From contig CAVUGN010000001.1 of assembly GCA_963741095.1 (NCBI GenBank), positions 79,747 to 143,746 on the forward strand: a stretch of DNA of 64,000 nt, read 5' to 3'. This document shows, piece by piece, positions 1 through 64,000 of the stretch. Below the pieces are notes generated by a model. The model had not been told where the DNA came from. It did not search any database and worked only from the letters and a program-made list of their open reading frames with translations. Position numbers and translations under genes: made by a program. Positions within the stretch are counted from its first letter, which is position 1; each line of letters starts with the position of its first letter. Source of the DNA: an uncultured Candidatus Micrarchaeota archaeon (GTDB lineage Archaea > Micrarchaeota > Micrarchaeia > Micrarchaeales > Micrarchaeaceae).

Positions 1-35
1 TAAACGTCTCCGTTCTCAGGTCCGACCTTGATGCA

Positions 36-332
36 GTGATGGCAAAGTCGCCGAATTGCAATAGGATGGATGTCATACGAAGCCTGATCGGTATCACCGG
101 AGACATAGTGAAGGCCGAGATCAATTCCAAGCAGGTGGTGTTCAGCAGCACGAGCATCGAGGAGTTTGCTCTTAAGGACAAACTGGATGCCACACTGCGG
201 ATAGATTACATGACCAGAAGGTACGGCAAGTCGGAAACGCGCGAAGCTCTTACTGAACTGATAAACGGCATGATAGCCGAGAATAGACCGGTCGCAATGC
301 GGAACGGCAACGAATTTGCACTGCGAAGGTAG
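36..332 (+). CDS. hypothetical protein, probably the C-terminal part of a gene starting before the window
   Basis: Open frame with codon usage like neighbouring genes; no recognisable motif. Confidence 0.4.
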   Translation: MMAKSPNCNRMDVIRSLIGITGDIVKAEINSKQVVFSSTSIEEFALKDKLDATLRIDYMTRRYGKSETREALTELINGMIAENRPVAMRNGNEFALRR

Positions 333-378
333 TCTGAAGAATTTAAAAACTTCCCTGTCATATATGGGTGGTGTCATT

Positions 379-1293
379 ATGTCCAAGAAGATTCCAACTC
401 AATACGTTTGGCTCGACAACAAGATGGTAAAGGCGGAGGATGCGAAGGTGCCGATAATGACCCATTCGCTGCAGTACGGCAGCGGCATCTTCGAGGGGAT
501 AAGGGCGTATGAGACCGACAACGGGGTCGCAGTCTTCAGGCTCAACGAGCACGTGCGCAGGTTCATGAACAGCATGAAGATACACGCGATGAACTGTGGG
601 TACACTGAAAGGCAGATCAAGGAGGCCATCCTTGACGTCATAAGGAAGGACGGGGTGGGCGCATGCTACATAAGGCCTTTCGCGTTCTACAACGATGACA
701 ATATAGGTTTGAGCACCTCGGGCAAAAAGGTCAGCGTCTTCGTGGCCGCAAGGCCCTTCGGAAAATACTTCGCAAAGCAGACAGGCATCAGGTGCAAAGT
801 ATCGTCATGGAACAGGATAAATTCTAGCATACTGCCGGTCGAGGCCAAGGCGAGCGGCAACTACATCAATTCGATAATCGCGAGCATGGAGGCGAAGAGG
901 ATGGGCTTCGACGAGGCGATACTTCTTTCGCAGAACGGTTATGTCGCAGAGGGGCCTGGAGAGAACATCTTCCTTGTAAGGGACAACGTTCTTCTGACTC
1001 CGGACAAGGGATCGGACATACTCCGTGGGATAACGCGCGACAGCCTGATAAAATTAGCTGAAAGCATGGGCATAGAGGTGCAGGAGAGGCAGGTGCACCG
1101 TGAGGAATTGTACACTGCTGACGAGCTGTTCTTCTCGGGTACGGCCGCAGAGCTGACCTCGATAACCGAGGTTGACGGCATAAAGGTAGGATCGGGTGTT
1201 GTCGGACCGATAACCAAGATGCTTGCACAGGCCTTCGATGACGTTGTTCATGGAAGAAACAAGGACTTCAGCGGCTGGCTGACTCAGGTATAA
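379..1293 (+). CDS. ilvE: branched-chain amino acid aminotransferase (class IV PLP)
   Basis: Motifs LQYGSGIFEGIRAY, AKASGNY (PLP lysine), EGPGENIF, ILRGITR, GTAAE; ATG at 379 after GGTGGTG. Confidence 0.95.
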   Translation: MSKKIPTQYVWLDNKMVKAEDAKVPIMTHSLQYGSGIFEGIRAYETDNGVAVFRLNEHVRRFMNSMKIHAMNCGYTERQIKEAILDVIRKDGVGACYIRPFAFYNDDNIGLSTSGKKVSVFVAARPFGKYFAKQTGIRCKVSSWNRINSSILPVEAKASGNYINSIIASMEAKRMGFDEAILLSQNGYVAEGPGENIFLVRDNVLLTPDKGSDILRGITRDSLIKLAESMGIEVQERQVHREELYTADELFFSGTAAELTSITEVDGIKVGSGVVGPITKMLAQAFDDVVHGRNKDFSGWLTQV

Positions 1294-1331
1294 ATTCTTA
1301 TTTTGGCAAATCATAATCGTAGGCGCATTGT

Positions 1332-2540
1332 ATGGCAAAGATAGGTTCAGCTAAGATAAGGAAGATAATCGATTCCCGAGGCAACGCGACAGTCGAAGTC
1401 GACATTTTTGTTGACGAAAAGTTCATGGGAAGAGCAGCCGCACCTGCGGGAGCGAGCAAGGGCGCGTTTGAGGTCAAGGACTACCCGAAAGAGGGGATAG
1501 ATTTCGGGATAAAGCAGTTCAAGTCCGTTGCGATACCGAAGATTGTCGGCAGCGACCCTCTCGACCAGAAAGGCTTCGACAGGTTGCTTCATGAGATCGA
1601 TGGCAGCGAGGATTTTGCGATTATGGGCGGCAATATAGCGATCGCCACGTCGCTGGCTGTTGCGAAGGCAGCAGCGAAATCGGAGGGCATGGAGCTGTAC
1701 AGGATGATGCTGAAGAAGGGGAAGGCAAAGATGCCTTATCCGGTCGGGAACATAATAGGCGGAGGGAAGCACGCGATAAACGGTACGACGATGCAGGAAT
1801 TCCTTTCGGTTGCATTCGGCAAGACTTATTCCGACTCTGCGTTCGCCAACATCGTCGTCCACAAAAGGACAGGGGAGCTGCTGAAGAAGCGCTTCGTTGA
1901 ATATCCGATAGGCCTCGGCGACGAGAAGGCGTGGGTGGCGGCACTTGGCGACATGGAAGCTGTGCAGATGCTCTCCGATGCGATAAGTTTTGCGAGCGAG
2001 AAGACAGGAATCACTATGGGTCCCGCAATAGACCTTGCCGCTTCGTCGTTCTTTTCTGACGGTATGTATGAGTACAAAGGCAGGAAGCTCACGACTCCGG
2101 AGCAGATTGATTTCATTTCGGGCATCGTCGAGAAGTTCTCGGTGAGGATACTTGAGGACCCGCTTGATGAGAATGATTTCGAGGGCTTCGCAGAACTGAC
2201 GAAGAGGGTCGGGAAGAGGACGATAATAGTCGGGGACGATCTCTTTGTCACGAACAAGAAGAGGCTCATGCAGGGGATAAGGATGGGCGCTGCGAACGGG
2301 GTGCTGATAAAGCCCAACCAGATCGGGACGCTCAGCGACATGATTGAGACCGTTGAGATGGCGAAGAAGAACAATTATCAGACGGTCATATCGCACAGGA
2401 GCGGAGAAACGGAAGATTCAACGATAGCGCACCTTGCCGTCGGCCTGGGCATCGGATACATAAAGACGGGCACGATAGGAGGTGAGCGAACCGCCAAGCA
2501 CAACGAGCTGATAAGAATAGAGGAAGCGGAGAGCGCCTGA
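1332..2540 (+). CDS. eno: enolase
   Basis: DSRGNATVEV, GGGKHA, VGDDLFVTN, IKPNQIGTL, SHRSGET, ERTAKHNEL. Confidence 0.97.
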   Translation: MAKIGSAKIRKIIDSRGNATVEVDIFVDEKFMGRAAAPAGASKGAFEVKDYPKEGIDFGIKQFKSVAIPKIVGSDPLDQKGFDRLLHEIDGSEDFAIMGGNIAIATSLAVAKAAAKSEGMELYRMMLKKGKAKMPYPVGNIIGGGKHAINGTTMQEFLSVAFGKTYSDSAFANIVVHKRTGELLKKRFVEYPIGLGDEKAWVAALGDMEAVQMLSDAISFASEKTGITMGPAIDLAASSFFSDGMYEYKGRKLTTPEQIDFISGIVEKFSVRILEDPLDENDFEGFAELTKRVGKRTIIVGDDLFVTNKKRLMQGIRMGAANGVLIKPNQIGTLSDMIETVEMAKKNNYQTVISHRSGETEDSTIAHLAVGLGIGYIKTGTIGGERTAKHNELIRIEEAESA

Positions 2541-2542
2541 GC

Positions 2543-3103
2543 TCACACGTCGTATTCGTACACTTTTGCAGGGACGTGCTCGAACGAGCACATCTCTTCT
2601 ATGCTCATCTTCTCGAAGTACCTTCTTATCGGCCTGAGCGAGTTCCCGTGCGCCGAGATGAAGACAACATCGTCCTTCTTCAGCGTTGGAAGCACATCCT
2701 TCAGGAAGGATAACACCCTCTTCTCGACGTCCTTTATGCTCTCTCCCCCTGGTGGCCTGACATCGTAGGACCGGTGCCACAGAGCGTACTCTTTCGGGTG
2801 TTCCTTCTCCGCCTTGACCTTGCTCGTACCGTTAAGGTCGCCATAGTTGCGCTCCTTTAGCCGCGGGTCTATCATTATCGGGATCTTGTCCTTCCTATCG
2901 CCGAGAACCAAGTATAAGGTGTGCTGCGCCCTCTTCAAATCGGAGGTGTAGGCCTTTGTGGGCACAACGTTCTTCAGTTTTTCGGCTATCTGCTTGCACT
3001 CCTTTATTCCGTCTTCCGTGAGGTCCGGATCCCTCCAGCCGCAGAATATCTTGTCGCGATTGTCGGTTGTCTGGCCGTGCCTGAATAGAAATATCTTTGC
3101 CAT
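2543..3103 (-). CDS. gpmA: 2,3-bisphosphoglycerate-dependent phosphoglycerate mutase (histidine phosphatase family)
   Basis: RHG motif, LKERNYGDL, PPGGES, AHGNSLR; convergent with eno. Confidence 0.88.
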   Translation of the reverse strand: MAKIFLFRHGQTTDNRDKIFCGWRDPDLTEDGIKECKQIAEKLKNVVPTKAYTSDLKRAQHTLYLVLGDRKDKIPIMIDPRLKERNYGDLNGTSKVKAEKEHPKEYALWHRSYDVRPPGGESIKDVEKRVLSFLKDVLPTLKKDDVVFISAHGNSLRPIRRYFEKMSIEEMCSFEHVPAKVYEYDV

Positions 3104-3126
3104 TCGATCGCCTTGGATATGGACGT

Positions 3127-3492
3127 TTAGAGCAGCTTCATTCCTCTGGTGAACTGGTTTATCTCAGAGCTTCTCCAGGGGCCGACACCCAGCGCGGTCT
3201 TCGTGCCCGGAGGCACCTCGGTAAGCCCCGCATCGGTCACGAGCGCCGCGGGTATCTTCTTGAACTTGAATGCGGCGTAGAACTTCTTGAGGGCTTCTTC
3301 GTCGCTCACCTTAAGCACAATCTTCTTCTCGCCCTCCTCGAGCCATTGCTTCACCAGATTCTTGTCCATCTTCTCGGCTTCGAAGTAGCTCATAAGCGAG
3401 GCGTGGGCGCCCTGGGCCACCAATTTTCCGCGGCTCATGTCGAGGTCGCTCCTGATTATTATTACCTGCTTTATCTCGTCTTCAATCTGCAT
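3127..3492 (-). CDS. pth2: peptidyl-tRNA hydrolase, Pth2 type
   Basis: KQVIIIRSDLDMSRGKLVAQGAHA, DAGLTEVPPGTKTALGVGP; start moved to the MQIEDE ATG. Confidence 0.95.
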   Translation of the reverse strand: MQIEDEIKQVIIIRSDLDMSRGKLVAQGAHASLMSYFEAEKMDKNLVKQWLEEGEKKIVLKVSDEEALKKFYAAFKFKKIPAALVTDAGLTEVPPGTKTALGVGPWRSSEINQFTRGMKLL

Positions 3493-3537
3493 AGAATAGC
3501 AATGGCAGCCATCCTTTTTATTCCTTGCCAAAGGTGG

Positions 3538-4179
3538 TCATACGGATTTCTGTTTCTGGCCCTGCATTGAGTTGGTGCCGGATTGCGCGAAATTGCGCGC
3601 GAGCGAGATCGCCTCGTTCCAGTCGTTCATGCGGTGCACCCTTGGATTCGCGGATATGAGCCTGCTGCCCATGCCGTTGTAGTTCTCCCGCACTATGCCC
3701 ACCTCGATGTTCTTGTACGATGCGGCTCTCTGGGCCACCGCGGGATCGTCTTCGAAGAGTAGCTTCCTTCCTCTGGACATTGCGTCGAGTACGCCGCCCT
3801 TGTCCTTTGGATTTCCTACGTAGATCGCCTCCACCATGATGCCCTGCTGGGCAACTTCATGCTCGAACGCACCTAGGTCTATCCTTGAATTTGAGGTCAG
3901 CAGCACAAGTTTCGCATTGAAGCCCTTCGCCACATTGAATATCTCGAGCGCCTCGATTCTAGGGGCCATTTCGGTGTGGAGATGACCCAATACGAAGCGC
4001 GAGAAGGCTTTGGTTTTGAGGATCTGGTATTCCAATTCCTTGACCACATCGAAGGACATTACCCGCATTGGAAGGTTTGCTTTTCCTTCCGAACGGAGGA
4101 GCGCTCTCAGCCCGATTTTTACGTCGTCGACGAAAACGCCGTCGTAATCCTCGGCTACGATGATATTTTCTGAAATCAT
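3538..4179 (-). CDS. HAD-superfamily-like hypothetical protein
   Basis: N-terminal DYDGVFVD (DxDG) and LFEDD resemble HAD motifs I and IV. Confidence 0.55.
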   Translation of the reverse strand: MISENIIVAEDYDGVFVDDVKIGLRALLRSEGKANLPMRVMSFDVVKELEYQILKTKAFSRFVLGHLHTEMAPRIEALEIFNVAKGFNAKLVLLTSNSRIDLGAFEHEVAQQGIMVEAIYVGNPKDKGGVLDAMSRGRKLLFEDDPAVAQRAASYKNIEVGIVRENYNGMGSRLISANPRVHRMNDWNEAISLARNFAQSGTNSMQGQKQKSV

Positions 4180-4322
4180 GCATCCATCCGGTGTAGAATT
4201 GAATCGACCGTTCTGTATTTAAATGACGGTATGGGGTTAGTCATGTGACGAACATGGAAAGAGTGCTCGGTGAATGAAAGCAATATATTAAAGAAGTGCG
4301 TAATTTATCTGTAGGTGCTCTC

Positions 4323-5471
4323 GTGCTCGACATCAAATCCCTTGGGGTGGTAAGAAGCCTGCTGAAGGGCTACTACGAGAGAGCATCGGGCCTGGCGCCA
4401 GTGAGCGTGGAGAAGAGGGAGTTCGGCTTCGGCGACTACGAGAGGAAGATAGCCTACCGCCATTACGCGTTCAAGAGCGAAAAAGACTTGAAGGATTACC
4501 TTATCAGGAATGTCCCGCCGTTCGTCTCATATTCGTCGGCGATCTACGAGAAGCCGGACGGGCGTCCGATGGAAAACAAGAAGCTCATCGGCTCGGACCT
4601 CGTCTTCGACCTTGACGCCAACGATCTTGGGCTTGCGTGCAGGAACGAGCACGGCAACTCCTGGGTGTGCGACAAGTGCCTCGACGGCATAAAGGACGAG
4701 ACCATAGCGCTGATCGAGAACTTCCTGATTCCTGACTTCGGCTTTTCGCTCAACAACATAAGCATAAACTTCAGCGGCAACCGCGGCTACCATGTCCACG
4801 TCGTGAACGACAAGGTCTTCAACCTCGATTCGAACGCCAGGACGCAGATATCGGATTACATAACAGGCAAGGGCATAGACCTCAACGCCTTCTTCCCTGC
4901 GCTCGGCAAGAGGGGTGTGAGGCTTGACGGCCCGAAACCGACAGACCTTGGCTGGGGGGGCAAGTTCGCCAACGGGATAATAAGCGCGCTGAACAACGGC
5001 AAGAGCAGCCTGCTTGAACTGGGCATCGACCAGAAGTCGGCCAACATACTGGTGAGGAAGAGCCCGGAGATAATATTCGGGATAACGACGGGCAACTGGG
5101 ACAAGGTGAGCATACCCAAGAAGGCGGAATTCTGGAGCAACGTGCTGAAGAGCATCGCGATAAAACAGAGCGAATCGATAGACAGGGGAGTCGTGAACGA
5201 CGTTTACCACCTGATAAGGCTTCCGGGCACCATACATGGGGATACCGGATTGGCTGCGATGAAGGTCGAATCGCTGAAGGCGCTAGAAGGCTTCGACCCG
5301 ATGACAAAAGCGATAGCGTTCAAGGAAGGGACAGTGAAGGTGAAGACGCTCAAGGTGCCGAAGTTCGAGATGAACGGCGCAGAGTACGGGCCGTTCGATG
5401 GCAACGAGGTGGAACTGCCCATTTATGCCGGAGTCTACATCGTACTGAAAAGGCTTGGATCTGTGGTGTAG
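4323..5471 (+). CDS. priS: DNA primase catalytic subunit
   Basis: REFGF, DLVFDLDA, C-x-H...C-x2-C zinc site, FSGNRGYHV, LIRLPGTIHG; probable GTG start at 4323. Confidence 0.95.
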   Translation: MLDIKSLGVVRSLLKGYYERASGLAPVSVEKREFGFGDYERKIAYRHYAFKSEKDLKDYLIRNVPPFVSYSSAIYEKPDGRPMENKKLIGSDLVFDLDANDLGLACRNEHGNSWVCDKCLDGIKDETIALIENFLIPDFGFSLNNISINFSGNRGYHVHVVNDKVFNLDSNARTQISDYITGKGIDLNAFFPALGKRGVRLDGPKPTDLGWGGKFANGIISALNNGKSSLLELGIDQKSANILVRKSPEIIFGITTGNWDKVSIPKKAEFWSNVLKSIAIKQSESIDRGVVNDVYHLIRLPGTIHGDTGLAAMKVESLKALEGFDPMTKAIAFKEGTVKVKTLKVPKFEMNGAEYGPFDGNEVELPIYAGVYIVLKRLGSVV

Positions 5472-5489
5472 AATGCCTGTTTGCACGAA

Positions 5490-5984
5490 CTACAGGATGT
5501 TCCCTCTTAGAGCTGGGATGTACCCGTGTTTCTTTGACTCTGAGGCGTCCTTGGGCTCAGCCTCAGTTCGCATCGGGATTGTGAAGACCCTTGCGGCAAC
5601 CTCGCAGCCGAACGTCCTGACTATCTCCTCGACCATGTCGTCGACAGCCTTTTGAAGGACGACGTGCTCGGCGGAATTTTTGCCGTACTTGAGGGCCATG
5701 CTTGCGTCCACTGCGATGTATTCAAATTTGTCCGGCTGATGGTATCCATAGAATTCGAGCATGACATCGTACCTGTTCTTGGCGTTCAGGCCCTTTGAGG
5801 CTATCTTGCTGACGTATATCTCGATATCATTGAGGCACACCTTGGTCTTGTCGTAGGCTTTTTCGTCCGAAGCCGCTGGCAGTTTTATCACGGCCTTTTC
5901 GCTCAGGATATTGTTCGAGGTTACGCATGAGCGCGTCACTTCCAGTGAAGCCTTTGCCGTATTGTTGATTGTTGCTTGGGTCAT
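5490..5984 (-). CDS. hypothetical protein, paralog of 6068-6514
   Basis: Aligns by eye with its neighbour (ATINN.A.A.LEV.RS, EKA.I.LP, GL.AK..Y, L.K.VD...EEI). Confidence 0.7.
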   Translation of the reverse strand: MTQATINNTAKASLEVTRSCVTSNNILSEKAVIKLPAASDEKAYDKTKVCLNDIEIYVSKIASKGLNAKNRYDVMLEFYGYHQPDKFEYIAVDASMALKYGKNSAEHVVLQKAVDDMVEEIVRTFGCEVAARVFTIPMRTEAEPKDASESKKHGYIPALRGNIL

Positions 5985-6557
5985 TCAATCGCGAATTCCA
6001 TCTGATTTATTAGATAGTTATACCTTCTGATTGCCTTCGACTCTCGTCGTTTTCCGGGCATTTTGGGTTACCATCCGCCCTCGCTGTAGCGGAGCAGATA
6101 CCCATAATCCGATGGGTGAAAGGCATCTCTGTGCTTGACGACTATCTTGCGGATCTCTTCCGCAATCTCATCGACAACTTTTACCAATTGAGGTCGCTTG
6201 GCCTCGTTCTTTTCGTCCTTGTTCAGGTAAAATGCGATTAGTTCAAACTCGATCAGCTTGTATTCGGCTTTCGAGGGGTCTTTTGAGACATTGGTGGAGC
6301 GCCATATTGGCACAATGCCATAGCTGTCCTTTGCATCTAATCCTATGTACGCTGCTTTTTTGGCGTATGCCATGATCCTGTTGCATCCCGTTTCATCAAA
6401 ATAAGAGGGCAGGGTTATCGTGGCTTTTTCGCCAACCAGGGTTGGCGTGGTGTCTGGCGAACGGATCACTTCCACGGCTATTCTTGCGTTTGAGTTAATT
6501 GTTGCTACTGCCATTCAATCGCGATTTCATGAGATTTATCAGATATTTATGCGTTCT
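5982..6557. repeat. duplicated upstream regions of the two paralogs (5982-6028 and 6512-6557)
   Basis: CATTCAATCGCGA..TC...GATTTAT.AGATA.TTAT is shared directly upstream of both starts. Confidence 0.75.
6068..6514 (-). CDS. hypothetical protein, paralog of 5490-5984
   Basis: Tandem paralog with shared N-terminus and upstream sequence. Confidence 0.7.
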   Translation of the reverse strand: MAVATINSNARIAVEVIRSPDTTPTLVGEKATITLPSYFDETGCNRIMAYAKKAAYIGLDAKDSYGIVPIWRSTNVSKDPSKAEYKLIEFELIAFYLNKDEKNEAKRPQLVKVVDEIAEEIRKIVVKHRDAFHPSDYGYLLRYSEGGW

Positions 6558-6644
6558 CTTGGATTTTTTCACAGGTTAGTGCCGTTAAAACCATCGCATA
6601 GAGAAGGTTTTTATCTGTTCCCGCAGCTATTAATACTGGTATAG

Positions 6645-7865
6645 ATGGCAGAGAGAATTCTTGTCCTGGCAGTAGACTCGGACAACGATTTGTACAGGAA
6701 GACCAGGATCACTGGCCCGGTCACCGGCAGGGCCGACAACCTGATGGCAGCCGGCAAGCTGGCGCTCGCAGATCCGCAGGACACCGACGCTAACGCGATG
6801 TTCGAAGCGGTGAGGAAGTACGACGAGCTGAAGAAGGATGGTTACTCGGTCTCGATAGCCACGATAACCGGAGCCGAGAAGGAGGGCTATGTGGCAGATG
6901 CGGAGCTTGCAAGGCAGATAGAGCTCATGGTGGAGAGGTTCAAGAGCGACGCCTGCGTGCTCGTGACTGACGGCAAGAGCGATGCGCGGGTCCTGCCGTT
7001 GCTGCAGACGAGGCTGAAGGTCAACAGCGTGGACATGGTCAGGATGAAGCAGGCAGAGACGCTTGAGAACACTTATTTCACGATTTTCGAAAAGTTGAAG
7101 GAGCCGCACTACGCAAGGATATTCTTCGGGATACCCGCGGTGCTCTTGATACTGTTCGCGGCCAGCTACTACTTCGGCCTGGGCTGGCAGCTTCCTGTCG
7201 CGTTGATAGGAGTGTATCTGATAATAAAGGGCTTCGGCATCGAGGATTCGCTCTTCGGCTCGTTCAAGGGCCTGGGCTTCAGCATGGACCGGCTGAGCTT
7301 TATATTCTACATAAGCGCCATCCTTCTGTTCGTGATAAGCCTCATAGTCAGCTATGGCAGCTACGTCAGCGCGTTGTCCGTCACGCATGACCAGCTGACA
7401 CTGGCAGCCTATGCGATAGAGGGCTTCCTCATACTGATACCGTTCTGCCTTGCGCTTTACCTCATAGGCAGGGTAATGGACCTTGAGAACAAGAGAATGA
7501 GGTACATGGCAATCGCCCGCGGCACCTATGTTGGATACATGGTCATGGTCGTGGCGCTGCTGTACCTGTCGGCCGCCTGGCTGATCGGGCAGATATACTT
7601 CTGGCAGCTGCTGGCCTACGGCGCGATTGTCCTGGTGTTCGGCTACTGCATATCGATATTCACATCGTTCCTCAGGAAGAGGGTCATAAGCAGGGCGAAG
7701 GTCAAGGACAAGAAGGTCATAAACGACACCGGAGCCTACGTGGGCAAGGTCACCAAAGTCGACCCGACGCTCGGGTTCATATTCGTCAAGACGGATTACG
7801 GCAACGTGATAAGGTACGACATAGACCGGATAACCAACGTCTCGGACAGGGTTATAATAAAGTGA
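6645..7865 (+). CDS. DUF373-family membrane protein with C-terminal PRC-barrel-like domain
   Basis: LVLAVDSDNDL, LADPQDTDANAMF, VTDGKSD, multiple TM segments, C-terminal DKKVINDTGAYVGKV. Confidence 0.8.
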   Translation: MAERILVLAVDSDNDLYRKTRITGPVTGRADNLMAAGKLALADPQDTDANAMFEAVRKYDELKKDGYSVSIATITGAEKEGYVADAELARQIELMVERFKSDACVLVTDGKSDARVLPLLQTRLKVNSVDMVRMKQAETLENTYFTIFEKLKEPHYARIFFGIPAVLLILFAASYYFGLGWQLPVALIGVYLIIKGFGIEDSLFGSFKGLGFSMDRLSFIFYISAILLFVISLIVSYGSYVSALSVTHDQLTLAAYAIEGFLILIPFCLALYLIGRVMDLENKRMRYMAIARGTYVGYMVMVVALLYLSAAWLIGQIYFWQLLAYGAIVLVFGYCISIFTSFLRKRVISRAKVKDKKVINDTGAYVGKVTKVDPTLGFIFVKTDYGNVIRYDIDRITNVSDRVIIK

Positions 7866-7987
7866 TGGCACTAATCCATGAATGCATTGGATAGGCGGAA
7901 GGCGCGTTTTCCTTCGGAATGTGTGCCCCGATGCGGTGCTGCTGTGCGGTTGTCGCGTATTTGCACCAAAAAGAAAGGTTTAAATTT

Positions 7988-8290
7988 ATGCGAGGATATA
8001 ATAATAAAAACATAGTTCTGCATGAACTCGTCGGCCTGGACGCGAAAGTGACGGGCAGCCACGACAGAACGCAGATAGGAACTAAAGGAAAGGTAATAAG
8101 AGAGACGAAGAATCTTTTATTTCTTGACGACAAAGGCACAATAAAGAGGGTTGTGAAGAAAGTATCAACTTTCAAGTTCAGCGAAGGAAAGAACAGTTAT
8201 GTCGTCAATGGCGAAGAGATAAACTTCAGATCTTTTGAGCGCATCGAAAAGGCGTTCAAATTTTACAGAAGGAGAAAATTGATCCAATAG
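7988..8290 (+). CDS. rnp1: ribonuclease P protein subunit Rpp29
   Basis: HELVGLDAKV, GKVIRETKN; conserved position before rps17. Confidence 0.9.
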   Translation: MRGYNNKNIVLHELVGLDAKVTGSHDRTQIGTKGKVIRETKNLLFLDDKGTIKRVVKKVSTFKFSEGKNSYVVNGEEINFRSFERIEKAFKFYRRRKLIQ

Positions 8291-8297
8291 TGAAGTC

Positions 8298-8594
8298 ATG
8301 GAATGCAAAGACCCAAAATGCCCGGTGCATGGAAACCTGAAGACCCACAGGAACGAGATAACTGGAACGGTAGTCAGCGACAAGTCCAAGAAGACCGTGA
8401 TAGTCGAGCACCCTTACACGATATTCCTTCACAAGTACGAGCGTTCATTGAGGAGGCATTCGAGGATAGCCGCTTACAATCCTGACTGCATGGCAGCGAA
8501 GGTCGGCGATTCAGTGATAATATCAGGCACCAGGAGGCTCAGCAAGACCAAGTCCTTCGTGGTGACTAAGGTTCTAGAGAGGCGCAGCGCATGA
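8298..8594 (+). CDS. rps17: 30S ribosomal protein uS17
   Basis: CKDPKCPVHGNL, GTVVSDK, RRLSKTKSFVV. Confidence 0.96.
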   Translation: MECKDPKCPVHGNLKTHRNEITGTVVSDKSKKTVIVEHPYTIFLHKYERSLRRHSRIAAYNPDCMAAKVGDSVIISGTRRLSKTKSFVVTKVLERRSA

Positions 8595-8992
8595 AGGGCT
8601 TATCAACAAAAATATCGAAGGGCCTTATTCCGGGCTCCGTGCTCACCTGCGCGGACAACAGCGGAGCGAAGACATTGATGATCATAGGCAAGATGGGGAG
8701 AAGCACCGGAAGGAAGGGAAGGTACCCGAAGACCGGAGTGGGCGACCTCGTGATGGCGAGCGTCAAGTCCGGAACCCCGCAGTACAGGAAGAAGAAGGTC
8801 CGGGTCGTGATAATAAGGCAGAGGCAGCCGATGAGGAGACCGAACGGCATGCGCATCAGGTTCGAGGACAACGCGGGCATACTTGTGACCGATTCTAACC
8901 TCGCCGTGGGCACCGAAGTCAAGGGAGCCATGGCAAGAGAGGTCATCGAAAGGTACATAAAGCTGGCCGGCATAGCAGAGAGGGTTGTTTAA
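8591..8992 (+). CDS. rpl14: 50S ribosomal protein uL14
   Basis: CADNSGAK, RRPNGMRIRFEDNAG. Confidence 0.97.
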   Translation: MKGLSTKISKGLIPGSVLTCADNSGAKTLMIIGKMGRSTGRKGRYPKTGVGDLVMASVKSGTPQYRKKKVRVVIIRQRQPMRRPNGMRIRFEDNAGILVTDSNLAVGTEVKGAMAREVIERYIKLAGIAERVV

Positions 8993-8994
8993 TT

Positions 8995-9489
8995 ATGGAG
9001 AGCAGCAAGCCGAGAAAACAGAGATACTTCAGGTTCAATGCAGCGATGCACCTGAGGCAGCACTTCGTCCACGCCCATGTGGACAAGGAGCTGCGCACGA
9101 GGCTCGGATTGAAGAAGAGGGCCGTGCAGATATCGAAGGGAGACACGGTCAAGATAATGAGCGGCAGCAAGAGGGGCACGACCGGAAAGGTCTCAAGGGT
9201 CAATCTCAGAACGGGCAGGATATATTTGGATTCGCTCATGAAGAAGAACGCGAAGGGCAAGGAGTTCGGCATCGGGATAAGCGCCAACAACGTCTACATA
9301 ACCGCGCTTAACTTGAATGACAAGATCAGGGCCGCGAAGCTCAACCTCAAGCAACAGATGGAGGCGAAACCGATAAAGGGAGTCCCGATCGAGGCTGCGG
9401 AGTTCCATCCGGCAGCGACCGAAGCGGCAAAGGCGCCGCACGTTCATGCAGAGAAGAAAGTAGAAAGCAGTGTTGTTCAAAAGAGTTGA
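8995..9489 (+). CDS. rpl24: 50S ribosomal protein uL24
   Basis: SSKPRKQR, KOW motif KGDTVKIMSG; low-complexity C-terminal tail. Confidence 0.95.
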   Translation: MESSKPRKQRYFRFNAAMHLRQHFVHAHVDKELRTRLGLKKRAVQISKGDTVKIMSGSKRGTTGKVSRVNLRTGRIYLDSLMKKNAKGKEFGIGISANNVYITALNLNDKIRAAKLNLKQQMEAKPIKGVPIEAAEFHPAATEAAKAPHVHAEKKVESSVVQKS

Positions 9490-9495
9490 TGATTT

Positions 9496-10185
9496 ATGGG
9501 AAAGAAAGGAAACGTTAGACACTTCAAAAGCCTCAGTGCGCCGATGTTCCTGGGCATACGCAGGAAGGGCAGCGTTTACGTGACGAAGCCGAACGGGGGG
9601 AGGCACACGCTCGACAAATCGATATCGCTCGTGATGCTGGTCAAGAGGCTGGACATCGCGCCCGCAAACAACACCGAGACTGAGCGCATCATACGAAGAG
9701 GACTTATACTCGTCAACAACAAGGTGATAAGGGAGCCGAGCTACCCGGTCGGACTGAACGACATAATCGAGGTCGCCAACGAGAAGAAGTACTACAGGAT
9801 AGCGGTGAACGACCGGGCAAGGATAGAGATAGTCGGGATACAGAAGCCGGACTACGACTCGATGCTCTACAAGGTCACGGGCAAGTACAAGGCGAAGAAG
9901 GAATCCATAATGCTTAGGCTGCATGACGGCAGCATCGTAAAGGGCATCAAGGGAGTCGATGTGAACGACTCCGTGATAGTCAACTCGAAGGGAGAGGTGG
10001 CGAAGGTGCTCAAGCTCGAGAAGGGCGCGAAGTGCATAGTCATCGACGGGGTCCACGCGGGGACTTCGGGCAAGATAACAAACATAACCGAGGGGAGCCT
10101 GCACATAAGGCACTCTGCGACGATACAGCAGAAGGACGGAAAAGAGATAATCACGATAGTAAAGAACATGATGGTAATGGAGTGA
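9496..10185 (+). CDS. rps4e: 30S ribosomal protein eS4
   Basis: HFKSLSAP, YPVGLNDII, LRLHDG, DGVHAG. Confidence 0.95.
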   Translation: MGKKGNVRHFKSLSAPMFLGIRRKGSVYVTKPNGGRHTLDKSISLVMLVKRLDIAPANNTETERIIRRGLILVNNKVIREPSYPVGLNDIIEVANEKKYYRIAVNDRARIEIVGIQKPDYDSMLYKVTGKYKAKKESIMLRLHDGSIVKGIKGVDVNDSVIVNSKGEVAKVLKLEKGAKCIVIDGVHAGTSGKITNITEGSLHIRHSATIQQKDGKEIITIVKNMMVME

Positions 10186-10700
10186 CCGAGAACAAGATGC
10201 GCGAAGTGAAGATAAACAAGCTCGTAGTCAACATAGGCACGGGCAGCGAGGAGCCGAAGCTCGTCAACGCGAGGAGGCTCATCGAGACGCTCACGAAGAG
10301 GAAGCCGATGGATCAGCTGGCGAAGCACAGGCTGCCGGCCTTCAAGATAGCGCAGGGGCAGAAGATAGGCGCCTACGTCACGGTCAGGGGCAGCGACGCG
10401 ATGGAGTTGGCGAAGAGGCTCTTCGACGCGGTCGGCAACAAGATTGACAGCAGGAAGGTCACGGACAACAGCGTGAGCTTCGGCATAAAGGAGTACATAG
10501 ACATAAGCGGGGTCAAGTACGACCCTAAGATTGGAATGCTTGGAATGAATGTCAACCTCTCGTTCATGAGGAGCGGATTGAGGGTTGCGCAGAGGAAGAG
10601 AAGGGTTGCGGAGGTGCCGGAATCCCACAGGAAGATATCGCCGGAGGAGATAGCCGCATTCCTGAAGAAGAATTTGGATGTAGAGGTTGTGAGCTCATGA
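10182..10700 (+). CDS. rpl5: 50S ribosomal protein uL5
   Basis: [36 protein letters not shown]; GTG start overlaps the rps4e stop. Confidence 0.96.
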
Positions 10701-10855
10701 TGGTTAGACTAGAAGAGAGGAGGAAAGGCAAGGGCACAAGGAAGTGCAGGATATGCGGAGGCTCTAGGGCACTCATAAGGGCGCACGGGCTTCGCGTCTG
10801 CAGGAGGTGCTTCCGAGAGGTGGCCCCGGAGCTGGGCTTCAAGCAATACGGTTGA
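10697..10855 (+). CDS. rps14: 30S ribosomal protein uS14, zinc-binding (missing from the ORF track)
   Basis: Manual translation [52 protein letters not shown]. Confidence 0.96.
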
Positions 10856-10859
10856 TTGT

Positions 10860-11240
10860 ATGGATAGATTCGCTGACGCTATAAACCAGATAAAGACGAA
10901 CGAGCGCATTGGAAGGGAGGGCTGCGTTCTCCACTCCACGAAGCTGATAAAGTCCGTGCTCGAGGTCATGAAGAAGGAATCCTACATAACCGACTACGAG
11001 GAGTTCACGGAAGGCAAATTCAAGATGATAAAGCTGAAGCTGTCGAACAAGATAAACGGCATCGGCGTTGTCAAGCCGAGGTTCGCAGTCTCATACAAGA
11101 CCATACAGAAATACGAAATGCGATACGTCCCGAGCAGGGACTTCGGAGTGCTCATCATATCCACCTCGAAGGGAGTGATGACGAACAAGGACATCAAGAC
11201 GGAAAAAATCGGCGGAAGGCTGCTGGCCTACGTCTACTGA
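10860..11240 (+). CDS. rps8: 30S ribosomal protein uS8
   Basis: DRFADAINQIK, GVVKPRF, IISTSKGVMT, GGRLLAYVY. Confidence 0.96.
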   Translation: MDRFADAINQIKTNERIGREGCVLHSTKLIKSVLEVMKKESYITDYEEFTEGKFKMIKLKLSNKINGIGVVKPRFAVSYKTIQKYEMRYVPSRDFGVLIISTSKGVMTNKDIKTEKIGGRLLAYVY

Positions 11241-11249
11241 AATGATTCT

Positions 11250-11774
11250 ATGATACAGATAGCCATACCAGAGGGGGTCAAAGTCGACATCCAGGGCAGC
11301 ACGATCAACGTGACCGGGCCCTTGGGAGCGAACAAGCGGACCATAAACGAGAAGATGCTCACGGTCACGACCGCAGGCAAGGAGGTAAAGATCGACAGCG
11401 TCAAGACGTTCAAGAACTTGCTCAAGAAGACCTCTAACTGCGAGAATTCCTTTGCAAAGGAACTCAAGAATGACATGGCGGGAGTCACAAAGCACTATGA
11501 GATACAGATGAAGATCGTCTTCGCGCACTTCCCGATAAGCATAGAGATCAAGAACGGCGAGGTCAGGATAAACAACATGATCGGAGAGAGGGCGCCGAGA
11601 ATATCCAAGATTGTGGGCAGCACCAAGGTCGAGGTGAAGGGCCAGGACATGAGACTGTACGGCACGAGCAAGGACGATGTGACGCAGACCGCCGCGAACC
11701 TCAGAAAGACGGTCAAGATAAGGAAGAAGGACGAGCGAACGTTCCAGGACGGAATTTACTACAGCATAGATTGA
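11250..11774 (+). CDS. rpl6: 50S ribosomal protein uL6
   Basis: IAIPEGV, AHFPI, DERTFQDGIY. Confidence 0.96.
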   Translation: MIQIAIPEGVKVDIQGSTINVTGPLGANKRTINEKMLTVTTAGKEVKIDSVKTFKNLLKKTSNCENSFAKELKNDMAGVTKHYEIQMKIVFAHFPISIEIKNGEVRINNMIGERAPRISKIVGSTKVEVKGQDMRLYGTSKDDVTQTAANLRKTVKIRKKDERTFQDGIYYSID

Positions 11775-11778
11775 TTGC

Positions 11779-12147
11779 ATGATTGTCAAGAAAAAGAGCC
11801 ACCCGAACTTCAAAGTGCCGAACTACGGCGCCAAGAACAGGAGTCGAGTCAAGGCCAGATGGAGGAAGCAGAGGGGCATAGACAACAAGAAGAGGATAAA
11901 GAAGGATTTCGCCGGAGCTGAGCCGACCATAGGCTACAAGAACATGGATTCACAGATGGGACTCAGGGCTGACGGCAACCGGATGATACTTGTGCACAAC
12001 GTCGCAGAGCTGCAGGGCTTCATAGACAGGAAGGAGCTGCAGAATTGTGTGGTCACGGTCTCGAGGAGCGTCTCCAAGAGGAAGAACGCCGAGATAACCG
12101 GGCTGGCGACGAAGAACAAAGTGAAGGTCACGAACGGTGTGTATTGA
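11779..12147 (+). CDS. rpl32e: 50S ribosomal protein eL32
   Basis: WRKQRGIDNK, PTIGY, LVHNVAEL. Confidence 0.93.
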   Translation: MIVKKKSHPNFKVPNYGAKNRSRVKARWRKQRGIDNKKRIKKDFAGAEPTIGYKNMDSQMGLRADGNRMILVHNVAELQGFIDRKELQNCVVTVSRSVSKRKNAEITGLATKNKVKVTNGVY

Positions 12148-12620
12148 TGAGTGTAAAGCTTACCAGAAGGATAGCAAGCGAGCTGCTCGGAAGAGGGGCG
12201 ACCAAGATAAGGTTCAAGCCTGAAGCCGTGCCGGACGCGGAGAAGGCACTGACAAGGGACGACGTTAGGGCGATGATAAAGAGCGGAAGCGTGTTCGCGC
12301 TCCCGATGAAGCACAACATCAGCGCCTACGGTGCGGAGCTCGCGAAGAAGCGAACCCAGGGAAGGAAGAGGGGCCAGGGCAAGAGGAGAGGAACGCTCAA
12401 GGCGAGAGGACAGCTGGACTACAAGAAGAAGATAAGGGCCCAGCGCAGGGTCATCGCCTCGCTCAAGGCCGACAAGACCATCGACAACCTGATGTTCAAG
12501 AAGCTGTATCTGCTGGTGAAGGGAGGAACCTTCCCGAACAAGGTCACGCTGCTCAACAGGATAAGGAGCGAGGGCGTGGCTCTTGACGAGGAGAAGTTCG
12601 CCAAGCTCAGGCACATGTGA
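12147..12620 (+). CDS. rpl19e: 50S ribosomal protein eL19
   Basis: RRIASELL, ALTRDDVR, GRKRGQGKRRGT, LYLLVKGGTF. Confidence 0.95.
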   Translation: MSVKLTRRIASELLGRGATKIRFKPEAVPDAEKALTRDDVRAMIKSGSVFALPMKHNISAYGAELAKKRTQGRKRGQGKRRGTLKARGQLDYKKKIRAQRRVIASLKADKTIDNLMFKKLYLLVKGGTFPNKVTLLNRIRSEGVALDEEKFAKLRHM

Positions 12621-13183
12621 TATTCATGCAAAAACTCAGACGAGTGAGGAGGACAAAGGCTTTGACGAACTACAAGAAGCGCATAGCGATGCTGAAGGGC
12701 GGGCTGGCGAGAGTTGTAGTCAGGAAGAGCAACCGCGCGATAAACGTCCAGATCGCGGAGTACGACAGCACTGGAGACAAGGTGGTCACGAGCGCGAACT
12801 CGAAGGAGTTGAAGGCGTTCGGCTGGGAGCCAAGGAGCAACATACCCACTGCTTATCTGACCGGGCTGCTGCTCGCGAAGAAGGCGAAGGGCATGAAGGG
12901 CAAGGAATTGATACTCGACATAGGCCTCTACAGGCCGATGAAGGGTTCTGTCATCTTCGCCGCCGCGAAGGGCACGGTTGACGGTGGGATTAATATAATA
13001 TCAAACATAGAGATTGATGCTAAGAGACTGTCGGGGTCGCACATAGCCGACTTCTCGATAAAGGGTGACGCGCTCGCGAAGGCGTCCAAGTCGCAGTTCA
13101 CTGCCTACGCGAAGGCGAATTTCGACGTCAGCAAGATGACCGAGAAGTTCGAGGAGGTGAAGAAGAAGATATTGAGTGGTTAA
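12617..13183 (+). CDS. rpl18: 50S ribosomal protein uL18
   Basis: TNYKKR, RVVVRKSNR, NIPTAYLTG, ILDIG; start is GTG 12617 or ATG 12626. Confidence 0.95.
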   Translation: MIFMQKLRRVRRTKALTNYKKRIAMLKGGLARVVVRKSNRAINVQIAEYDSTGDKVVTSANSKELKAFGWEPRSNIPTAYLTGLLLAKKAKGMKGKELILDIGLYRPMKGSVIFAAAKGTVDGGINIISNIEIDAKRLSGSHIADFSIKGDALAKASKSQFTAYAKANFDVSKMTEKFEEVKKKILSG

Positions 13184-13855
13184 TTGGCATATCGTTACGT
13201 ACAAAGGCGTGAAGAGGAGGTCAGGTTCAACATCGGGGACTGGGAGCCGCGCACAGAGCTTGGCAGGAACGTCAAGGCAGGCACCGTCACCTCAATTGAG
13301 CAGATATTCCACGAGGGCAGGAGGATAGAAGAGCCTGAGATCATAGACGCTCTTCTGCCGAACCTGAAGAACGAGGTCATAGAGATAGCCAGCGTCCAGA
13401 GAATGACGAAGAACAACAGGAAGATGAAGTACCGCGTCACCGCGGTCGTCGGGGACATGAACGGCCACATAGGCGTCGGCGCGGGCAAGGACATCGAAGT
13501 AAAGGCGGCGATAGACAGCGCGATAAAGAACGCGAAGAGCAACGTAATACCGATAATACTGGGCTGCGGATCGTGGCAGTGCGAGTGCGGATCCAAGCAC
13601 AGCATACCCTTCACTGTTGAGGGAAGGTGCGGCAGCGTGCAGATAATATTGAAGCCGGCGCCGAGAGGCCTTGGCATAGTCGCAAGCGGCCCGGTGAAGA
13701 AGGCCCTTGTGCTTGCGGGGCTGAAGGACGCGTGGACATTCTCGAGGGGAAGGACAAGGTCCAAGTACAACACCCTGCTAGCTCTTTACAGGGCCCTTGA
13801 AGTGATAAACCACATGAAGAACATCCAGGAAAAGATGATGGCGGCACCGGAGTGA
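13184..13855 (+). CDS. rps5: 30S ribosomal protein uS5
   Basis: WEPRTELG, VQRMT, GCGSWQC, PAPRGLG; TTG start. Confidence 0.96.
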   Translation: MAYRYVQRREEEVRFNIGDWEPRTELGRNVKAGTVTSIEQIFHEGRRIEEPEIIDALLPNLKNEVIEIASVQRMTKNNRKMKYRVTAVVGDMNGHIGVGAGKDIEVKAAIDSAIKNAKSNVIPIILGCGSWQCECGSKHSIPFTVEGRCGSVQIILKPAPRGLGIVASGPVKKALVLAGLKDAWTFSRGRTRSKYNTLLALYRALEVINHMKNIQEKMMAAPE

Positions 13856-13859
13856 TTTG

Positions 13860-14501
13860 ATGAGCGAGGGAATAATAGTGCCGGGTGAAAAGCTTGGCAC
13901 AGAGGAGGAATTCGCAGCCGGGGAGAACACCTACGTCAACGGAGGCGTCATGTATTCGACGGTAACCGGCGTGAAGACGGTCAAGGAGGGAGTCCTGAGC
14001 GTGAGGTCGGTTGGCCGAGAGGTGAGGACGGTCGGGAAGGGCATGCGCGTCCTGGGCAGCGTCGTCGGGGACATGAAGAGTGTCATATTCGTAAAGATAG
14101 ACAACATCAACACGGACAACAGGGAGTACATCGCGATAAAGGACGGGAAGATAGTGATGCCGAAGGTGCACGACGGCGGACGCTTCCAGAGGCGCGGCGG
14201 CCCTTATGAGGGCAGGCACGAGCACATGAGGGAGGCGCCGAAGCCGATGAGGCCATGCGGAATTGGCGACATAATAATCGCTAGCGTCCAATACAACGAC
14301 AAGGATTCGTACGCCCTGAGCCTTGAGGGCATGGAAGAGGGAGTCGTCTATGCGAAATGCGAGCAGTGCAACGGCGAGATGGATCTTGAGGCGGGAAGGG
14401 GAACGCTCAGGTGCAAGATCTGCGGACACACCGAAGCAAGGAAGATAAGCTCGCTCTACAATAAGCCTGATGCTATAAAGAAGCTTTTCGAGGGGGTTTA
14501 A
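13860..14501 (+). CDS. csl4: exosome RNA-binding subunit Csl4
   Basis: VPGEKLGTEEEF.AGENTY, S1-like middle, C-terminal CEQC...CKICG...EARKIS zinc ribbon. Confidence 0.88.
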   Translation: MSEGIIVPGEKLGTEEEFAAGENTYVNGGVMYSTVTGVKTVKEGVLSVRSVGREVRTVGKGMRVLGSVVGDMKSVIFVKIDNINTDNREYIAIKDGKIVMPKVHDGGRFQRRGGPYEGRHEHMREAPKPMRPCGIGDIIIASVQYNDKDSYALSLEGMEEGVVYAKCEQCNGEMDLEAGRGTLRCKICGHTEARKISSLYNKPDAIKKLFEGV

Positions 14502-14779
14502 TGAAGATAAACGTTAAAAAGGACGAGGGAAAGGAGCTTCAGATAGAGTTCGAGGCTCCGGACCTTACCGTGCCGGACATGATAGCAAAGGAATTGCTCA
14601 CCAGCGACAGCGTCGAGTTCGCCGGAGTGCTGAAGGACCACCCGGAAGTGGGCAAGCCGCTGCTGGTGGTGAAGAGCAAGAAGAGCGCCAAGAGCGACCT
14701 GGTCAAGGCATTGGGAAACATAGATGAGGCTTTTACTGACTTGAAGTCCCAGATCTCCAAGACAAAGAAAAGCAAGTAG
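14501..14779 (+). CDS. rpoL: RNA polymerase subunit Rpo11 (RpoL)
   Basis: 92 aa, VEFAGVLKDHP; conserved csl4-rpoL gene order. Confidence 0.85.
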   Translation: MKINVKKDEGKELQIEFEAPDLTVPDMIAKELLTSDSVEFAGVLKDHPEVGKPLLVVKSKKSAKSDLVKALGNIDEAFTDLKSQISKTKKSK

Positions 14780-14784
14780 ATTAG

Positions 14785-15339
14785 TTGAAAGCCGGAACAA
14801 GGCTTGTCGCAATCGCAAGCGGGCCTATACAGGGTAGGAAGCGTGCGCTTCTTGTAGGGATAGTAGCACAAAAAAATACGGTAGAGGGCGTGATATCCGG
14901 CAGCGTCGCGGTGAATGGCGACGACGCCACCAGAAGGATAATCTCGATGGTGGGCAAGACAAGGTTCAAGGAGCAGATAGGACTTGTCGTCCTGAACGGC
15001 GTGGCGATTGCGGGCCTGAACGTCGTGGATGTCGAGAAACTCGAAAAGGCCATGGGAGTCGAGACGATAATACTCACCAGGACAAGGCCCGATCCTAGGA
15101 AGCTGATCCATGCGCTCAATTCCTTTGCGAAGAAGGACAATGTTGACGTCAAGGGCAGGGTTGCGCTCGTGAGGGCGCAGGCGAAGAGAAAGACCGAAAA
15201 AGCCAGCGGCTTCCGTCTGCAGAGCCTGATGAGCAAACACGACCTCGCCGTCTTCGCCACACAGAGCTACGAGATGATTCGTGTGGCGCACCTTGTGGCA
15301 AACGGCGTTTCCACGGGCGAGTCCAGGGGCAGGATATAG
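14785..15339 (+). CDS. DUF99-family (endonuclease V-like) protein
   Basis: VNGDDAT, LNGVAIAGLNVVD, EMIRVAHLVA; typical neighbour of rpoL. Confidence 0.75.
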   Translation: MKAGTRLVAIASGPIQGRKRALLVGIVAQKNTVEGVISGSVAVNGDDATRRIISMVGKTRFKEQIGLVVLNGVAIAGLNVVDVEKLEKAMGVETIILTRTRPDPRKLIHALNSFAKKDNVDVKGRVALVRAQAKRKTEKASGFRLQSLMSKHDLAVFATQSYEMIRVAHLVANGVSTGESRGRI

Positions 15340-15461
15340 ATACCTTCATGCCATTAATTTGGAGGCATCGCAAGCCGTATATATTTGACCAATTTGATAC
15401 TTATTGGGATGAGAGAGTTATTGCATGATGGAATGCAATAAACGTCACAGTAAAGGAGTGG

Positions 15462-16115
15462 ATGAACAGAAGCGCAAACAAGGACGGAAGGATGACGCCG
15501 CAGCGGGTGGAGGAACTGAGGGCGTTCGTTCGCGGAATAGATGTAACTCCAGAGGGTATAGTAAACAAGCCAGCCGCTGGGCCGAATGATATCGTAAAGA
15601 GATCCGATGTGGACAAGGATGTGGCAAGCGGATTGGGAAAGAAGCTGATGGAAGAATTAAAAAAGCAGAATGTCGACGCTGACAAAGTCAGTAAACTGAT
15701 TTATGACGGGGCCGATCTGGATTTTGTCGACGAACACGGCAACACGGCGATGATATGGGCGGTGCGGAACGACAAGGCAGGATTCGTCGAGGCATTGATA
15801 CGCGCCGGAGCCAACATGAACATCAAGGACGCCCAGGGCAACACCGCATTGATGCACGCCACAATCTATGGCAACGGGAACATCTTCAGCCTGCTGCTGA
15901 ACAATGGCGCAGACATGGATCTGCAGAACAAGACAGGCATGACTGCGCTGATGCTGGCCGCGAAATATAGTGATGACAAGATCCTGCAGAAATTGCTGTC
16001 TGCAGGAGCAAACGTACGCCTTAGGGACAATCTCAACAGGACGGTTTTCGAGCAAAGGCGCATGTCCGAGAGCGTGAGAAGGATACTCGAAGGGATAGAG
16101 AACAGGAGGGTGTAG
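15462..16115 (+). CDS. ankyrin-repeat protein
   Basis: Three clear repeats: GNTAMIWA..LIRAGANMN, GNTALMHA..LLNNGADMD, GMTALMLA..LLSAGANV. Confidence 0.93.
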   Translation: MNRSANKDGRMTPQRVEELRAFVRGIDVTPEGIVNKPAAGPNDIVKRSDVDKDVASGLGKKLMEELKKQNVDADKVSKLIYDGADLDFVDEHGNTAMIWAVRNDKAGFVEALIRAGANMNIKDAQGNTALMHATIYGNGNIFSLLLNNGADMDLQNKTGMTALMLAAKYSDDKILQKLLSAGANVRLRDNLNRTVFEQRRMSESVRRILEGIENRRV

Positions 16116-16119
16116 CATT

Positions 16120-18534
16120 CTAGCGGCTCTCCTGGTCGATGTAATTGTTGATGGCGTCTTCTGTGGTTTTTGGCGGGTTGCTCTGCGGAACGCTGTACTC
16201 CGGAGGATTGGATTCTCTTCTGAAGAGGGTAAGGTAGACGATGACCAGCGCTACCACAAACAGAAGGATGGCCACCAGCGTGAGTGGATCGATTATCGAC
16301 TTCTGTGAAGGTATCTTTGGCAACAGGCTCGTCGTGTTGGTCTCGGTTATGTTTGTCTCGAGGTACCCGAATCCTATCGCATATATCGACAATCCTGGCG
16401 AGGTCGCCGAATAGAAGTACTGCGTTGCATTCGATCCGGTAAGATTGGTCGGAAGGGCGATCCATCTCGCGGCAGTGATGTTTTGCCTGTAAAGACGCAC
16501 GGATTGCGGACTAACGCCCCCCATGGTAAGCAGACGCTTGCTCACGTTGAACCGGTACTGGACGGCTTTTATCAGAGAGTCGTTGACGCTGCTGTTTATC
16601 ACGATGACTCCTATCACGTTGCCCAGGTTGGTGTTGGAGGCTATGGCGCTGGTTATCGTGTTGGACGCGCTTACGCTGTTGTACACCGTTATGCCAGCCG
16701 CAAGCGCGGTTATGTTCCGGCTTGGCACCAGGACCATCGAGTTCAGGGATATCCTCTTTGCGCTCGTGGTGTTGACGTAATTGCTCGAGTTCCTTACCAG
16801 GTTGGTGACGCTTATCACGGCAGAGTTCCTCTTTGAGCTGTACACCGTGACCGTGGATGGAACGTAATGCGTCGTTCCCGTGTTGCCGTGTATCACCGCT
16901 GATGCATGAATGTCGGTGTGTGTGGTCACGCTGATGCTCGAGACGTTGGGCATGTAGTTAAGAACGTATTGTGCACCGAGCTGAGCGGGCGTTATTGATG
17001 ACTGGTTTGCGGTTATCTTTCTTATTGTAGCCACGCTGATGTTCTGCGAGCCTACCGCGCTTGAGGAATTCCAGGATATGACCACGCCATTGGCGGTGCC
17101 GTTGGTCTGATTTGAGCTCATTATCGTCGAATTTATTATCGAGAAACCCTTCGGGGTGGAATTGGTCACGAACTGGTTCAGCAGCGTGGTGTTGGTTGAG
17201 AGGGTGTTTGCCCGGCTCGGGATGTTGCCTGCCGCGCTTATCGTTGTTATTCCCTGGGTGTTGTTGACCGCACCGTTGCAGCCGTTGCAGTTGACCACGA
17301 CCGAGTTGGGTGTGGTCGACAGCGCGATTAGCGCGTTCGCAGATATGCCTATCGAGCTTGAGATGTTCTGGATGGCTGCCTGCGACGAATTGCTTACGGA
17401 TACGGCGACTCTGGGCGACCAGCAGCCCATTGTGGTCGCATTGTACACTGACGGGGGAGCGCATATGTACGGCACGTTGATGTACTGCGTTAGCGAGTAG
17501 CTCAGCGAGCCTGCGGCGTCCATCAGCTTGTAGCAATAATAAGCCGAAGCATTCGGGTAAACTGGGAAGTATGCGGGCGAGGCGTTGAAACTTAGGTACG
17601 TCACTGGCCTAGTGTCGGATCCGCATGCCGTGGATGAACCAGAGAACACGTACATCCTGAAGGGCCTTGCGTTGCCAAACCATGACGCCCTTATCGTCGC
17701 GCTGCCGCCGGTTGAAGTGGCAGTCACGCCGGAGACCATGGATATCGTGAGGTTGGAAAGAGGTATTGCCTGTATTGTTGTCGTGATTGAAGTTGAGCTC
17801 GTGTGGTTCGCGATGGTGTTTGAAGGTATTGTGGTGGTGTATTGAATCGTGGTGGAGGTCGTGGGCTTGGTGGTGGTCGAGGAGGACGTTATCGAGCTCG
17901 TCACAGTGTTTGTCGGTATTGTGGTTGTTGTCGTGGTGGTCGTGGGGTTGATCACGTAGACGTACATTGCCTGTGAGTATGCGTAGTTGCTGGCCGAATC
18001 CACCGCTTTGTAGCAGTAGTAGCCCGATGCGGTTGGGTAGACTGTGATGTAATAATAGGATGCTGAAGGATAGTGGTACGTTGCCACGTTGTTGGTATCG
18101 GATCCGCAGGAGGAAGATGTGCCGGAGTATACATAGAGCGAGTATTGGCTTGGACCTCCGAGCCATGCGGCGCGCATCACCACGTTGCCACCGATGAGCA
18201 CGTTTGCCGCAGACATGCTGATTGTCAAGCCGTATGGCGCAATTATGCTGTTGGATATTATTGTCGTGGAACTCGAGGAGGAGGATGTGCTGGAGACTGT
18301 CGATGTGATGGTTGATGTGATGGTGGATGTGGAGACGCTTGAAGATGACACTGTCGAGACGACCGATGTGGAGGACGACGAGCTGGAGGTCGGCTGGGAT
18401 GTCGTTGATAAGGTGGTTGTCGGGGAGTTTACGGGTATGGTCGTAGAGGATGTCGTGTTTATTGTGTTCGAATCGGCGTGGACGTAAGGCATGGCCATTA
18501 CGGCCATGACAAGCACGGCCGAGAGCAGAACCAT
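16120..18534 (-). CDS. secreted S/T-rich cell-surface glycoprotein with PGF-pre-PGF-like domain and C-terminal TM anchor
   Basis: Signal peptide, S/T linkers, two copies of a SG.S..CGSDT...YYCYK domain, YSATSPGLSIYAIG, then TM and RR. Confidence 0.75.
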   Translation of the reverse strand: MVLLSAVLVMAVMAMPYVHADSNTINTTSSTTIPVNSPTTTLSTTSQPTSSSSSSTSVVSTVSSSSVSTSTITSTITSTVSSTSSSSSSTTIISNSIIAPYGLTISMSAANVLIGGNVVMRAAWLGGPSQYSLYVYSGTSSSCGSDTNNVATYHYPSASYYYITVYPTASGYYCYKAVDSASNYAYSQAMYVYVINPTTTTTTTTIPTNTVTSSITSSSTTTKPTTSTTIQYTTTIPSNTIANHTSSTSITTTIQAIPLSNLTISMVSGVTATSTGGSATIRASWFGNARPFRMYVFSGSSTACGSDTRPVTYLSFNASPAYFPVYPNASAYYCYKLMDAAGSLSYSLTQYINVPYICAPPSVYNATTMGCWSPRVAVSVSNSSQAAIQNISSSIGISANALIALSTTPNSVVVNCNGCNGAVNNTQGITTISAAGNIPSRANTLSTNTTLLNQFVTNSTPKGFSIINSTIMSSNQTNGTANGVVISWNSSSAVGSQNISVATIRKITANQSSITPAQLGAQYVLNYMPNVSSISVTTHTDIHASAVIHGNTGTTHYVPSTVTVYSSKRNSAVISVTNLVRNSSNYVNTTSAKRISLNSMVLVPSRNITALAAGITVYNSVSASNTITSAIASNTNLGNVIGVIVINSSVNDSLIKAVQYRFNVSKRLLTMGGVSPQSVRLYRQNITAARWIALPTNLTGSNATQYFYSATSPGLSIYAIGFGYLETNITETNTTSLLPKIPSQKSIIDPLTLVAILLFVVALVIVYLTLFRRESNPPEYSVPQSNPPKTTEDAINNYIDQESR

Positions 18535-19909
18535 CGCAAGCAGAACGTACGAATTCGAAGGGCTAGAAATCTTTATACCAACACCGGTTATTGCAGACTC
18601 AGTGCAGATTTATATCCCTTTCCGAATATTTTGGAGGATGTTGTTCGGGGACAAAGAGGGGATGGCGCAACCAATGCGCAGATGCAGATTACCTAATGCA
18701 ACCGATAAGATAGGTATAAATACGTTTACGCCGTATACATTATGCTTCTTTCTGTTGTTTTTTGTTTGGTTAGAGTGAAAATTCCTGTTTGGAATTGGAT
18801 GTAGTCTTGAGGACGTGTATAGCGAAGAACTGCAACCAACAGTTGGTTAAGTTTAAAGACTCCAGTCGATGCTGCTGGAGGGCACCGCTATCAGATTTCG
18901 ACAGCCATGCAAGTCGGCTCAACCACCTGGTTGGGCGGCGTACGGCTCAGTAACACGTAGTCAATCTACCGCAAAGAGGCGAATAACGTTGGGAAACTGA
19001 CGCTAATGCACCATAGGCTATGACACCTGGAAGGAGTCATAGTTTAAAGGGACATGAATTGTAGTGTTTCCACTTTGCGATGAGGCTGCGGCGGATCAGG
19101 CAGATGGCGGGGTAACGGCCCACCATACCAATAACCCGTAGGGGATGTGAAAGCATAAGCCCCGAGAAGGGCACTGAGACAAGGGCCCTAGCGCTACGGC
19201 GTGCAGCAGGCGCGAAAACTCCACAATGTGCGAAAGCATGATGGGGGGAATCTGAGTGATTCACTTCGGTGAATCTTTTGCTAAGTACAGCAAGCTTGGC
19301 GAATAAGTGCTGGGCAAGACCGGTGGCAGCCGCCACGGTAATACCGGCAGCACAAGTGGTGTCCACGATTATTGGGCTTAAAGCGCTCGTAGCTGGCCGA
19401 AGCCGTCTCATGTAAAATATTGGTGCTTAACATCAATGCGTGCATGAGATACCCTTCGGCTTGGGAGCGGGTGAGGTCAGGAGTACTTATGGGGGAGGGG
19501 TAAAATCCTGTAATCCTATAAGGACTAACGGTGGCGAAGGCGCCTGACCAGAACGCATTCGACAGTGAGGAGCGAAGGCTAGGAGAACGAATCGGATCAG
19601 ATACCCGAGTAGCCCTAGCAGTAAATTATGCAGACTCTGGTGTTACAAACATCTCGAATGTTTGTAGTACCGTAGCGTAAGTGTTAAGTCTGCCGCCTGG
19701 GGAGTACGGCCGCAAGGTTGAAACTTAAAACAATTGGCGGGGGAGCACCACAAGACGTGGATGCTGCGGTTTAATTGAATACATCGTCGGAAATATTACC
19801 AGAAGCGACGGCAGTGTGAAGGTCAGACTAAAGATCTTACCAGACGAGCCGAGAGGTAGTGCATGGCGATCGTCAGCTCGTGGTGTGAACTGTCCGGTTA
19901 AGTCCGGTA

Positions 19910-20416
19910 AGCTGGCGAGTGGTACAAATGACAAAGAAACTTGAATTGAATCCAGACTTGAGTTACATGCTTGGTCTGCATCAGTGCAACAAGCAGGATT
20001 CTTATGTAGGCGTAGCTTCAGCAAGCAACGAGCTCATAGAGAGATTCGTGAAGCTTGCGTTGTACGACCTGAAGATCGAGCCGAACAAGATTCTTGTCGA
20101 GGAGGGAAAAGCGATTTTCTACAACTCGAAGATAAGGAAATTGTTCGACAGTGCTCTTGGAAGAAGGATAAAGATATTCAAGTACCGAAACGAATACGCA
20201 TCAAACTATCTTGCAGCCTTATACGACTGCAACGGTGGCGTAGACAGGAAAGGCCTCTTTCTGAGGAACCTGGAAGGTGCGGATGAAATGATCATGGAGA
20301 ACATCGGATTCCACTCCGCGAAAGCGGGGTCAAAGAATTACGTGTTCAACCAGGGATGAGTTTCTCACGTTTATCAGGCCCTACAGTATTAGGGCAAACC
20401 ATTCGCCCGCCCGGTA
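19910..20416 (+). mobile_element. archaeal rRNA intron (507 nt, BHB-type) at about E. coli 1101/1102
   Basis: CCGG-TAA at both junctions; terminal stem GGCGAGTGGT/ACCATTCGCC; removal restores GTTAAGTCCGGTAACGAGCGAGACCC. Confidence 0.92.
19928..20359 (+). CDS. intron-encoded degenerate LAGLIDADG homing endonuclease-like protein, apparent frameshift near the 3' end
   Basis: LSYMLGLHQCN and YLAALYDCNG resemble two LAGLIDADG helices; a +1 frame continues DEFLTFIRPYSIRANHSPAR to TAA at 20417. Confidence 0.7.
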   Translation: MTKKLELNPDLSYMLGLHQCNKQDSYVGVASASNELIERFVKLALYDLKIEPNKILVEEGKAIFYNSKIRKLFDSALGRRIKIFKYRNEYASNYLAALYDCNGGVDRKGLFLRNLEGADEMIMENIGFHSAKAGSKNYVFNQG

Positions 20417-21017
20417 ACGAGCGAGACCCTCGCTGACAGTTGCAACGGGTTTAGAGATAAATCCGGCACTCTGTCGGGACCGCCTCTGTTTAAAGAGGAG
20501 GAAGGAGAGGGCCACGGTACGTCAGTATGCTCTGAATCTTCTGGGCCACACGCGGCATACAAAGGTTGGCACAATGAGATGCAATGCCGAAAGGCAAAGC
20601 CAATCCCCAAAAACCAACCTAAGTTCGGATTGAGGGTTGAAACCCACCCTCATGAAGCTGAAATGTCTAGTAATCGCTTGTCACCATCGAGCGGTGAATC
20701 TGTCCCTGCTCCTTGCACACACCGCCTGCCAAGTCACCTAAGTGGGGTCCTAGTGAGGCAGCACCTTAGGGTGCTTTCGAGTTAGGGTTCTATGAGGAGG
20801 GCTAAGGCATAACAAGGTATCCGTAGGGGAACCTGCGGATAGATCACCTTAAAACTTCGAGAGAAGTTACATAGTGTGCACAGGTTGCGTCTTCGTACAT
20901 TAAATCCTCAAGACTACAAAATTCTTTTTTTAATCGAATCGGAAAGGCGGGCGAGAGTAACTCTTTTTTGTTATGCCCACTACTTATGAAAAAGCGTATT
21001 GGAAAGGTATAAGTATG

Positions 21018-21032
21018 TATACAGTCTGTATA
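21018..21032. promoter_or_regulatory. probable vapBC operator palindrome
   Basis: TATACAG-T-CTGTATA inverted repeat 15 nt upstream of the antitoxin start. Confidence 0.55.
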
Positions 21033-21046
21033 TAGTTAGTGTCCGA

Positions 21047-21265
21047 ATGAAAACGATAATGTTGAGCGACGAAGCTTACAATAAGCTATTGTCGATAAAG
21101 GGCACAAAAAGTTTCACAGAGCTGCTCTCTGAGATTGTTGACAAACTTAGGAGTGATAAGATGAGTGATATAGACAGATTCTTTGGGATGATGAAAGATA
21201 GTGAAGCCGAAGAACTGCGTGGATTCGTTAAGATGTCTCGGGAATCTGCAAAGGCGAGATTATGA
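21047..21265 (+). CDS. vapB: VapB-type antitoxin
   Basis: MKTIMLSDEAYNKL..K..KSFTE; overlaps the downstream PIN gene (ATGA). Confidence 0.85.
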   Translation: MKTIMLSDEAYNKLLSIKGTKSFTELLSEIVDKLRSDKMSDIDRFFGMMKDSEAEELRGFVKMSRESAKARL

Positions 21266-21660
21266 AACTTTTCTTGGACTCTTCGGCACTCATAGATTTT
21301 TTTAATGGAGATACTTTGATACAAAATAGAATACACGCTGCAGACAAGATCTGCACCAGCGTCGTATGTGCATACGAAGTTTTGATAGGCGAAAGATACA
21401 AGGAGTTGAAAGGCTTGAAGTCGTCTTATGATAAAGTTTCCCAGTTCTTTGATGAGATAGAGACTTTGCCTTTCACCTACTTAAATTCGATAAAGGCAGC
21501 TGAGCTGTCTGCTAAACTCGTATTGAAAGGGAAGAAAATGAATGGACTCGATGTAATTATAGCCGCTCAGGCAATAACAGAAAATGCTTGTTTGCTGACA
21601 AAGGATAGCGATTTTAAAGTTATACAGAAAACTGCCCCCGAGCTGGTTTTGGATAGATAG
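21262..21660 (+). CDS. vapC: VapC PIN-domain toxin
   Basis: FLDSSALID, YEVLIG, DVIIAAQA, LLTKDSDF. Confidence 0.93.
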   Translation: MKLFLDSSALIDFFNGDTLIQNRIHAADKICTSVVCAYEVLIGERYKELKGLKSSYDKVSQFFDEIETLPFTYLNSIKAAELSAKLVLKGKKMNGLDVIIAAQAITENACLLTKDSDFKVIQKTAPELVLDR

Positions 21661-21744
21661 TAGTATACGGCAAAGATAAACTATTAATTTCGTTTCGAAC
21701 AGTGGTTGCTTTCGCCTGAGATAAAAATCTTGAAGTAAGAGAGA

Positions 21745-22257
21745 TTACACTCTCCTTCCCCTTCTGCCTCCAGGCCTCCTTGTGGTGTCGGTCGGTATCG
21801 GAGTCACGTCCTCTATCCTGTTGACCCTCAATCCGCTTCTTGCCAAGACCCTGACGACTGCCTGTGCTCCTGGACCTGGCGTCTTCGCGCTGTGTCCGCC
21901 TGGAGCCCTTATCTCTATGTTCACGTTCGTTACCCCCTTCTCCTTCGCTGCTGCTGCCACTTTGTATGCGGCCTGCATTGCGGCGTATGGGGATCCTTCC
22001 TGAGAATCAGCGTTGACCATCATGCCTCCGGATCCGACCGCTATGGTCTCGGAGCCGCTGAGGTCTGTAAGCGTAATTATTGTGTCGTTCTTCGATGAGT
22101 AGACATGCGCGACCGCCCATCTTTCAGCCTTGGGCTTTATTATCGCCTGTTCCATGGCCTTTGCTTCGTATGACACTCGTTCCTTCTCCTTCTCCTGCTT
22201 GCCCTGTTGCACTTCAGGTTCCTTCTGTCCCTTCTTTGTTTTCTTTTGATCTGCCAT
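21745..22257 (-). CDS. rps11: 30S ribosomal protein uS11
   Basis: [42 protein letters not shown]. Confidence 0.97.
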
Positions 22258-22265
22258 TAACACAC

Positions 22266-22847
22266 CTACTTCTTTTCAACCGGCGCGGCCTTCTCGACCT
22301 TCGGCGCCTTCTCCGGCTCAGGAGCAGCCGTGACCTCGACGGTCTCGGTCGTCTCATTCTTTATCGGGGTTATGCTTATCGGCTTGTAATAACCGACGAA
22401 CTTCTCTAATTGCGAATCGACTATGAATCCGGGCTTGTTGACCCTCTTCCCGTTTATGGATATGAAGCCGTGAACCGTGAGCTGCCTTGCCTGCTTTATG
22501 CTCCTTGCAAGGCCCTTCCTGAAGACAACGGTCTGCAGCCTCCTTTCTAGAAGCGAGCTCGGCTTGAGATCCAGGAGGTCGTCGACCGCCGCGTTGGAGT
22601 TTATGACTCCAAGCCTTGAGAGCCTTCCGACGATCTGGCTTTTGCCGTCCTCGTTCTGTGATGATCCTGAAAGAAGCTCTCTTGCGTTACCCCTTATCCG
22701 GCTTATCTCCGATTGGGTCTTCCACAGCTCCTTCATGTTCTTGAGGCCGTACTGCTCTATCAGTTCGGTATCGTTCTTTATCCTCTCTAAGTTCCACCGC
22801 TCCTTCGGCTTTTCGAACTTTGATCTGTTTCTTCTTGGTGCGCCCAT
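22266..22847 (-). CDS. rps4: 30S ribosomal protein uS4
   Basis: [36 protein letters not shown]. Confidence 0.97.
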
Positions 22848-22851
22848 TCAA

Positions 22852-23475
22852 TCACTTCGCTGGTGCTGCGGCCGGAGCAGCTGCTGCCCCGCCTGCCGCC
22901 GGCTTCTCCTTTGCCGGTGAGGCCCTCGACGCCTTCTGCGCGTCCTTGACTGCCTTCTTCGTGACTCCGACGGTCACTCCGGTTCTGCCGGTTGAACGTG
23001 TGTGCTGGCCCCTGACCCTTTGGCCGTACTGATGTCTCAGGCCTCTCCACACCTTGTTTGAAATATCACGGTTGACGTCCTGCCTTGTCACGAACAGGAG
23101 ATCGTTTCCTGTGCTGTGCGTCGACAATCCCGTTTCCATGTTCTTGTTCCTGTTAAGCATGAAATTTGGCACTCCGTATTTTTCAGGCGACTTTATGACC
23201 TCTTCAAGCCTTGCCACCTGTTCCTCGCTAAGCGAGCCCACGTTCGTGCTCCTCTTTATCCCCAGCTTGGATTCTATGATTATTGAGAGGACCTGGGACA
23301 TGTTGGACCCTAGGCCCTTGACCTCGTGCAGCGAGCGCTCTATCGAGAGGGCGCCGTTGACGTCCCTTCCGGACAGTCGGACTATCGAGGACACGTTCTG
23401 CGTGCTTACTTTCTTCTCCTGCTGAGGCTTGCTTTCCTTGTTCTCCTTGTTTTCTTTTTCTTTTACTTCCGCCAT
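22852..23475 (-). CDS. rps13: 30S ribosomal protein uS13
   Basis: IVRLSGRD, PNFMLNR, WRGLRH..GQRVRGQHTRSTGR; ATG at 23475. Confidence 0.96.
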   Translation of the reverse strand: MAEVKEKENKENKESKPQQEKKVSTQNVSSIVRLSGRDVNGALSIERSLHEVKGLGSNMSQVLSIIIESKLGIKRSTNVGSLSEEQVARLEEVIKSPEKYGVPNFMLNRNKNMETGLSTHSTGNDLLFVTRQDVNRDISNKVWRGLRHQYGQRVRGQHTRSTGRTGVTVGVTKKAVKDAQKASRASPAKEKPAAGGAAAAPAAAPAK

Positions 23476-23487
23476 GTTAGCACCACA

Positions 23488-23600
23488 CGCCAGGGCTGGG
23501 ATATTCAGCATTTGCCTTTGAACCCAGAAGGCTCCGAAGAGCCATACGCTTGCGGGAATCATTTCCAGGCGTACGCGTTACCTGATTCCGCCACCCTGGC
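23488..23600 (-). tRNA. tRNA-Ser(GGA) with two introns (37/38 at 23551-23562; 59/60 at 23502-23516)
   Basis: Acceptor GCCAGGG/CCCTGGC, anticodon stem TACGC/GCGTA, long variable arm GGCTCTTCGGAGCC; the T-loop intron forms a clean BHB (TTCA-AAG / TGAA-TAT). Confidence 0.88.
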
Positions 23601-23786
23601 ACATTTAGGATTTAACGCACTCCTATTTAGGCTTTGCTAAACGTGTTCATATATGGGGTACAGCATCTATTTAATGCTAACCCCCGATTTGAATTCCCTT
23701 AGGAAACGGGCGCATGAATGAGGCAATCCGTCAATTGTCGTACAGCCAGTAAGCAATAAATATCTGGAAAGGGGGAGTATATCTTT

Positions 23787-24884
23787 ATGGTACAGGCATT
23801 CAAAGAAAGCGTGAACCCTTCGCAGGATAAGTCTAACCCGCAGGGATTTATCAGGTCAGATAATCAGGGCAAGAATGATAGCACTGTTAAAGCAGAGCGG
23901 AAGCAATCCTCTGATGATGGAAGAAAAGCGTTCATAAACTGGGGTTATGCGGGCATCGTTAACAGCTGTACCGAAGTAAGCGGAGTTGACAGGCTGATCG
24001 GGAACCTTTGGAGGATGCACGAGCTTACGGGGGCCGCGATACCGGTGGATCTGCACGAGAAGGTGCTTGACTGGATTGCAGGGTGCCCGGCGGATTGCAC
24101 ATTGAAGATGTTGGAGGCATACCTGCAAGTGGGAAAACCAAATTTCACGCAGGCGGATGCCGATAAGTTTTACGCAAGGATAATGTATCATGAAAACAAC
24201 GGTGTCATTATGAGTTCCCCTGGGAATTTTAAGAAGTTATACCGGCTTTACGAGATGACTGGGATCAAGAGCAGTAACGATTCTGACATGAGAAGGGCTT
24301 ACGCCAGGCAGAAGAGTTTAGACTGCTATCCTGACCTGATCGACTACTTCCTGAACAAGAAAGACAAGAACGAGGTAGTTTCTTTCCTCGAAAAGGTGAG
24401 GCTGCCGGTGCACGGTGTCGTTGCGATAAAAATTGAGTTTGGGATGCCGGTTTCTAAGGACGAGGTGAAGCAGGCATACGAGTACGTTATGAACCTCCGC
24501 AAAGCCAACGGCAAGGTTGACAGGCTGGGTGGCATCATCCTCGGATTGAAGAGCAATCCAGTGCTGGAATCTCTCAAGCAGGATCTTGAGAGGGTTGTCG
24601 ATCGGGTGAACGACATGAACAAAAGAACACTCTTCAAAGAGGATGCGAATGAGGCAAAAGAGGTATTCGAAGCGATAAACAAAGTGATGGATGGCGTCTC
24701 AAAGCTGGGTTTGGTGGATTTGAAGGGTTTACGCGAGATGCGTAAGAAGATCTATGACATGCAGGAGACTTTCCTTGGATCTTTCTATCATTCTTCCACC
24801 CCGATCGAAGGACAAAGACAGTGTTTGATGCTGCAGAAATTGCTGAAGGACGAAATAGCCCCGACGATGCAGAATGCGACTTAA
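23787..24884 (+). CDS. hypothetical protein, probably helical
   Basis: 365-aa ORF with purine-rich RBS; no recognisable motif. Confidence 0.65.
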   Translation: MVQAFKESVNPSQDKSNPQGFIRSDNQGKNDSTVKAERKQSSDDGRKAFINWGYAGIVNSCTEVSGVDRLIGNLWRMHELTGAAIPVDLHEKVLDWIAGCPADCTLKMLEAYLQVGKPNFTQADADKFYARIMYHENNGVIMSSPGNFKKLYRLYEMTGIKSSNDSDMRRAYARQKSLDCYPDLIDYFLNKKDKNEVVSFLEKVRLPVHGVVAIKIEFGMPVSKDEVKQAYEYVMNLRKANGKVDRLGGIILGLKSNPVLESLKQDLERVVDRVNDMNKRTLFKEDANEAKEVFEAINKVMDGVSKLGLVDLKGLREMRKKIYDMQETFLGSFYHSSTPIEGQRQCLMLQKLLKDEIAPTMQNAT

Positions 24885-24965
24885 TCCAGTTAGCTTGGGT
24901 AGGGTAAAAGTAATGGACGCACGATTACTGGGACAGGAGGTGGAAATGATCGTGCACACCGACAT

Positions 24966-25610
24966 CTACAGGGAGATCAAAAGTTGGGCAAGAAGGGCAG
25001 CGCACAACGGGATAGTTAAATTGTCATAATAGTATTTCGCAGGTAGAGATTCTATAAGCGCGGATACTGAGGCGATTACGAGGGAGATCCCGAGCAACGT
25101 GGGAATTGATGTTATACTGAATGCGAGTACAAAGGCCGTCACGACAAAACTCACTATCACAAAAGCGGCGGTGCCCTCCCAGTGCTTTCTTTTATTATAG
25201 AATATGGCATGATTCGGGAATGTTTTGCCGAAGATAGAAGCTGCCGAGTCGCCATAGGAAAGAACCATTATCCCCACAAGGGCACAAGGTAGTTTAAGAA
25301 ATGAGACTACGATCAAACCTGAAAGACAGATAAACACACCGCCCATCATAGTTTTGTTCTTCAACTCATACTCATTTGCCATTATTTTATACGCTCTTGA
25401 AGAGAAAGGAATGTTCCAGTTTCTTCCGGTCCTGAGGGAAAATTCAAGCAGAACAAAGAGGATTAAGAAAATAGAATAAAGTCCGATACCTATGGCTCGG
25501 GCCAACAACGCATTGGGGATACCTAGGATAACTAGAGGGGCAATCGTTCCCGTTATGAGTGCGTGAATGCACTTTCGTTTTATTTCCAATATCACTTCGG
25601 AACTAGGCAT
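24966..25610 (-). CDS. CTP-dependent lipid/polyprenol kinase-like membrane protein (Sec59/Dgk1/Vte5 family)
   Basis: RKCIH, GDSAASIFGK, KHWEGT, DNLTIP; multiple TM helices. Confidence 0.8.
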   Translation of the reverse strand: MPSSEVILEIKRKCIHALITGTIAPLVILGIPNALLARAIGIGLYSIFLILFVLLEFSLRTGRNWNIPFSSRAYKIMANEYELKNKTMMGGVFICLSGLIVVSFLKLPCALVGIMVLSYGDSAASIFGKTFPNHAIFYNKRKHWEGTAAFVIVSFVVTAFVLAFSITSIPTLLGISLVIASVSALIESLPAKYYYDNLTIPLCAALLAQLLISL

Positions 25611-26113
25611 CAGTAAGGAACCTCTTTCAGACCGATTTTATGGTCTATAATGTTGGAAAGACGGTGGAGCGGCGGCGTCAAGACCAAGATTATGATAAGC
25701 CCGACGAGCGTAGGCGTTTCAACTGCCGCGGAGAAAACAAGTGCCCCCACCACAAAGTCCAACTGGTCAAACGGAAACCAAGATTTTCCCGGGGGTATTC
25801 CGCGCTGCCTCTTGAAAAAAGACTTCACGGCGTCTCCCGTCATGGCACCAAATCCCAGAAGCACGCCCAACAGTAACCCCTCGGGCTTGCCAAAAACAAA
25901 CTGCTGCAGACCACCAAGAAGGGATCCGCACAACGCACCACCTACAAAACCCCTGACTGTTTTAGAGGGACCGAAGATTGGCTTGCCCCCGAAAGTCCGC
26001 CCGAAGTCCAAAGGCGTTTTTCCCCTCAATCTGAACCATACGGGGCTTATGGTGGCGAAATATGCCGGAACAATGAACCACATGGCACCTAGAAACTCCG
26101 TTAGAAGGTTCAT
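25610..26113 (-). CDS. carS: CDP-archaeol synthase
   Basis: PAYFA, PLDFGR..G.PIFG.SKT.RGF, GDAVKSFFKRQ, DQLDF, LTP.LH, GLKEVPY. Confidence 0.9.
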   Translation of the reverse strand: MNLLTEFLGAMWFIVPAYFATISPVWFRLRGKTPLDFGRTFGGKPIFGPSKTVRGFVGGALCGSLLGGLQQFVFGKPEGLLLGVLLGFGAMTGDAVKSFFKRQRGIPPGKSWFPFDQLDFVVGALVFSAAVETPTLVGLIIILVLTPPLHRLSNIIDHKIGLKEVPY

Positions 26114-26117
26114 AGAG

Positions 26118-26723
26118 TCACGTCTCTTTCACGGTTTTGAAGAACAGGCTTAGGGATTTGGCAAGAGAAAGCGGCATCAATACGAAGGCGGCAATTAGGA
26201 ATGCAACATTTATCGGATAAAGTCCAAGAATATAGGAGACCTCCATCGCGAAGAATACAACGAACGTGGCTTTCCCAAACACTGTGGGGGGCACAAATCT
26301 CAAACCCCTCGCCTTGAGGTATACGTTGTACGTGGTCATGACCACCTCCCGGCTCACAATAAGAACTAGCCCCCACCAAGGAAAGACCCCTATTACAAAC
26401 AAGCTCCCCAACAAGGCAATAAGATTAAGTCTGTCTGCCGCAAAATCGATCATTCGACCAAACTCGCTTGCCTGTTTGAGAAACCGCGCTATTCTGCCAT
26501 CCGCTACATCCGTGCAGAAAGAAACCGTAACTAAAATTGCCGCGGCCACCATATTTCGGGTCAAAATCGTGTACACTATTGGTGCCACAAGCACCATTCT
26601 TGAGAAACTGAGCAAGTTTGGCAGAGTGAGATACTTGGTTTTTCCCTTAGGGGAATCATGGTTGCCTCTTATCCTAGCAATTTTTCTAGTCAATGCCCCC
26701 CCTACGCTTGATCTAAAACACAC
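26118..26723 (-). CDS. CDP-alcohol phosphatidyltransferase
   Basis: PNLLSFSR and signature DVADGRIAR...SEFGRMIDFAAD; exact start uncertain. Confidence 0.9.
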   Translation of the reverse strand: MCFRSSVGGALTRKIARIRGNHDSPKGKTKYLTLPNLLSFSRMVLVAPIVYTILTRNMVAAAILVTVSFCTDVADGRIARFLKQASEFGRMIDFAADRLNLIALLGSLFVIGVFPWWGLVLIVSREVVMTTYNVYLKARGLRFVPPTVFGKATFVVFFAMEVSYILGLYPINVAFLIAAFVLMPLSLAKSLSLFFKTVKET

Positions 26724-26776
26724 CTGTTTTTCTCCTTTTCGAAATATTAAACAATTTACTTATGCGAAACACACTG

Positions 26777-26808
26777 CGGGCCCGGTGGGATTTGAACCCA
26801 CGACCTTC
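26777..26808 (-). repeat. duplicated tRNA 3' half (T-arm plus acceptor); att-like or degenerate tRNA
   Basis: GTCGTGGGTTCAAATCCCACCGGGCCCG matches the 3' end of the adjacent tRNA-Lys except in the T-loop. Confidence 0.7.
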
Positions 26809-26936
26809 ACCTCTCTTCCAAGCAAATTCTCTCGTCTTTTTGAGCTTTCCATAGCAACCCCGAACCCGCCTTTTGGCACGATCTTCTTCTGCTTGATCCT
26901 TAGAATCGAACCCGGCTTTGTCGTCGTAAAATACGC

Positions 26937-27011
26937 CGGGCCCGGTGGGATTCGGACCCACGACATACGGATTAAAAGTCCGCCACTCTAGCCTGACTGA
27001 GTTACGGGCCC
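26937..27011 (-). tRNA. tRNA-Lys(UUU)
   Basis: GGGCCCG acceptor, ACTC/GAGT D-stem, GCGGA-CTTTTAA-TCCGT, GTGGG-TCCGAAT-CCCAC. Confidence 0.9.
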
Positions 27012-27103
27012 CGTTAATTAATGTGCTCATCAATTTATATAATAATTGCCCTGCTACGGACCGCTATTAAAAAAAGCCTTCTCTACGTTATTGTTGGGAT
27101 AGT

Positions 27104-27967
27104 ATGCTGCCAGAATGGCTTGCGATAAAGCCCGCAACAACCAAAAGGTATGACGAGATAAGGCGGTCGATGCTCTCCTCTGGAACTTGCACGGTCTGCG
27201 TCGAGGCGCACTGCCCGAACATGTCCGAGTGCTGGAGCGCCGGAACTGCTACGTTCATGATCCTGGGCGATACCTGCACGAGAGGCTGCAGGTTCTGCAA
27301 CGTTAAAAGGGGCGCTTCGGGCGCACAGGTGGACGAATCAGAGCCGGAGAAGCTCGCGGGCATGATAAAGAGGTGGAAGCTTAGTTACATTGTACTGACA
27401 TCGGTCTGCAGGGACGACCTTGCGGATCAGGGAGCTTCGCATTTTGCCGCCTGCATCGAAAAAATCCGATTGGAGAATCCGAAAACGGTTATCGAGGTAC
27501 TCATACCCGATTTTAGGGGCGACGTTTCGTGTTTGCAGAGGGTAGTCGATGCACGCCCTGACGTGATAGGGCATAACATCGAAACAGTTGAACGGCTTAC
27601 TCCAACGGTGAGGGACAGACGAGCAAGCTATTCGCAGTCGATTGAGGTTCTGCGCAAATCGAAGCTGCTTGACAAGAGAATCTACACGAAATCTGCGATG
27701 ATGCTGGGATTGGGCGAGACGGATGATGAGATCATATCCGCGTTCGGGGATCTCAGAGAAGCCGGAGTCGATTTCTTTGCGGTTGGTCAGTATCTCAGGC
27801 CGTCCGTTCGCAACATTGAGGTAAAGGAGTACATCAGGCCCGAAAAGTTTGAGGAATTGAGGGAGAAGGCGCTGCAATCTGGATTCGTTTACGTCGCATC
27901 AGGGCCGTTCGTCAGAAGTTCTTACAGGGCAGGGGAATATTTCGTAAAATCCCTTGTTAAGAGGTAA
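27104..27967 (+). CDS. lipA: lipoyl synthase
   Basis: CVEAHCPNMSEC (CX4CX5C), CTRGCRFC radical SAM motif, HNIETV, RSSY. Confidence 0.96.
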   Translation: MLPEWLAIKPATTKRYDEIRRSMLSSGTCTVCVEAHCPNMSECWSAGTATFMILGDTCTRGCRFCNVKRGASGAQVDESEPEKLAGMIKRWKLSYIVLTSVCRDDLADQGASHFAACIEKIRLENPKTVIEVLIPDFRGDVSCLQRVVDARPDVIGHNIETVERLTPTVRDRRASYSQSIEVLRKSKLLDKRIYTKSAMMLGLGETDDEIISAFGDLREAGVDFFAVGQYLRPSVRNIEVKEYIRPEKFEELREKALQSGFVYVASGPFVRSSYRAGEYFVKSLVKR

Positions 27968-28714
27968 TCATCTGCTGAAATTCCACGCTTCTGTGCCGTA
28001 GACCGTCTTTGCCAGTTCCTCTGCCCTCCTTGATTCTTCGCTGCTCAATGTTCCGAATCCGAAATCCTTGCCAGAAGTGAATCCCTTTACAAGCGCGTTG
28101 TAGAGCTCGTTTATCGAGACGTCTGAATTCTTTTTTACCGATGTGACGCGCTCCTCTGCGCTCTTTATCATCCTGTCTGACAGCTTTTCTGCGCTGACGT
28201 TGAGGACGGAGAACATCTTTTTCAGGTCGGTGTCGTAGAGCACCGTGCCGTGCTGCAGCAGCACGCCCTGTTTCCTTGTCTGCGCGTTGCCGGATATTTT
28301 TTTCCCGTTGACGGTTATGTCGTTTATCGGCTCGAAGCTTGCATCCAATCCGATCTCCTTCAGGCCGGATATTATCCAGCCGCATACGAACCTGTAGCTT
28401 TCTCTTATTCCTTGCGGGAAGAGCTGCAGCGGCGCAATCACGCTGTAGGTTATTTCTCCGTTGAAGTCGTGGAAGACCGCTCCGCCGCCAGTTATCCTTC
28501 TTATGCAATCGATTCCGAGAGCTTTGCACCTCTGCACGTTAACCTCTTTGGCCATGCTCTGGAAGGTGCCGATCGATACCGCGCTGGGATCCCATCTGTA
28601 AAAACGTATCGTTGGCGCCGCTTTTTTGTCGCGCACCGCCTCCATTATCGACTCGTCGATGCCCATGTTCATGCGGGCGTCATGAGCTTCAAGCCCGATT
28701 ATTCTCCACTGCGT
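27968..28714 (-). CDS. lplA: lipoate-protein ligase catalytic subunit (LplA/LipM family); no ATG at the expected start
   Basis: QWRII...NMGIDE, RRITGGGAVFHD, ND...NGKKISGNAQ, QHGT; the frame extends to ACG at 28714 after GGTGA; first ATG at 28672. Confidence 0.88.
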   Translation of the reverse strand, partial: TQWRIIGLEAHDARMNMGIDESIMEAVRDKKAAPTIRFYRWDPSAVSIGTFQSMAKEVNVQRCKALGIDCIRRITGGGAVFHDFNGEITYSVIAPLQLFPQGIRESYRFVCGWIISGLKEIGLDASFEPINDITVNGKKISGNAQTRKQGVLLQHGTVLYDTDLKKMFSVLNVSAEKLSDRMIKSAEERVTSVKKNSDVSINELYNALVKGFTSGKDFGFGTLSSEESRRAEELAKTVYGTEAWNFSR

Positions 28715-28995
28715 TTTCTCACCGCGATGCCTATCGTTTCTGCTATCGCCTCTGGCGTTACGCCTATCAGTTCGGCCTTTTCTGCCGCGATAACTCCGTT
28801 CAGCACTGCCACCATCTCTTTGCCGCTCGAATCCGCATTCATGCCGATCAGCGCCTTCTCCATCTTGTACAAGGATTCCTCTGGATGGATGAAAAAGTCG
28901 CCCAGTATCCTGATGCTCCTTATGCGGTCGTCGTATTCTATGCTTACTCCGACAAGCTTGCCGCCTTTTATCTTCTGTTCAGCAAATGCCTTCAT
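28699..28995 (-). CDS. lplB: lipoate-protein ligase accessory domain (LplB)
   Basis: KIKGGKLV, ILGDFFIHPEE, LIGVTPE. Confidence 0.85.
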   Translation of the reverse strand: MKAFAEQKIKGGKLVGVSIEYDDRIRSIRILGDFFIHPEESLYKMEKALIGMNADSSGKEMVAVLNGVIAAEKAELIGVTPEAIAETIGIAVRKRSGE

Positions 28996-29013
28996 CAAGA
29001 ACGCCTTCCAAGT

Positions 29014-29718
29014 TTAGAGTTTGAACGACGGAAACGGCTCTGCCAGATTTATCACGCGGACGTACATGTGGGATTTGCCGCTGAATGAGTTAGACGTCTC
29101 GACCTGGCCGGTGAGGTAGTTGTAGCTGATGGAGTTAAACACTCTCTTCTGGTCGACCTTTGCAAAGGCAAGGAATCTTGCCTCGCCGTCATGGAAGATC
29201 TCGTACGAACCTATGAAATGCTCTCCCTTGTAGAAGAAGCCGTAGACCTTCGGCGCACCACTGTCATCACCCATCCCGCTTAGCAGCACCTTTATCAGCG
29301 ATGCGAAATCCTTTACCGGCAGCAGTTTTATCTCCGGCTTTGCGCTGTTCTTCGCGCCGTAGGGGCTCTTCATGAACTCTATTATCGGTATCTTGTAAAG
29401 CCTCAGGTCCGGGGCCTCGGCGTTTATGTCGTCCTTCATCTCCGCGCCCTCCTCCCTTACGGATTCTTCTCCAGGGCTGTAGACGCAGAACTTGCCGATG
29501 CTGTTTGAGTCGCAGTAGTAGAGCAGGCGCACCTCGCCGACCTTCTCACCCATGGTGAACAGATGGTATAACTTGTTCTCCTTCACTGCGTTTATGGGGC
29601 TCACGGAGCCAGTGAAGTCGCAGACGTTCCTTGCAAGATCAAGGATGGAGTTGAGCTTTATGTAGCATGCTGCCGTCTCGCCTCCGGCCTTGCCTTTTTT
29701 CTTTGGCATTGCACTCAT
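29014..29718 (-). CDS. hypothetical protein
   Basis: 234-aa ORF coupled to its neighbours, normal codon usage. Confidence 0.7.
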   Translation of the reverse strand: MSAMPKKKGKAGGETAACYIKLNSILDLARNVCDFTGSVSPINAVKENKLYHLFTMGEKVGEVRLLYYCDSNSIGKFCVYSPGEESVREEGAEMKDDINAEAPDLRLYKIPIIEFMKSPYGAKNSAKPEIKLLPVKDFASLIKVLLSGMGDDSGAPKVYGFFYKGEHFIGSYEIFHDGEARFLAFAKVDQKRVFNSISYNYLTGQVETSNSFSGKSHMYVRVINLAEPFPSFKL

Positions 29719-30539
29719 CTATTGAACAGGAGGTTTATCAGGTACATGACCGCATACGCTGGCTCGTAGATTATCGGAAATGCCGGGGTGCCCTCGCCTA
29801 TCGCGGCATAGTCGTTGGGTATGCTCGCCTTCACCGTGAGGGTTATGTTGCTCTGCTGCGATATGCGGGAGCTTGCCACGGAGCTGACGCGCAGCACCGT
29901 GTGATAGACGTTTGGCTCCTGGGCGTATATCGAGTAGATGTAGGTCTGCGCGGTGTGGTGCAGCGCTATGACCGTTGAGTTGGAGTCCCAGGCCGGCAGG
30001 CCCTGCATGCCGATCACGAACGGGCTGTCGGAAACTCCGGTGTTGTTTATGTGCACGTACACCTTCGCAGGCTGGCCTATGCCAGAGCTTATGTCCGTGG
30101 GCGTTACGCTGAGCTTGAAGACGTCGGGAGTTACGTTCACGTAGATGTGGAAGGTTAGGTTCCCGACTTTTGAGTAGTTGCCGACATTGACCGCGGTGAG
30201 GTTGATCCGGTACATCCCGTCGATTGCGCCGGGTGCCACAGTCAGCTTGACTGTCGGGTATTGGTTGTAGAGCGAGGAGTTCTGCGCTATCCAGCCCCCG
30301 GGCACGTAGGAGGCGACAAGCTTGTTCCATCCCTGGTTGAGCAGGTAGCCTGTTGAATTCGTGGTCGCGGAGGAGATCGTGATGTAGAAGGTCTGGCCCG
30401 GACCGGCCTTGCCTATGAACACGCTGCTGTTGTTCTGCACAGTCACGTTGTAGGGCTCCACTATGTTGACATAGGCTGCGCTAGACAGCGTCATCAGTAC
30501 CAGCAGGATCAAAGGCGCAAAGTAAACGGTTCTTACCAC
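29715..30539 (-). CDS. secreted beta-rich (Ig-like) protein
   Basis: Signal peptide, many N-x-S/T sites, VHINNTG..D.PF, hydrophobic C-terminus. Confidence 0.7.
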   Translation of the reverse strand: MVRTVYFAPLILLVLMTLSSAAYVNIVEPYNVTVQNNSSVFIGKAGPGQTFYITISSATTNSTGYLLNQGWNKLVASYVPGGWIAQNSSLYNQYPTVKLTVAPGAIDGMYRINLTAVNVGNYSKVGNLTFHIYVNVTPDVFKLSVTPTDISSGIGQPAKVYVHINNTGVSDSPFVIGMQGLPAWDSNSTVIALHHTAQTYIYSIYAQEPNVYHTVLRVSSVASSRISQQSNITLTVKASIPNDYAAIGEGTPAFPIIYEPAYAVMYLINLLFNR

Positions 30540-30625
30540 ACAATCACTTCACTATAGTTTCAAAGCATACATTAATTTAGTTTTTGTTGGGCGGCCTTGG
30601 GGCCCTTCTGCCCGCACTTGTGCGT

Positions 30626-31183
30626 TCAGCTGAACTTGGCGGAGAATTGTATGATCCGCTGTATCGTGTTCGTGGTGCTTGGCAGGTTGGAGTAGGTGTA
30701 ATTCAGCCAGAGGTAGCCGGTCATCGTGGTGCCCGGAGAGCCCTTGGCATAGCCGTTGGCGCCGAAGCAGTTTGCCGAGAATGCGACCTGGCTGCTGGAG
30801 TACAGCGTGAGGGGCGTCTGCAGGTTGCTGTTGACAGGATAGAACTGCGGAGCCGCGGTGTATTTGACGAGATTGATGTTGCCGTACTGCGGCCAGTCGC
30901 CTATGGCGTTGACCGAAGCCGAACAGGCTGCGGCGTTTATTATTATGGTGCCGCCGGTCGCCTGCGAGAGCAGCACGGTGAACGAGCCGGTCCTGTTGAG
31001 CGCGAAGGCGACGCACGAGAACGACGGAGCGGCGTTGCAGTAGGTTGGCGCGAGGGCCTGGTTCGCGAACATGAAGTGGAATATCACGTAGGAGATTATC
31101 GCGAGCACTATGAACACAAGCCCGTACGCGGACATGAAATCCAGGGCCGCCTGGGCTTTCATGGGTTTTGTCTTCGCACTCAT
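30626..31183 (-). CDS. type IV pilin-like protein with class III signal peptide
   Basis: KAQ-AALDF followed by a hydrophobic helix; paired cysteines. Confidence 0.78.
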   Translation of the reverse strand: MSAKTKPMKAQAALDFMSAYGLVFIVLAIISYVIFHFMFANQALAPTYCNAAPSFSCVAFALNRTGSFTVLLSQATGGTIIINAAACSASVNAIGDWPQYGNINLVKYTAAPQFYPVNSNLQTPLTLYSSSQVAFSANCFGANGYAKGSPGTTMTGYLWLNYTYSNLPSTTNTIQRIIQFSAKFS

Positions 31184-31195
31184 GGAATTCCTCGA

Positions 31196-32398
31196 TCACT
31201 CTTCTTCCGCTCCGGACTTGCCGATCTGGAGCTTGACTCCGCTGGGATCCCGCGTTATCTTCACGTCGAGCTCGTCGCTGCCGAAGAGCTTGCGCAGCTC
31301 GTCGTAGGTGTATGAGCCCAGGTCCCTTGCCACGTCGCCCTTGCTCTTGAGTATCTCCTTCCTGCGCTCGGCTATCTTCTCCTTGTCGACGCGCTCGAAC
31401 GACAGTGACAGCCGCGGCACCTCGTTCGATTCGAAGAGGTTGTCTATGTTGAGGTCTATGAACTTGTAGCCCTCGTCCTGCAGTATGAACGGGAGCACCG
31501 CGTTGAATTCCTGCTTCACCTCCTCGACCGCCGCCTCGACGCGCTCCTTGGAGCCGGCGAGCACGAAGACGTCGCTGTTCAGGAAGCCCGCGAAGGCGCG
31601 CTCCTCCTTGTCCTTCGACAGTATGTCCTGCAGCAGCTGCGAGACTAGCCTGAGTATGACGACTCCGGATTTCCCGCCGAAGCGCTTCACGTAGTCGCCC
31701 AGGTGCTCTATCTTCAGCGTGCCTATGAAATATTCGGATCCCGCCTTTATGGAGTGCTCCACCTCCTTGGATATGCGCTCCTCGTCAGGCAGGTCTATGA
31801 GCGGGTCGAACTTCTTGCCCTTCTTCTTCAGGAATATTGTGACAAGGCTCCTCAGCTCCTTGGGATCGAACGGCTTCTTTATGTAATAGTCTGCGCCGTA
31901 CTTCAGGCCCTTGAACCTGTTGCTCGTCGGGTCCATTGCGCTTATAAGTATGACCGTGGTGTTGCTCGTGTCAGGATCGCCCTTTATGGTCTGGCAGATG
32001 TCCAGGCCATCCTTGTTGGGCAGCATCAGGTCGAGTATGACCAGATTCGGCCTGTTGCTCCTTATGAATTTTATCGCCTCGCCGCCGTCGTACAGCTGGT
32101 TTATCTCGAACTCCTTCCCTATCGAGAGCGCCATGAGCTTGTTTATGTTCTTGTCGTCCTCTACGATCAGCACCTTCCTCAACGGGTTCTGCTGCAGCAG
32201 GTAGTACATCATCACGCCCCCGGCGCTCCTTGATGCGATCAGCTGCTTCTCTTCCAGCACCAGGAGGCTGTCCCTGAGCTTGCGCTCGGATATGCCCCGG
32301 TTGAACGCGACGTCGCCCAGCTCGTTGTAGGAGATCTGCTGCCGCTCGTTTATTATGCTCAGAATGTCGTCAATTTCGCTGCCGTTCTGTGAAGCCAT
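31196..32398 (-). CDS. response regulator: N-terminal wHTH, REC domain, degenerate GGDEF-like domain
   Basis: VLIVEDD, LDLMLP (phospho-Asp), ISA, YIKKPF; then DPLIDLP...RFGGKSGVVILR...FLNSDVF. Confidence 0.85.
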   Translation of the reverse strand: MASQNGSEIDDILSIINERQQISYNELGDVAFNRGISERKLRDSLLVLEEKQLIASRSAGGVMMYYLLQQNPLRKVLIVEDDKNINKLMALSIGKEFEINQLYDGGEAIKFIRSNRPNLVILDLMLPNKDGLDICQTIKGDPDTSNTTVILISAMDPTSNRFKGLKYGADYYIKKPFDPKELRSLVTIFLKKKGKKFDPLIDLPDEERISKEVEHSIKAGSEYFIGTLKIEHLGDYVKRFGGKSGVVILRLVSQLLQDILSKDKEERAFAGFLNSDVFVLAGSKERVEAAVEEVKQEFNAVLPFILQDEGYKFIDLNIDNLFESNEVPRLSLSFERVDKEKIAERRKEILKSKGDVARDLGSYTYDELRKLFGSDELDVKITRDPSGVKLQIGKSGAEEE

Positions 32399-32545
32399 CC
32401 AATCGCCTATAGGGTATCAACAAAAAGTAATATTAGGCTTTTGATGTTTCGGTTGTAGTCGGAAGGTCCTGCGCTCCGATTGAAGGCGCTCGCACGCATT
32501 AGCCAACGTATTTAAAGTCTTTTTGACCAATAACTACGTTTTTAC

Positions 32546-33544
32546 ATGGCGGAACCCAGCAGAGACCCGGCAAGATCCAGCAGGCGTGGACATGGCATGA
32601 ACAAGACGGCCATCGGGGCGCTTGTGGTGGTCGTGATAGCGATCGTTTGGGCATATTTTGCATTGTCGAATGGCGCCGTGGGCATCAGCGCTGCCAGCGT
32701 GGAAACCCTTACCCCCGCACCGAGCTATTTCAGCATGGGTTCGGGCACATACTCCTTTTCGGTCGCACAGACGGGAAACAGCATGGCCTACGTTTATGTC
32801 GACAAGCTTCCGGTGTTCATGAACCAGCCGATGGAGGTCATGGTCGAGGAGAACAACATGACAAGGATAAACGCCGACTCTGGCAGCTTTGCAAACATGG
32901 GGATAACGCTTCAATCCGTGAACGGCAACAGCGTGAAGGTGGAGATAACACCGTTGGAGGCGAGCCTTGGGCTTGCGCCGGACACGGCCAGGATAAGCAC
33001 TGTGAACAACATGCTGCTCGCCAACGGCAGGAAGAACGTTACGACGAGCATCACCACAACGGCCACCACGACCGTTGCGTCAACCACCACGGTCTCGCAG
33101 ATCAACACCACGAGCGCGAACATAATGGCTGCGCTCAAGAAGAACAAGTCCTACGCAGTGATGCAGAACTACACCGTCCTGTACGCAAATTCGGCAAACT
33201 GCACGCAGAGCAAATACAACAGCGCGTACCTGAAATACTACGGTGTCATGCCAACCGGGCCGGAGGACTACCTGAACGTCAGCACGTTCCCGCTGCCTTA
33301 TGGCTTCTACACGAAAACGACGAACATTGGCAGGGGCAACTATTCGTTCGTTTACAAGTCCGAATCGACGGATTCCGATTACAACAACAGTCCTGCAGTG
33401 ACCATACTGATAAACGTATCGGGCTCCAGCGCGTACAACGTGACTTTCGGGGGCATATTCGAAGGCCAGACTTATCTTGGAATACTCGATGGTTACAATA
33501 AAGCTGCGGGCATAGGCGGCCCATGCGCGGCAGTCGTGCCGTAA
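32546..33544 (+). CDS. membrane-anchored or secreted hypothetical protein with T-rich linker
   Basis: N-terminal TM, TTTATTT linker, N-glycosylation sequons. Confidence 0.7.
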   Translation: MAEPSRDPARSSRRGHGMNKTAIGALVVVVIAIVWAYFALSNGAVGISAASVETLTPAPSYFSMGSGTYSFSVAQTGNSMAYVYVDKLPVFMNQPMEVMVEENNMTRINADSGSFANMGITLQSVNGNSVKVEITPLEASLGLAPDTARISTVNNMLLANGRKNVTTSITTTATTTVASTTTVSQINTTSANIMAALKKNKSYAVMQNYTVLYANSANCTQSKYNSAYLKYYGVMPTGPEDYLNVSTFPLPYGFYTKTTNIGRGNYSFVYKSESTDSDYNNSPAVTILINVSGSSAYNVTFGGIFEGQTYLGILDGYNKAAGIGGPCAAVVP

Positions 33545-33548
33545 CTGG

Positions 33549-35795
33549 TTATTGCGCGTCCTTGTGCACTGCCGGCTGCGCCGATGCCGGCTTCTTCTTC
33601 GGCTTCGGGTTTATCGGCAGCGTGAACCAGAACTTGCTGCCCTTTCCTGGCTCCGACACAAAGTCGATCTTGCCGCCGTGCAGCGTTATTATGTCCTTGG
33701 TTATTGACAGCCCCAGGCCGGTGCCCGCCTGCTCCTGCTTGACCAGCTCCTTCTTCGGGGCCTGGTAGAACTTCTTGAAGAGTTGCCTCTGGTCCTCGGG
33801 GTTTATGCCTATTCCAGTGTCGATGATGCTGCACTTCACGGACTTCTTGCTCTTTCTTTCTATCTCAACGGTTATGCCGCCGGTCTCGGTGAACTTCACC
33901 GCGTTTCCTATCAGGTTCACGAAGACCTGTATGAGCCGGTTTATGTCCGCGGTTATCTCGGGCACGTCGAACTTCGCGTTCCATGCGAAGGTCAGCCCCT
34001 TTGCCTCGGCGGATTCCTTGAGCGCCTTTATGCTCGGGTTGCCGCCCAGCTCCTTGAGGTCGACGCCCTCCTTCAGCTCGAGCTTCACCTTGTCGGAGTC
34101 GAGCTTCGCCGCCTCGAGCACCTGCTGTATTATCTGCGTGAGCCGCTTCACTTCTTCTATTATTGTGAAGACGTAGTCCTTCTGCTCGGCGTTAAGCACA
34201 CCGGGGCCGCCGTCGTACAGCAGTATGGAATAGCCGTTTATGTTAGTGAGCGGCGTCTTCAGCTCGTGGGTTATGTTGTAGATGAACTGGGACTTGAGGT
34301 CGCTTGTGGACTTGAGCCTGCTCACTTTGTTGAGCAGTTCCTTTATATCAGATTCCTGCTCGTTGATCCTCCTTCTCGTGGCCAATTCCTTCGTAACTAT
34401 TATGTAGCTGGAATTCCCGTCTATGTCCTTGAAGGCGCGCATCGAGTGCGTCGCAGGCACCTTCGAGCCGTCCTTTGCGAACAGGTCTATGTAGGAGTTG
34501 TCCACCTTATTGCCCTTTCTCACGTAGGACATGTCGCGGTCGAGTATGGACGGGTCGGCATAGAGGTTTCTTATGTCCTTGCCGGCGAGCTGGTCCCGCG
34601 CATAGCCCAGCACGGGCTCCACAGGCATGTTCGAACTTTTTATAAGTCCTGTTGCGTCAACCACCATGACTATGTCCGAGGTGTTGTCTATGAAATCGGT
34701 AAGAGTGGACTGCATGTTGGCCACGTACTGCTCGGCTCGCGCGTTCGCGAACAGCAGCACGTACCCGTTCGTCAGCTTCGACGCGACATAGCGTATCAGC
34801 ACCGGGGCGGAATCGGCGCTCATCAGGTTCATCGAACCTGAGAGGCTTCGCGTTCCCTTGGACAGCTTCTCCTTTAGCTCGACCCTTTCGTTCAGGGGCA
34901 CCATGTCGGTTATGAGCTTCCCGACGACCAGGTCGCTCTGGTATCCCATGACCTTCTCTATGCTGTTGGTGACGTCGGTGACCGTCAGGTTGTCGTCGAG
35001 GTACATTATCCCGGCGTATGCAGACTCGCCCATCAGCGAGAGGATCTTCTTGAACTTCTCGAGCTCGGTCACGTTCTGCACCGAGACGTGCATCAGCCGC
35101 TCGTTGACCGGCCTTGAGGCCAGCGCGTAAACGCGCATGGCGTTGTTCAGGTTGAGCTCCACCCTCGCGCTGCCCGAAGCGAGCTGCTTGACGTCGAGGT
35201 TGAGTATCTTGCCGATCTCGCTGTTCTGCACATCGTAGCCGAACTCGTTGATGGCGCTCTTGTTCGCCTTGACTATTGAGCCTGTGTTCGACACAAGCAA
35301 TTGCGGTGTAACGCTGCTGAAGGCGCCGTCGAAATAGCTCGCCAGCCTCGCGCTCTTGCTGCTCTCGTACTTGTACATCAGCGCGAAGCCCATGAACGAG
35401 GCTCCGAACGAGATGCTGCTCATCAGGTCCTCGGTGAACTTGTTCTCCGCGTTGGAGAGCAGCTCCATCACCGACACGACCCTGCCGCCAGTCATGACCG
35501 GCATGATGGCGCAGCTCTTGTAGCCCCTGTTCTTGTAGCCTATGAATTCGGGAAACGAAGAGAAATCGCTCAGCTGGTTGTCGATGTAACTTTTTCGGGT
35601 GTTGAGCACGTAGTCGAGCAGCGCGCTGCTCTTGTAGTCGCCGCTGTAGATGTTGGTCATGCTGACCTTGTCCAGGCCGAAGTACTCCGAGATTATCTTG
35701 GTGAACTGCCTCGTCAGCTCTTCCTCGCTCACCGCGCTGTTGGTGATGGGTATGAGGTCGAGGAGCAGTTTGCTGACAACCATTTCGTGTACCAT
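33549..35795 (-). CDS. cytoplasmic sensor histidine kinase (GAF-like, PAS domains, HisKA, HATPase)
   Basis: HELKTPL H-box, NLIGNAVKF, DTGIGI, GTGLGL; PAS-like repeats; no TM segment seen. Confidence 0.93.
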   Translation of the reverse strand: MVHEMVVSKLLLDLIPITNSAVSEEELTRQFTKIISEYFGLDKVSMTNIYSGDYKSSALLDYVLNTRKSYIDNQLSDFSSFPEFIGYKNRGYKSCAIMPVMTGGRVVSVMELLSNAENKFTEDLMSSISFGASFMGFALMYKYESSKSARLASYFDGAFSSVTPQLLVSNTGSIVKANKSAINEFGYDVQNSEIGKILNLDVKQLASGSARVELNLNNAMRVYALASRPVNERLMHVSVQNVTELEKFKKILSLMGESAYAGIMYLDDNLTVTDVTNSIEKVMGYQSDLVVGKLITDMVPLNERVELKEKLSKGTRSLSGSMNLMSADSAPVLIRYVASKLTNGYVLLFANARAEQYVANMQSTLTDFIDNTSDIVMVVDATGLIKSSNMPVEPVLGYARDQLAGKDIRNLYADPSILDRDMSYVRKGNKVDNSYIDLFAKDGSKVPATHSMRAFKDIDGNSSYIIVTKELATRRRINEQESDIKELLNKVSRLKSTSDLKSQFIYNITHELKTPLTNINGYSILLYDGGPGVLNAEQKDYVFTIIEEVKRLTQIIQQVLEAAKLDSDKVKLELKEGVDLKELGGNPSIKALKESAEAKGLTFAWNAKFDVPEITADINRLIQVFVNLIGNAVKFTETGGITVEIERKSKKSVKCSIIDTGIGINPEDQRQLFKKFYQAPKKELVKQEQAGTGLGLSITKDIITLHGGKIDFVSEPGKGSKFWFTLPINPKPKKKPASAQPAVHKDAQ

Positions 35796-35916
35796 ATCAA
35801 CATACCCTTCCAGACGAGTGCAGCCATTCAATCAGCTACACGAATGTAGAATTTTAGTAGTCATTTAGCAGAGAACTTATTTAAGACTATTTTGTGAGTT
35901 CCTATCGGGTGGCAGT

Positions 35917-36315
35917 ATGCGCGACATAAGAGGCTTGGTCGCGAGAGCCCTGAGGGACATGGAGCTCGCGAAGAGGTACAGACAGAGGAAGGAATACGCG
36001 GCGACCACATTGCTCTACAACAAGGCGATAGAGAGAGTGCTCAAGGCCCTGTTCATAAGCAAGAAGAGGAAGAACCCGCCACTGGGAGCGTCTGCGGTGT
36101 TCCTGGCGTCCAACATCAAGATGCCCGAAGAGATAATGAGCGGGCTGGCGGCGCTGCAGGAGGCCGACGACGAGGTCTTGTGGAGCGGAAATGAGGCGGC
36201 CATAATGACCTACGAGCGGATAGGCAAGAGCATGAAGGCGGAGCACAAGCTCATCCAGATGGACGAGCTCGCCACGAGGCTCATCGACTCCGCGATGGGG
36301 CGCGCCAAGGCATGA
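35917..36315 (+). CDS. HEPN-domain-like protein
   Basis: ARALRDMELAK...Y......KAIERVLKAL resembles the HEPN N-terminal helices. Confidence 0.65.
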   Translation: MRDIRGLVARALRDMELAKRYRQRKEYAATTLLYNKAIERVLKALFISKKRKNPPLGASAVFLASNIKMPEEIMSGLAALQEADDEVLWSGNEAAIMTYERIGKSMKAEHKLIQMDELATRLIDSAMGRAKA

Positions 36316-36380
36316 ATGCGGGATGGGAGGCCGCACGGATAGGATTTATAGTCTTCACAGCCCCAATAGTGGTGGATCCA

Positions 36381-37040
36381 ATGGCATTGAGGCAGCTTTT
36401 TCCGGGCGTTTATCTCATAGACGGCAAGATCGCAACTCTTAACCTCGCAAGAGGCTACAAGGTCTACGGCGAGGATCTCGTCGTGGTCGACAGGGAGGAG
36501 TACAGGCTGTGGAACCCGTACAGGAGCAAGCTCGCCGCGGCGATGAAGGTCGGGATGAGGAACTTCAACATAAGATGGGGCGACCGCGTCCTGTATCTCG
36601 GCGCCGCCACGGGGACGACGGCCAGCCACGTGAGCGACATAGTCGGAAAGGACGGCAGGGTCTACGGCCTGGAGCTTTCGGAGCGGAACATGCGCGAATT
36701 CATAGGCGTCTGCGAGCACAGGAGCAACATGCTGCCGATACTCGCAGATGCAAGGTACACGGACAGCTACAGCGGAACTGTCGATCTTTGCGATGTGATA
36801 TACCAGGACGTTTCCGCAAGGGACCAGGCGCACATACTGTTGGAGAACAGCAGGTTCCTTAAGAAGGGCGGGCTTGCTTATTTCGTCATAAAGTCGCAGA
36901 GCGTCGACGTGTCGAAGAGGCCCGAAGAGGTTTATCGCAACGTGCTGGACAGGCTGAAGGGCAGTTTCTCGATTCTTGAGCGCATGAGCCTTGAGCCCTA
37001 CGACAGCCTGCACCTGTTCACGGTGCTCAGGAAGATTTAG
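36381..37040 (+). CDS. flpA: fibrillarin-like rRNA/tRNA 2'-O-methyltransferase
   Basis: YRLWNPYRSKLAAA, VLYLGAATGTTASHVSD, ILADAR, IYQDV. Confidence 0.96.
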   Translation: MALRQLFPGVYLIDGKIATLNLARGYKVYGEDLVVVDREEYRLWNPYRSKLAAAMKVGMRNFNIRWGDRVLYLGAATGTTASHVSDIVGKDGRVYGLELSERNMREFIGVCEHRSNMLPILADARYTDSYSGTVDLCDVIYQDVSARDQAHILLENSRFLKKGGLAYFVIKSQSVDVSKRPEEVYRNVLDRLKGSFSILERMSLEPYDSLHLFTVLRKI

Positions 37041-37056
37041 CTTTGGTGGTGGATCC

Positions 37057-37881
37057 ATGGATGCCGGAAAATGCATGAAGCTGCTAAGAGACATAGAGAA
37101 ATCCGGAACGAAACTCATCTGCACCTACTGCGGAGTCGAGACGCTGTCGGTGGGCAGCACGGGCATATGCTCCAACTGCGAGAATTTCATAGACACGGAC
37201 AGGAAGTCGCTCATGGGCACCGACCCGGAGCGGGTGGACGACCTCGATGCCATAAGGAAAGGAATCGCGAACAGGGATTTCGAATCCGTGATATCGGTCT
37301 ATGAAAAGATGAGGAGCGTCGACGAAGAGCCGTCGCTGATGTACGCCGAGGCACTGGCGTGCATAGGCTACTCGAACTATGAGATATCACTCATAAGATA
37401 CGACAGGAAGGGTTTCATGGAGGAGAACACGGCGCTCCGGAACAAGGGCTCCGAGATCGCTTCGAAAGCTAAACTGCTGATCACTAAGGCCATGCACCTC
37501 GCGACCGATGACATAGACAAGGGAAATGCATCCACGGGCACCATGTACACCCTCTTCCTGTTGCAGATAAAGCTTGGAGCGATGAAGGGGGCGGAGTACA
37601 TGCTGCACGAGCTGAACAGGGTCGGAGGCTACATCCCGGAGTACACCAACATCGTCTTCAATGCGAACATGAGGAGGTATGAAGACATGATGAAGCACGT
37701 CGACATGATGGAGAGGGGCAACCAGCTCCCGCTGAATACGGTCTATTATGTCGCATTGGCGCTGTTCAAAAGCGGGAATATTGCAGATTCTGGGGGGCTG
37801 CTGGTGGCGCTGCAGAAATTTATGTCCAGTCCCAATGTTGAATCGCTACTTGCAGAGATCGTGGGCACGCAGCAGGTATGA
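37057..37881 (+). CDS. hypothetical protein with N-terminal zinc ribbon and helical (TPR-like) region
   Basis: CTYCG...CSNC followed by helical repeats. Confidence 0.6.
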   Translation: MDAGKCMKLLRDIEKSGTKLICTYCGVETLSVGSTGICSNCENFIDTDRKSLMGTDPERVDDLDAIRKGIANRDFESVISVYEKMRSVDEEPSLMYAEALACIGYSNYEISLIRYDRKGFMEENTALRNKGSEIASKAKLLITKAMHLATDDIDKGNASTGTMYTLFLLQIKLGAMKGAEYMLHELNRVGGYIPEYTNIVFNANMRRYEDMMKHVDMMERGNQLPLNTVYYVALALFKSGNIADSGGLLVALQKFMSSPNVESLLAEIVGTQQV

Positions 37882-37887
37882 AAGGGC

Positions 37888-38643
37888 TCATCGCATTGAT
37901 CTGTAGGCTTTTAGCAGGGATCCGTTGTCTTCGTTCGCCCGCATCTTCGACGCGACCTGCTCGTTGATCTGCTTTTTGCCGAACTTCTTCGAGCACAGAA
38001 GTATGTAATTCGCGAAGTGGATGTGGCTGATCCTGTAGACGTACTTGAACGACTTGCGCAGCTTGCGCATATACAGTGGAAGATAGAACACGTCCGGAGC
38101 AAAATTTATGGCGAGTATGCCGTCATCCTTGAGTGCGCCGTGGGCTGCACTGATGAAGGTCTTGTCGAGGAACTGCTCGGGTATGTGCACGCCGCGGTCG
38201 TAGGCGTCCTGTATTATTATGTCGTACTTGCCTTTGCTCTTCTTGACAAAATCCGCGCCATCCTGGATTATTATGTTGAAATCGATTTTGCCTGGCGGCA
38301 GGAATTTCCTTGTTAGATCGACGTAGTCGCAGTTCACCTCGACCACGTCTATGGACAGCTTGCCGGGGTATAGCTTCGACAGCTGGAATGGTATAGTTCC
38401 GGCACCGAGGCCGAGCATCAGTATCCTGGGCTTGGAGTACAGCGCCGGCAGCGGCAGGAAGTAATCGTGGTAGGAACCAAGGTAGAGGGACTTGCTGTCG
38501 AGCTCGGAGTATATGACGCCGTTGACCTTTAGGAAGCTTCGCTCTCCTTTCTTCGATATCGTGTATCTTGTCTTGCCCCGGTCAAGCCGGTAGATCTCCA
38601 CCTCCGGGACAAAGAGGCCCTTGAGCGCGCTTATGATTCCCAC
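37888..38643 (-). CDS. spermidine synthase-like SAM-dependent transferase
   Basis: ILMLGLGAG, DVVEV, DGADF, YDIIIQDAY, LKDDGILAIN. Confidence 0.8.
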   Translation of the reverse strand: MGIISALKGLFVPEVEIYRLDRGKTRYTISKKGERSFLKVNGVIYSELDSKSLYLGSYHDYFLPLPALYSKPRILMLGLGAGTIPFQLSKLYPGKLSIDVVEVNCDYVDLTRKFLPPGKIDFNIIIQDGADFVKKSKGKYDIIIQDAYDRGVHIPEQFLDKTFISAAHGALKDDGILAINFAPDVFYLPLYMRKLRKSFKYVYRISHIHFANYILLCSKKFGKKQINEQVASKMRANEDNGSLLKAYRSMR

Positions 38644-38664
38644 AGGATCAAGGAGTTATCTGTT

Positions 38665-41600
38665 TTAGCTATTAAATAGTGGTTTCCGATAGGTCGGCCA
38701 GGTGCTGTGCCGCCTTCTCCTCTTTACGGCCAGGTATATGGCCGACATGATTATGATGATGGAGACTGCCGCTATGCCGTATTCGGCGCCGTTGTTGGAT
38801 GTTGGCTTTTGCGCTATCGTGGTGGGCGTTGTCGTAGCAGGCTGTGTCGGTTCGAACAGTGCCACGGTGCGATCCACGCCGATGTTGAATGACACCAAGC
38901 AGGCGGTAGCGTTGATCGTGCCATTCGTTATCGGCTGCCATGTGCCGTTTACCAACAGGTATGGGGATACCTCGCTTGAAGGTATGCTGCAATTGTAGCT
39001 GAGCCGCATCATCAGGTTCAGTTCGGACTGCAATTTCGCGACGCCGGTCACGTTTATCCTCAATGCGAGGAGCTTTGTATAACCAGGAAGGAGCACAGTA
39101 TCGTTGCGGGTCACATTGGTTATTGTTATGTTGAAGTGCCCTGAGGATGTGGACTGTACGATTACATACGCCTGGCCATTGTTGAGGTCGAGCGTGCTGG
39201 ATCCCGAGCTCGGCACCGATATTGTTGTCGAGACGTTGTTTCCAGACACGTTCAGCTGGGGCGTAGTCTGCGGCTGCACGGTGGTCGTGGCTGTTGTCGC
39301 AACGGTGGTGATCGTAGAGGTGGCAGAGGTGGTTGAAGAGATCGCATTTGTGGAAGGGGAGCCCGACCCAGCCCCGCCCTGTGATTGCTGTGTGCCAACC
39401 TGGATGGTGTTCTGGACCGAACTGAAGATGTATGGAACGTTGGTGCCGGTGTCCGTGATAACCGCGTTGTACGAATCCGTGCCTGCAGGAGGGACGAATG
39501 CCCCGAAAGTGATGGTGCCGGCGAACTGGCCGGTGAGCGTATTGACCACCGCGCCACTAGATGCGACTAGGTTGGCGACGAACGGTCCAATGCCGCCATT
39601 GAGAAGCACGTTGTAGGTGATAGATTGGCCAACAGTCAATTGAGATGCGGACGGCGTCAGGGAAGTGGCGGTGGGCGTAACCGCGACAGTTATGGTGTTT
39701 GATGATGCCGAGAATGAGGATTCCGGAGTGTTAGAAGAATCAGTCACTTCGAGCGCGAAGTTGTAGGTGTTGCCGCCTGCCAGCGTGCCTGCAGGTATGG
39801 TACAAGTCGCGGTGTTGCCCGCGATCTGGCCGCTGCCGGTGTTCGCAGTGCACTGGGTTGCGCCGGAATATGCACCGCCATTCACGGAAATGTGCCAGGT
39901 GTATGAATAGGGCGATGTGCCAGTGGACGGCAAGACGGCGGTTATTGTTTCAGTCTGGCTGGAGTCGATTGTTGAATACGCTATTCCTGGCTGGGCTGAT
40001 TGAGTGAGTTGCGGTGACACGGTTATGGTCGACGAAGCAGTGGATGTGGAAATCTCATTAGCCTGCGAGCTGTCGGATACTCGGAGTTCGAAACTGTAGG
40101 TTTTGATTGTGGATAATGTGTTGCCGGGTATGCTGCAGGTGACGATGTTGCTGGAAGTCTGCCCGGTGCCGCTGTTGGTTGCGCATTGGGTTGTGGCGGA
40201 ATATGAGACGCCCCCGTTGGTCGAGACGAGCCAATTATAGGTGTATGGCGATACTCCGGTTGATGGGATCACGGCAGTGATTGTCTCGGCCTGATCGACG
40301 TCGAGCTTCGATGTTGACACCGTGGGCGCGGATGGCGCTGTGAGCGGCGGATACACAGTAACAGTGCCGGATGAAGCGGAGAAGACGCTCTCCTGGGCGG
40401 TCGCGGAATCTGTTGTCTCCAGCGCGAAGGTGTAGAAGTCGCCTCCGGACAATGTGTTGCCTGGTATGGTGCATGTGACCGTGTTGCCGGGGATCTGGCC
40501 GCTGTTGCTGTTGACTGTGCATTGCGTTGCGCCGGCGTATACGCCGTTGTTTGTGGAGACGTGCCACGTGTACGCGTAAGGCGAGGTGCCCGTTGACTGG
40601 ATGTTGGCGGTCACAGTCTCAATCTGGTCGGAGTCGAGGTTCGCGGCCGAGATTGATGGAGTGTTGGAATTTGTGAGCGGCGACGCCACGACGACGTTCT
40701 GAGTCGTGAATGAGTTCGTCGTGTCGGGAATCGTGTCGCTGTCGGTGACCTGCAGCTTGAATGAATAGGTGTGCGTGGCGATAAGATTTCCTCCGAAGAT
40801 GTTGCAAAGCACCGTAACGCCGTTGGCTTCGCCCGTTCCGCTGTTGACGTCGCATTGGGCCGTCGGTGCATAAGAGCCGCCGTTGTCCGAGATCAGCCAA
40901 TTGTAGGTGTACGGTGCGGTGCCCGTTGATGGCATGACGCCGGTTAGGATCTCTGTTTGGTCCGCGTCGAGGCTTGATGCGGAAACTGCAGGCGAGTTTG
41001 CCACAGCCGGGGATACCACGTTTATCGTGTTGTTTGAAGCGGAAAATGCGCTCTCCTGCGCGGTCGCGGAATCCGTTATCTCAAACGCGAAGTTGTAGAA
41101 GTTGCCACCGGCGAGAGTATTGCGCGGAATGGTGCAGGTGACTGTGTTGCCCGCAATCTGGCCGGTGCCGCTGTTGACCGTGCACTGCGTTGCGCCGGCG
41201 TATACACCGTTGTTTGTGGAGACGTGCCACGTGTATGAATAGGGCGCTGTTCCAGTGGAGGGGATTATCTCGTTTATCGTCTCTATCTCGTATTGGTCGA
41301 GGTTGTTGGCGGAGATTGTCGGAGCCATGGGCAGGGTAAGTTCTGATGACACGGCAACATTGGAGGATGTAGATGATGTAGCAGTATCAGGAGTCTGGGC
41401 GCTGTCCGATATCTGAAGTTCAAAGCGGTAGGTGTTGCCAATGGTGAACGTGCTTTCTGGGACAGTGCAGGTGACCGTGTTGCCTGGTGACAGGCCGCTG
41501 CCCGTGTTAGAAGTGCACTGCGTAGCCGCGGAATAAGCCCCGTTGTTGACGGATATCAACCAGACGTACGAGTAAGGTAAAATGCCAGTAGACGGCACGA

Positions 41601-44600
41601 CGCTGGTCACTGTTTCGGCCTGGTCGTTATCCAGTTTTGAAGCGGAGATTGCGGGCGTGGATGGCGCGGTGAGCTGCGAATAAACGGATATTGTGTTCGA
41701 CGCCGCGGAGAAGGCGCTCCCCTGGGCGGTTGCGGAATCCGTGACTTCCAGTTCGAAGTTGTAGGTGTTGCCTGCCGAGAGCGTGCCGCCGGGTACGGTG
41801 CAGGTGACTGTGTTGCCGGCGATCTGGCCGCTGCCGGTGTTCGCAGTGCACTGGGTTGCGCCGGAATATGCACCGCCATTCACGGAGAGGTGCCATGTGT
41901 AAGAATAGGGCGAGGTGCCGGTCGATGGTATCGTGCCGGTTATCGTCTCCACCTGGTCGGAGTCGAGGCTTGCTGCGGAGGTTGAGGGTGTTGTTGGAGG
42001 CGTGAGCTGGGATGATACCGCTATGGTTGAAGAGCCCGGGGAGTTCGTGGTCTCGGAAGTCGCTGCTCCATCGGACACCTGAAGTTTGAAGGTGTACGTG
42101 TCGCCCATAGTGAACGTGTTGGCGGGAACTGCGCATGCAACAGTGTTGCCAGCGATCTGGCCGATGCCACTTGTGGACGCACACGATGTTGTAGCGGAAT
42201 AAGCGCCGCCGTTGACGGATTCGTACCAGTTGTAGGAGTACGTGGATGTGCCGGTTGATGGGATCACCCCGGTTATCGTCTCCGCCTGATCGACGTCGAG
42301 CTTCGATGCGGACACTACAGGTGTTGCGGCCGGCGTGAGCTGGGATGCTACAGCCACAGTGGGCGAGGCCGAAGATGTAACAATCTCGGGGGTTGATGCG
42401 CTATCAGAAACCTTCAGCTCGAATAGGTAGTTTTGGCCTGAAGCGAGTATGCCGCCGACTATGCTGCACGTGACTGTGTTGCCCGATGCCTGGCCGGTGC
42501 CGCTGTTGGTTGCGCATTGGGTTGTGGCGGAATACGAAGATCCACCGTTTGTCGAGTAGAGCCAGTTGTAGGTGTATGGTGTGTTGCCCGTTGAAGGCAT
42601 CATGCCGGTTACTGCCTCTGCCTGGTCTGCGTCGATCTTCGAAGCGGAGATGGTCGGTGCAGATGGGGCGTTGAGCTGGGATGAGACGACCACGTTGCTC
42701 GTTGCTGGTGATAACGCGGATTCTTGCAGGGTCGCGGAATCCAACGAGTGCAATATGAAGCTGTAGGCGTTCCCGGCCGCGAGAGTGTTGCCAGGTATTA
42801 CGCAGGTCACGGTGTTGCCCGCCAGCTGGTTGGCACCGATGTTCACAGTGCACAGCGACGTGTGTATGTACGGGCCGCCATCCGTGGAGATGTGCCAGTG
42901 GTAATAATACAGCGGCGTCCCTGTCGACGGTATTACGCCCGTCACCGTTTCTGTCTGGTCCACATCAAGGCTGCCTGCGGATATTATCGGCGTCAGGGCA
43001 GGAGTGAGCTGTGATGATACGGTCAATGTTGAGGACGCGGATGAAGTTGCAGTCAAGGAATCGGCATCGGTCACCTGCAGCTCGAAATTGTACAGATTGT
43101 TTGCCACGAGCGCATTTGAAGCAATGTCGCAGGTGACCATGTTGCCCGCGGTCTGGTTGGAGCCGGTCGGCGCAGCGCATTGGGTAGCACTCAAATAGCC
43201 GCCGCCGTTTGTGGAGATGAGCCAACTATAAGTGTACGGTGAAGTGCCGGTGGAGGGCATTACGCCGGTCACCGACTCGGCTTCGTCAACGTCGAGATAT
43301 GGAGCGGATAGTGTGGGTGCCGAAGGGGGCGTCAATGAGGGGTAGACTGTTATCGTGTTGGATGCCGCGGAGAAGGCGCTCTCCTGGGCGGTCGCGGAAT
43401 CCGTGACTTCTATTTCGAAATTGTATATGTTGCCTGCCGAAAGGGTGCCGCCTGGTATGGTGCATGTGACCGTGTTGCCGGGGATCTGGCCGCTGTTGCT
43501 GTTGACTGTGCATTGCGTTGCGCCGGCGTATACGCCGTTGTTTGTGGAGACGTGCCACGTGTACGCGTAAGGCGAGGTGCCTGTTGACGGCATGTTCGCG
43601 GTTATGGTTTCGGTTTGGCCTGCATCGAGATTCGCTATGGATATCGATGGTTTTGCCGGGGATGTCAGTTGCGATGAAACGACTACGTTTGAAGTCGGCT
43701 GCGAAGTCGTCGTGTCTGGAATGGTGTCGCTGTCGGTGACCTGCAGCTTGAATGAATAGGTGTGCGTGGCGATAAGATTTCCTCCGAAGATGTTGCAAAG
43801 CACCGTAACGCCGTTGGCTTCGCCCGTTCCGCTGTTGACGTCGCATTGGGCCGTCGGTGCATAAGAGCCGCCGTTGTCCGAGATCAGCCAATTGTAGGTG
43901 TACGGTGCGGTGCCCGTTGATGGCATGACGCCGGTTACAATCTCGTTTTGGTTTGCATCAAGGCTTGTAGCAGAAACTGCGGGAGCATTCGCCACTGCCG
44001 GAGATACGACGTTTATCGTGTTAGAAGAAGGAGAGAACGAGCTCTCCTGCGCGGTCGCGGAATCGGTTATCTCCAGCGCGAAGTTGTAGAAGTTGCCTCC
44101 TGAAAGAGTGTTGCTGGGTATGGTGCATGTGACTGTGTTGCCCGCTAGCTGGTTGGAGCCTATGTTCGCGGTGCATTGCGTTGCGCCGGAATATGCGCCG
44201 CCATTAGTTGAGATGTGCCAGGTGTAGAAGTAAAGCGCCGTTCCCGTAGACGGGATTATCCCGTTTATCGTTTCCGTCCCGTATTGGTCGAGATTGTTGG
44301 CGGATATTGTGGGCGCGGCTGGGGTGGTGAGCTTGGATGCGACGGATATTGTTGGCGATGCCGAGGATGTCGCAGACTCCGATGCTATGGCACCGTCAGT
44401 CACCTTCAATTCGAATAGGTAATTTGTGCTCGCTATCAGGGTGTTGGGCGATATGCTGCACGTGACTGTGTTGCCCGCAATCTGGCCGGTGCCGCTGTTG
44501 GTTGCGCATTGGGTTGTGGCGGAATACGAGGATCCGCCGTTTGTCGAGTAGAGCCAGTTGTAGGTGAATGGCGAGGTCCCGGTAGATGGGATGGTATCCG

Positions 44601-47565
44601 TTATCGTTTCTGCCTGGTCATAATCAAGTTTGGGATTGGATACTGCTGGCGCAGAAGGAGCGGCAAGTTGCGAAGAGACGACCACGTTGCTCGATGCCGC
44701 GGAGACGGTATCTTCAGACACGGTCGCAGAATCGACGATCTCTAGCTTGAAGCCATAGGTGTTGCCTGCTGCAAGCGTGTTTCCCAGTATCGTGCAGGTG
44801 ACCGTGTTACCTGCAATCTGGTTGGAGCCTATGTTCGCGGTGCACTGGGTGGTGTGCATGAATGCGCCGCCATTCGTTGAGACCTGCCAAGCATAAGCGT
44901 AAAGGGATGTGCCTGTTGAGGGGATTATGCCATTGATCGTTTCCACCTGGTTCGCGTCAATCTTTGCGGCAGATATCGTAGGAGCCGCAGCGGCGGTGAG
45001 CTGGGATGAAACTGATACGGTAGGAGATGCTGATGATGTGACCGCTGCCGGAACCGATGCACCGTCAGTCACCTTCAATTCGAATAGGTAATTTGTGCTC
45101 GCTATCAGGGTGTTGGGCGATATGCTGCACGTGACTGTGTTGCCCGCAATCTGGCCGGTGCCGCTGTTGGTTGCGCATTGGGTTGTGGCGGAATACGAGG
45201 ATCCGCCGTTTGTCGAGTAGAGCCAGTTGTAGGTGAATGGCGAGGTCCCGGTAGATGGGATCGTGCCGGTTATCGTCTCGGCCTGGTCAAAATCCAATTT
45301 CGGCGCGGATACTGTTGGTGCGGCAACTGCAAGCTGCGGTGAAACGGATATGGTGGGCGATGTTGATGAGGTCGCCGTCGACGGGTTTATGGAATTGTCG
45401 GTTATCTTCAATTCGAAGTTGTACGTGCTGCCCGCGGTTAGGGTGCTTCCCGGAATTATGCATGAAACGGTGCTGCCGGAGGTCTGGCCGCTGCCGCTGT
45501 TTGCGCCGCACTGGGTCGCAGCGGCGTAAGCTCCCCCGTTTACGGATACGAGCCAGTTGTAAGTGTACGGTCCGGTGCCGGTCGATGGAATTATGCCGTT
45601 CACGGTTTCTGCCTGGTTCGCATCGAGCTTTGCGGCGGATATGGTAGGCGCGGATACGGTCAATGCGGGATTCACCGTGACAGTATCCCCTGGCGAGCAG
45701 AGCGTGTTTGGTGTTGAAGCCGAATCGGTTATCTTCACGGAATAGATGGTGTTTGAGACTGGTGAAGGCGAGTAGGTCTGTAGAGTGTTGCCTGCCAGTA
45801 TCGTATTGCACGAACTCCCAGTGTACCACTGGTAGGTGTAGGGTGTGGTGCCCCCAGACGGGTTGGCGGTCAGCGTTATCGACTGGCCGTTGTCTATCGA
45901 AGGCGCACTGGGGGTTATGGCGCCGGTTGAAAGCGCGGGGTTTATCGTTATGGTGTTTGTCGGCGCAGGACTAGGGCTCAGGTCATTGCCCGTATCGCCC
46001 GCGAAGGCGTTGAACGTCCAAGTGCCGTATATCGTATTTGTTCCGATAGCGTTGGCGTAATAGACAACGCTGTTGAACGTCAGCTTCAGGCTGTTCGATG
46101 AAACCGCATTGATTGTTAGCGTGAGAGCGTTGTTCGCTACGGGCAGCAGAGCGATTATGGTGTTGCCGGCCACGATGTTCGAGGATGATGGAGCGAATCG
46201 AAGCCAGTTGCCGGTGTATGAAGCTGCACCGGCACCGCCGTTGGAAATTACGGTGTTTGCCACCGAAAGCTGGCCCACGTCGATCGTCTTGTTGGTGACA
46301 GTGTAGGGATTAGGCGTTGCCGTAAGCAGCGATTGCACGGTGTTGAAGGTTATGGTGGGCTGAACGCCGTTGGGCGGATATGTCCGCATCCGGAACCATT
46401 GGACATTTATCGGATTTGACACGGTGTTCGCGCCGTTGTAGTAGGTCGCGCTTATGCCGACATAGCCGGTGGTTACGCCTTGCTTGTTGCCGGTGGTGTA
46501 GGTCGTGGATACAAGGCTAGTGAGGGTGGTGCCCCCAGTGCCGTAACCGGAATAGAGATTTCCTGACCAGTGCCCTGCTGCGTCGGTTATCGACATGGTG
46601 TAGGGTGTGGACACAACGCCGTGATATGCGTTGTTCACGACCCACGCGACCTGGTCGTTGAGGAACGACAGGAATCCGTAGCTGTTGCTGTTCTGCTGGC
46701 CGAGGAACCTGTAGCCGAAAATATCCCCGCCTGAAGGCGTCGCCACGGCGACGATTCCGGCCCTGGCGATGGCTTGGGTGGTATAAGTGAATGGCATCTC
46801 GAGCACATAAGAGCCCGATGCCGCATAGCTTGCGCTTTCTATGAGCGCGGCGGTGCCGCCGTTGAGCGTGTTGGTACCCGCACTAATTTGCTGCAGGTAG
46901 CCGTTTGATGTTATCCAGTTACCGTCGAGGAATGTGAATTGCCCCCATTTTGTAGACCCGCCTCCGCCATACTGGGTGAACACGTTTGCGCCGTTATCGA
47001 AGGTCCCATAGCTGGTGCTGATCAACGGAGATTCTCCGATGGTGTTGCCGTCCATCAGCGTGTTTGCGGAGGTTACGACATTGCCTGCCCATCCAAAGTA
47101 TATGGTGTTTGAAGCCGACGCGGGAAACATTATGTTGCTTGGGTAGATGCGAATCCAGAACAGGACGTTGGCGCTTTGATAAAGGATGTTTGCATTGCCG
47201 TTCTCATTGAGCGTGTTGCCTTCGAGCCACGATGGTATCCGTGTGCCGTTAGCGTAGAAGAATTCTGTGTTGTTCAGGCTGTGGGTCTCGTAGACCTGGT
47301 ACTTGAGCGCGTTGTAGGATACCGGGATCTGGGCGTTTGGCGGCAATGCCGAGGTTTGGACGTTATTGATCTTTATTGCCGAAAAATAGATGACGTTTGC
47401 AGGAAGCGTCACCGCGTTTGCAAGAGGTATTAGCAGCATCATTAAGGATATCGTGAGCAGCAGGAATCGGGTGCTCTTTGAGCGGATGCCATGCGCTATC
47501 ATTGCTATCATGTTGATGCGCTCACCCGTTTCGCCCACAGCACCCCGTTTTGTATGCTCAAACAA
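38665..47565 (-). CDS. giant (2,966 aa) cell-surface protein: signal peptide, DUF2341-like N-terminus, 18 tandem ~110-aa Ig-like repeats, S/T linker, C-terminal TM
   Basis: 18 copies of PSTG..PY.Y.W...NGG.Y....QC......G.TV.C......L..G..Y.F.L..TD; C-terminal TM followed by KRRRR. Confidence 0.88.
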   Translation of the reverse strand: MFEHTKRGAVGETGERINMIAMIAHGIRSKSTRFLLLTISLMMLLIPLANAVTLPANVIYFSAIKINNVQTSALPPNAQIPVSYNALKYQVYETHSLNNTEFFYANGTRIPSWLEGNTLNENGNANILYQSANVLFWIRIYPSNIMFPASASNTIYFGWAGNVVTSANTLMDGNTIGESPLISTSYGTFDNGANVFTQYGGGGSTKWGQFTFLDGNWITSNGYLQQISAGTNTLNGGTAALIESASYAASGSYVLEMPFTYTTQAIARAGIVAVATPSGGDIFGYRFLGQQNSNSYGFLSFLNDQVAWVVNNAYHGVVSTPYTMSITDAAGHWSGNLYSGYGTGGTTLTSLVSTTYTTGNKQGVTTGYVGISATYYNGANTVSNPINVQWFRMRTYPPNGVQPTITFNTVQSLLTATPNPYTVTNKTIDVGQLSVANTVISNGGAGAASYTGNWLRFAPSSSNIVAGNTIIALLPVANNALTLTINAVSSNSLKLTFNSVVYYANAIGTNTIYGTWTFNAFAGDTGNDLSPSPAPTNTITINPALSTGAITPSAPSIDNGQSITLTANPSGGTTPYTYQWYTGSSCNTILAGNTLQTYSPSPVSNTIYSVKITDSASTPNTLCSPGDTVTVNPALTVSAPTISAAKLDANQAETVNGIIPSTGTGPYTYNWLVSVNGGAYAAATQCGANSGSGQTSGSTVSCIIPGSTLTAGSTYNFELKITDNSINPSTATSSTSPTISVSPQLAVAAPTVSAPKLDFDQAETITGTIPSTGTSPFTYNWLYSTNGGSSYSATTQCATNSGTGQIAGNTVTCSISPNTLIASTNYLFELKVTDGASVPAAVTSSASPTVSVSSQLTAAAAPTISAAKIDANQVETINGIIPSTGTSLYAYAWQVSTNGGAFMHTTQCTANIGSNQIAGNTVTCTILGNTLAAGNTYGFKLEIVDSATVSEDTVSAASSNVVVSSQLAAPSAPAVSNPKLDYDQAETITDTIPSTGTSPFTYNWLYSTNGGSSYSATTQCATNSGTGQIAGNTVTCSISPNTLIASTNYLFELKVTDGAIASESATSSASPTISVASKLTTPAAPTISANNLDQYGTETINGIIPSTGTALYFYTWHISTNGGAYSGATQCTANIGSNQLAGNTVTCTIPSNTLSGGNFYNFALEITDSATAQESSFSPSSNTINVVSPAVANAPAVSATSLDANQNEIVTGVMPSTGTAPYTYNWLISDNGGSYAPTAQCDVNSGTGEANGVTVLCNIFGGNLIATHTYSFKLQVTDSDTIPDTTTSQPTSNVVVSSQLTSPAKPSISIANLDAGQTETITANMPSTGTSPYAYTWHVSTNNGVYAGATQCTVNSNSGQIPGNTVTCTIPGGTLSAGNIYNFEIEVTDSATAQESAFSAASNTITVYPSLTPPSAPTLSAPYLDVDEAESVTGVMPSTGTSPYTYSWLISTNGGGYLSATQCAAPTGSNQTAGNMVTCDIASNALVANNLYNFELQVTDADSLTATSSASSTLTVSSQLTPALTPIISAGSLDVDQTETVTGVIPSTGTPLYYYHWHISTDGGPYIHTSLCTVNIGANQLAGNTVTCVIPGNTLAAGNAYSFILHSLDSATLQESALSPATSNVVVSSQLNAPSAPTISASKIDADQAEAVTGMMPSTGNTPYTYNWLYSTNGGSSYSATTQCATNSGTGQASGNTVTCSIVGGILASGQNYLFELKVSDSASTPEIVTSSASPTVAVASQLTPAATPVVSASKLDVDQAETITGVIPSTGTSTYSYNWYESVNGGAYSATTSCASTSGIGQIAGNTVACAVPANTFTMGDTYTFKLQVSDGAATSETTNSPGSSTIAVSSQLTPPTTPSTSAASLDSDQVETITGTIPSTGTSPYSYTWHLSVNGGAYSGATQCTANTGSGQIAGNTVTCTVPGGTLSAGNTYNFELEVTDSATAQGSAFSAASNTISVYSQLTAPSTPAISASKLDNDQAETVTSVVPSTGILPYSYVWLISVNNGAYSAATQCTSNTGSGLSPGNTVTCTVPESTFTIGNTYRFELQISDSAQTPDTATSSTSSNVAVSSELTLPMAPTISANNLDQYEIETINEIIPSTGTAPYSYTWHVSTNNGVYAGATQCTVNSGTGQIAGNTVTCTIPRNTLAGGNFYNFAFEITDSATAQESAFSASNNTINVVSPAVANSPAVSASSLDADQTEILTGVMPSTGTAPYTYNWLISDNGGSYAPTAQCDVNSGTGEANGVTVLCNIFGGNLIATHTYSFKLQVTDSDTIPDTTNSFTTQNVVVASPLTNSNTPSISAANLDSDQIETVTANIQSTGTSPYAYTWHVSTNNGVYAGATQCTVNSNSGQIPGNTVTCTIPGNTLSGGDFYTFALETTDSATAQESVFSASSGTVTVYPPLTAPSAPTVSTSKLDVDQAETITAVIPSTGVSPYTYNWLVSTNGGVSYSATTQCATNSGTGQTSSNIVTCSIPGNTLSTIKTYSFELRVSDSSQANEISTSTASSTITVSPQLTQSAQPGIAYSTIDSSQTETITAVLPSTGTSPYSYTWHISVNGGAYSGATQCTANTGSGQIAGNTATCTIPAGTLAGGNTYNFALEVTDSSNTPESSFSASSNTITVAVTPTATSLTPSASQLTVGQSITYNVLLNGGIGPFVANLVASSGAVVNTLTGQFAGTITFGAFVPPAGTDSYNAVITDTGTNVPYIFSSVQNTIQVGTQQSQGGAGSGSPSTNAISSTTSATSTITTVATTATTTVQPQTTPQLNVSGNNVSTTISVPSSGSSTLDLNNGQAYVIVQSTSSGHFNITITNVTRNDTVLLPGYTKLLALRINVTGVAKLQSELNLMMRLSYNCSIPSSEVSPYLLVNGTWQPITNGTINATACLVSFNIGVDRTVALFEPTQPATTTPTTIAQKPTSNNGAEYGIAAVSIIIIMSAIYLAVKRRRRHSTWPTYRKPLFNS
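39690..45650 (-). repeat. intragenic tandem ~330-bp repeats with near-identical block pairs
   Basis: For example ~44390-44592 matches ~45059-45261, and ~43724-43937 matches ~40733-40946. Confidence 0.88.
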
Positions 47566-47601
47566 TATTTTTATATCTGCCGTTTGAGCTTTGATTGTCC
47601 G

Positions 47602-49329
47602 TTATTTTGATGTGAATATGAATGTCAATTTTTTCTCGTCGTCAAGTACGCAGTAACCGAACCTCTCAAACTGAACGATCTCATGGGCCTTCAGCTTCGA
47701 TGCGTAGCTCTCGACGTAACCTTCCACCGTCTTGAGGCTGTCCTTTCTGACGGTTTCGTCGTCATTCAACAGCTCTTCCGGGATGAGGACTGAGCATTTG
47801 ACATAATTGCCATCAGAAACCCATTGCATTATCTTGCCCTCTTGGGTTGAAGCGGCTTCTGCGGATACGTCGTTACCAGTCTCCGAGATTATCCTTAGAC
47901 CGACAAGATCTTTGAGCCGTACGAGCTCGCCTTTCTTCAGTGTGGATGCGTCCTCGCGGTCTATGTAGAAGATGTTGTTGGTGTGATATTCCCTGAATCC
48001 CACATCGTTAGATGGGTGCAGGCGCAGCTTCGCTTCGGTCTTTGGCGCGTCCTTGACCGTCACCTTGACTGGATCCCTGACGAAGAAGAGGTGCTTTGCT
48101 ATCGGATCTATAAGCTTCTTGTTCTCCGCAAGCAGCATGTCCATGCTCACAAGGCTGTCTGTCTTGCTCATCCCGAACCTGAGCACGAAATTTCGGATGG
48201 CTTCGGGTTGTATGCCCCTCCGCTTGAGCGCAACTATCGTCGTCAATCTCGGGTCGTCCCAGCCAGTGACCATCCCTTCTTTCACAAGCTTTCGAAGGAC
48301 CCTCTTCCCCGCGGCGGCACCTTTTATGTTGAGCCTTGCCTCATAAAGGAATCTTGGCGCCTTCAACCCCAAATCCGCGAGTATCTTTTTGTGAACGCTG
48401 TCCCATATCTCGTAATTCTTGTCTCGTATCGCGTCGGTCACGCCGTTGATGTTGTCCACAACCAGAGTGTTGATGTGATACGTGGGCCACACCACGTACT
48501 TGTCACCCTGCCGGAAGTGCTTTGTCTTCTTTATCCTGAAAAGGGTCGGGTCCCTGAACGCGGAATTGTCCGAGGCCATGTCACCCTTGAACCTTACGAT
48601 TGCTTGGCCTTCTTCGTACTTGCCTTTAAGCATGTCGCCGAAAAGGTTTAGGTTCTGCTCTATGGTCTGCGCCCGGTGGCCGCATTCCTTCTTCTCCAGC
48701 CTGTTCTTCTTCACCTCTTCGCCTCCGCAGAGACAGACGTAGGCATCGTTTTTCTGCATCAGCTTCTTGCCGGCGCCATAGACCTTCTCTATGAAGTCGC
48801 TGGCGTAGTATTCCCTGTCAAATTTCACGCCCAGCCAGGCGGTGTCCCTCTTCATCCCGTCCACGTATTCCTGCCTGCACTTCTCCGGATTGGTGTCATC
48901 AAAGTAAAGATACACTTTTCCCTTGTAGATCCTTGCGAACTCCGCGCTGAGCAGGCACTGTTTTGAATTGCCTATGGTCATGTAACCACCGGGCTCCGGA
49001 GGAAAACGTGTCACAACCTTTCCTTCTTCGGCGCCTTCGATTACCATCGCGGGCTTTGCGGTCTTCTCCGTCTTTTCCTTTGCCCTCTGCTCGAAGCCTT
49101 CCTTGAACGGAGCGTACTCCTTCTCAAGCTCCGCGGCGCTCATCGCGTTGACTTCATCCACAGCGGACTGTACCTCTGTTTTTATCTCAGGAACAGGTAT
49201 TCCCGGCAGGTCCTTTATCGCCTTGCCGATGACGTTCTCCATCTTGGCCTTTCCGTAGTCTATCGCGTTCTTCAGCGCGTATTTCCTTATGACCCCCTTT
49301 GCCGCTTTGTCCAGTTTCATCTGGTTCAC
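47602..49329 (-). CDS. gltX: glutamate--tRNA ligase (archaeal type)
   Basis: ALKNA..YGKA, RFPPEP, FDDTNP, GWDDPRL, RRGI, QFERFGY. Confidence 0.95.
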   Translation of the reverse strand: MNQMKLDKAAKGVIRKYALKNAIDYGKAKMENVIGKAIKDLPGIPVPEIKTEVQSAVDEVNAMSAAELEKEYAPFKEGFEQRAKEKTEKTAKPAMVIEGAEEGKVVTRFPPEPGGYMTIGNSKQCLLSAEFARIYKGKVYLYFDDTNPEKCRQEYVDGMKRDTAWLGVKFDREYYASDFIEKVYGAGKKLMQKNDAYVCLCGGEEVKKNRLEKKECGHRAQTIEQNLNLFGDMLKGKYEEGQAIVRFKGDMASDNSAFRDPTLFRIKKTKHFRQGDKYVVWPTYHINTLVVDNINGVTDAIRDKNYEIWDSVHKKILADLGLKAPRFLYEARLNIKGAAAGKRVLRKLVKEGMVTGWDDPRLTTIVALKRRGIQPEAIRNFVLRFGMSKTDSLVSMDMLLAENKKLIDPIAKHLFFVRDPVKVTVKDAPKTEAKLRLHPSNDVGFREYHTNNIFYIDREDASTLKKGELVRLKDLVGLRIISETGNDVSAEAASTQEGKIMQWVSDGNYVKCSVLIPEELLNDDETVRKDSLKTVEGYVESYASKLKAHEIVQFERFGYCVLDDEKKLTFIFTSK

Positions 49330-49934
49330 TAGGTAAGTCTCACACTGATCTGATTCCTGTAGACAGTGCCGTTTGTGGGGATGACCAGTGCGGAGATGCT
49401 CACGTTGACGAGTGTTCCGGGGGCCTTCAGGATGGTAACATTTGATATGGTGTAATTCTGATTCTTCAGGTGCGCGGTGATTGGATAGCCACCGTAGTAC
49501 AGCAGAACGTTCGATGGCAGCGAGAGGTCGATGTAGCTGGATGACACGTTCACCGCCACACTGTTGCTCAACGTGCTGCGGAGCAGTTCCTGTAGCGAAT
49601 AGGCATTGATCGTTGCGACCTGCACGTCATAGCTGCTGTTCGACGTCGGCAGTGCGCTGTATATGGAGCCGTTGGATTCTAATTTCGAGAATATCGTTGC
49701 AATCTGGCCGGTGGCTGCCGTGTTCGTCGAGAAGGTCACATAGGCCTCCGGGCCGTAGCCGATTATGTTGGCGACGGAGCTGCCGAATGCGGGTATGGTC
49801 TGCACGACGTTGACCGTGGTTGTCGATGTGGACGGGGCCACGCCGTTTCCGAACGACGCGTATGAAGAAAGGAATATCACGGCCACGAAGAGCGAGCCCA
49901 GGAAAAGAAAAATCTTTTTCTTGTTTTGATCCAT
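49329..49934 (-). CDS. membrane-anchored hypothetical protein
   Basis: Basic N-terminus plus TM, S/T/N-rich ectodomain. Confidence 0.65.
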   Translation of the reverse strand: MDQNKKKIFLFLGSLFVAVIFLSSYASFGNGVAPSTSTTTVNVVQTIPAFGSSVANIIGYGPEAYVTFSTNTAATGQIATIFSKLESNGSIYSALPTSNSSYDVQVATINAYSLQELLRSTLSNSVAVNVSSSYIDLSLPSNVLLYYGGYPITAHLKNQNYTISNVTILKAPGTLVNVSISALVIPTNGTVYRNQISVRLT

Positions 49935-50013
49935 AGAGGCACTATCTGTGTTTTTATAAATAAAAGCCTTTGTGTGGGACTTGGATGTTGGCTGCAGGAT
50001 GCATGAGCGGATG

Positions 50014-50646
50014 TCACTTGGTGTAGCTGCTCACTATCGATCCTGAAGAGTTGAGTATCGCAAACTGCGAATAGCCAGCACCGCTTGCGGTGTAGTTGAT
50101 GAACCATACGTTGAGGAAGGTCTTGTTCAGGGGCGTCATGTTGCTTTCGAGTATGGCGTAGAATCTCGCATGGACTGCGGTGTTGTTGTAGCCGTATGTG
50201 CTGACGTAGTTTGATATTGCGGCGGAACCGCTGTCGTAAGATTTCACTATCGCTATTGCCGGTGAGCTTATCACATAGGTGGGCAATGTGGACAGTCCGT
50301 ATATCGTGCAGTTAGATGTGTAGAGGTTGTCCACGCTAGGAACAAGCCCGGTGGCAGGATAATCGAAGCCCTCTATGAAGAGGGTCGGGCACGGCCTTGT
50401 GGCGTTGTACACCACGCTGAATATCATGCTGTAGCTGCCCGCGGACAGCGTGGAAGGAGTCACGTTTATTAGCGTCACGTCCGCGGTGGGGGCGTTGAGC
50501 TTCAAATCGGATATCACTGTCTGCGTGGCCTTTTGCGGAGTCATGATCGTTACTGGATTATTGAAGGCGCCGTAGATGTAGAATGCGATGCCTGCGATGA
50601 TTATGAAAACTACCACTGCAACAGCGACCTTTCCTAGCAGATCCAT
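50014..50646 (-). CDS. membrane-anchored hypothetical protein
   Basis: N-terminal TM; TRPCP...NC cysteine pair. Confidence 0.65.
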   Translation of the reverse strand: MDLLGKVAVAVVVFIIIAGIAFYIYGAFNNPVTIMTPQKATQTVISDLKLNAPTADVTLINVTPSTLSAGSYSMIFSVVYNATRPCPTLFIEGFDYPATGLVPSVDNLYTSNCTIYGLSTLPTYVISSPAIAIVKSYDSGSAAISNYVSTYGYNNTAVHARFYAILESNMTPLNKTFLNVWFINYTASGAGYSQFAILNSSGSIVSSYTK

Positions 50647-50695
50647 GATTGCCTTTGGCTGACAAAGAATATATAATTATCATTCAGGGAGAAAT

Positions 50696-51595
50696 TCACT
50701 GATTGCGGGACAGAAAGACCAGCAGCGCCTTTTCTATGTAAAGCTTGCTCTTCGCCTGGTCCCACACCACGCTTCTCTTGCCGTCCAGAACGTCCGAAGT
50801 TATCTCCTCGCCGCGGTGCGCCGGCAGCGGGTGCATCACAATGGCATCGCTCTTTGCAAACGCAAGCATTCTCTGGTTGACCTGGTAGGGCGCGAACAGT
50901 TTGTTTCTCTGCTCCGCTTCCGCTTCGTCGCCCATGCTAACGAAGGTGTCCGTGTACACCACATCGGCATCCTTCAAGCCCTCCCTCAGTGCATTGTGGA
51001 TTTCGACTTTTCCGTACTTCTTCGCTTTGTTGTAGAAAGATTCGTTCGGCATGCTGCCATTCGGACCGACCAATGACATGCTTGCGCCCAACTTTGTAGC
51101 GGTCAGCATGAGCGAGTTGGCGGTGTTCTGCGCTATGTCGCCGACGAACGCGATCTTCAGCCCTTTCAGTGATTTCTTGTGCTTCATTATCGTGTAGACA
51201 TCGGCAAGCGCCTGCGTGGGGTGCTCCAGATGCGTCAGCGCGTTTATGACCGGAACCGATGAGCTTTTCGCGATGGTGAGGACGTCCTTGTGCTCGTTCG
51301 TTCTTACCGCTATGAAATCGCAGTAGCCGCTCAGGACCTTTGATGTGTCTTCAAGGGTCTCGCCACGTTTCATCTGCGAGGTCTTGGTGTCTATGTACAC
51401 GGCGCTGCCGCCGAGCTGCGCCATCGCAACCTCGAACGAGACCCTTGTGCGGGTCGAGGACTCCGAGAACAGGAGCGCAAGGACCGAATGCTCCTTTATC
51501 GGCTTCTTGATCTTTCCGTTCTCCAGCCTGTCGGCGATCGAGAACACTTCGATCATCTGCTCCTTTGAAAGGTCGTTCGAGCTTAGGAAGTTCAT
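50696..51595 (-). CDS. argF: ornithine carbamoyltransferase
   Basis: SSTRTR, HPTQ, DTFVSMG (ornithine-binding SMG), HPLPAHRGEE; ATG at 51595. Confidence 0.9.
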   Translation of the reverse strand: MNFLSSNDLSKEQMIEVFSIADRLENGKIKKPIKEHSVLALLFSESSTRTRVSFEVAMAQLGGSAVYIDTKTSQMKRGETLEDTSKVLSGYCDFIAVRTNEHKDVLTIAKSSSVPVINALTHLEHPTQALADVYTIMKHKKSLKGLKIAFVGDIAQNTANSLMLTATKLGASMSLVGPNGSMPNESFYNKAKKYGKVEIHNALREGLKDADVVYTDTFVSMGDEAEAEQRNKLFAPYQVNQRMLAFAKSDAIVMHPLPAHRGEEITSDVLDGKRSVVWDQAKSKLYIEKALLVFLSRNQ

Positions 51596-51943
51596 TTTCG
51601 CACCACGCAATGCTTGACGGCAAGGGGATTCGCCACCTTCTTGCCGTAAAGTGCAAAGCAATTCACTATTATAAGGTCTACTATCGCCCGTAGCCTTGTG
51701 AACATTTGCTCCGTTAACATTTTTTGTTGGATCCATCGTACCACATCGGTTAGCAGCAGCTTGCACTGGAATTGTTATTATGATTTTATTCACAAATAAT
51801 ACGGATGTTTGTATATTTGTAACAAATGAAACAGCGTTGTAATTTGATTGCACCCGAGAGGAGATCGCAGGCGCTTTGGAGTAGAGTAGTACCTAACGAG
51901 AGCAATAGACGGCAACGTGCGCCCCGGTGCCATGCACGCGGAT

Positions 51944-52486
51944 TCATGACCTTATGAATTTATTTTCGCGCCGAAAGTACTTGACGTGGATGAAATTCCT
52001 CATGTTTCTGTCCTGAAGCGCAAAGTAGACCACTATTATAAGATCAATTATTATCGCGATGTGCATTACGGTGCAGTAGGCGCACAGCGCCTTGAGCTGG
52101 AACAGTTCCAAGTATATCAGGTAAGCGGCCGTGGCGATGCCGAAGAGCCGCCATGCCAAGAGCCCCTTGAACGTGTTCTTGTAATTCTTCTTGCTGCCGA
52201 AGCACACCAGGTAGACCAGTGCGATGTTGACGATGAAGTAGACACAGGCAAGCGCATCCAGTGGCACGCCGAACACCGAGCTGTAGGCGCTGCCGAGTAC
52301 GCTCTCGCAGTTGATTGCAAAGGTGGCCGATGCCACATTGATCGAAGTCGGTGTGGCGCAGAACGGGAGCGGGCTCTTCGCAGCGTAGAACACGAGAAGA
52401 ATCGTGAACGATGCGATCAATCCGAGGATCGACATCGAGATTAGCAGGAGCAACCTTGTGATATTTATTTTCGTAGCACCACCCAT
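51944..52486 (-). CDS. vitamin K epoxide reductase (VKOR) family disulfide-forming membrane protein
   Basis: FC...INCESVL.S.YS..FGVP and CAYC redox motif with TM helices; start uncertain. Confidence 0.88.
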   Translation of the reverse strand: MGGATKINITRLLLLISMSILGLIASFTILLVFYAAKSPLPFCATPTSINVASATFAINCESVLGSAYSSVFGVPLDALACVYFIVNIALVYLVCFGSKKNYKNTFKGLLAWRLFGIATAAYLIYLELFQLKALCAYCTVMHIAIIIDLIIVVYFALQDRNMRNFIHVKYFRRENKFIRS

Positions 52487-52539
52487 GTTTTGCATCTGAA
52501 ATTGCCGCAAAGGCATGAGCGCATGCCGCAAATGGTTCC

Positions 52540-52998
52540 TCAGCCTCCGAAGATTGAGCCGAAGCCCGCGGCGGCCTTGTCCTCCTCTGCCTTGATTATG
52601 CTTATGACTTTTTCTTCTTCGCCTTTAGTGGCCCTCTTCACGGTTTTGAATTCCAGCTTGAAGCGCTCCTCCGCCAGCGTGAGGAACTGTTCGTTCGAGT
52701 CCAGGTAGAGATAGGACTTGTTGCTGTCCAAGTTCACTGTCGCGCCGTCCCTGAAGCTGTAGCCCTGCCTCGCGAATATGACGTTTGCGTACTTGTCCTC
52801 GTGGAGCTTCCTGATGGCTTCCTTCGATTTTTCCTCCTCTTCCTTCATCTTCTTCTTGTCCTCGTCGCTCATCATTTTCAGTGCTGCCTCGCTCTTTGCG
52901 GGAGGCACCAGCTTAGGATCAAGATAGGGATCGTACTCGAGCACCTTCTTCAGCGCTTCCGCCTCCGACTTGTCGCATTCGTAGACTCTGGCAACCAT
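52540..52998 (-). CDS. hypothetical protein
   Basis: 152-aa ORF downstream of rps8e, ends AAGFGSIFGG. Confidence 0.7.
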   Translation of the reverse strand: MVARVYECDKSEAEALKKVLEYDPYLDPKLVPPAKSEAALKMMSDEDKKKMKEEEEKSKEAIRKLHEDKYANVIFARQGYSFRDGATVNLDSNKSYLYLDSNEQFLTLAEERFKLEFKTVKRATKGEEEKVISIIKAEEDKAAAGFGSIFGG

Positions 52999-53008
52999 GC
53001 TAAAACCC

Positions 53009-53401
53009 TTAGATCAGTCTCGCGTTGACGCAGCCCTCCCTGCCCGGCCTGTTCAGGACGACCGCGTTGCCGAGTTCGGTGCTTATGACCGTGCCCTTCG
53101 TGATTATGTTCTGCCTCGCGAAGTTCCTGTTGTCCTTGGACTCGACTATGCCGGTTATCTTCGCGCTCTTGTAGCCCGTCTTTGTCAGGATGTTCGCGAC
53201 CGCGGCGCGCTTCAGCTTGACGTCGACGTTGCCACCGCGCCTCCTTACGCTGGCGACCATGGTCTTGTCGGTGAGCTTCGTGGCGGAGAAATAGCCGCCG
53301 ACTTCGCGTCTTCGCTTGCCCCTTGCTTTTATCTTCCTCTTGCCGTTCCCTATGACCTTCGTCTTTGAACGCGCGTGTAGTTGAACACCAAACTGGCTCA
53401 T
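53009..53401 (-). CDS. rps8e: 30S ribosomal protein eS8
   Basis: RRRGGNV, RQNIITKG.VI.TELG.A.V..RPGREG.VNA. Confidence 0.95.
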   Translation of the reverse strand: MSQFGVQLHARSKTKVIGNGKRKIKARGKRRREVGGYFSATKLTDKTMVASVRRRGGNVDVKLKRAAVANILTKTGYKSAKITGIVESKDNRNFARQNIITKGTVISTELGNAVVLNRPGREGCVNARLI

Positions 53402-53465
53402 GTTATCACTTTATTAGTTTGGGATAGATAACATTTTAACCTTATCTGGAAGGTTTGTGGTTCTG

Positions 53466-53792
53466 ATGGTCACGATAGCGGAATTCGGGGCAGTGGAGTT
53501 GAGGGTCGGGCGGATAATAGAAGTGCAGGATCTCGCAGCGGCGAGGAAGCCGATGTACCAGACCCGGATAGACCTGGGGGAGCTCGGGATAAAGAACATA
53601 GCGATGGGTCTGAAGGCTTACTACACTAAAGAGGAACTGATGAACAAGCTCGTGATAGTCGTGTGCAACCTCGACCCGAAGAACGTCGCCGGATTCGTGT
53701 CCGAAGGCATGGTCCTGGCGGCTCAGGATGGCGAGAGGGTATCGCTGGTCACTCCGGACAAGGAGCTGGCTCCGGGAAGCAAGGTCGCCTGA
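53466..53792 (+). CDS. stand-alone tRNA-binding OB-fold protein (Trbp111/CsaA, MetRS C-terminal-like)
   Basis: ELRVGRI, IDLG, CNLDPK..AGFVSEGMVLAA, PGSKV. Confidence 0.88.
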   Translation: MVTIAEFGAVELRVGRIIEVQDLAAARKPMYQTRIDLGELGIKNIAMGLKAYYTKEELMNKLVIVVCNLDPKNVAGFVSEGMVLAAQDGERVSLVTPDKELAPGSKVA

Positions 53793-53796
53793 GGAT

Positions 53797-55089
53797 TCAT
53801 CGGATTTTGTCCAGTGCCTGGTCTATGTCTTCTATTATGTCGTCGACGCTCTCCAGCCCGATTGACAGCCTCACCAGATCCGGGGTGATCCCTGCCCCGA
53901 GGAGGGCCTTGTCCGATAGCTGGCTGTGCGTCGTGCTTGCCGGATGCAGCGCAAGGCTCTTGGCATCCCCGACATTTGCCAGGTGTGAAAACAGTTCCAG
54001 ATTCTCTATGAACTCCTCCCCTGCTTTGCGCCCTCCCTTGATCCCGAACACGATCATGCCGCCGTAGCCGTTCTTCAGGTACTTCTTTGCGTTGCGGTGG
54101 GTCGGATGGGTGTCGAGCCCGGGGTATCTGGCCCAGCTGACCTTGTCGTGCGATTCCAGATGCTCCGCGACCTTTGCCGCGTTCTCGCAGTGCCGCTGCA
54201 TCCTCACGGGCAGGGACTCGAGCCCCTGTATGAATATCCATGAGTTGTCGGGGCTGATGCAGGCTCCGAGGTTCCTCAGGGGTACCAGCCGCGCCCTGGT
54301 TATGTAAGCAAGCGGCGCCATTTCACCGAGATCGTAAGCGTACCTCATCCCGTGGTAGCTTTGATCCGGTTCCGTGAGCAATGGATGCTTCTTCGATTTT
54401 CCCCAGTCGAATTTGCCGGAGTCCACGATGGCGCCTCCGATCGCGGTCCCGTGCCCGCCTATCCACTTGCTGAGCGAATGGACGACGATGTCCGCGCCGT
54501 GCTCTATGGGCCTGAGAAGGAATGGGGTCGTGAACGTGCTGTCGATTATGTACGGTATGCCATGTTCATGGGCAATGTCCGCAAGTGCCTTGTAATCAGG
54601 AACGTTGAGCGCGGAGTTGCCTATCGATTCGCTGTAGATGGCCTTCGTCTTGTCGTTGATTGCCTTTTTGCAGTTGTCCGGATCTGTCGGGTCCACGAAT
54701 CTCGCGTTTATGCCAAGGTCCGGGAGTATGTTGTTGAACTGCGTGAACGTCCCGCCGTACAGGTCGTTGGCAGAGACGATCTCGTCGCCGACGCGCGCCA
54801 GGTTTATCACGCTGTAGAATATCGCTGCGGTCCCCGACGCGACGGCCAATGCACCGACTCCGCCTTCGAGTTCCGTAAGCCTCTTCTCAAGGACTTCGGT
54901 TGTCGGATTCATCATTCGCGTGTAGATGTTTCCTGGTTCCTTGAGCCCGAACAGGTTCGCTGCGTGCGCCGAGTTCTTGAAGAGGTAACTGTTCGTCCGG
55001 TACACTGGAACCGCTCTTGACAGCGTCGTCGGCTCTATTGTCTGCCCCGCGTGCAGAGCCTTTGTCTCGAATCGTGTTTTCTTGGGCAT
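53797..55089 (-). CDS. metY: O-acetylhomoserine aminocarboxypropyltransferase (sulfhydrylase)
   Basis: [27 protein letters not shown] (PLP lysine), [23 protein letters not shown]. Confidence 0.93.
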
Positions 55090-55093
55090 ACGC

Positions 55094-56011
55094 TCACTTT
55101 ATCTTCTTCAGGTCGTACGGCGTCTCTTCGTAAACGTAGTAGTTGAGCCAGTTGCAGTACAACAGGTTCGCGTGCGCCCTCCATGAGAGGATCGGCTCCT
55201 TCGACGGGTCGTCGTCCGGGAAGTAATTCCTGGGGACCTTTATCTTTAGCCCTTTCGCGATATCGCGTTCGTACTCCGTTTTCAGCGTGTTGGAGTCGTA
55301 CTCCGAATGCCCGGTGACGAAGAACTGCTTGCCGTCCCTCCTACCGACGATGTAGATTCCCGATTCCTCCGATTCCGACAGGATCTCGAGCTCCGGAACC
55401 TTTGCGATGTCCTGTTTCCTTATCTCGGTGTACCTCGATTGGGGGACGTTGAAGAGATCGTCGAAGCCCCTGAGCAGCTTGACGTGCTTCCTGTTGATCG
55501 TGTGCCGGAAAACCCCGGACATCTTTTCCTTCAAGGGATATTTGTTGATCCCGTAGTGGTGGTAAAGCCCGGCCTGCGCAGCCCAGCATATGTAGAAGGT
55601 CGAGAACACGTTCTGCGTGCTCCAGTCCATCAATTCTTCCAATTCCTTCCAGTATTCGACCTGCTCGAACTCCATGGTTTCGACAGGCGCTCCGGTGATT
55701 ATCAACCCGTCGAACTTCTGGTCTTTGACATCCTCGAAATGCTTGTAGAACGAGATGAGGTGGTCCTCGGAGGTGTGGGTGGATTTGTGGCTTTTCGGGT
55801 GCAGGAAGGTGATGTTCGTCTGTATCGGGGAGTTTCCGATGAGCCGCAGTATCTGGATCTCCGTTGTGATTTTGTCTGGCATCAGGTTCATTATCGCTAT
55901 CTCCAAGGGCCTTATGTCCTGATGAATCGCTCTGGCTTGGGTTATTACGAAGATGTTCTCCTCTTCGAGCACCTTGGTAGCGGGCAAACGATTTGGAATG
56001 TTTATCGGCAG
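55094..56011 (-). CDS. metA: homoserine O-acetyltransferase, MetA family; probable CTG start
   Basis: (M)[29 protein letters not shown] (Glu, acetyl type), ICWAAQA, TGHSEY. Confidence 0.93.
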
Positions 56012-56028
56012 ATTACCATCCTCTCTTT

Positions 56029-57498
56029 TTATTTCGTCAGAACTTTCTCGAACAGCATCTTACCCCTCTTCGGCTTCCCCGTGAAGGGCTTGAACTTGCA
56101 GTCCTTCAGTGTTCCCATTTCGACGCCGAGCTGCTGCGCGATGCTCTGCGCGGTCTCGGGCATGAACGGGTAAAGTAGTATTGAGCATACCCTGCACGCC
56201 TCGAGGAGGTTGTACAGCGCGTTCGACATCTCTGCCCCTTTGAGGCTCCAGACCTTGTTGTCGTTTATGTACTTGTTCGATGCCCTTATGAGGGACCATA
56301 TCTTTTCGAGCGCGCCGTAAAAATCAAGCCGTTCCATGGATTCGTCGATGCCCACAACGTCGAGGTGCTTCTCCAGCTCCGCGTTTCCGTCAAACTTCCC
56401 GTCAAACTTTTCTGCCAGGGTCAGGACCCGATAGACGAGATTGCCCAGATCCGCGACCAGCTCACCGTTTATTCTTGCCCTGAGCGATTCCTCCGAGAAA
56501 TCCCCGTCCTCGCCAAAGGGCATCTCCCGCATGAGGAAGTACCGTATCGCATCGACGGAATACTTGCCTGACAGGCCTATCGGATCGACAAAGTTGCCCA
56601 GCGATTTGCTCATCTTCTTGCCTTCTGACGTCCACCAGCCATGCGCAAATATCATGGCGGGCAATTCTATGCCAGCGGACATCAGCATCGCCGGCCATAT
56701 GACCGAGTGGAACCAGTTTATCTCCTTGCCGATGATGTGCACATCGGCTGGCCAGAAGACGCTGAAGGTGCCTTCGGGCCACCCAAGAGCGCTTATGTAA
56801 TTTATCAGAGCATCGACCCAAACGTAGACAAAATGGTCTTTGTCTCCGGGGAAAGGCACCGCCCATTTGACCGTGGTTCTCGTCATGCTGACGTCCTTGA
56901 GGCCGCCCTTGACTCTGTTGATCACCTCCTGCCTCCTCAATTTCGGGGACAGGAAATTCTCGTTCTTGTCATAGAGTTCGAGAAGCCGATCCTGATACTT
57001 GCTGAGCTTGAAAAAGTAGGAATCCTCCTTCACTTTTTTAACCTCGCGACCGCAGTCCGGGCATTTGCCATCCTTCAGTTGAAGCTCCGTGAAAAAAGTC
57101 TCGTCAGGCACGCAGTACCAGCCCTCGTATTGCCCCTTGTACACGTCGCCGTTCTCTACCAGCTTGCCTATGAACCTTGCAACGGCATCGAGATGCTCGG
57201 GATCGGTAGTCCTTATGAACTTGTCGTAGGAGATGTTCAGCTTCTTCCATGCCTCTCTGTAGCGCTGCGAGATCTTGTCCACGAACGCCTTTGGCTCTTC
57301 CTTGGCAGCGTCCGCAGCCTTCTGCACCTTCTCGCCGTGCTCGTCCGTTCCGGTGAGGAAGAAGACTCTCTCACCACGCATCCTGTGCCACCTGGCGATT
57401 ATGTCTGCGGCAACCGTGGGGTAGGTGTTGCCTATGTGCGGCGCGTCCGTGACATAGTATATCGGTGTTGTTACGTAGAATTTTCCTGGCTTGTCCAT
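56029..57498 (-). CDS. metG: methionine--tRNA ligase, short form lacking the C-terminal tRNA-binding domain
   Basis: [44 protein letters not shown]. Confidence 0.96.
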
Positions 57499-57596
57499 CT
57501 TAGCACATCGGAGCTTTCCGGTACAGTTCCCTTATTCATTCTGCAAGGGTGGTTAATAATAATTTCGTTGCCCCTATATATGCTCTGGGGGTATTG

Positions 57597-59660
57597 ATGC
57601 CGGATGCTTTGGTCGAAGCGATAAAGTCGAAATTCGACACGTTCTTCGATCTCCATTACACGGACGCCATTGGCGAGCTGATAGTGTCTTTCCCAGACAA
57701 GAGAAGCCTGATGGTCGACATAAAGAAGCTCAGCATGTTCGACCCGGAACTCGCGAGCGAATTGGTTGAGCATCCCGATGGCATATTGGAGGCAGCTAAC
57801 GAGTCGCTGAAGGCGAAGATGAGCGACGTCAATTTCAAGGACAAGGAGCCGCACGTTAGGTTCTTCGGCCAGACGGTCAACCAGCCGATGGTTCAGGATG
57901 TCGGCTCCAACTTCATAAGCAAGCTCATAAGCCTCGATGCACTGATCGTCAAGAGGTCGGAGATAAATCCCAAGGTAAAGATCGGCTCCTACAAATGCAC
58001 CTACTGCGGCGCGGCCTTCAGGCTGAGGGCCGACAAGGAGGAGGTACCTGAGGTTTGCCCGCAGTGCAAGAGACGGTCTCTGAAACAGGATGAAAAAGAA
58101 TCGCAGTTCACCAATCTTCAGAAGATAGCCGTGCAGGACCCTCTGGAAAAACTGAAGGGCAGCACGCCGACATGGCAATTAGAGGTCTGGATTGAGGACG
58201 ACCTAGTCAACACGATAATACCGGGAGACAGGATAGAGCTCAGCGGCATACTGAGGATAAGGCCGCGAAGGAATTCGAGGGGCAAGAGCGACGACAATCT
58301 CTACACCATGTTTCTTGACACCGTTTCGATCGTTCCCAAGCAGAAGGAGTTCACGGACATACCGATAACCGAGGAGGAGGAGAGGGAGATAATAGAGCTG
58401 TCAAAGGACCCGCAGATATTCGAGAAGATAACAAAGTCGATGGTGCCCTCGATATTCGGCTACGATGAGATAAAGCAGGCCATCACCCTTCAGCTTTTCG
58501 GCGGAACTCCGGGAAAGAGATTGGTGGACGGCGGAGCGATAAGAAGCGATACGCACATACTGCTCATAGGAGATCCGGGTAGCGCAAAGACCAGGATATT
58601 GCAAGCGGTAACGAAGCTGGTGCCGAAGGGCATATACGTGAGCGGAAAATCCGTCACTGGAGGCGGTCTTACCGCGGTCGCAGAGCGTGACGAGTTCGCC
58701 GAGGGGGGTTGGACCCTGAAGGCAGGCGCCCTCGTCCTTGGCAGCGGCGGAGTCGTCGCCATAGACGAATTCGACAAGATTGAGAAGGAGGACATAGCCG
58801 CACTGCACGAGGCAATGGAATCGCAGACGATAAGCGTCGCAAAGGCGGGCATAATAGCGACGTTCAACGCGAGAGCAGCGGTCCTTGCCGCTGCTAACCC
58901 GAAGTTCGGAAGATTCGATCCCAACGTTTATCCTTCAGAACAGTTCGACATACCTGCCACGCTTCTTTCGAGATTCGACCTGATATTCCCGATAAAGGAC
59001 ATTGGCGACGAAGGGCTGGACAAGAGCATAGCAAAGCACATAATGACCCAGCACTCCGCGGCAGGCGCGCAGATAGCGGAGATGACCGATTACGAGCAGG
59101 TTGACAAGCCGCCGATACCGAGCGAGCAGCTCAGGAAGTACATCGCCTATGCTAAGACAAGGGTAAGCCCAAGACTGAGCGAGGATGCTTCAAAGAGGAT
59201 ACAGGAGTACTATGTCGAACTCAGGAAAGTGGGCAGGCAGGGTGGCACGGTCACGATCACCCCGCGGCAGATCGAAGGATTGATAAGGATGTCGGAGGCC
59301 AGCGCGAAGACGAGGCTGTCAACGTTGGTCGAGCTTTCTGATGCGGAGAGGGCGATAGGGCTGAGCGAGTACGTGCTCAAGACTCTTGCGGTGGACCGGG
59401 GCGGAAGGAGGGACATTGACACGATATTGACAGGCATGCCAAGGGAGAAAGTCGACCGCATGAACATAATAATGTCGATCATAAGAAGGCTTGAAGAGAC
59501 TGAGAACGTCGCAAAGATACAGCGGCTTGTTGAAGAGGCGATAAAGGAAGGGGTGGACGACGCAACGGTCAGCAAGTACCTCGGCGAGCTGGAGCGCAGC
59601 GGCGACATATTCAGGCCGCGGCCCGGAATAATCAAGATAGTCAAGCACGAAAGCGAGTGA
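57597..59660 (+). CDS. mcm: replicative helicase MCM
   Basis: CTYC..CPQC zinc finger, GDPGSAKT Walker A, IDEFDK Walker B, SRFD arginine finger; no intein. Confidence 0.97.
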   Translation: MPDALVEAIKSKFDTFFDLHYTDAIGELIVSFPDKRSLMVDIKKLSMFDPELASELVEHPDGILEAANESLKAKMSDVNFKDKEPHVRFFGQTVNQPMVQDVGSNFISKLISLDALIVKRSEINPKVKIGSYKCTYCGAAFRLRADKEEVPEVCPQCKRRSLKQDEKESQFTNLQKIAVQDPLEKLKGSTPTWQLEVWIEDDLVNTIIPGDRIELSGILRIRPRRNSRGKSDDNLYTMFLDTVSIVPKQKEFTDIPITEEEEREIIELSKDPQIFEKITKSMVPSIFGYDEIKQAITLQLFGGTPGKRLVDGGAIRSDTHILLIGDPGSAKTRILQAVTKLVPKGIYVSGKSVTGGGLTAVAERDEFAEGGWTLKAGALVLGSGGVVAIDEFDKIEKEDIAALHEAMESQTISVAKAGIIATFNARAAVLAAANPKFGRFDPNVYPSEQFDIPATLLSRFDLIFPIKDIGDEGLDKSIAKHIMTQHSAAGAQIAEMTDYEQVDKPPIPSEQLRKYIAYAKTRVSPRLSEDASKRIQEYYVELRKVGRQGGTVTITPRQIEGLIRMSEASAKTRLSTLVELSDAERAIGLSEYVLKTLAVDRGGRRDIDTILTGMPREKVDRMNIIMSIIRRLEETENVAKIQRLVEEAIKEGVDDATVSKYLGELERSGDIFRPRPGIIKIVKHESE

Positions 59661-59705
59661 CTCGCTCGGCGCATCGTCTGATTTTTACTTTGAAAAAAAT
59701 GAGTT

Positions 59706-59822
59706 TGGCGGGGGCGAGATTTGAACACGCGACCTCTAGATTTCTCTTCACAGCGTTTGCTCCGCACTCACAATGCTTTTGCATATGAGTCTAGCGCTCT
59801 AACCAGGCTGAGCTACTCCGCC
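59706..59822 (-). tRNA. tRNA with CAU anticodon (probably elongator Met) and a 42-nt intron at 37/38 (59742-59783)
   Basis: GGCGGAG..GCTCAGCCTGGTTAGAGC, CTAGA-CTCATA/intron/A-TCTAG, GTTCAAATC. Confidence 0.85.
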
Positions 59823-59837
59823 AACAAAGATGTTTTG

Positions 59838-60137
59838 TTAATGCTCTATTATAAATCCTTCATAATCCTTTGCGATGCTTGGGAACAGGGCATCGCCCTC
59901 GTGGTGCTTCTCTATCGACAGCACCGAAGGCCCGTTCCGCATGTCGACATTTATCTCTTTCTCGAAAGCCTTTAAATTTTCATCGTCGGCTTCCGCTATT
60001 ATCTCGACCGTGCCGTTGCCGGCGTTCTTCACCATGCCCTTCACGCCGCACCGTTTTGCCGCCCTCTTCACAAGGTACCTGTAGCCAACGCCCTGGACGA
60101 AACCGTGCACGACAAGAAACACTTTTGTGGATGCCAT
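59838..60137 (-). CDS. acyP: acylphosphatase
   Basis: VHGFVQGVGYR, GMVKN..GTVEI. Confidence 0.92.
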   Translation of the reverse strand: MASTKVFLVVHGFVQGVGYRYLVKRAAKRCGVKGMVKNAGNGTVEIIAEADDENLKAFEKEINVDMRNGPSVLSIEKHHEGDALFPSIAKDYEGFIIEH

Positions 60138-60174
60138 TGGATACCTTCGATATGTTGCATTATAAATATTTGAG

Positions 60175-61347
60175 TTGTTGTATTTAATTGGTGTTGCCGT
60201 GGGGGAATTCAAGAGCGTTACCGTCGAAAGGCACGCGGAAGGCAAGGCGGAAGCGCCAAGCCGGGCATCGCACGAATTCCATGAGATGCTGAATAGGGAA
60301 GTGTCCTTAGGAGAAAGCATAAAGCTCAGCCTGGATGTGTTGGGCCGCATGAAGATAGACCTTAATTTCAAGGAGAATCGGGACTCTGATCGCGTGGCGC
60401 CCGAATCGGTCAAGGTGAATGGCATTCGAGTTTTCGAAGGAGAAAGCAAACAGAGGCACAGCCTGAACCTGGATTCCGGTGCGCCCGTGCGGATAGAGTG
60501 GGTGGAGGGGGGACACGCCCAATTGATGACGATATCGGTGGACAAAGAGGTGGATATGTCCGTGGCAGAGGTGAAGGGATTCCGCAAGCTCGTTTCGGAC
60601 GAGGTGTACAACAATTACAAGCTATTTTCGGACAACGCATTGGTGTCTGTCGAAAAACTCCCGGGGATTATGGAAGCATACCAGAGGTATGGAACAGAAA
60701 AAACAGACATTCTTTTGAAGCATTTTCTGCCCCAGTGGCTAAAATATGAACAGACGCGGCGCAGCGCATACAACGAGTTTCTAGTCCCCGCCTTGCGGAT
60801 CGATGTGGACTGCTATGAGGGGTACAGGTTCCGCGGCTTTGGAAGCGAGAATGCCTCTTATCTGGGCGAGGAGGCCCAAAAAGATTCGGCGAATTTCATA
60901 AATGCATTTTTGGGCAAATTGGTTGAAGATGGAACTTACAAGGTGGGGCGCATGGGGCTGAAGGTGTCTTTGAATCCAGTCACGTCTTTGAATTTTGACG
61001 GCCTGGGCCTGGTTGTATTCAAGTCGGACATCGCAGGTGGGATGCTGGGAGACGTAAACCTTGGCGAGAACGTGATATTTCAGGATGTGAAGCCCAGCCA
61101 GATCGTGGCCATAATGACCTCTTTCGAAGCAAGGGAAAAAGCCGTCGAGATGTTTAAAGGCAAGGACCAGGAGATCAAAGAATTGTTTGGCAAGGACATA
61201 ACCTCGCTGCTGGTGCCGGCGTGGCATCTCGGTGAGGAGGAGGCGGTGCTGAAAGCCAGCGAGACCGATCCGAACAGGGCGCTCGACATGAAAATGTCGC
61301 TTTGCGCAGAAGAATTCAAGGCGTTGAACGGGTATCTGGGGTACTAA
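60175..61347 (+). CDS. hypothetical protein
   Basis: 390-aa ORF without a recognisable motif; start uncertain. Confidence 0.6.
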   Translation: MLYLIGVAVGEFKSVTVERHAEGKAEAPSRASHEFHEMLNREVSLGESIKLSLDVLGRMKIDLNFKENRDSDRVAPESVKVNGIRVFEGESKQRHSLNLDSGAPVRIEWVEGGHAQLMTISVDKEVDMSVAEVKGFRKLVSDEVYNNYKLFSDNALVSVEKLPGIMEAYQRYGTEKTDILLKHFLPQWLKYEQTRRSAYNEFLVPALRIDVDCYEGYRFRGFGSENASYLGEEAQKDSANFINAFLGKLVEDGTYKVGRMGLKVSLNPVTSLNFDGLGLVVFKSDIAGGMLGDVNLGENVIFQDVKPSQIVAIMTSFEAREKAVEMFKGKDQEIKELFGKDITSLLVPAWHLGEEEAVLKASETDPNRALDMKMSLCAEEFKALNGYLGY

Positions 61348-61389
61348 CGTAGACCGAGGTCATGTTGTTTATATCTATCTGGCTTAATT

Positions 61390-61728
61390 TTGTATGCTGA
61401 TTTGGTGAGGGTGAAGGACGACTTTAGGCTGAAGCTTCCCGATCAGGTTGGACGCTGCCTTGGCCTTGCATCAAAACGGTTGAGGTCATTTGGACGCGCC
61501 GACTTCGTGACAGAGGAACTCTTCGGACCGTCGACACACCTGCTGAACGGAAGGGGAAAGCTACTAAGGCCGGCGCTAGTCTTCCTTGGCGCGCACGCCA
61601 TCGGCGAGAGGTGTGTGGATTTCGTGGACCTTGCAGTTGCCATTGAGCTGCTCCACGCCTCTTCGCTGGTGCATGACGACCTCATAGATCAGGGAACGAC
61701 AAGAAGGGGAACAAAAACGGTGAACGTC
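61390..61728 (+). pseudogene. polyprenyl (GGPP) synthase, 5' fragment truncated at a junction
   Basis: GKLLRP, ELLHASSLVHDDLID (first Asp-rich motif), RRG; homology stops at TVN and there is no second DDxxD. Confidence 0.85.
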
Positions 61729-61845
61729 GCTGCCGCAAATGCCGCAGGCTTGCACGCGCACCAGGACGTCCTGTGGGCCGATCTCCGGCTCCGGCACATC
61801 GCGGAGCGCGAATCGGTTGTATTCTTCGAGCACAAGGGCTTTCAT
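61720..61845 (-). pseudogene. zinc-dependent alcohol/sugar dehydrogenase, 5' fragment (bacterial-like)
   Basis: MKALVL...VPEPEIGPQDVLVRVQACGICGSDVH, then homology ends at the junction. Confidence 0.85.
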
Positions 61846-62014
61846 GCAGTTCAGTGTTGTCGGCCAGCCGCCACGGTTTCGTTCCGTCAGTGGATGAGTG
61901 TTAAACTCCCGACCTGACTTGGGCAATGCGAATTGTGGCGCGCCCGGAGCGGTGAGGTGAATCGGGGGACGCGCCTGGACCTTTTCCGTTACCACTCCAC
62001 GGCCGCGGCGAGTT

Positions 62015-62944
62015 CTACCGATCCGTCTCGAACGCGGCCACCAGCGGACGATGGTCGGAGGCAATACCCCAGCCAGGCAGGCTGAGCACATAGGTTTGGT
62101 CCCGGAGCCAACGAGCCGCCACCGCAGGGCTCAGGAGGATGTAATCGATCCGGCTATAGCTGTCCTCTTTGGCATAGAAATGCGTCCACGTGACCACCCG
62201 GCCGTCCAAGCTGGACCCATGACTGGAGGGATGATCTGGAGAGCCCTCCGCGGGGCGGGTATCGACAAGTTTGGTTCTGCCGCGGCCGAGGAGCGCGCGC
62301 GTGGACGCGGCATCCTTCGTGTCGTTGAAATCCCCGAGCACGACAAGGTTGATGGCTGGATTGGCAGCCAAGCGGGCATCGATGATCTCGCGCAGTCGTT
62401 TAGCTTCCTCAAGGCGCATTTCCGCCTCGTTGACTTCCGCGGAGGGGCGCCTTGACTTAAGGTGCGCGGTGATCAGCGTGAACGAACAGTGGCTGTTAAC
62501 CTGGATTTCCACCTCGGCGAAACCGCGGCTGACGCGGTACCGACGCCCGCTCAGCAGGAAATCGTCGTTGGTGTGCGGGCGCCGGGCACTGAAGGCAAAC
62601 CGACTGAGGATCGCGACATGGATATTGGTGTCGAAGCCAGTGACGTGCTCGCTATAGGGGTAATCCAAGCCCGCGGCTCGGAGGGTTCCCTGAAGTTCGT
62701 GCAGGGCGCTGGGTGTGCCCATTTCCTGCAGGGCGAGCACGTCCGGCTTCATCGCCAGGATAGACTCTCGCACTTTTGCCCTGGATTCGGAGGATTTGGC
62801 CTGGCGGGTCTGCGTGGGAACGTCGAGGTAACTTTCGACATTGAAGGTAGCGACGCGGAAGGTTTCCGCCCTGGCCAACACCGCCCAGGAGAATAGCACC
62901 CAGCCCAGGCTCAAGGCAGCCCAGGCACGCCAAGGTAAACTCAT
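62015..62944 (-). CDS. secreted endonuclease/exonuclease/phosphatase family protein (bacterial-like)
   Basis: ATFNVE, PDVLALQE, HLKS, LGDFND, RIDYILLS, SDHRPL. Confidence 0.9.
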   Translation of the reverse strand: MSLPWRAWAALSLGWVLFSWAVLARAETFRVATFNVESYLDVPTQTRQAKSSESRAKVRESILAMKPDVLALQEMGTPSALHELQGTLRAAGLDYPYSEHVTGFDTNIHVAILSRFAFSARRPHTNDDFLLSGRRYRVSRGFAEVEIQVNSHCSFTLITAHLKSRRPSAEVNEAEMRLEEAKRLREIIDARLAANPAINLVVLGDFNDTKDAASTRALLGRGRTKLVDTRPAEGSPDHPSSHGSSLDGRVVTWTHFYAKEDSYSRIDYILLSPAVAARWLRDQTYVLSLPGWGIASDHRPLVAAFETDR

Positions 62945-63155
62945 GCCGTGGAAATACACTGCCGGGGCAAGTGTGTCAAAGGCCGTTGCACTTCGCGGCC
63001 GGATTGGGCGGTCGACCAAATGCTTGAACTTACTGACCAGACTGTGGGATTGAATACACTGGGAGCGCGGGCGGCCTCGCCGGCGGGGCCGCCGGCGCTC
63101 CCGGTGCAGGGCATCCCGCGGACTTGGCAGTATCTGACCTGGCCAGTGCCTAATT

Positions 63156-64000
63156 TCAGGGTCCGATTTGCAGGACGCGGTAGAAGCGGCGCGGAGCCGC
63201 GGCAGTCAGGGGCGGCGCGTTGGACAGATTGCCGGTGTCCCTCCAGCTTGCAAAATTATCGTTGGAAATGAAATTCGTGACGGTCTGCCAGGTTGCGTAT
63301 TCAAGGTCGGATGCGGTCTGCACTTCATAGGTTTTGCCCGGCGTGGCTGACCATTGTAGAACGACAGCCTGGCGCGAGGCGGGGATTTCCAAGGCGGTGA
63401 TCTGGGGGGCGTTCTGAGGAACGATTGTAAGCAGACCGAACGCGGCGTTGCGGTCCTGGCCATGAGCGGGATCATAATAGTCGTTGAGAAAGGCCAAGCC
63501 GATAGTGTGGGTGCCGGCGGTGATTTTGAGTGTAACCTGGTAATGCGTGAGGTTGGTGCTGGTCTCGAAAAAAGTTGGCTCGGTTAACGCCGTCCACCAC
63601 GACGGCTACCTGTGGAAAAACGCCCAAGGCGGCGTCGCCGCCGGCGACCACATCAAGAGTATAATAACCCGAGGTGGTGAAAAGCGCGGGTGTTTGGAGG
63701 CGCCCGTCGCTTCCGACCCAAGCGACGCTGCCGTTAATATGATAAGCCGCAACGTTCACATTCGTCATGGCCGTGGCGTTCAATGGCGTAGGTCATGGGC
63801 AACGTCATGACCGCGCCCAGAGCGGTCAACAGCGTACTCGCGTAGCGTTGGGCTTTAGTGAAGTTTTGAGCTTCGGTTTCCCAAAGGACCTCATCGAGGA
63901 TCACCAAACCATTGCCCAGGCGGAATTGGGCGACGACCGGGGGCTGCGTGAGCAGGGTGGCGGGGCTGTTATCGGACTCGCGGCCCCATTGGATCTGGTC
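63156..64000 (-). CDS. 3' part of a large secreted bacterial protein with a carbohydrate-binding-module-like domain; two frameshifts; starts beyond the window
   Basis: Joined frames give GTHTIGLAFLNDYYD...DRN and C-terminal LQW...PGKTYEVQ...DL..W...RFYRV; shifts near 63570 and 63780. Confidence 0.6.

Follow-up and report, generated by a model that had tools for sequence, protein, structure and literature searches.

A probable relaxed bulge-helix-bulge intron at position 1101 of the Micrarchaeota 16S rRNA gene, with a LAGLIDADG-fold gene that most likely encodes no nuclease

The 16S rRNA gene of the Micrarchaeota archaeon studied here is interrupted by a 507-nt insertion, which is very probably an intron with a relaxed bulge-helix-bulge (BHB) motif, spliced at E. 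coli 1101/1102 in Micrarchaeota and carrying a vertically inherited LAGLIDADG host gene whose product is most likely not a nuclease. In the window, the 64-kb stretch of DNA that was analyzed, the gene with its intron occupies positions 18859-20852 of the plus strand (Rfam RF01959, 1314 bits, model positions 1-1478). It spans 1994 nt for a 1478-position archaeal SSU model, the excess being a single large insertion in hairpin h35; Rfam finds no 23S gene within the window. Exon 1 (18859-19909) ends in GUCCGGUA at E. coli U1100 and A1101, the intron extends from 19910 to 20416, and exon 2 (20417-20852) starts with ACGAGCGAG at A1102, all on the plus strand; these limits come from the 507-nt gap between the exon alignments, from RNA contigs and from homologous introns. 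The 5′ junction reads ...GTTAAGTCCGGTA/AGCTGGCGAG and the 3′ junction ...CGCCCGCCCGGTA/ACGAGCGAG. The earlier note had read a 507-nt insertion with CCGG-TAA at both junctions and an exact restoration of the exon joint; the letters are as it described, and removal of 19910-20416 gives GTCCGGTA/ACGAGCGAG. It had also put the site at about 1101, and alignment of the exons to the annotated 1542-nt E. coli 16S gene places the junction between A1101 and A1102, on the 3′ strand of h35 and within conserved 16S sequence.

The 7 nt CCGGTAA are common to both junctions, a repeat that lets alignments move the insertion from 1101 to 1094; for this reason the cmscan gap is left-shifted to after GUUAAG, and the joint in RNA contigs is ambiguous by 7 nt. 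Comparison of 40 distinct introns settles the register. Their 5′ junction, GUCCGGUA, is unchanged in 40/40, with GGUA invariant on the 5′ side, and the exon 2 start ACGA is constant, while the introns end in UA in 16, AA in 21, UU in 1 and AU in 2. Because the 3′ ends of the introns vary and the 5′ side does not, the splice junction is GGUA/ACGA, the sole placement that keeps A1101 in all 40.

The fold of these borders (ViennaRNA cofold and whole-region fold) has the core of a BHB motif. Exon CCGG at 19904-19907 (E. coli 1096-1099), the 5′ strand of the central helix H, pairs in the minimum-energy fold with intron CCGG at 20411-20414, its 3′ strand; UA/A at 19908-19910 forms a 3-nt bulge with the 5′ splice site after 19909; and the intron helix h′ is formed by arms at 19911-19923 and 20398-20410. 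The 5′ arm of h′, just upstream of the start of the intron's open reading frame (ORF), holds a conserved GAGUG box. In a gapless register, the 13-nt arms make 12/13 standard pairs, of which one is G·U, the remaining position being a U/C mismatch; this replaces the 10-bp intron stem that had been proposed. The 3′ splice region, UA/A at 20415-20417 with the splice site after 20416, has no closing exon helix: the candidate strands, 19900-19903 and 20418-20421, are not complementary in their junction letters. A strict hBHBh′ motif has two 3-nt bulges, each with a flanking helix, and here only the 5′ bulge is closed, by h′; with the 3′ splice region left open on the exon side, the structure takes the relaxed HBh′ form, which has been described (PMC3239211) and still belongs to the BHB intron class. 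On the unpaired outer exon helix and the relaxed character of the motif the first reading was right. Its two 3-nt bulges fared unequally: the 5′ UAA does bulge, but the 3′ UAAC, in place of a free bulge, is paired to exon GUUA in the minimum-energy fold. This GUUA-UAAC pairing was considered as an outer exon helix and rejected, since the UA is changed in the 24/40 introns that end in AA, UU or AU.

Covariation supports the same structure. Across the 40 introns, the central helix is paired in 160/160 cells, 3 of them G·U, giving the 4-bp helix characteristic of BHB motifs; its 3′ strand is CCGG in 37/40 introns and CUGG in 3/40, and the 5′ bulge is UA/A in 36/40 and UA/U in 4/40. Over 15 pairs, which also cover the 3′ arm of h′, 94.8% of cells are paired vs 83.4% in shuffles, a level that 0/500 shuffles reach, and slid partners give 25-47%. 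Within h′, 10/11 counted pairs vary on both sides, in 90 cells. 

The intron is a recurrent feature of the phylum. An insertion of 489-593 nt lies at the same place in 25/47 relatives with a 16S hit, far beyond chance for so many relatives to share one place, and is missing from the other 22/47; among the carriers are the genome G009 and a complete single-contig relative genome (G010). A scan with the DNA pattern of the 5′ junction returned at least 120 stretches, 27 with 16S-like context among the matches listed and the others there with none, and among these matches further intron copies sit on contigs titled Micrarchaeota or Micrarchaeia, in agreement with the DPANN host that had been suggested. 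One of the 27, on a bacterial contig (L057), was discarded as a chance match, Rfam finding no rRNA there. The 522-nt insertion of ARM-1 (AP024486.1), which is a member of the intron alignment, aligns end to end with the window intron and has the same junctions.

RNA data show the exons joined. Contigs that skip exactly 507 nt (from 19903 to 20411, ambiguity 7) occur in 3/4 metatranscriptome runs, which stem from different studies, and the fourth run holds an 11-letter loose end at 19910 that resembles exon 2. The joined contigs have depths of 287, 1230 and 515 vs 4-30 for intron contigs, i.e., 12-89 times as much. Only one of the three has at least 31 letters on both sides of the joint: record 28 of run X4, with 162 and 208 nt. 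These RNA contigs come from a close same-genus relative and not from the strain of the window; in the joined contig, all six exon-2 variants match G001, a same-genus genome with the intron in its DNA, and the joined contigs could also stem from a co-occurring intronless strain or from the DNA of one. No back-joint of a circular intron is listed for these runs, although contigs are not suited to show its absence. The exons are joined at 1101/1102 in these RNA contigs of a same-genus relative, which speaks for spliced rRNA, one of the checks that the earlier note had proposed, and its call of a protein-coding BHB intron is borne out by these contigs together with the HBh′ covariation in 40 introns. 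The alternative is that the insertion is not spliced, being either retained as an expansion segment or removed without ligation, as bacterial intervening sequences are, which would leave a fragmented 16S rRNA. Low-depth contigs from the RNA libraries do span the exon 1-intron border, and Sakai et al. 2022 call splicing uncertain (PMC8784108), yet the excess depth of the joined contigs, the covariation of the junction structure as a BHB motif and the location within conserved h35 sequence make this alternative very unlikely.

The host appears to have the enzymes that a relaxed BHB intron would need, namely, a splicing endonuclease able to cut the relaxed motif and an RNA ligase. Its EndA, of the ε2 type and 398 aa long, matches 4FZ2 over its whole length (E 8e-175), and RtcB is encoded in the genome (557 bits). 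The structure 4FZ2 is the EndA of ARMAN-2 (PMC3488258), an enzyme whose in-vitro substrates include both strict and relaxed BHB motifs (PMC3239211). We posit that in the pre-rRNA the exon CCGG (19904-19907) and the intron CCGG (20411-20414) would form the 4-bp central helix, as the covariation demonstrates, with the 5′ splice site in a 3-nt bulge, UA/A, closed by the intron helix with its 13-nt arms, for which the evidence is of the same kind, and with the 3′ splice site in the UA/A behind the central helix, where no exon helix closes it and the motif would take the relaxed HBh′ form. The ε2 EndA would then cut after the second bulge base on each side, as the biochemistry of ARMAN-2 and the presence of the enzyme suggest; RtcB, likewise present, would ligate the exons into the product found joined in the same-genus RNA libraries, and the intron would probably be set free as a circle.

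Self-splicing introns of group I or II would dispense with these enzymes, and Nawrocki et al. 2018 report group I introns from rRNA genes of Micrarchaeota, both at LSU sites and at SSU/1498 (PMC6125680). Within the window, however, every Rfam intron family stays below its gathering score, and the 507 nt are almost wholly one ORF, which leaves a ribozyme core without room because its start and end sit near both splice sites: in most of the 40 introns it begins 15-33 nt past the 5′ splice site, and it ends, in the 25 introns measured, anywhere from 41 nt before the intron 3′ end to 17 nt into exon 2. Self-splicing is therefore improbable to the point of being negligible, and removal as a BHB intron is the reading that we retain.

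The ORF of the window (19928-20359, plus strand) encodes 143 aa plus stop, a C-terminally truncated LAGLIDADG-fold protein as judged from fold comparison; its full-length relatives have 157-176 aa. Relative to the same-genus intron L030 (506 nt), a GGG run at 20352-20356 on the plus strand holds one extra base in the alignment, which shifts the frame and removes ~20 residues, and an RNA contig of run X3 has one base fewer at 20354. The 143-aa form is 1/16 members of its 90% cluster, in which 8/16 have 162 aa. Loss of the last ~20 residues in the window is thus due to either a frameshift or an assembly error; a frameshifted single copy would be awkward if the protein is indispensable, unless the assembly is at fault.

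Sequence searches say little about this protein. Pfam LAGLIDADG_3 scores 15.3 bits with the window ORF, below the 22.5 cut-off, so the LAGLIDADG HMM search that had been suggested yields a match that is weak and under threshold; the same model matches 9/24 members at E≤1, the best at 6.4e-5. A search of PDB chains with the ORF sequence gave chance hits only (E ~1), a profile search of the same chains one weak hit, PI-PfuI at E 0.12, and NCBIfam nothing consistent among the 24 ORF members. Homologue searches returned only 6 close relatives, none with a name, and cluster members are named "hypothetical protein" or are unnamed. An AlphaFold model of L030, the same-genus ORF at full length, which shares 94% identity with the copy in the window, has pLDDT 93.8 and pTM 0.89 and consists of two packed domains, the second a full α-β-β-α-β-β-α unit and the first without one strand. 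The top Foldseek matches are E-DreI and I-DmoI, then PI-SceI, WhiA, PI-PfuI and I-Tsp061I (query-normalized TM 0.54-0.67); there are 38 PDB matches at E≤0.001, all LAGLIDADG proteins among the matches listed. The ORF product is accordingly modeled as a compact two-domain LAGLIDADG fold, closest to I-DmoI.

I-DmoI (1b24, 2vs7 and other entries), a monomeric LAGLIDADG endonuclease with two motifs from the 23S rRNA intron of Desulfurococcus mobilis, gives the best structural matches if the chimera E-DreI is set aside, with TM 0.63-0.67 over 171-187 alignment columns. Both proteins would be small single-chain pseudo-dimers from archaeal rRNA introns, I-DmoI with ~175-190 residues in solved chains vs 157-176 here, at 13-15% identity. 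The catalytic acids of I-DmoI are presumably D21 and E117; the title of one PDB entry among the Foldseek matches names E117A. At both equivalent positions the ORF has non-acidic residues instead. Position 8 of the motif, which the profile aligns to E250 of PI-PfuI, is never D or E in either motif (0/24 aligned members, 0/5 distant members): it is N, S, R, G or K in motif 1 and N, A, R, C, S, I or M in motif 2, which reads (Y)xAGxFDxxG. Because the metal-binding acid is missing from both motifs, the product is most likely no nuclease.

The LAGLIDADG scaffold has precedents for a life without cleavage. WhiA (3hyi, 3hyj) is a host gene product that keeps it for nucleic-acid binding without the catalytic acids, although WhiA is bacterial, larger and endowed with an extra helix-turn-helix domain, unlike the ORF product. 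LAGLIDADG intron maturases are likewise non-nucleolytic, keep the scaffold for nucleic-acid binding and serve their own group I intron, whereas the ORF product is kept even where there is no intron.

Indeed, much of the family is found outside introns. Among 61 genomes, the gene lies in the intron in 26 and free-standing downstream of an intronless 16S gene in 18, and 51/61 have exactly one match. A profile matches 300/401 genomes of the phylum, often outside the intron (a tally that takes in the unpublished genomes G074 and G206, which no other claim uses), and finds nothing in 101/401, among them most of the families f11 (1/21 matched) and f15 (1/8 matched). That the free-standing copies might be 23S introns was considered and dropped: 7 loci that hold them have no LSU hit, and their flanks are not complementary, a crude duplex test giving z below -2 in 1/21. 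The ORF tree, built after setting aside identical proteins, the partial ORFs L004 and L048 and a weak second LAGLIDADG hit (L176), tracks host families, with 100/99 support for the f3 clade, and forces at least five switches of location; the tree is unrooted and does not tell which way the gene moved between intron and free-standing sites. Among 16 pairs compared, dN/dS is 0.07-0.38 in 14 (0.07-0.25 in 13/14), the other 2 being without dS through saturation.

These observations bear on the classical alternative, a mobile rRNA intron encoding an active homing endonuclease of the LAGLIDADG type, by which intronless 16S rDNA would be cut at 1101 and the intron spread horizontally. It would fit a fold for which the nearest solved structure is I-DmoI, an archaeal intron enzyme, a presence in only 25/47 relatives that interleave with intronless ones, and language-model neighbors of the ORF that include the I-PogI family and endonucleases of CPR rRNA insertions. 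Against it stand the absence of the catalytic acid from both motifs in 24/24 aligned and 5/5 distant members, the one copy per genome, free-standing orthologues that are kept beside intronless, and hence uncut, 16S genes, a tree that follows host families and the low dN/dS of 13/14 pairs; we regard active mobility as improbable, if less so than failure to splice. The ORF behaves instead as a vertically inherited, single-copy host gene under purifying selection, and since purifying selection, a family-following tree and one copy per genome coincide, it looks like a domesticated gene and not a working homing endonuclease. The "LAGLIDADG-like gene" of the earlier note thus stands as a statement about the predicted fold but not about a homing endonuclease.

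The insertion itself has been seen before. Sakai et al. 2022 report a 16S gene with a 522-bp insertion and a hypothetical protein in ARM-1 and a counterpart in ARMAN-2, given as "E. coli position 1093"; in that account the protein has no homologues past ARMAN-2 (PMC8784108), which is also the source through which the ARMAN-2 insertion is known here. Golyshina et al. 2017 describe 16S introns in Mia14 and related clones (PMC5498576). The insertion of ARM-1, ARMAN-2 and Mia14 is the same element as the window intron, and because it is already catalogued, the novelty of the site fails and with it the idea of a distinct, uncatalogued locus; what our analysis adds to those reports is the 1101/1102 junction, the BHB motif, the joined RNA, the LAGLIDADG fold and a protein family present in 300/401 genomes of the phylum, often outside the intron.

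Other archaeal 16S introns offer further comparison. Jay and Inskeep 2015 describe BHB introns in the 16S genes of Thermoproteales, Desulfurococcales and Aigarchaeota, with loci at 374, 548, 722, 781, 803, 901, 907/908, 919, 978, 1093, 1205, 1213 and 1391 (PMC4496867). These introns are also endonuclease-spliced, sit at conserved positions and often carry one- or two-motif LAGLIDADG genes; they group by geography, not by genus, whereas the Micrarchaeota ORF follows host families. The locus list of that paper has no 1101, and its locus 1093 lies in the same hairpin h35, 8 nt upstream at face value or at the same site if the numbering was left-shifted. LAGLIDADG-gene insertions are also reported from rRNA genes of CPR bacteria, where at least one encodes an active endonuclease (PMC11270868). 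Like the window intron, they are protein-coding and reside in rRNA genes of ultrasmall symbionts; unlike it, they are bacterial and are not known to have a BHB motif or an EndA system.

What the protein does can be approached only from its context. Because intronless genomes keep the gene, its role must go beyond splicing or spread of the intron, and our best guess is that the protein binds nucleic acid in connection with the 16S gene or with maturation of the 30S subunit. A more specific proposal, which we advance tentatively and consider less likely to be true than false, is that the ORF is no selfish gene but encodes a domesticated, non-cutting LAGLIDADG protein, near-universal, single-copy and vertically inherited in Micrarchaeota, with the 16S gene, the 16S transcript or the nascent 30S subunit as its target, that its gene has moved several times between the BHB intron at 1101 and a free-standing site directly behind the 16S gene, and that the intron serves as a carrier of this host gene, co-expressed with the rRNA. 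If this is true, the excised circle would in some lineages hold an endless reading frame.

The intron gives a sequence-level answer to the question that Sakai et al. 2022 raised for the only thermoacidophilic Micrarchaeota culture, whether the 16S insertion is removed. The exact junction at 1101/1102 allows correct trimming and numbering of Micrarchaeota 16S sequences. On DNA templates, an intron at 1101 presumably also interrupts the site to which the common "1100" reverse primer anneals. A relaxed-motif rRNA intron is here tied to the broad-specificity ε2 endonuclease, so far discussed for tRNA introns. Homing-endonuclease domestication may have a clear natural example in this gene, and orthologues without catalytic acids, in an rRNA intron or beside an rRNA gene, would make the fate of such genes after mobility directly testable. 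Finally, the ORF points to a widely conserved protein in a phylum with very small genomes.

The archaeal SSU model of Rfam hits the plus strand of the window at 18859-20852 with 1314 bits. The hit spans 1994 nt against 1478 model positions, and the surplus is a single block in hairpin h35, where cmscan leaves 508 bases unaligned after GUUAAG. The earlier note had read this block as a 507-nt BHB intron (19910-20416) at about position 1101. As read, the junctions are GTTAAGTCCGGTA/AGCTGG (5′) and CGCCCGCCCGGTA/ACGAGCG (3′), the slash marking the cut; both contain the seven-base string CCGGTAA, so the sequence alone permits a cut anywhere from E. coli 1094 to 1102, and the proposed cut maps between A1101 and A1102 when the exons are aligned to the annotated 1542-nt E. 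coli 16S gene. A 16S match was found in 47 of 60 relatives sampled from the same order; long or split genes were retrieved, and the window's exon ends were aligned to all. An insert of 489-553 nt occupies the same site in 24 of the 47 and is absent in 22, and one further carrier, G009, has a contig that begins within the insert. Among the matches listed from a public species-representative collection, the same junction recurs on contigs titled Candidatus Micrarchaeota or Micrarchaeia, including the complete ARM-1 genome (AP024486.1). Copies from such contigs, added to those of the relatives, gave 40 distinct introns, which were aligned together with 30-nt flanks. Every one of them has GUCCGGUA on the exon side of the 5′ junction; the final two intron bases vary (UA 16, AA 21, UU 1, AU 2), and the intron copy of CCGG reads CUGG in three. 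GGUA/ACGA is the one cut by which all mature rRNAs retain the conserved A1101, so that this comparison resolves the seven-nucleotide ambiguity and bears out the coordinates given in the earlier note. One intron (L132, 593 nt) carries, after the ORF stop and before the 3′ strand of the intron stem, an AT-rich extra segment of about 70 nt, and another (L131) lies on a contig titled Candidatus Marsarchaeota, which is probably mis-binned or mislabelled; its ORF nests among sequences of the Micrarchaeota family f1.

The source genome is 94% complete, with 1.08 Mb in 11 contigs. An Rfam search found no 23S gene in the window. A perfect 13-bp inverted repeat, GTAGTCTTGAGGA / TCCTCAAGACTAC at 18801-18813 and 20905-20917, lies on either side of the 16S gene, with a T run after it, and is probably a pre-16S processing stem; its 3′ half is kept downstream of relatives' 16S genes. 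Since the 16S genes of some relatives are much longer (G064:C1:257842-260860, 3019 nt; G045:C16:1108-3382, 2275 nt), they hold insertions in addition to the one at 1101; in G064 a 328-aa frame near the 16S gene gives a second LAGLIDADG-like match, a weak one.

The 15 pairs of the proposed structure were counted on the 40-intron alignment. Standard pairs fill 94.8% of 600 cells versus 83.4% in shuffles, none of 500 shuffles being as high, and paired cells drop to 25-47% when the partner is slid by 1-3 columns. In the intron helix h′ (arms 19911-19923 and 20398-20410), 10 of 11 pairs vary on both sides (90 cells), and the 4-bp central helix H is intact throughout; by a gapless count, an intron's own 5′ and 3′ arms pair at a mean of 11.7 of 13 positions versus 8.5 with another intron's arm. 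The exon bases expected to form the outer helix are non-complementary and show no pairing, as had been proposed. The minimum-energy fold offers a GUUA/UAAC pairing, which is lost in the 24 introns without a UA end. Because the outer helix bases are unpaired and this alternative is unconserved, we assign the motif, which has H, h′ and a single closed bulge and leaves the 3′ splice region open, to the relaxed HBh′ type, as the term is used in PMC3239211.

Public RNA supports excision. A run search returned 19 metatranscriptome rows with 0.23-0.42 of the sampled words, of which the best four, from four studies, were examined as contigs. In three of these, a contig skips the 507 nt (19903 to 20411, seven letters fitting either side) at depths of 287, 1230 and 515, joining the exons; the flanks measure 162 and 208 nt in run X4, and the evidence from X1 and X3 is weak, their shorter flank being just 23 nt. 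In the fourth run, 11 loose letters behind 19910 resemble exon 2. Contigs covering the intron occur in all four at depths of 4-30, and some span the border between exon 1 and intron. At six positions of exon 2 the joined contig departs from the window, and at all six it matches G001, a same-genus genome with a 506-nt intron in its DNA; the RNA is thus from a same-genus relative, other than the window's strain. The contigs are also compatible with an intronless strain in the samples, and DNA may contaminate RNA libraries; taking the joined contigs together with the covariation, we nevertheless hold it very likely that the intron is spliced from rRNA.

The genome encodes RtcB and a single tRNA-intron endonuclease, whose 398-aa frame matches PDB 4FZ2 over its full length (E 8e-175), described as the ARMAN-2 enzyme (PMC3488258). 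This three-unit epsilon2 type is reported to cut both strict and relaxed BHB motifs of pre-tRNAs in vitro (PMC3239211), and we posit that it would likewise cut 16S pre-rRNA at the HBh′ motif. A second substrate is probably the tRNA with anticodon CAU at 59706-59822 (minus strand), which has an insertion of about 44 nt right after the anticodon (Rfam, 50.3 bits; missed by ARAGORN).

The intron is almost wholly ORF (19928-20359 in the window). Across 25 introns measured, the chosen ATG lies 15-22 nt past the 5′ splice site and the stop falls between 41 nt before the intron 3′ end and 17 nt inside exon 2; in all 40, the longest frame starts at intron position 6-33. The product has 157-176 residues in relatives versus 143 in the window, where a GGG run near 20354 (20352-20356) has one base too many and so shifts the frame. 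The surplus base is absent from the same-genus 506-nt intron and from the relative's RNA contig; in the 90% protein cluster, 8 of 16 members have 162 aa and the window's alone has 143. The frameshift reflects either genuine decay of the gene or a mistake in the assembly. Were the introns circularised, six of the 40 (L025, L026, L031, L032, L036, L037) would have an endless reading frame, with a length divisible by 3 and no in-frame stop, and in five others the stop would come two codons past the junction (tail ...LPGK); in three, a UAA stop spans the 3′ splice site after UA. Intron length is a multiple of 3 in 24 of 40, which is no test among related sequences. The 5′ arm of h′ is formed by a conserved box, GAGUG(A/G)U, that precedes the ATG by 5-8 nt (window 19917-19930 and homologous positions in the aligned relatives) and looks like a weak Shine-Dalgarno match to GAUCACCU at the 3′ end of 16S rRNA; judging from this overlap, the intron stem could mask a putative ribosome-binding site.

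The ORF had been called LAGLIDADG-like, a description that holds for its predicted fold and not for the catalytic site or the behaviour expected of a mobile endonuclease. The window's Pfam match to LAGLIDADG_3 is below threshold, and 9 of 24 members match at E<=1. AlphaFold confidently models the full-length same-genus ORF L030 (24-sequence alignment; pLDDT 93.8) as a compact single-chain two-domain LAGLIDADG fold, with E-DreI and I-DmoI the best PDB matches, followed by PI-SceI, the TliVMA intein, WhiA, PI-PfuI and I-Tsp061I. The catalytic acid that defines LAGLIDADG enzymes appears to be missing from both motifs: the first has N, S, R, G or K at its position, the second, (Y)xAGxFDxxG, has N, A, R, C, S, I or M at that of PI-PfuI E250, and D or E occurs there in none of 24 aligned and none of five distant members.

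A family profile matches 300 of 401 genomes sampled across the phylum, a tally that takes in two flagged as unpublished (G074 and G206), nearly always once per genome; in two other families every genome has a match (76/76 and 30/30). Exactly one match occurs in 51 of the 61 genomes of the order sample, and 9 of the 10 without one also lack a 16S match. When profile matches are combined with 16S coordinates, the 1101 intron contains 26 of the 51 copies; 18 follow an intronless 16S gene on the same strand, at distances of 118 to 17,796 nt (17 within 4.5 kb), one is upstream on the other strand, two are on a contig other than that of the 16S gene, and four are in genomes without an assembled 16S gene. 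Free-standing copies have their own AT-rich upstream regions, and a crude duplex test found no complementary flanks around them (z below -2 in 1 of 21). They do not sit inside another rRNA gene, seven loci that contain them giving no LSU match. Both states also turned up among five genomes checked in the class's other families. In a maximum-likelihood analysis of 69 proteins, the tree tracks host families; the f3 clade (support 100/99) contains 8 intronic, 9 free and 2 unplaced copies, and the label "intron or free" changes 12 times on the tree, at least five on well-supported branches. dN/dS lies between 0.07 and 0.25 in 13 pairs and reaches 0.38 when the window is compared with its nearest relative. 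A host gene would show this pattern; a mobile endonuclease would not. In the window, the place where many relatives have the free-standing gene, about 200 nt past the 16S gene, is taken by genes for a VapB-like antitoxin (PF02697, E 1e-17) and a PIN-domain protein (PF01850, E 3e-13), which share a single base (21050-21657, plus strand).

The intron itself is of an ordinary kind, at a site already reported. The 16S intron loci that Jay and Inskeep give for Thermoproteales, Desulfurococcales and Aigarchaeota include 1093 and not 1101 (PMC4496867). Sakai et al. describe a 522-bp insertion in ARM-1 "at E. coli position 1093", whose hypothetical protein is 25% similar to one within the ARMAN-2 16S gene and whose function and splicing they state are not known (PMC8784108), and Golyshina et al. 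report that Mia14 and related clones have introns in their 16S genes (PMC5498576). Micrarchaeota probably owe the "1093" label to the 7-nt repeat at the junctions, by which cmscan was misled as well. The ARM-1 insertion being the same element, the claim of a new locus fails, and the earlier observation is confirmed with its interpretation partly right. In full-text literature, which excludes most subscription journals and supplements, we found no published account of the element's BHB motif, LAGLIDADG fold, missing catalytic residues or free-standing orthologues. New here are the exact junction of the 16S intron, the evidence that it is an HBh′ intron, is spliced and has an epsilon2 endonuclease to serve it, and most of all the way its gene behaves. 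Intron-less genomes keep that gene, so its function must reach beyond the intron, and its fold and linkage suggest a nucleic-acid-binding role tied to the 16S gene or to 30S maturation.
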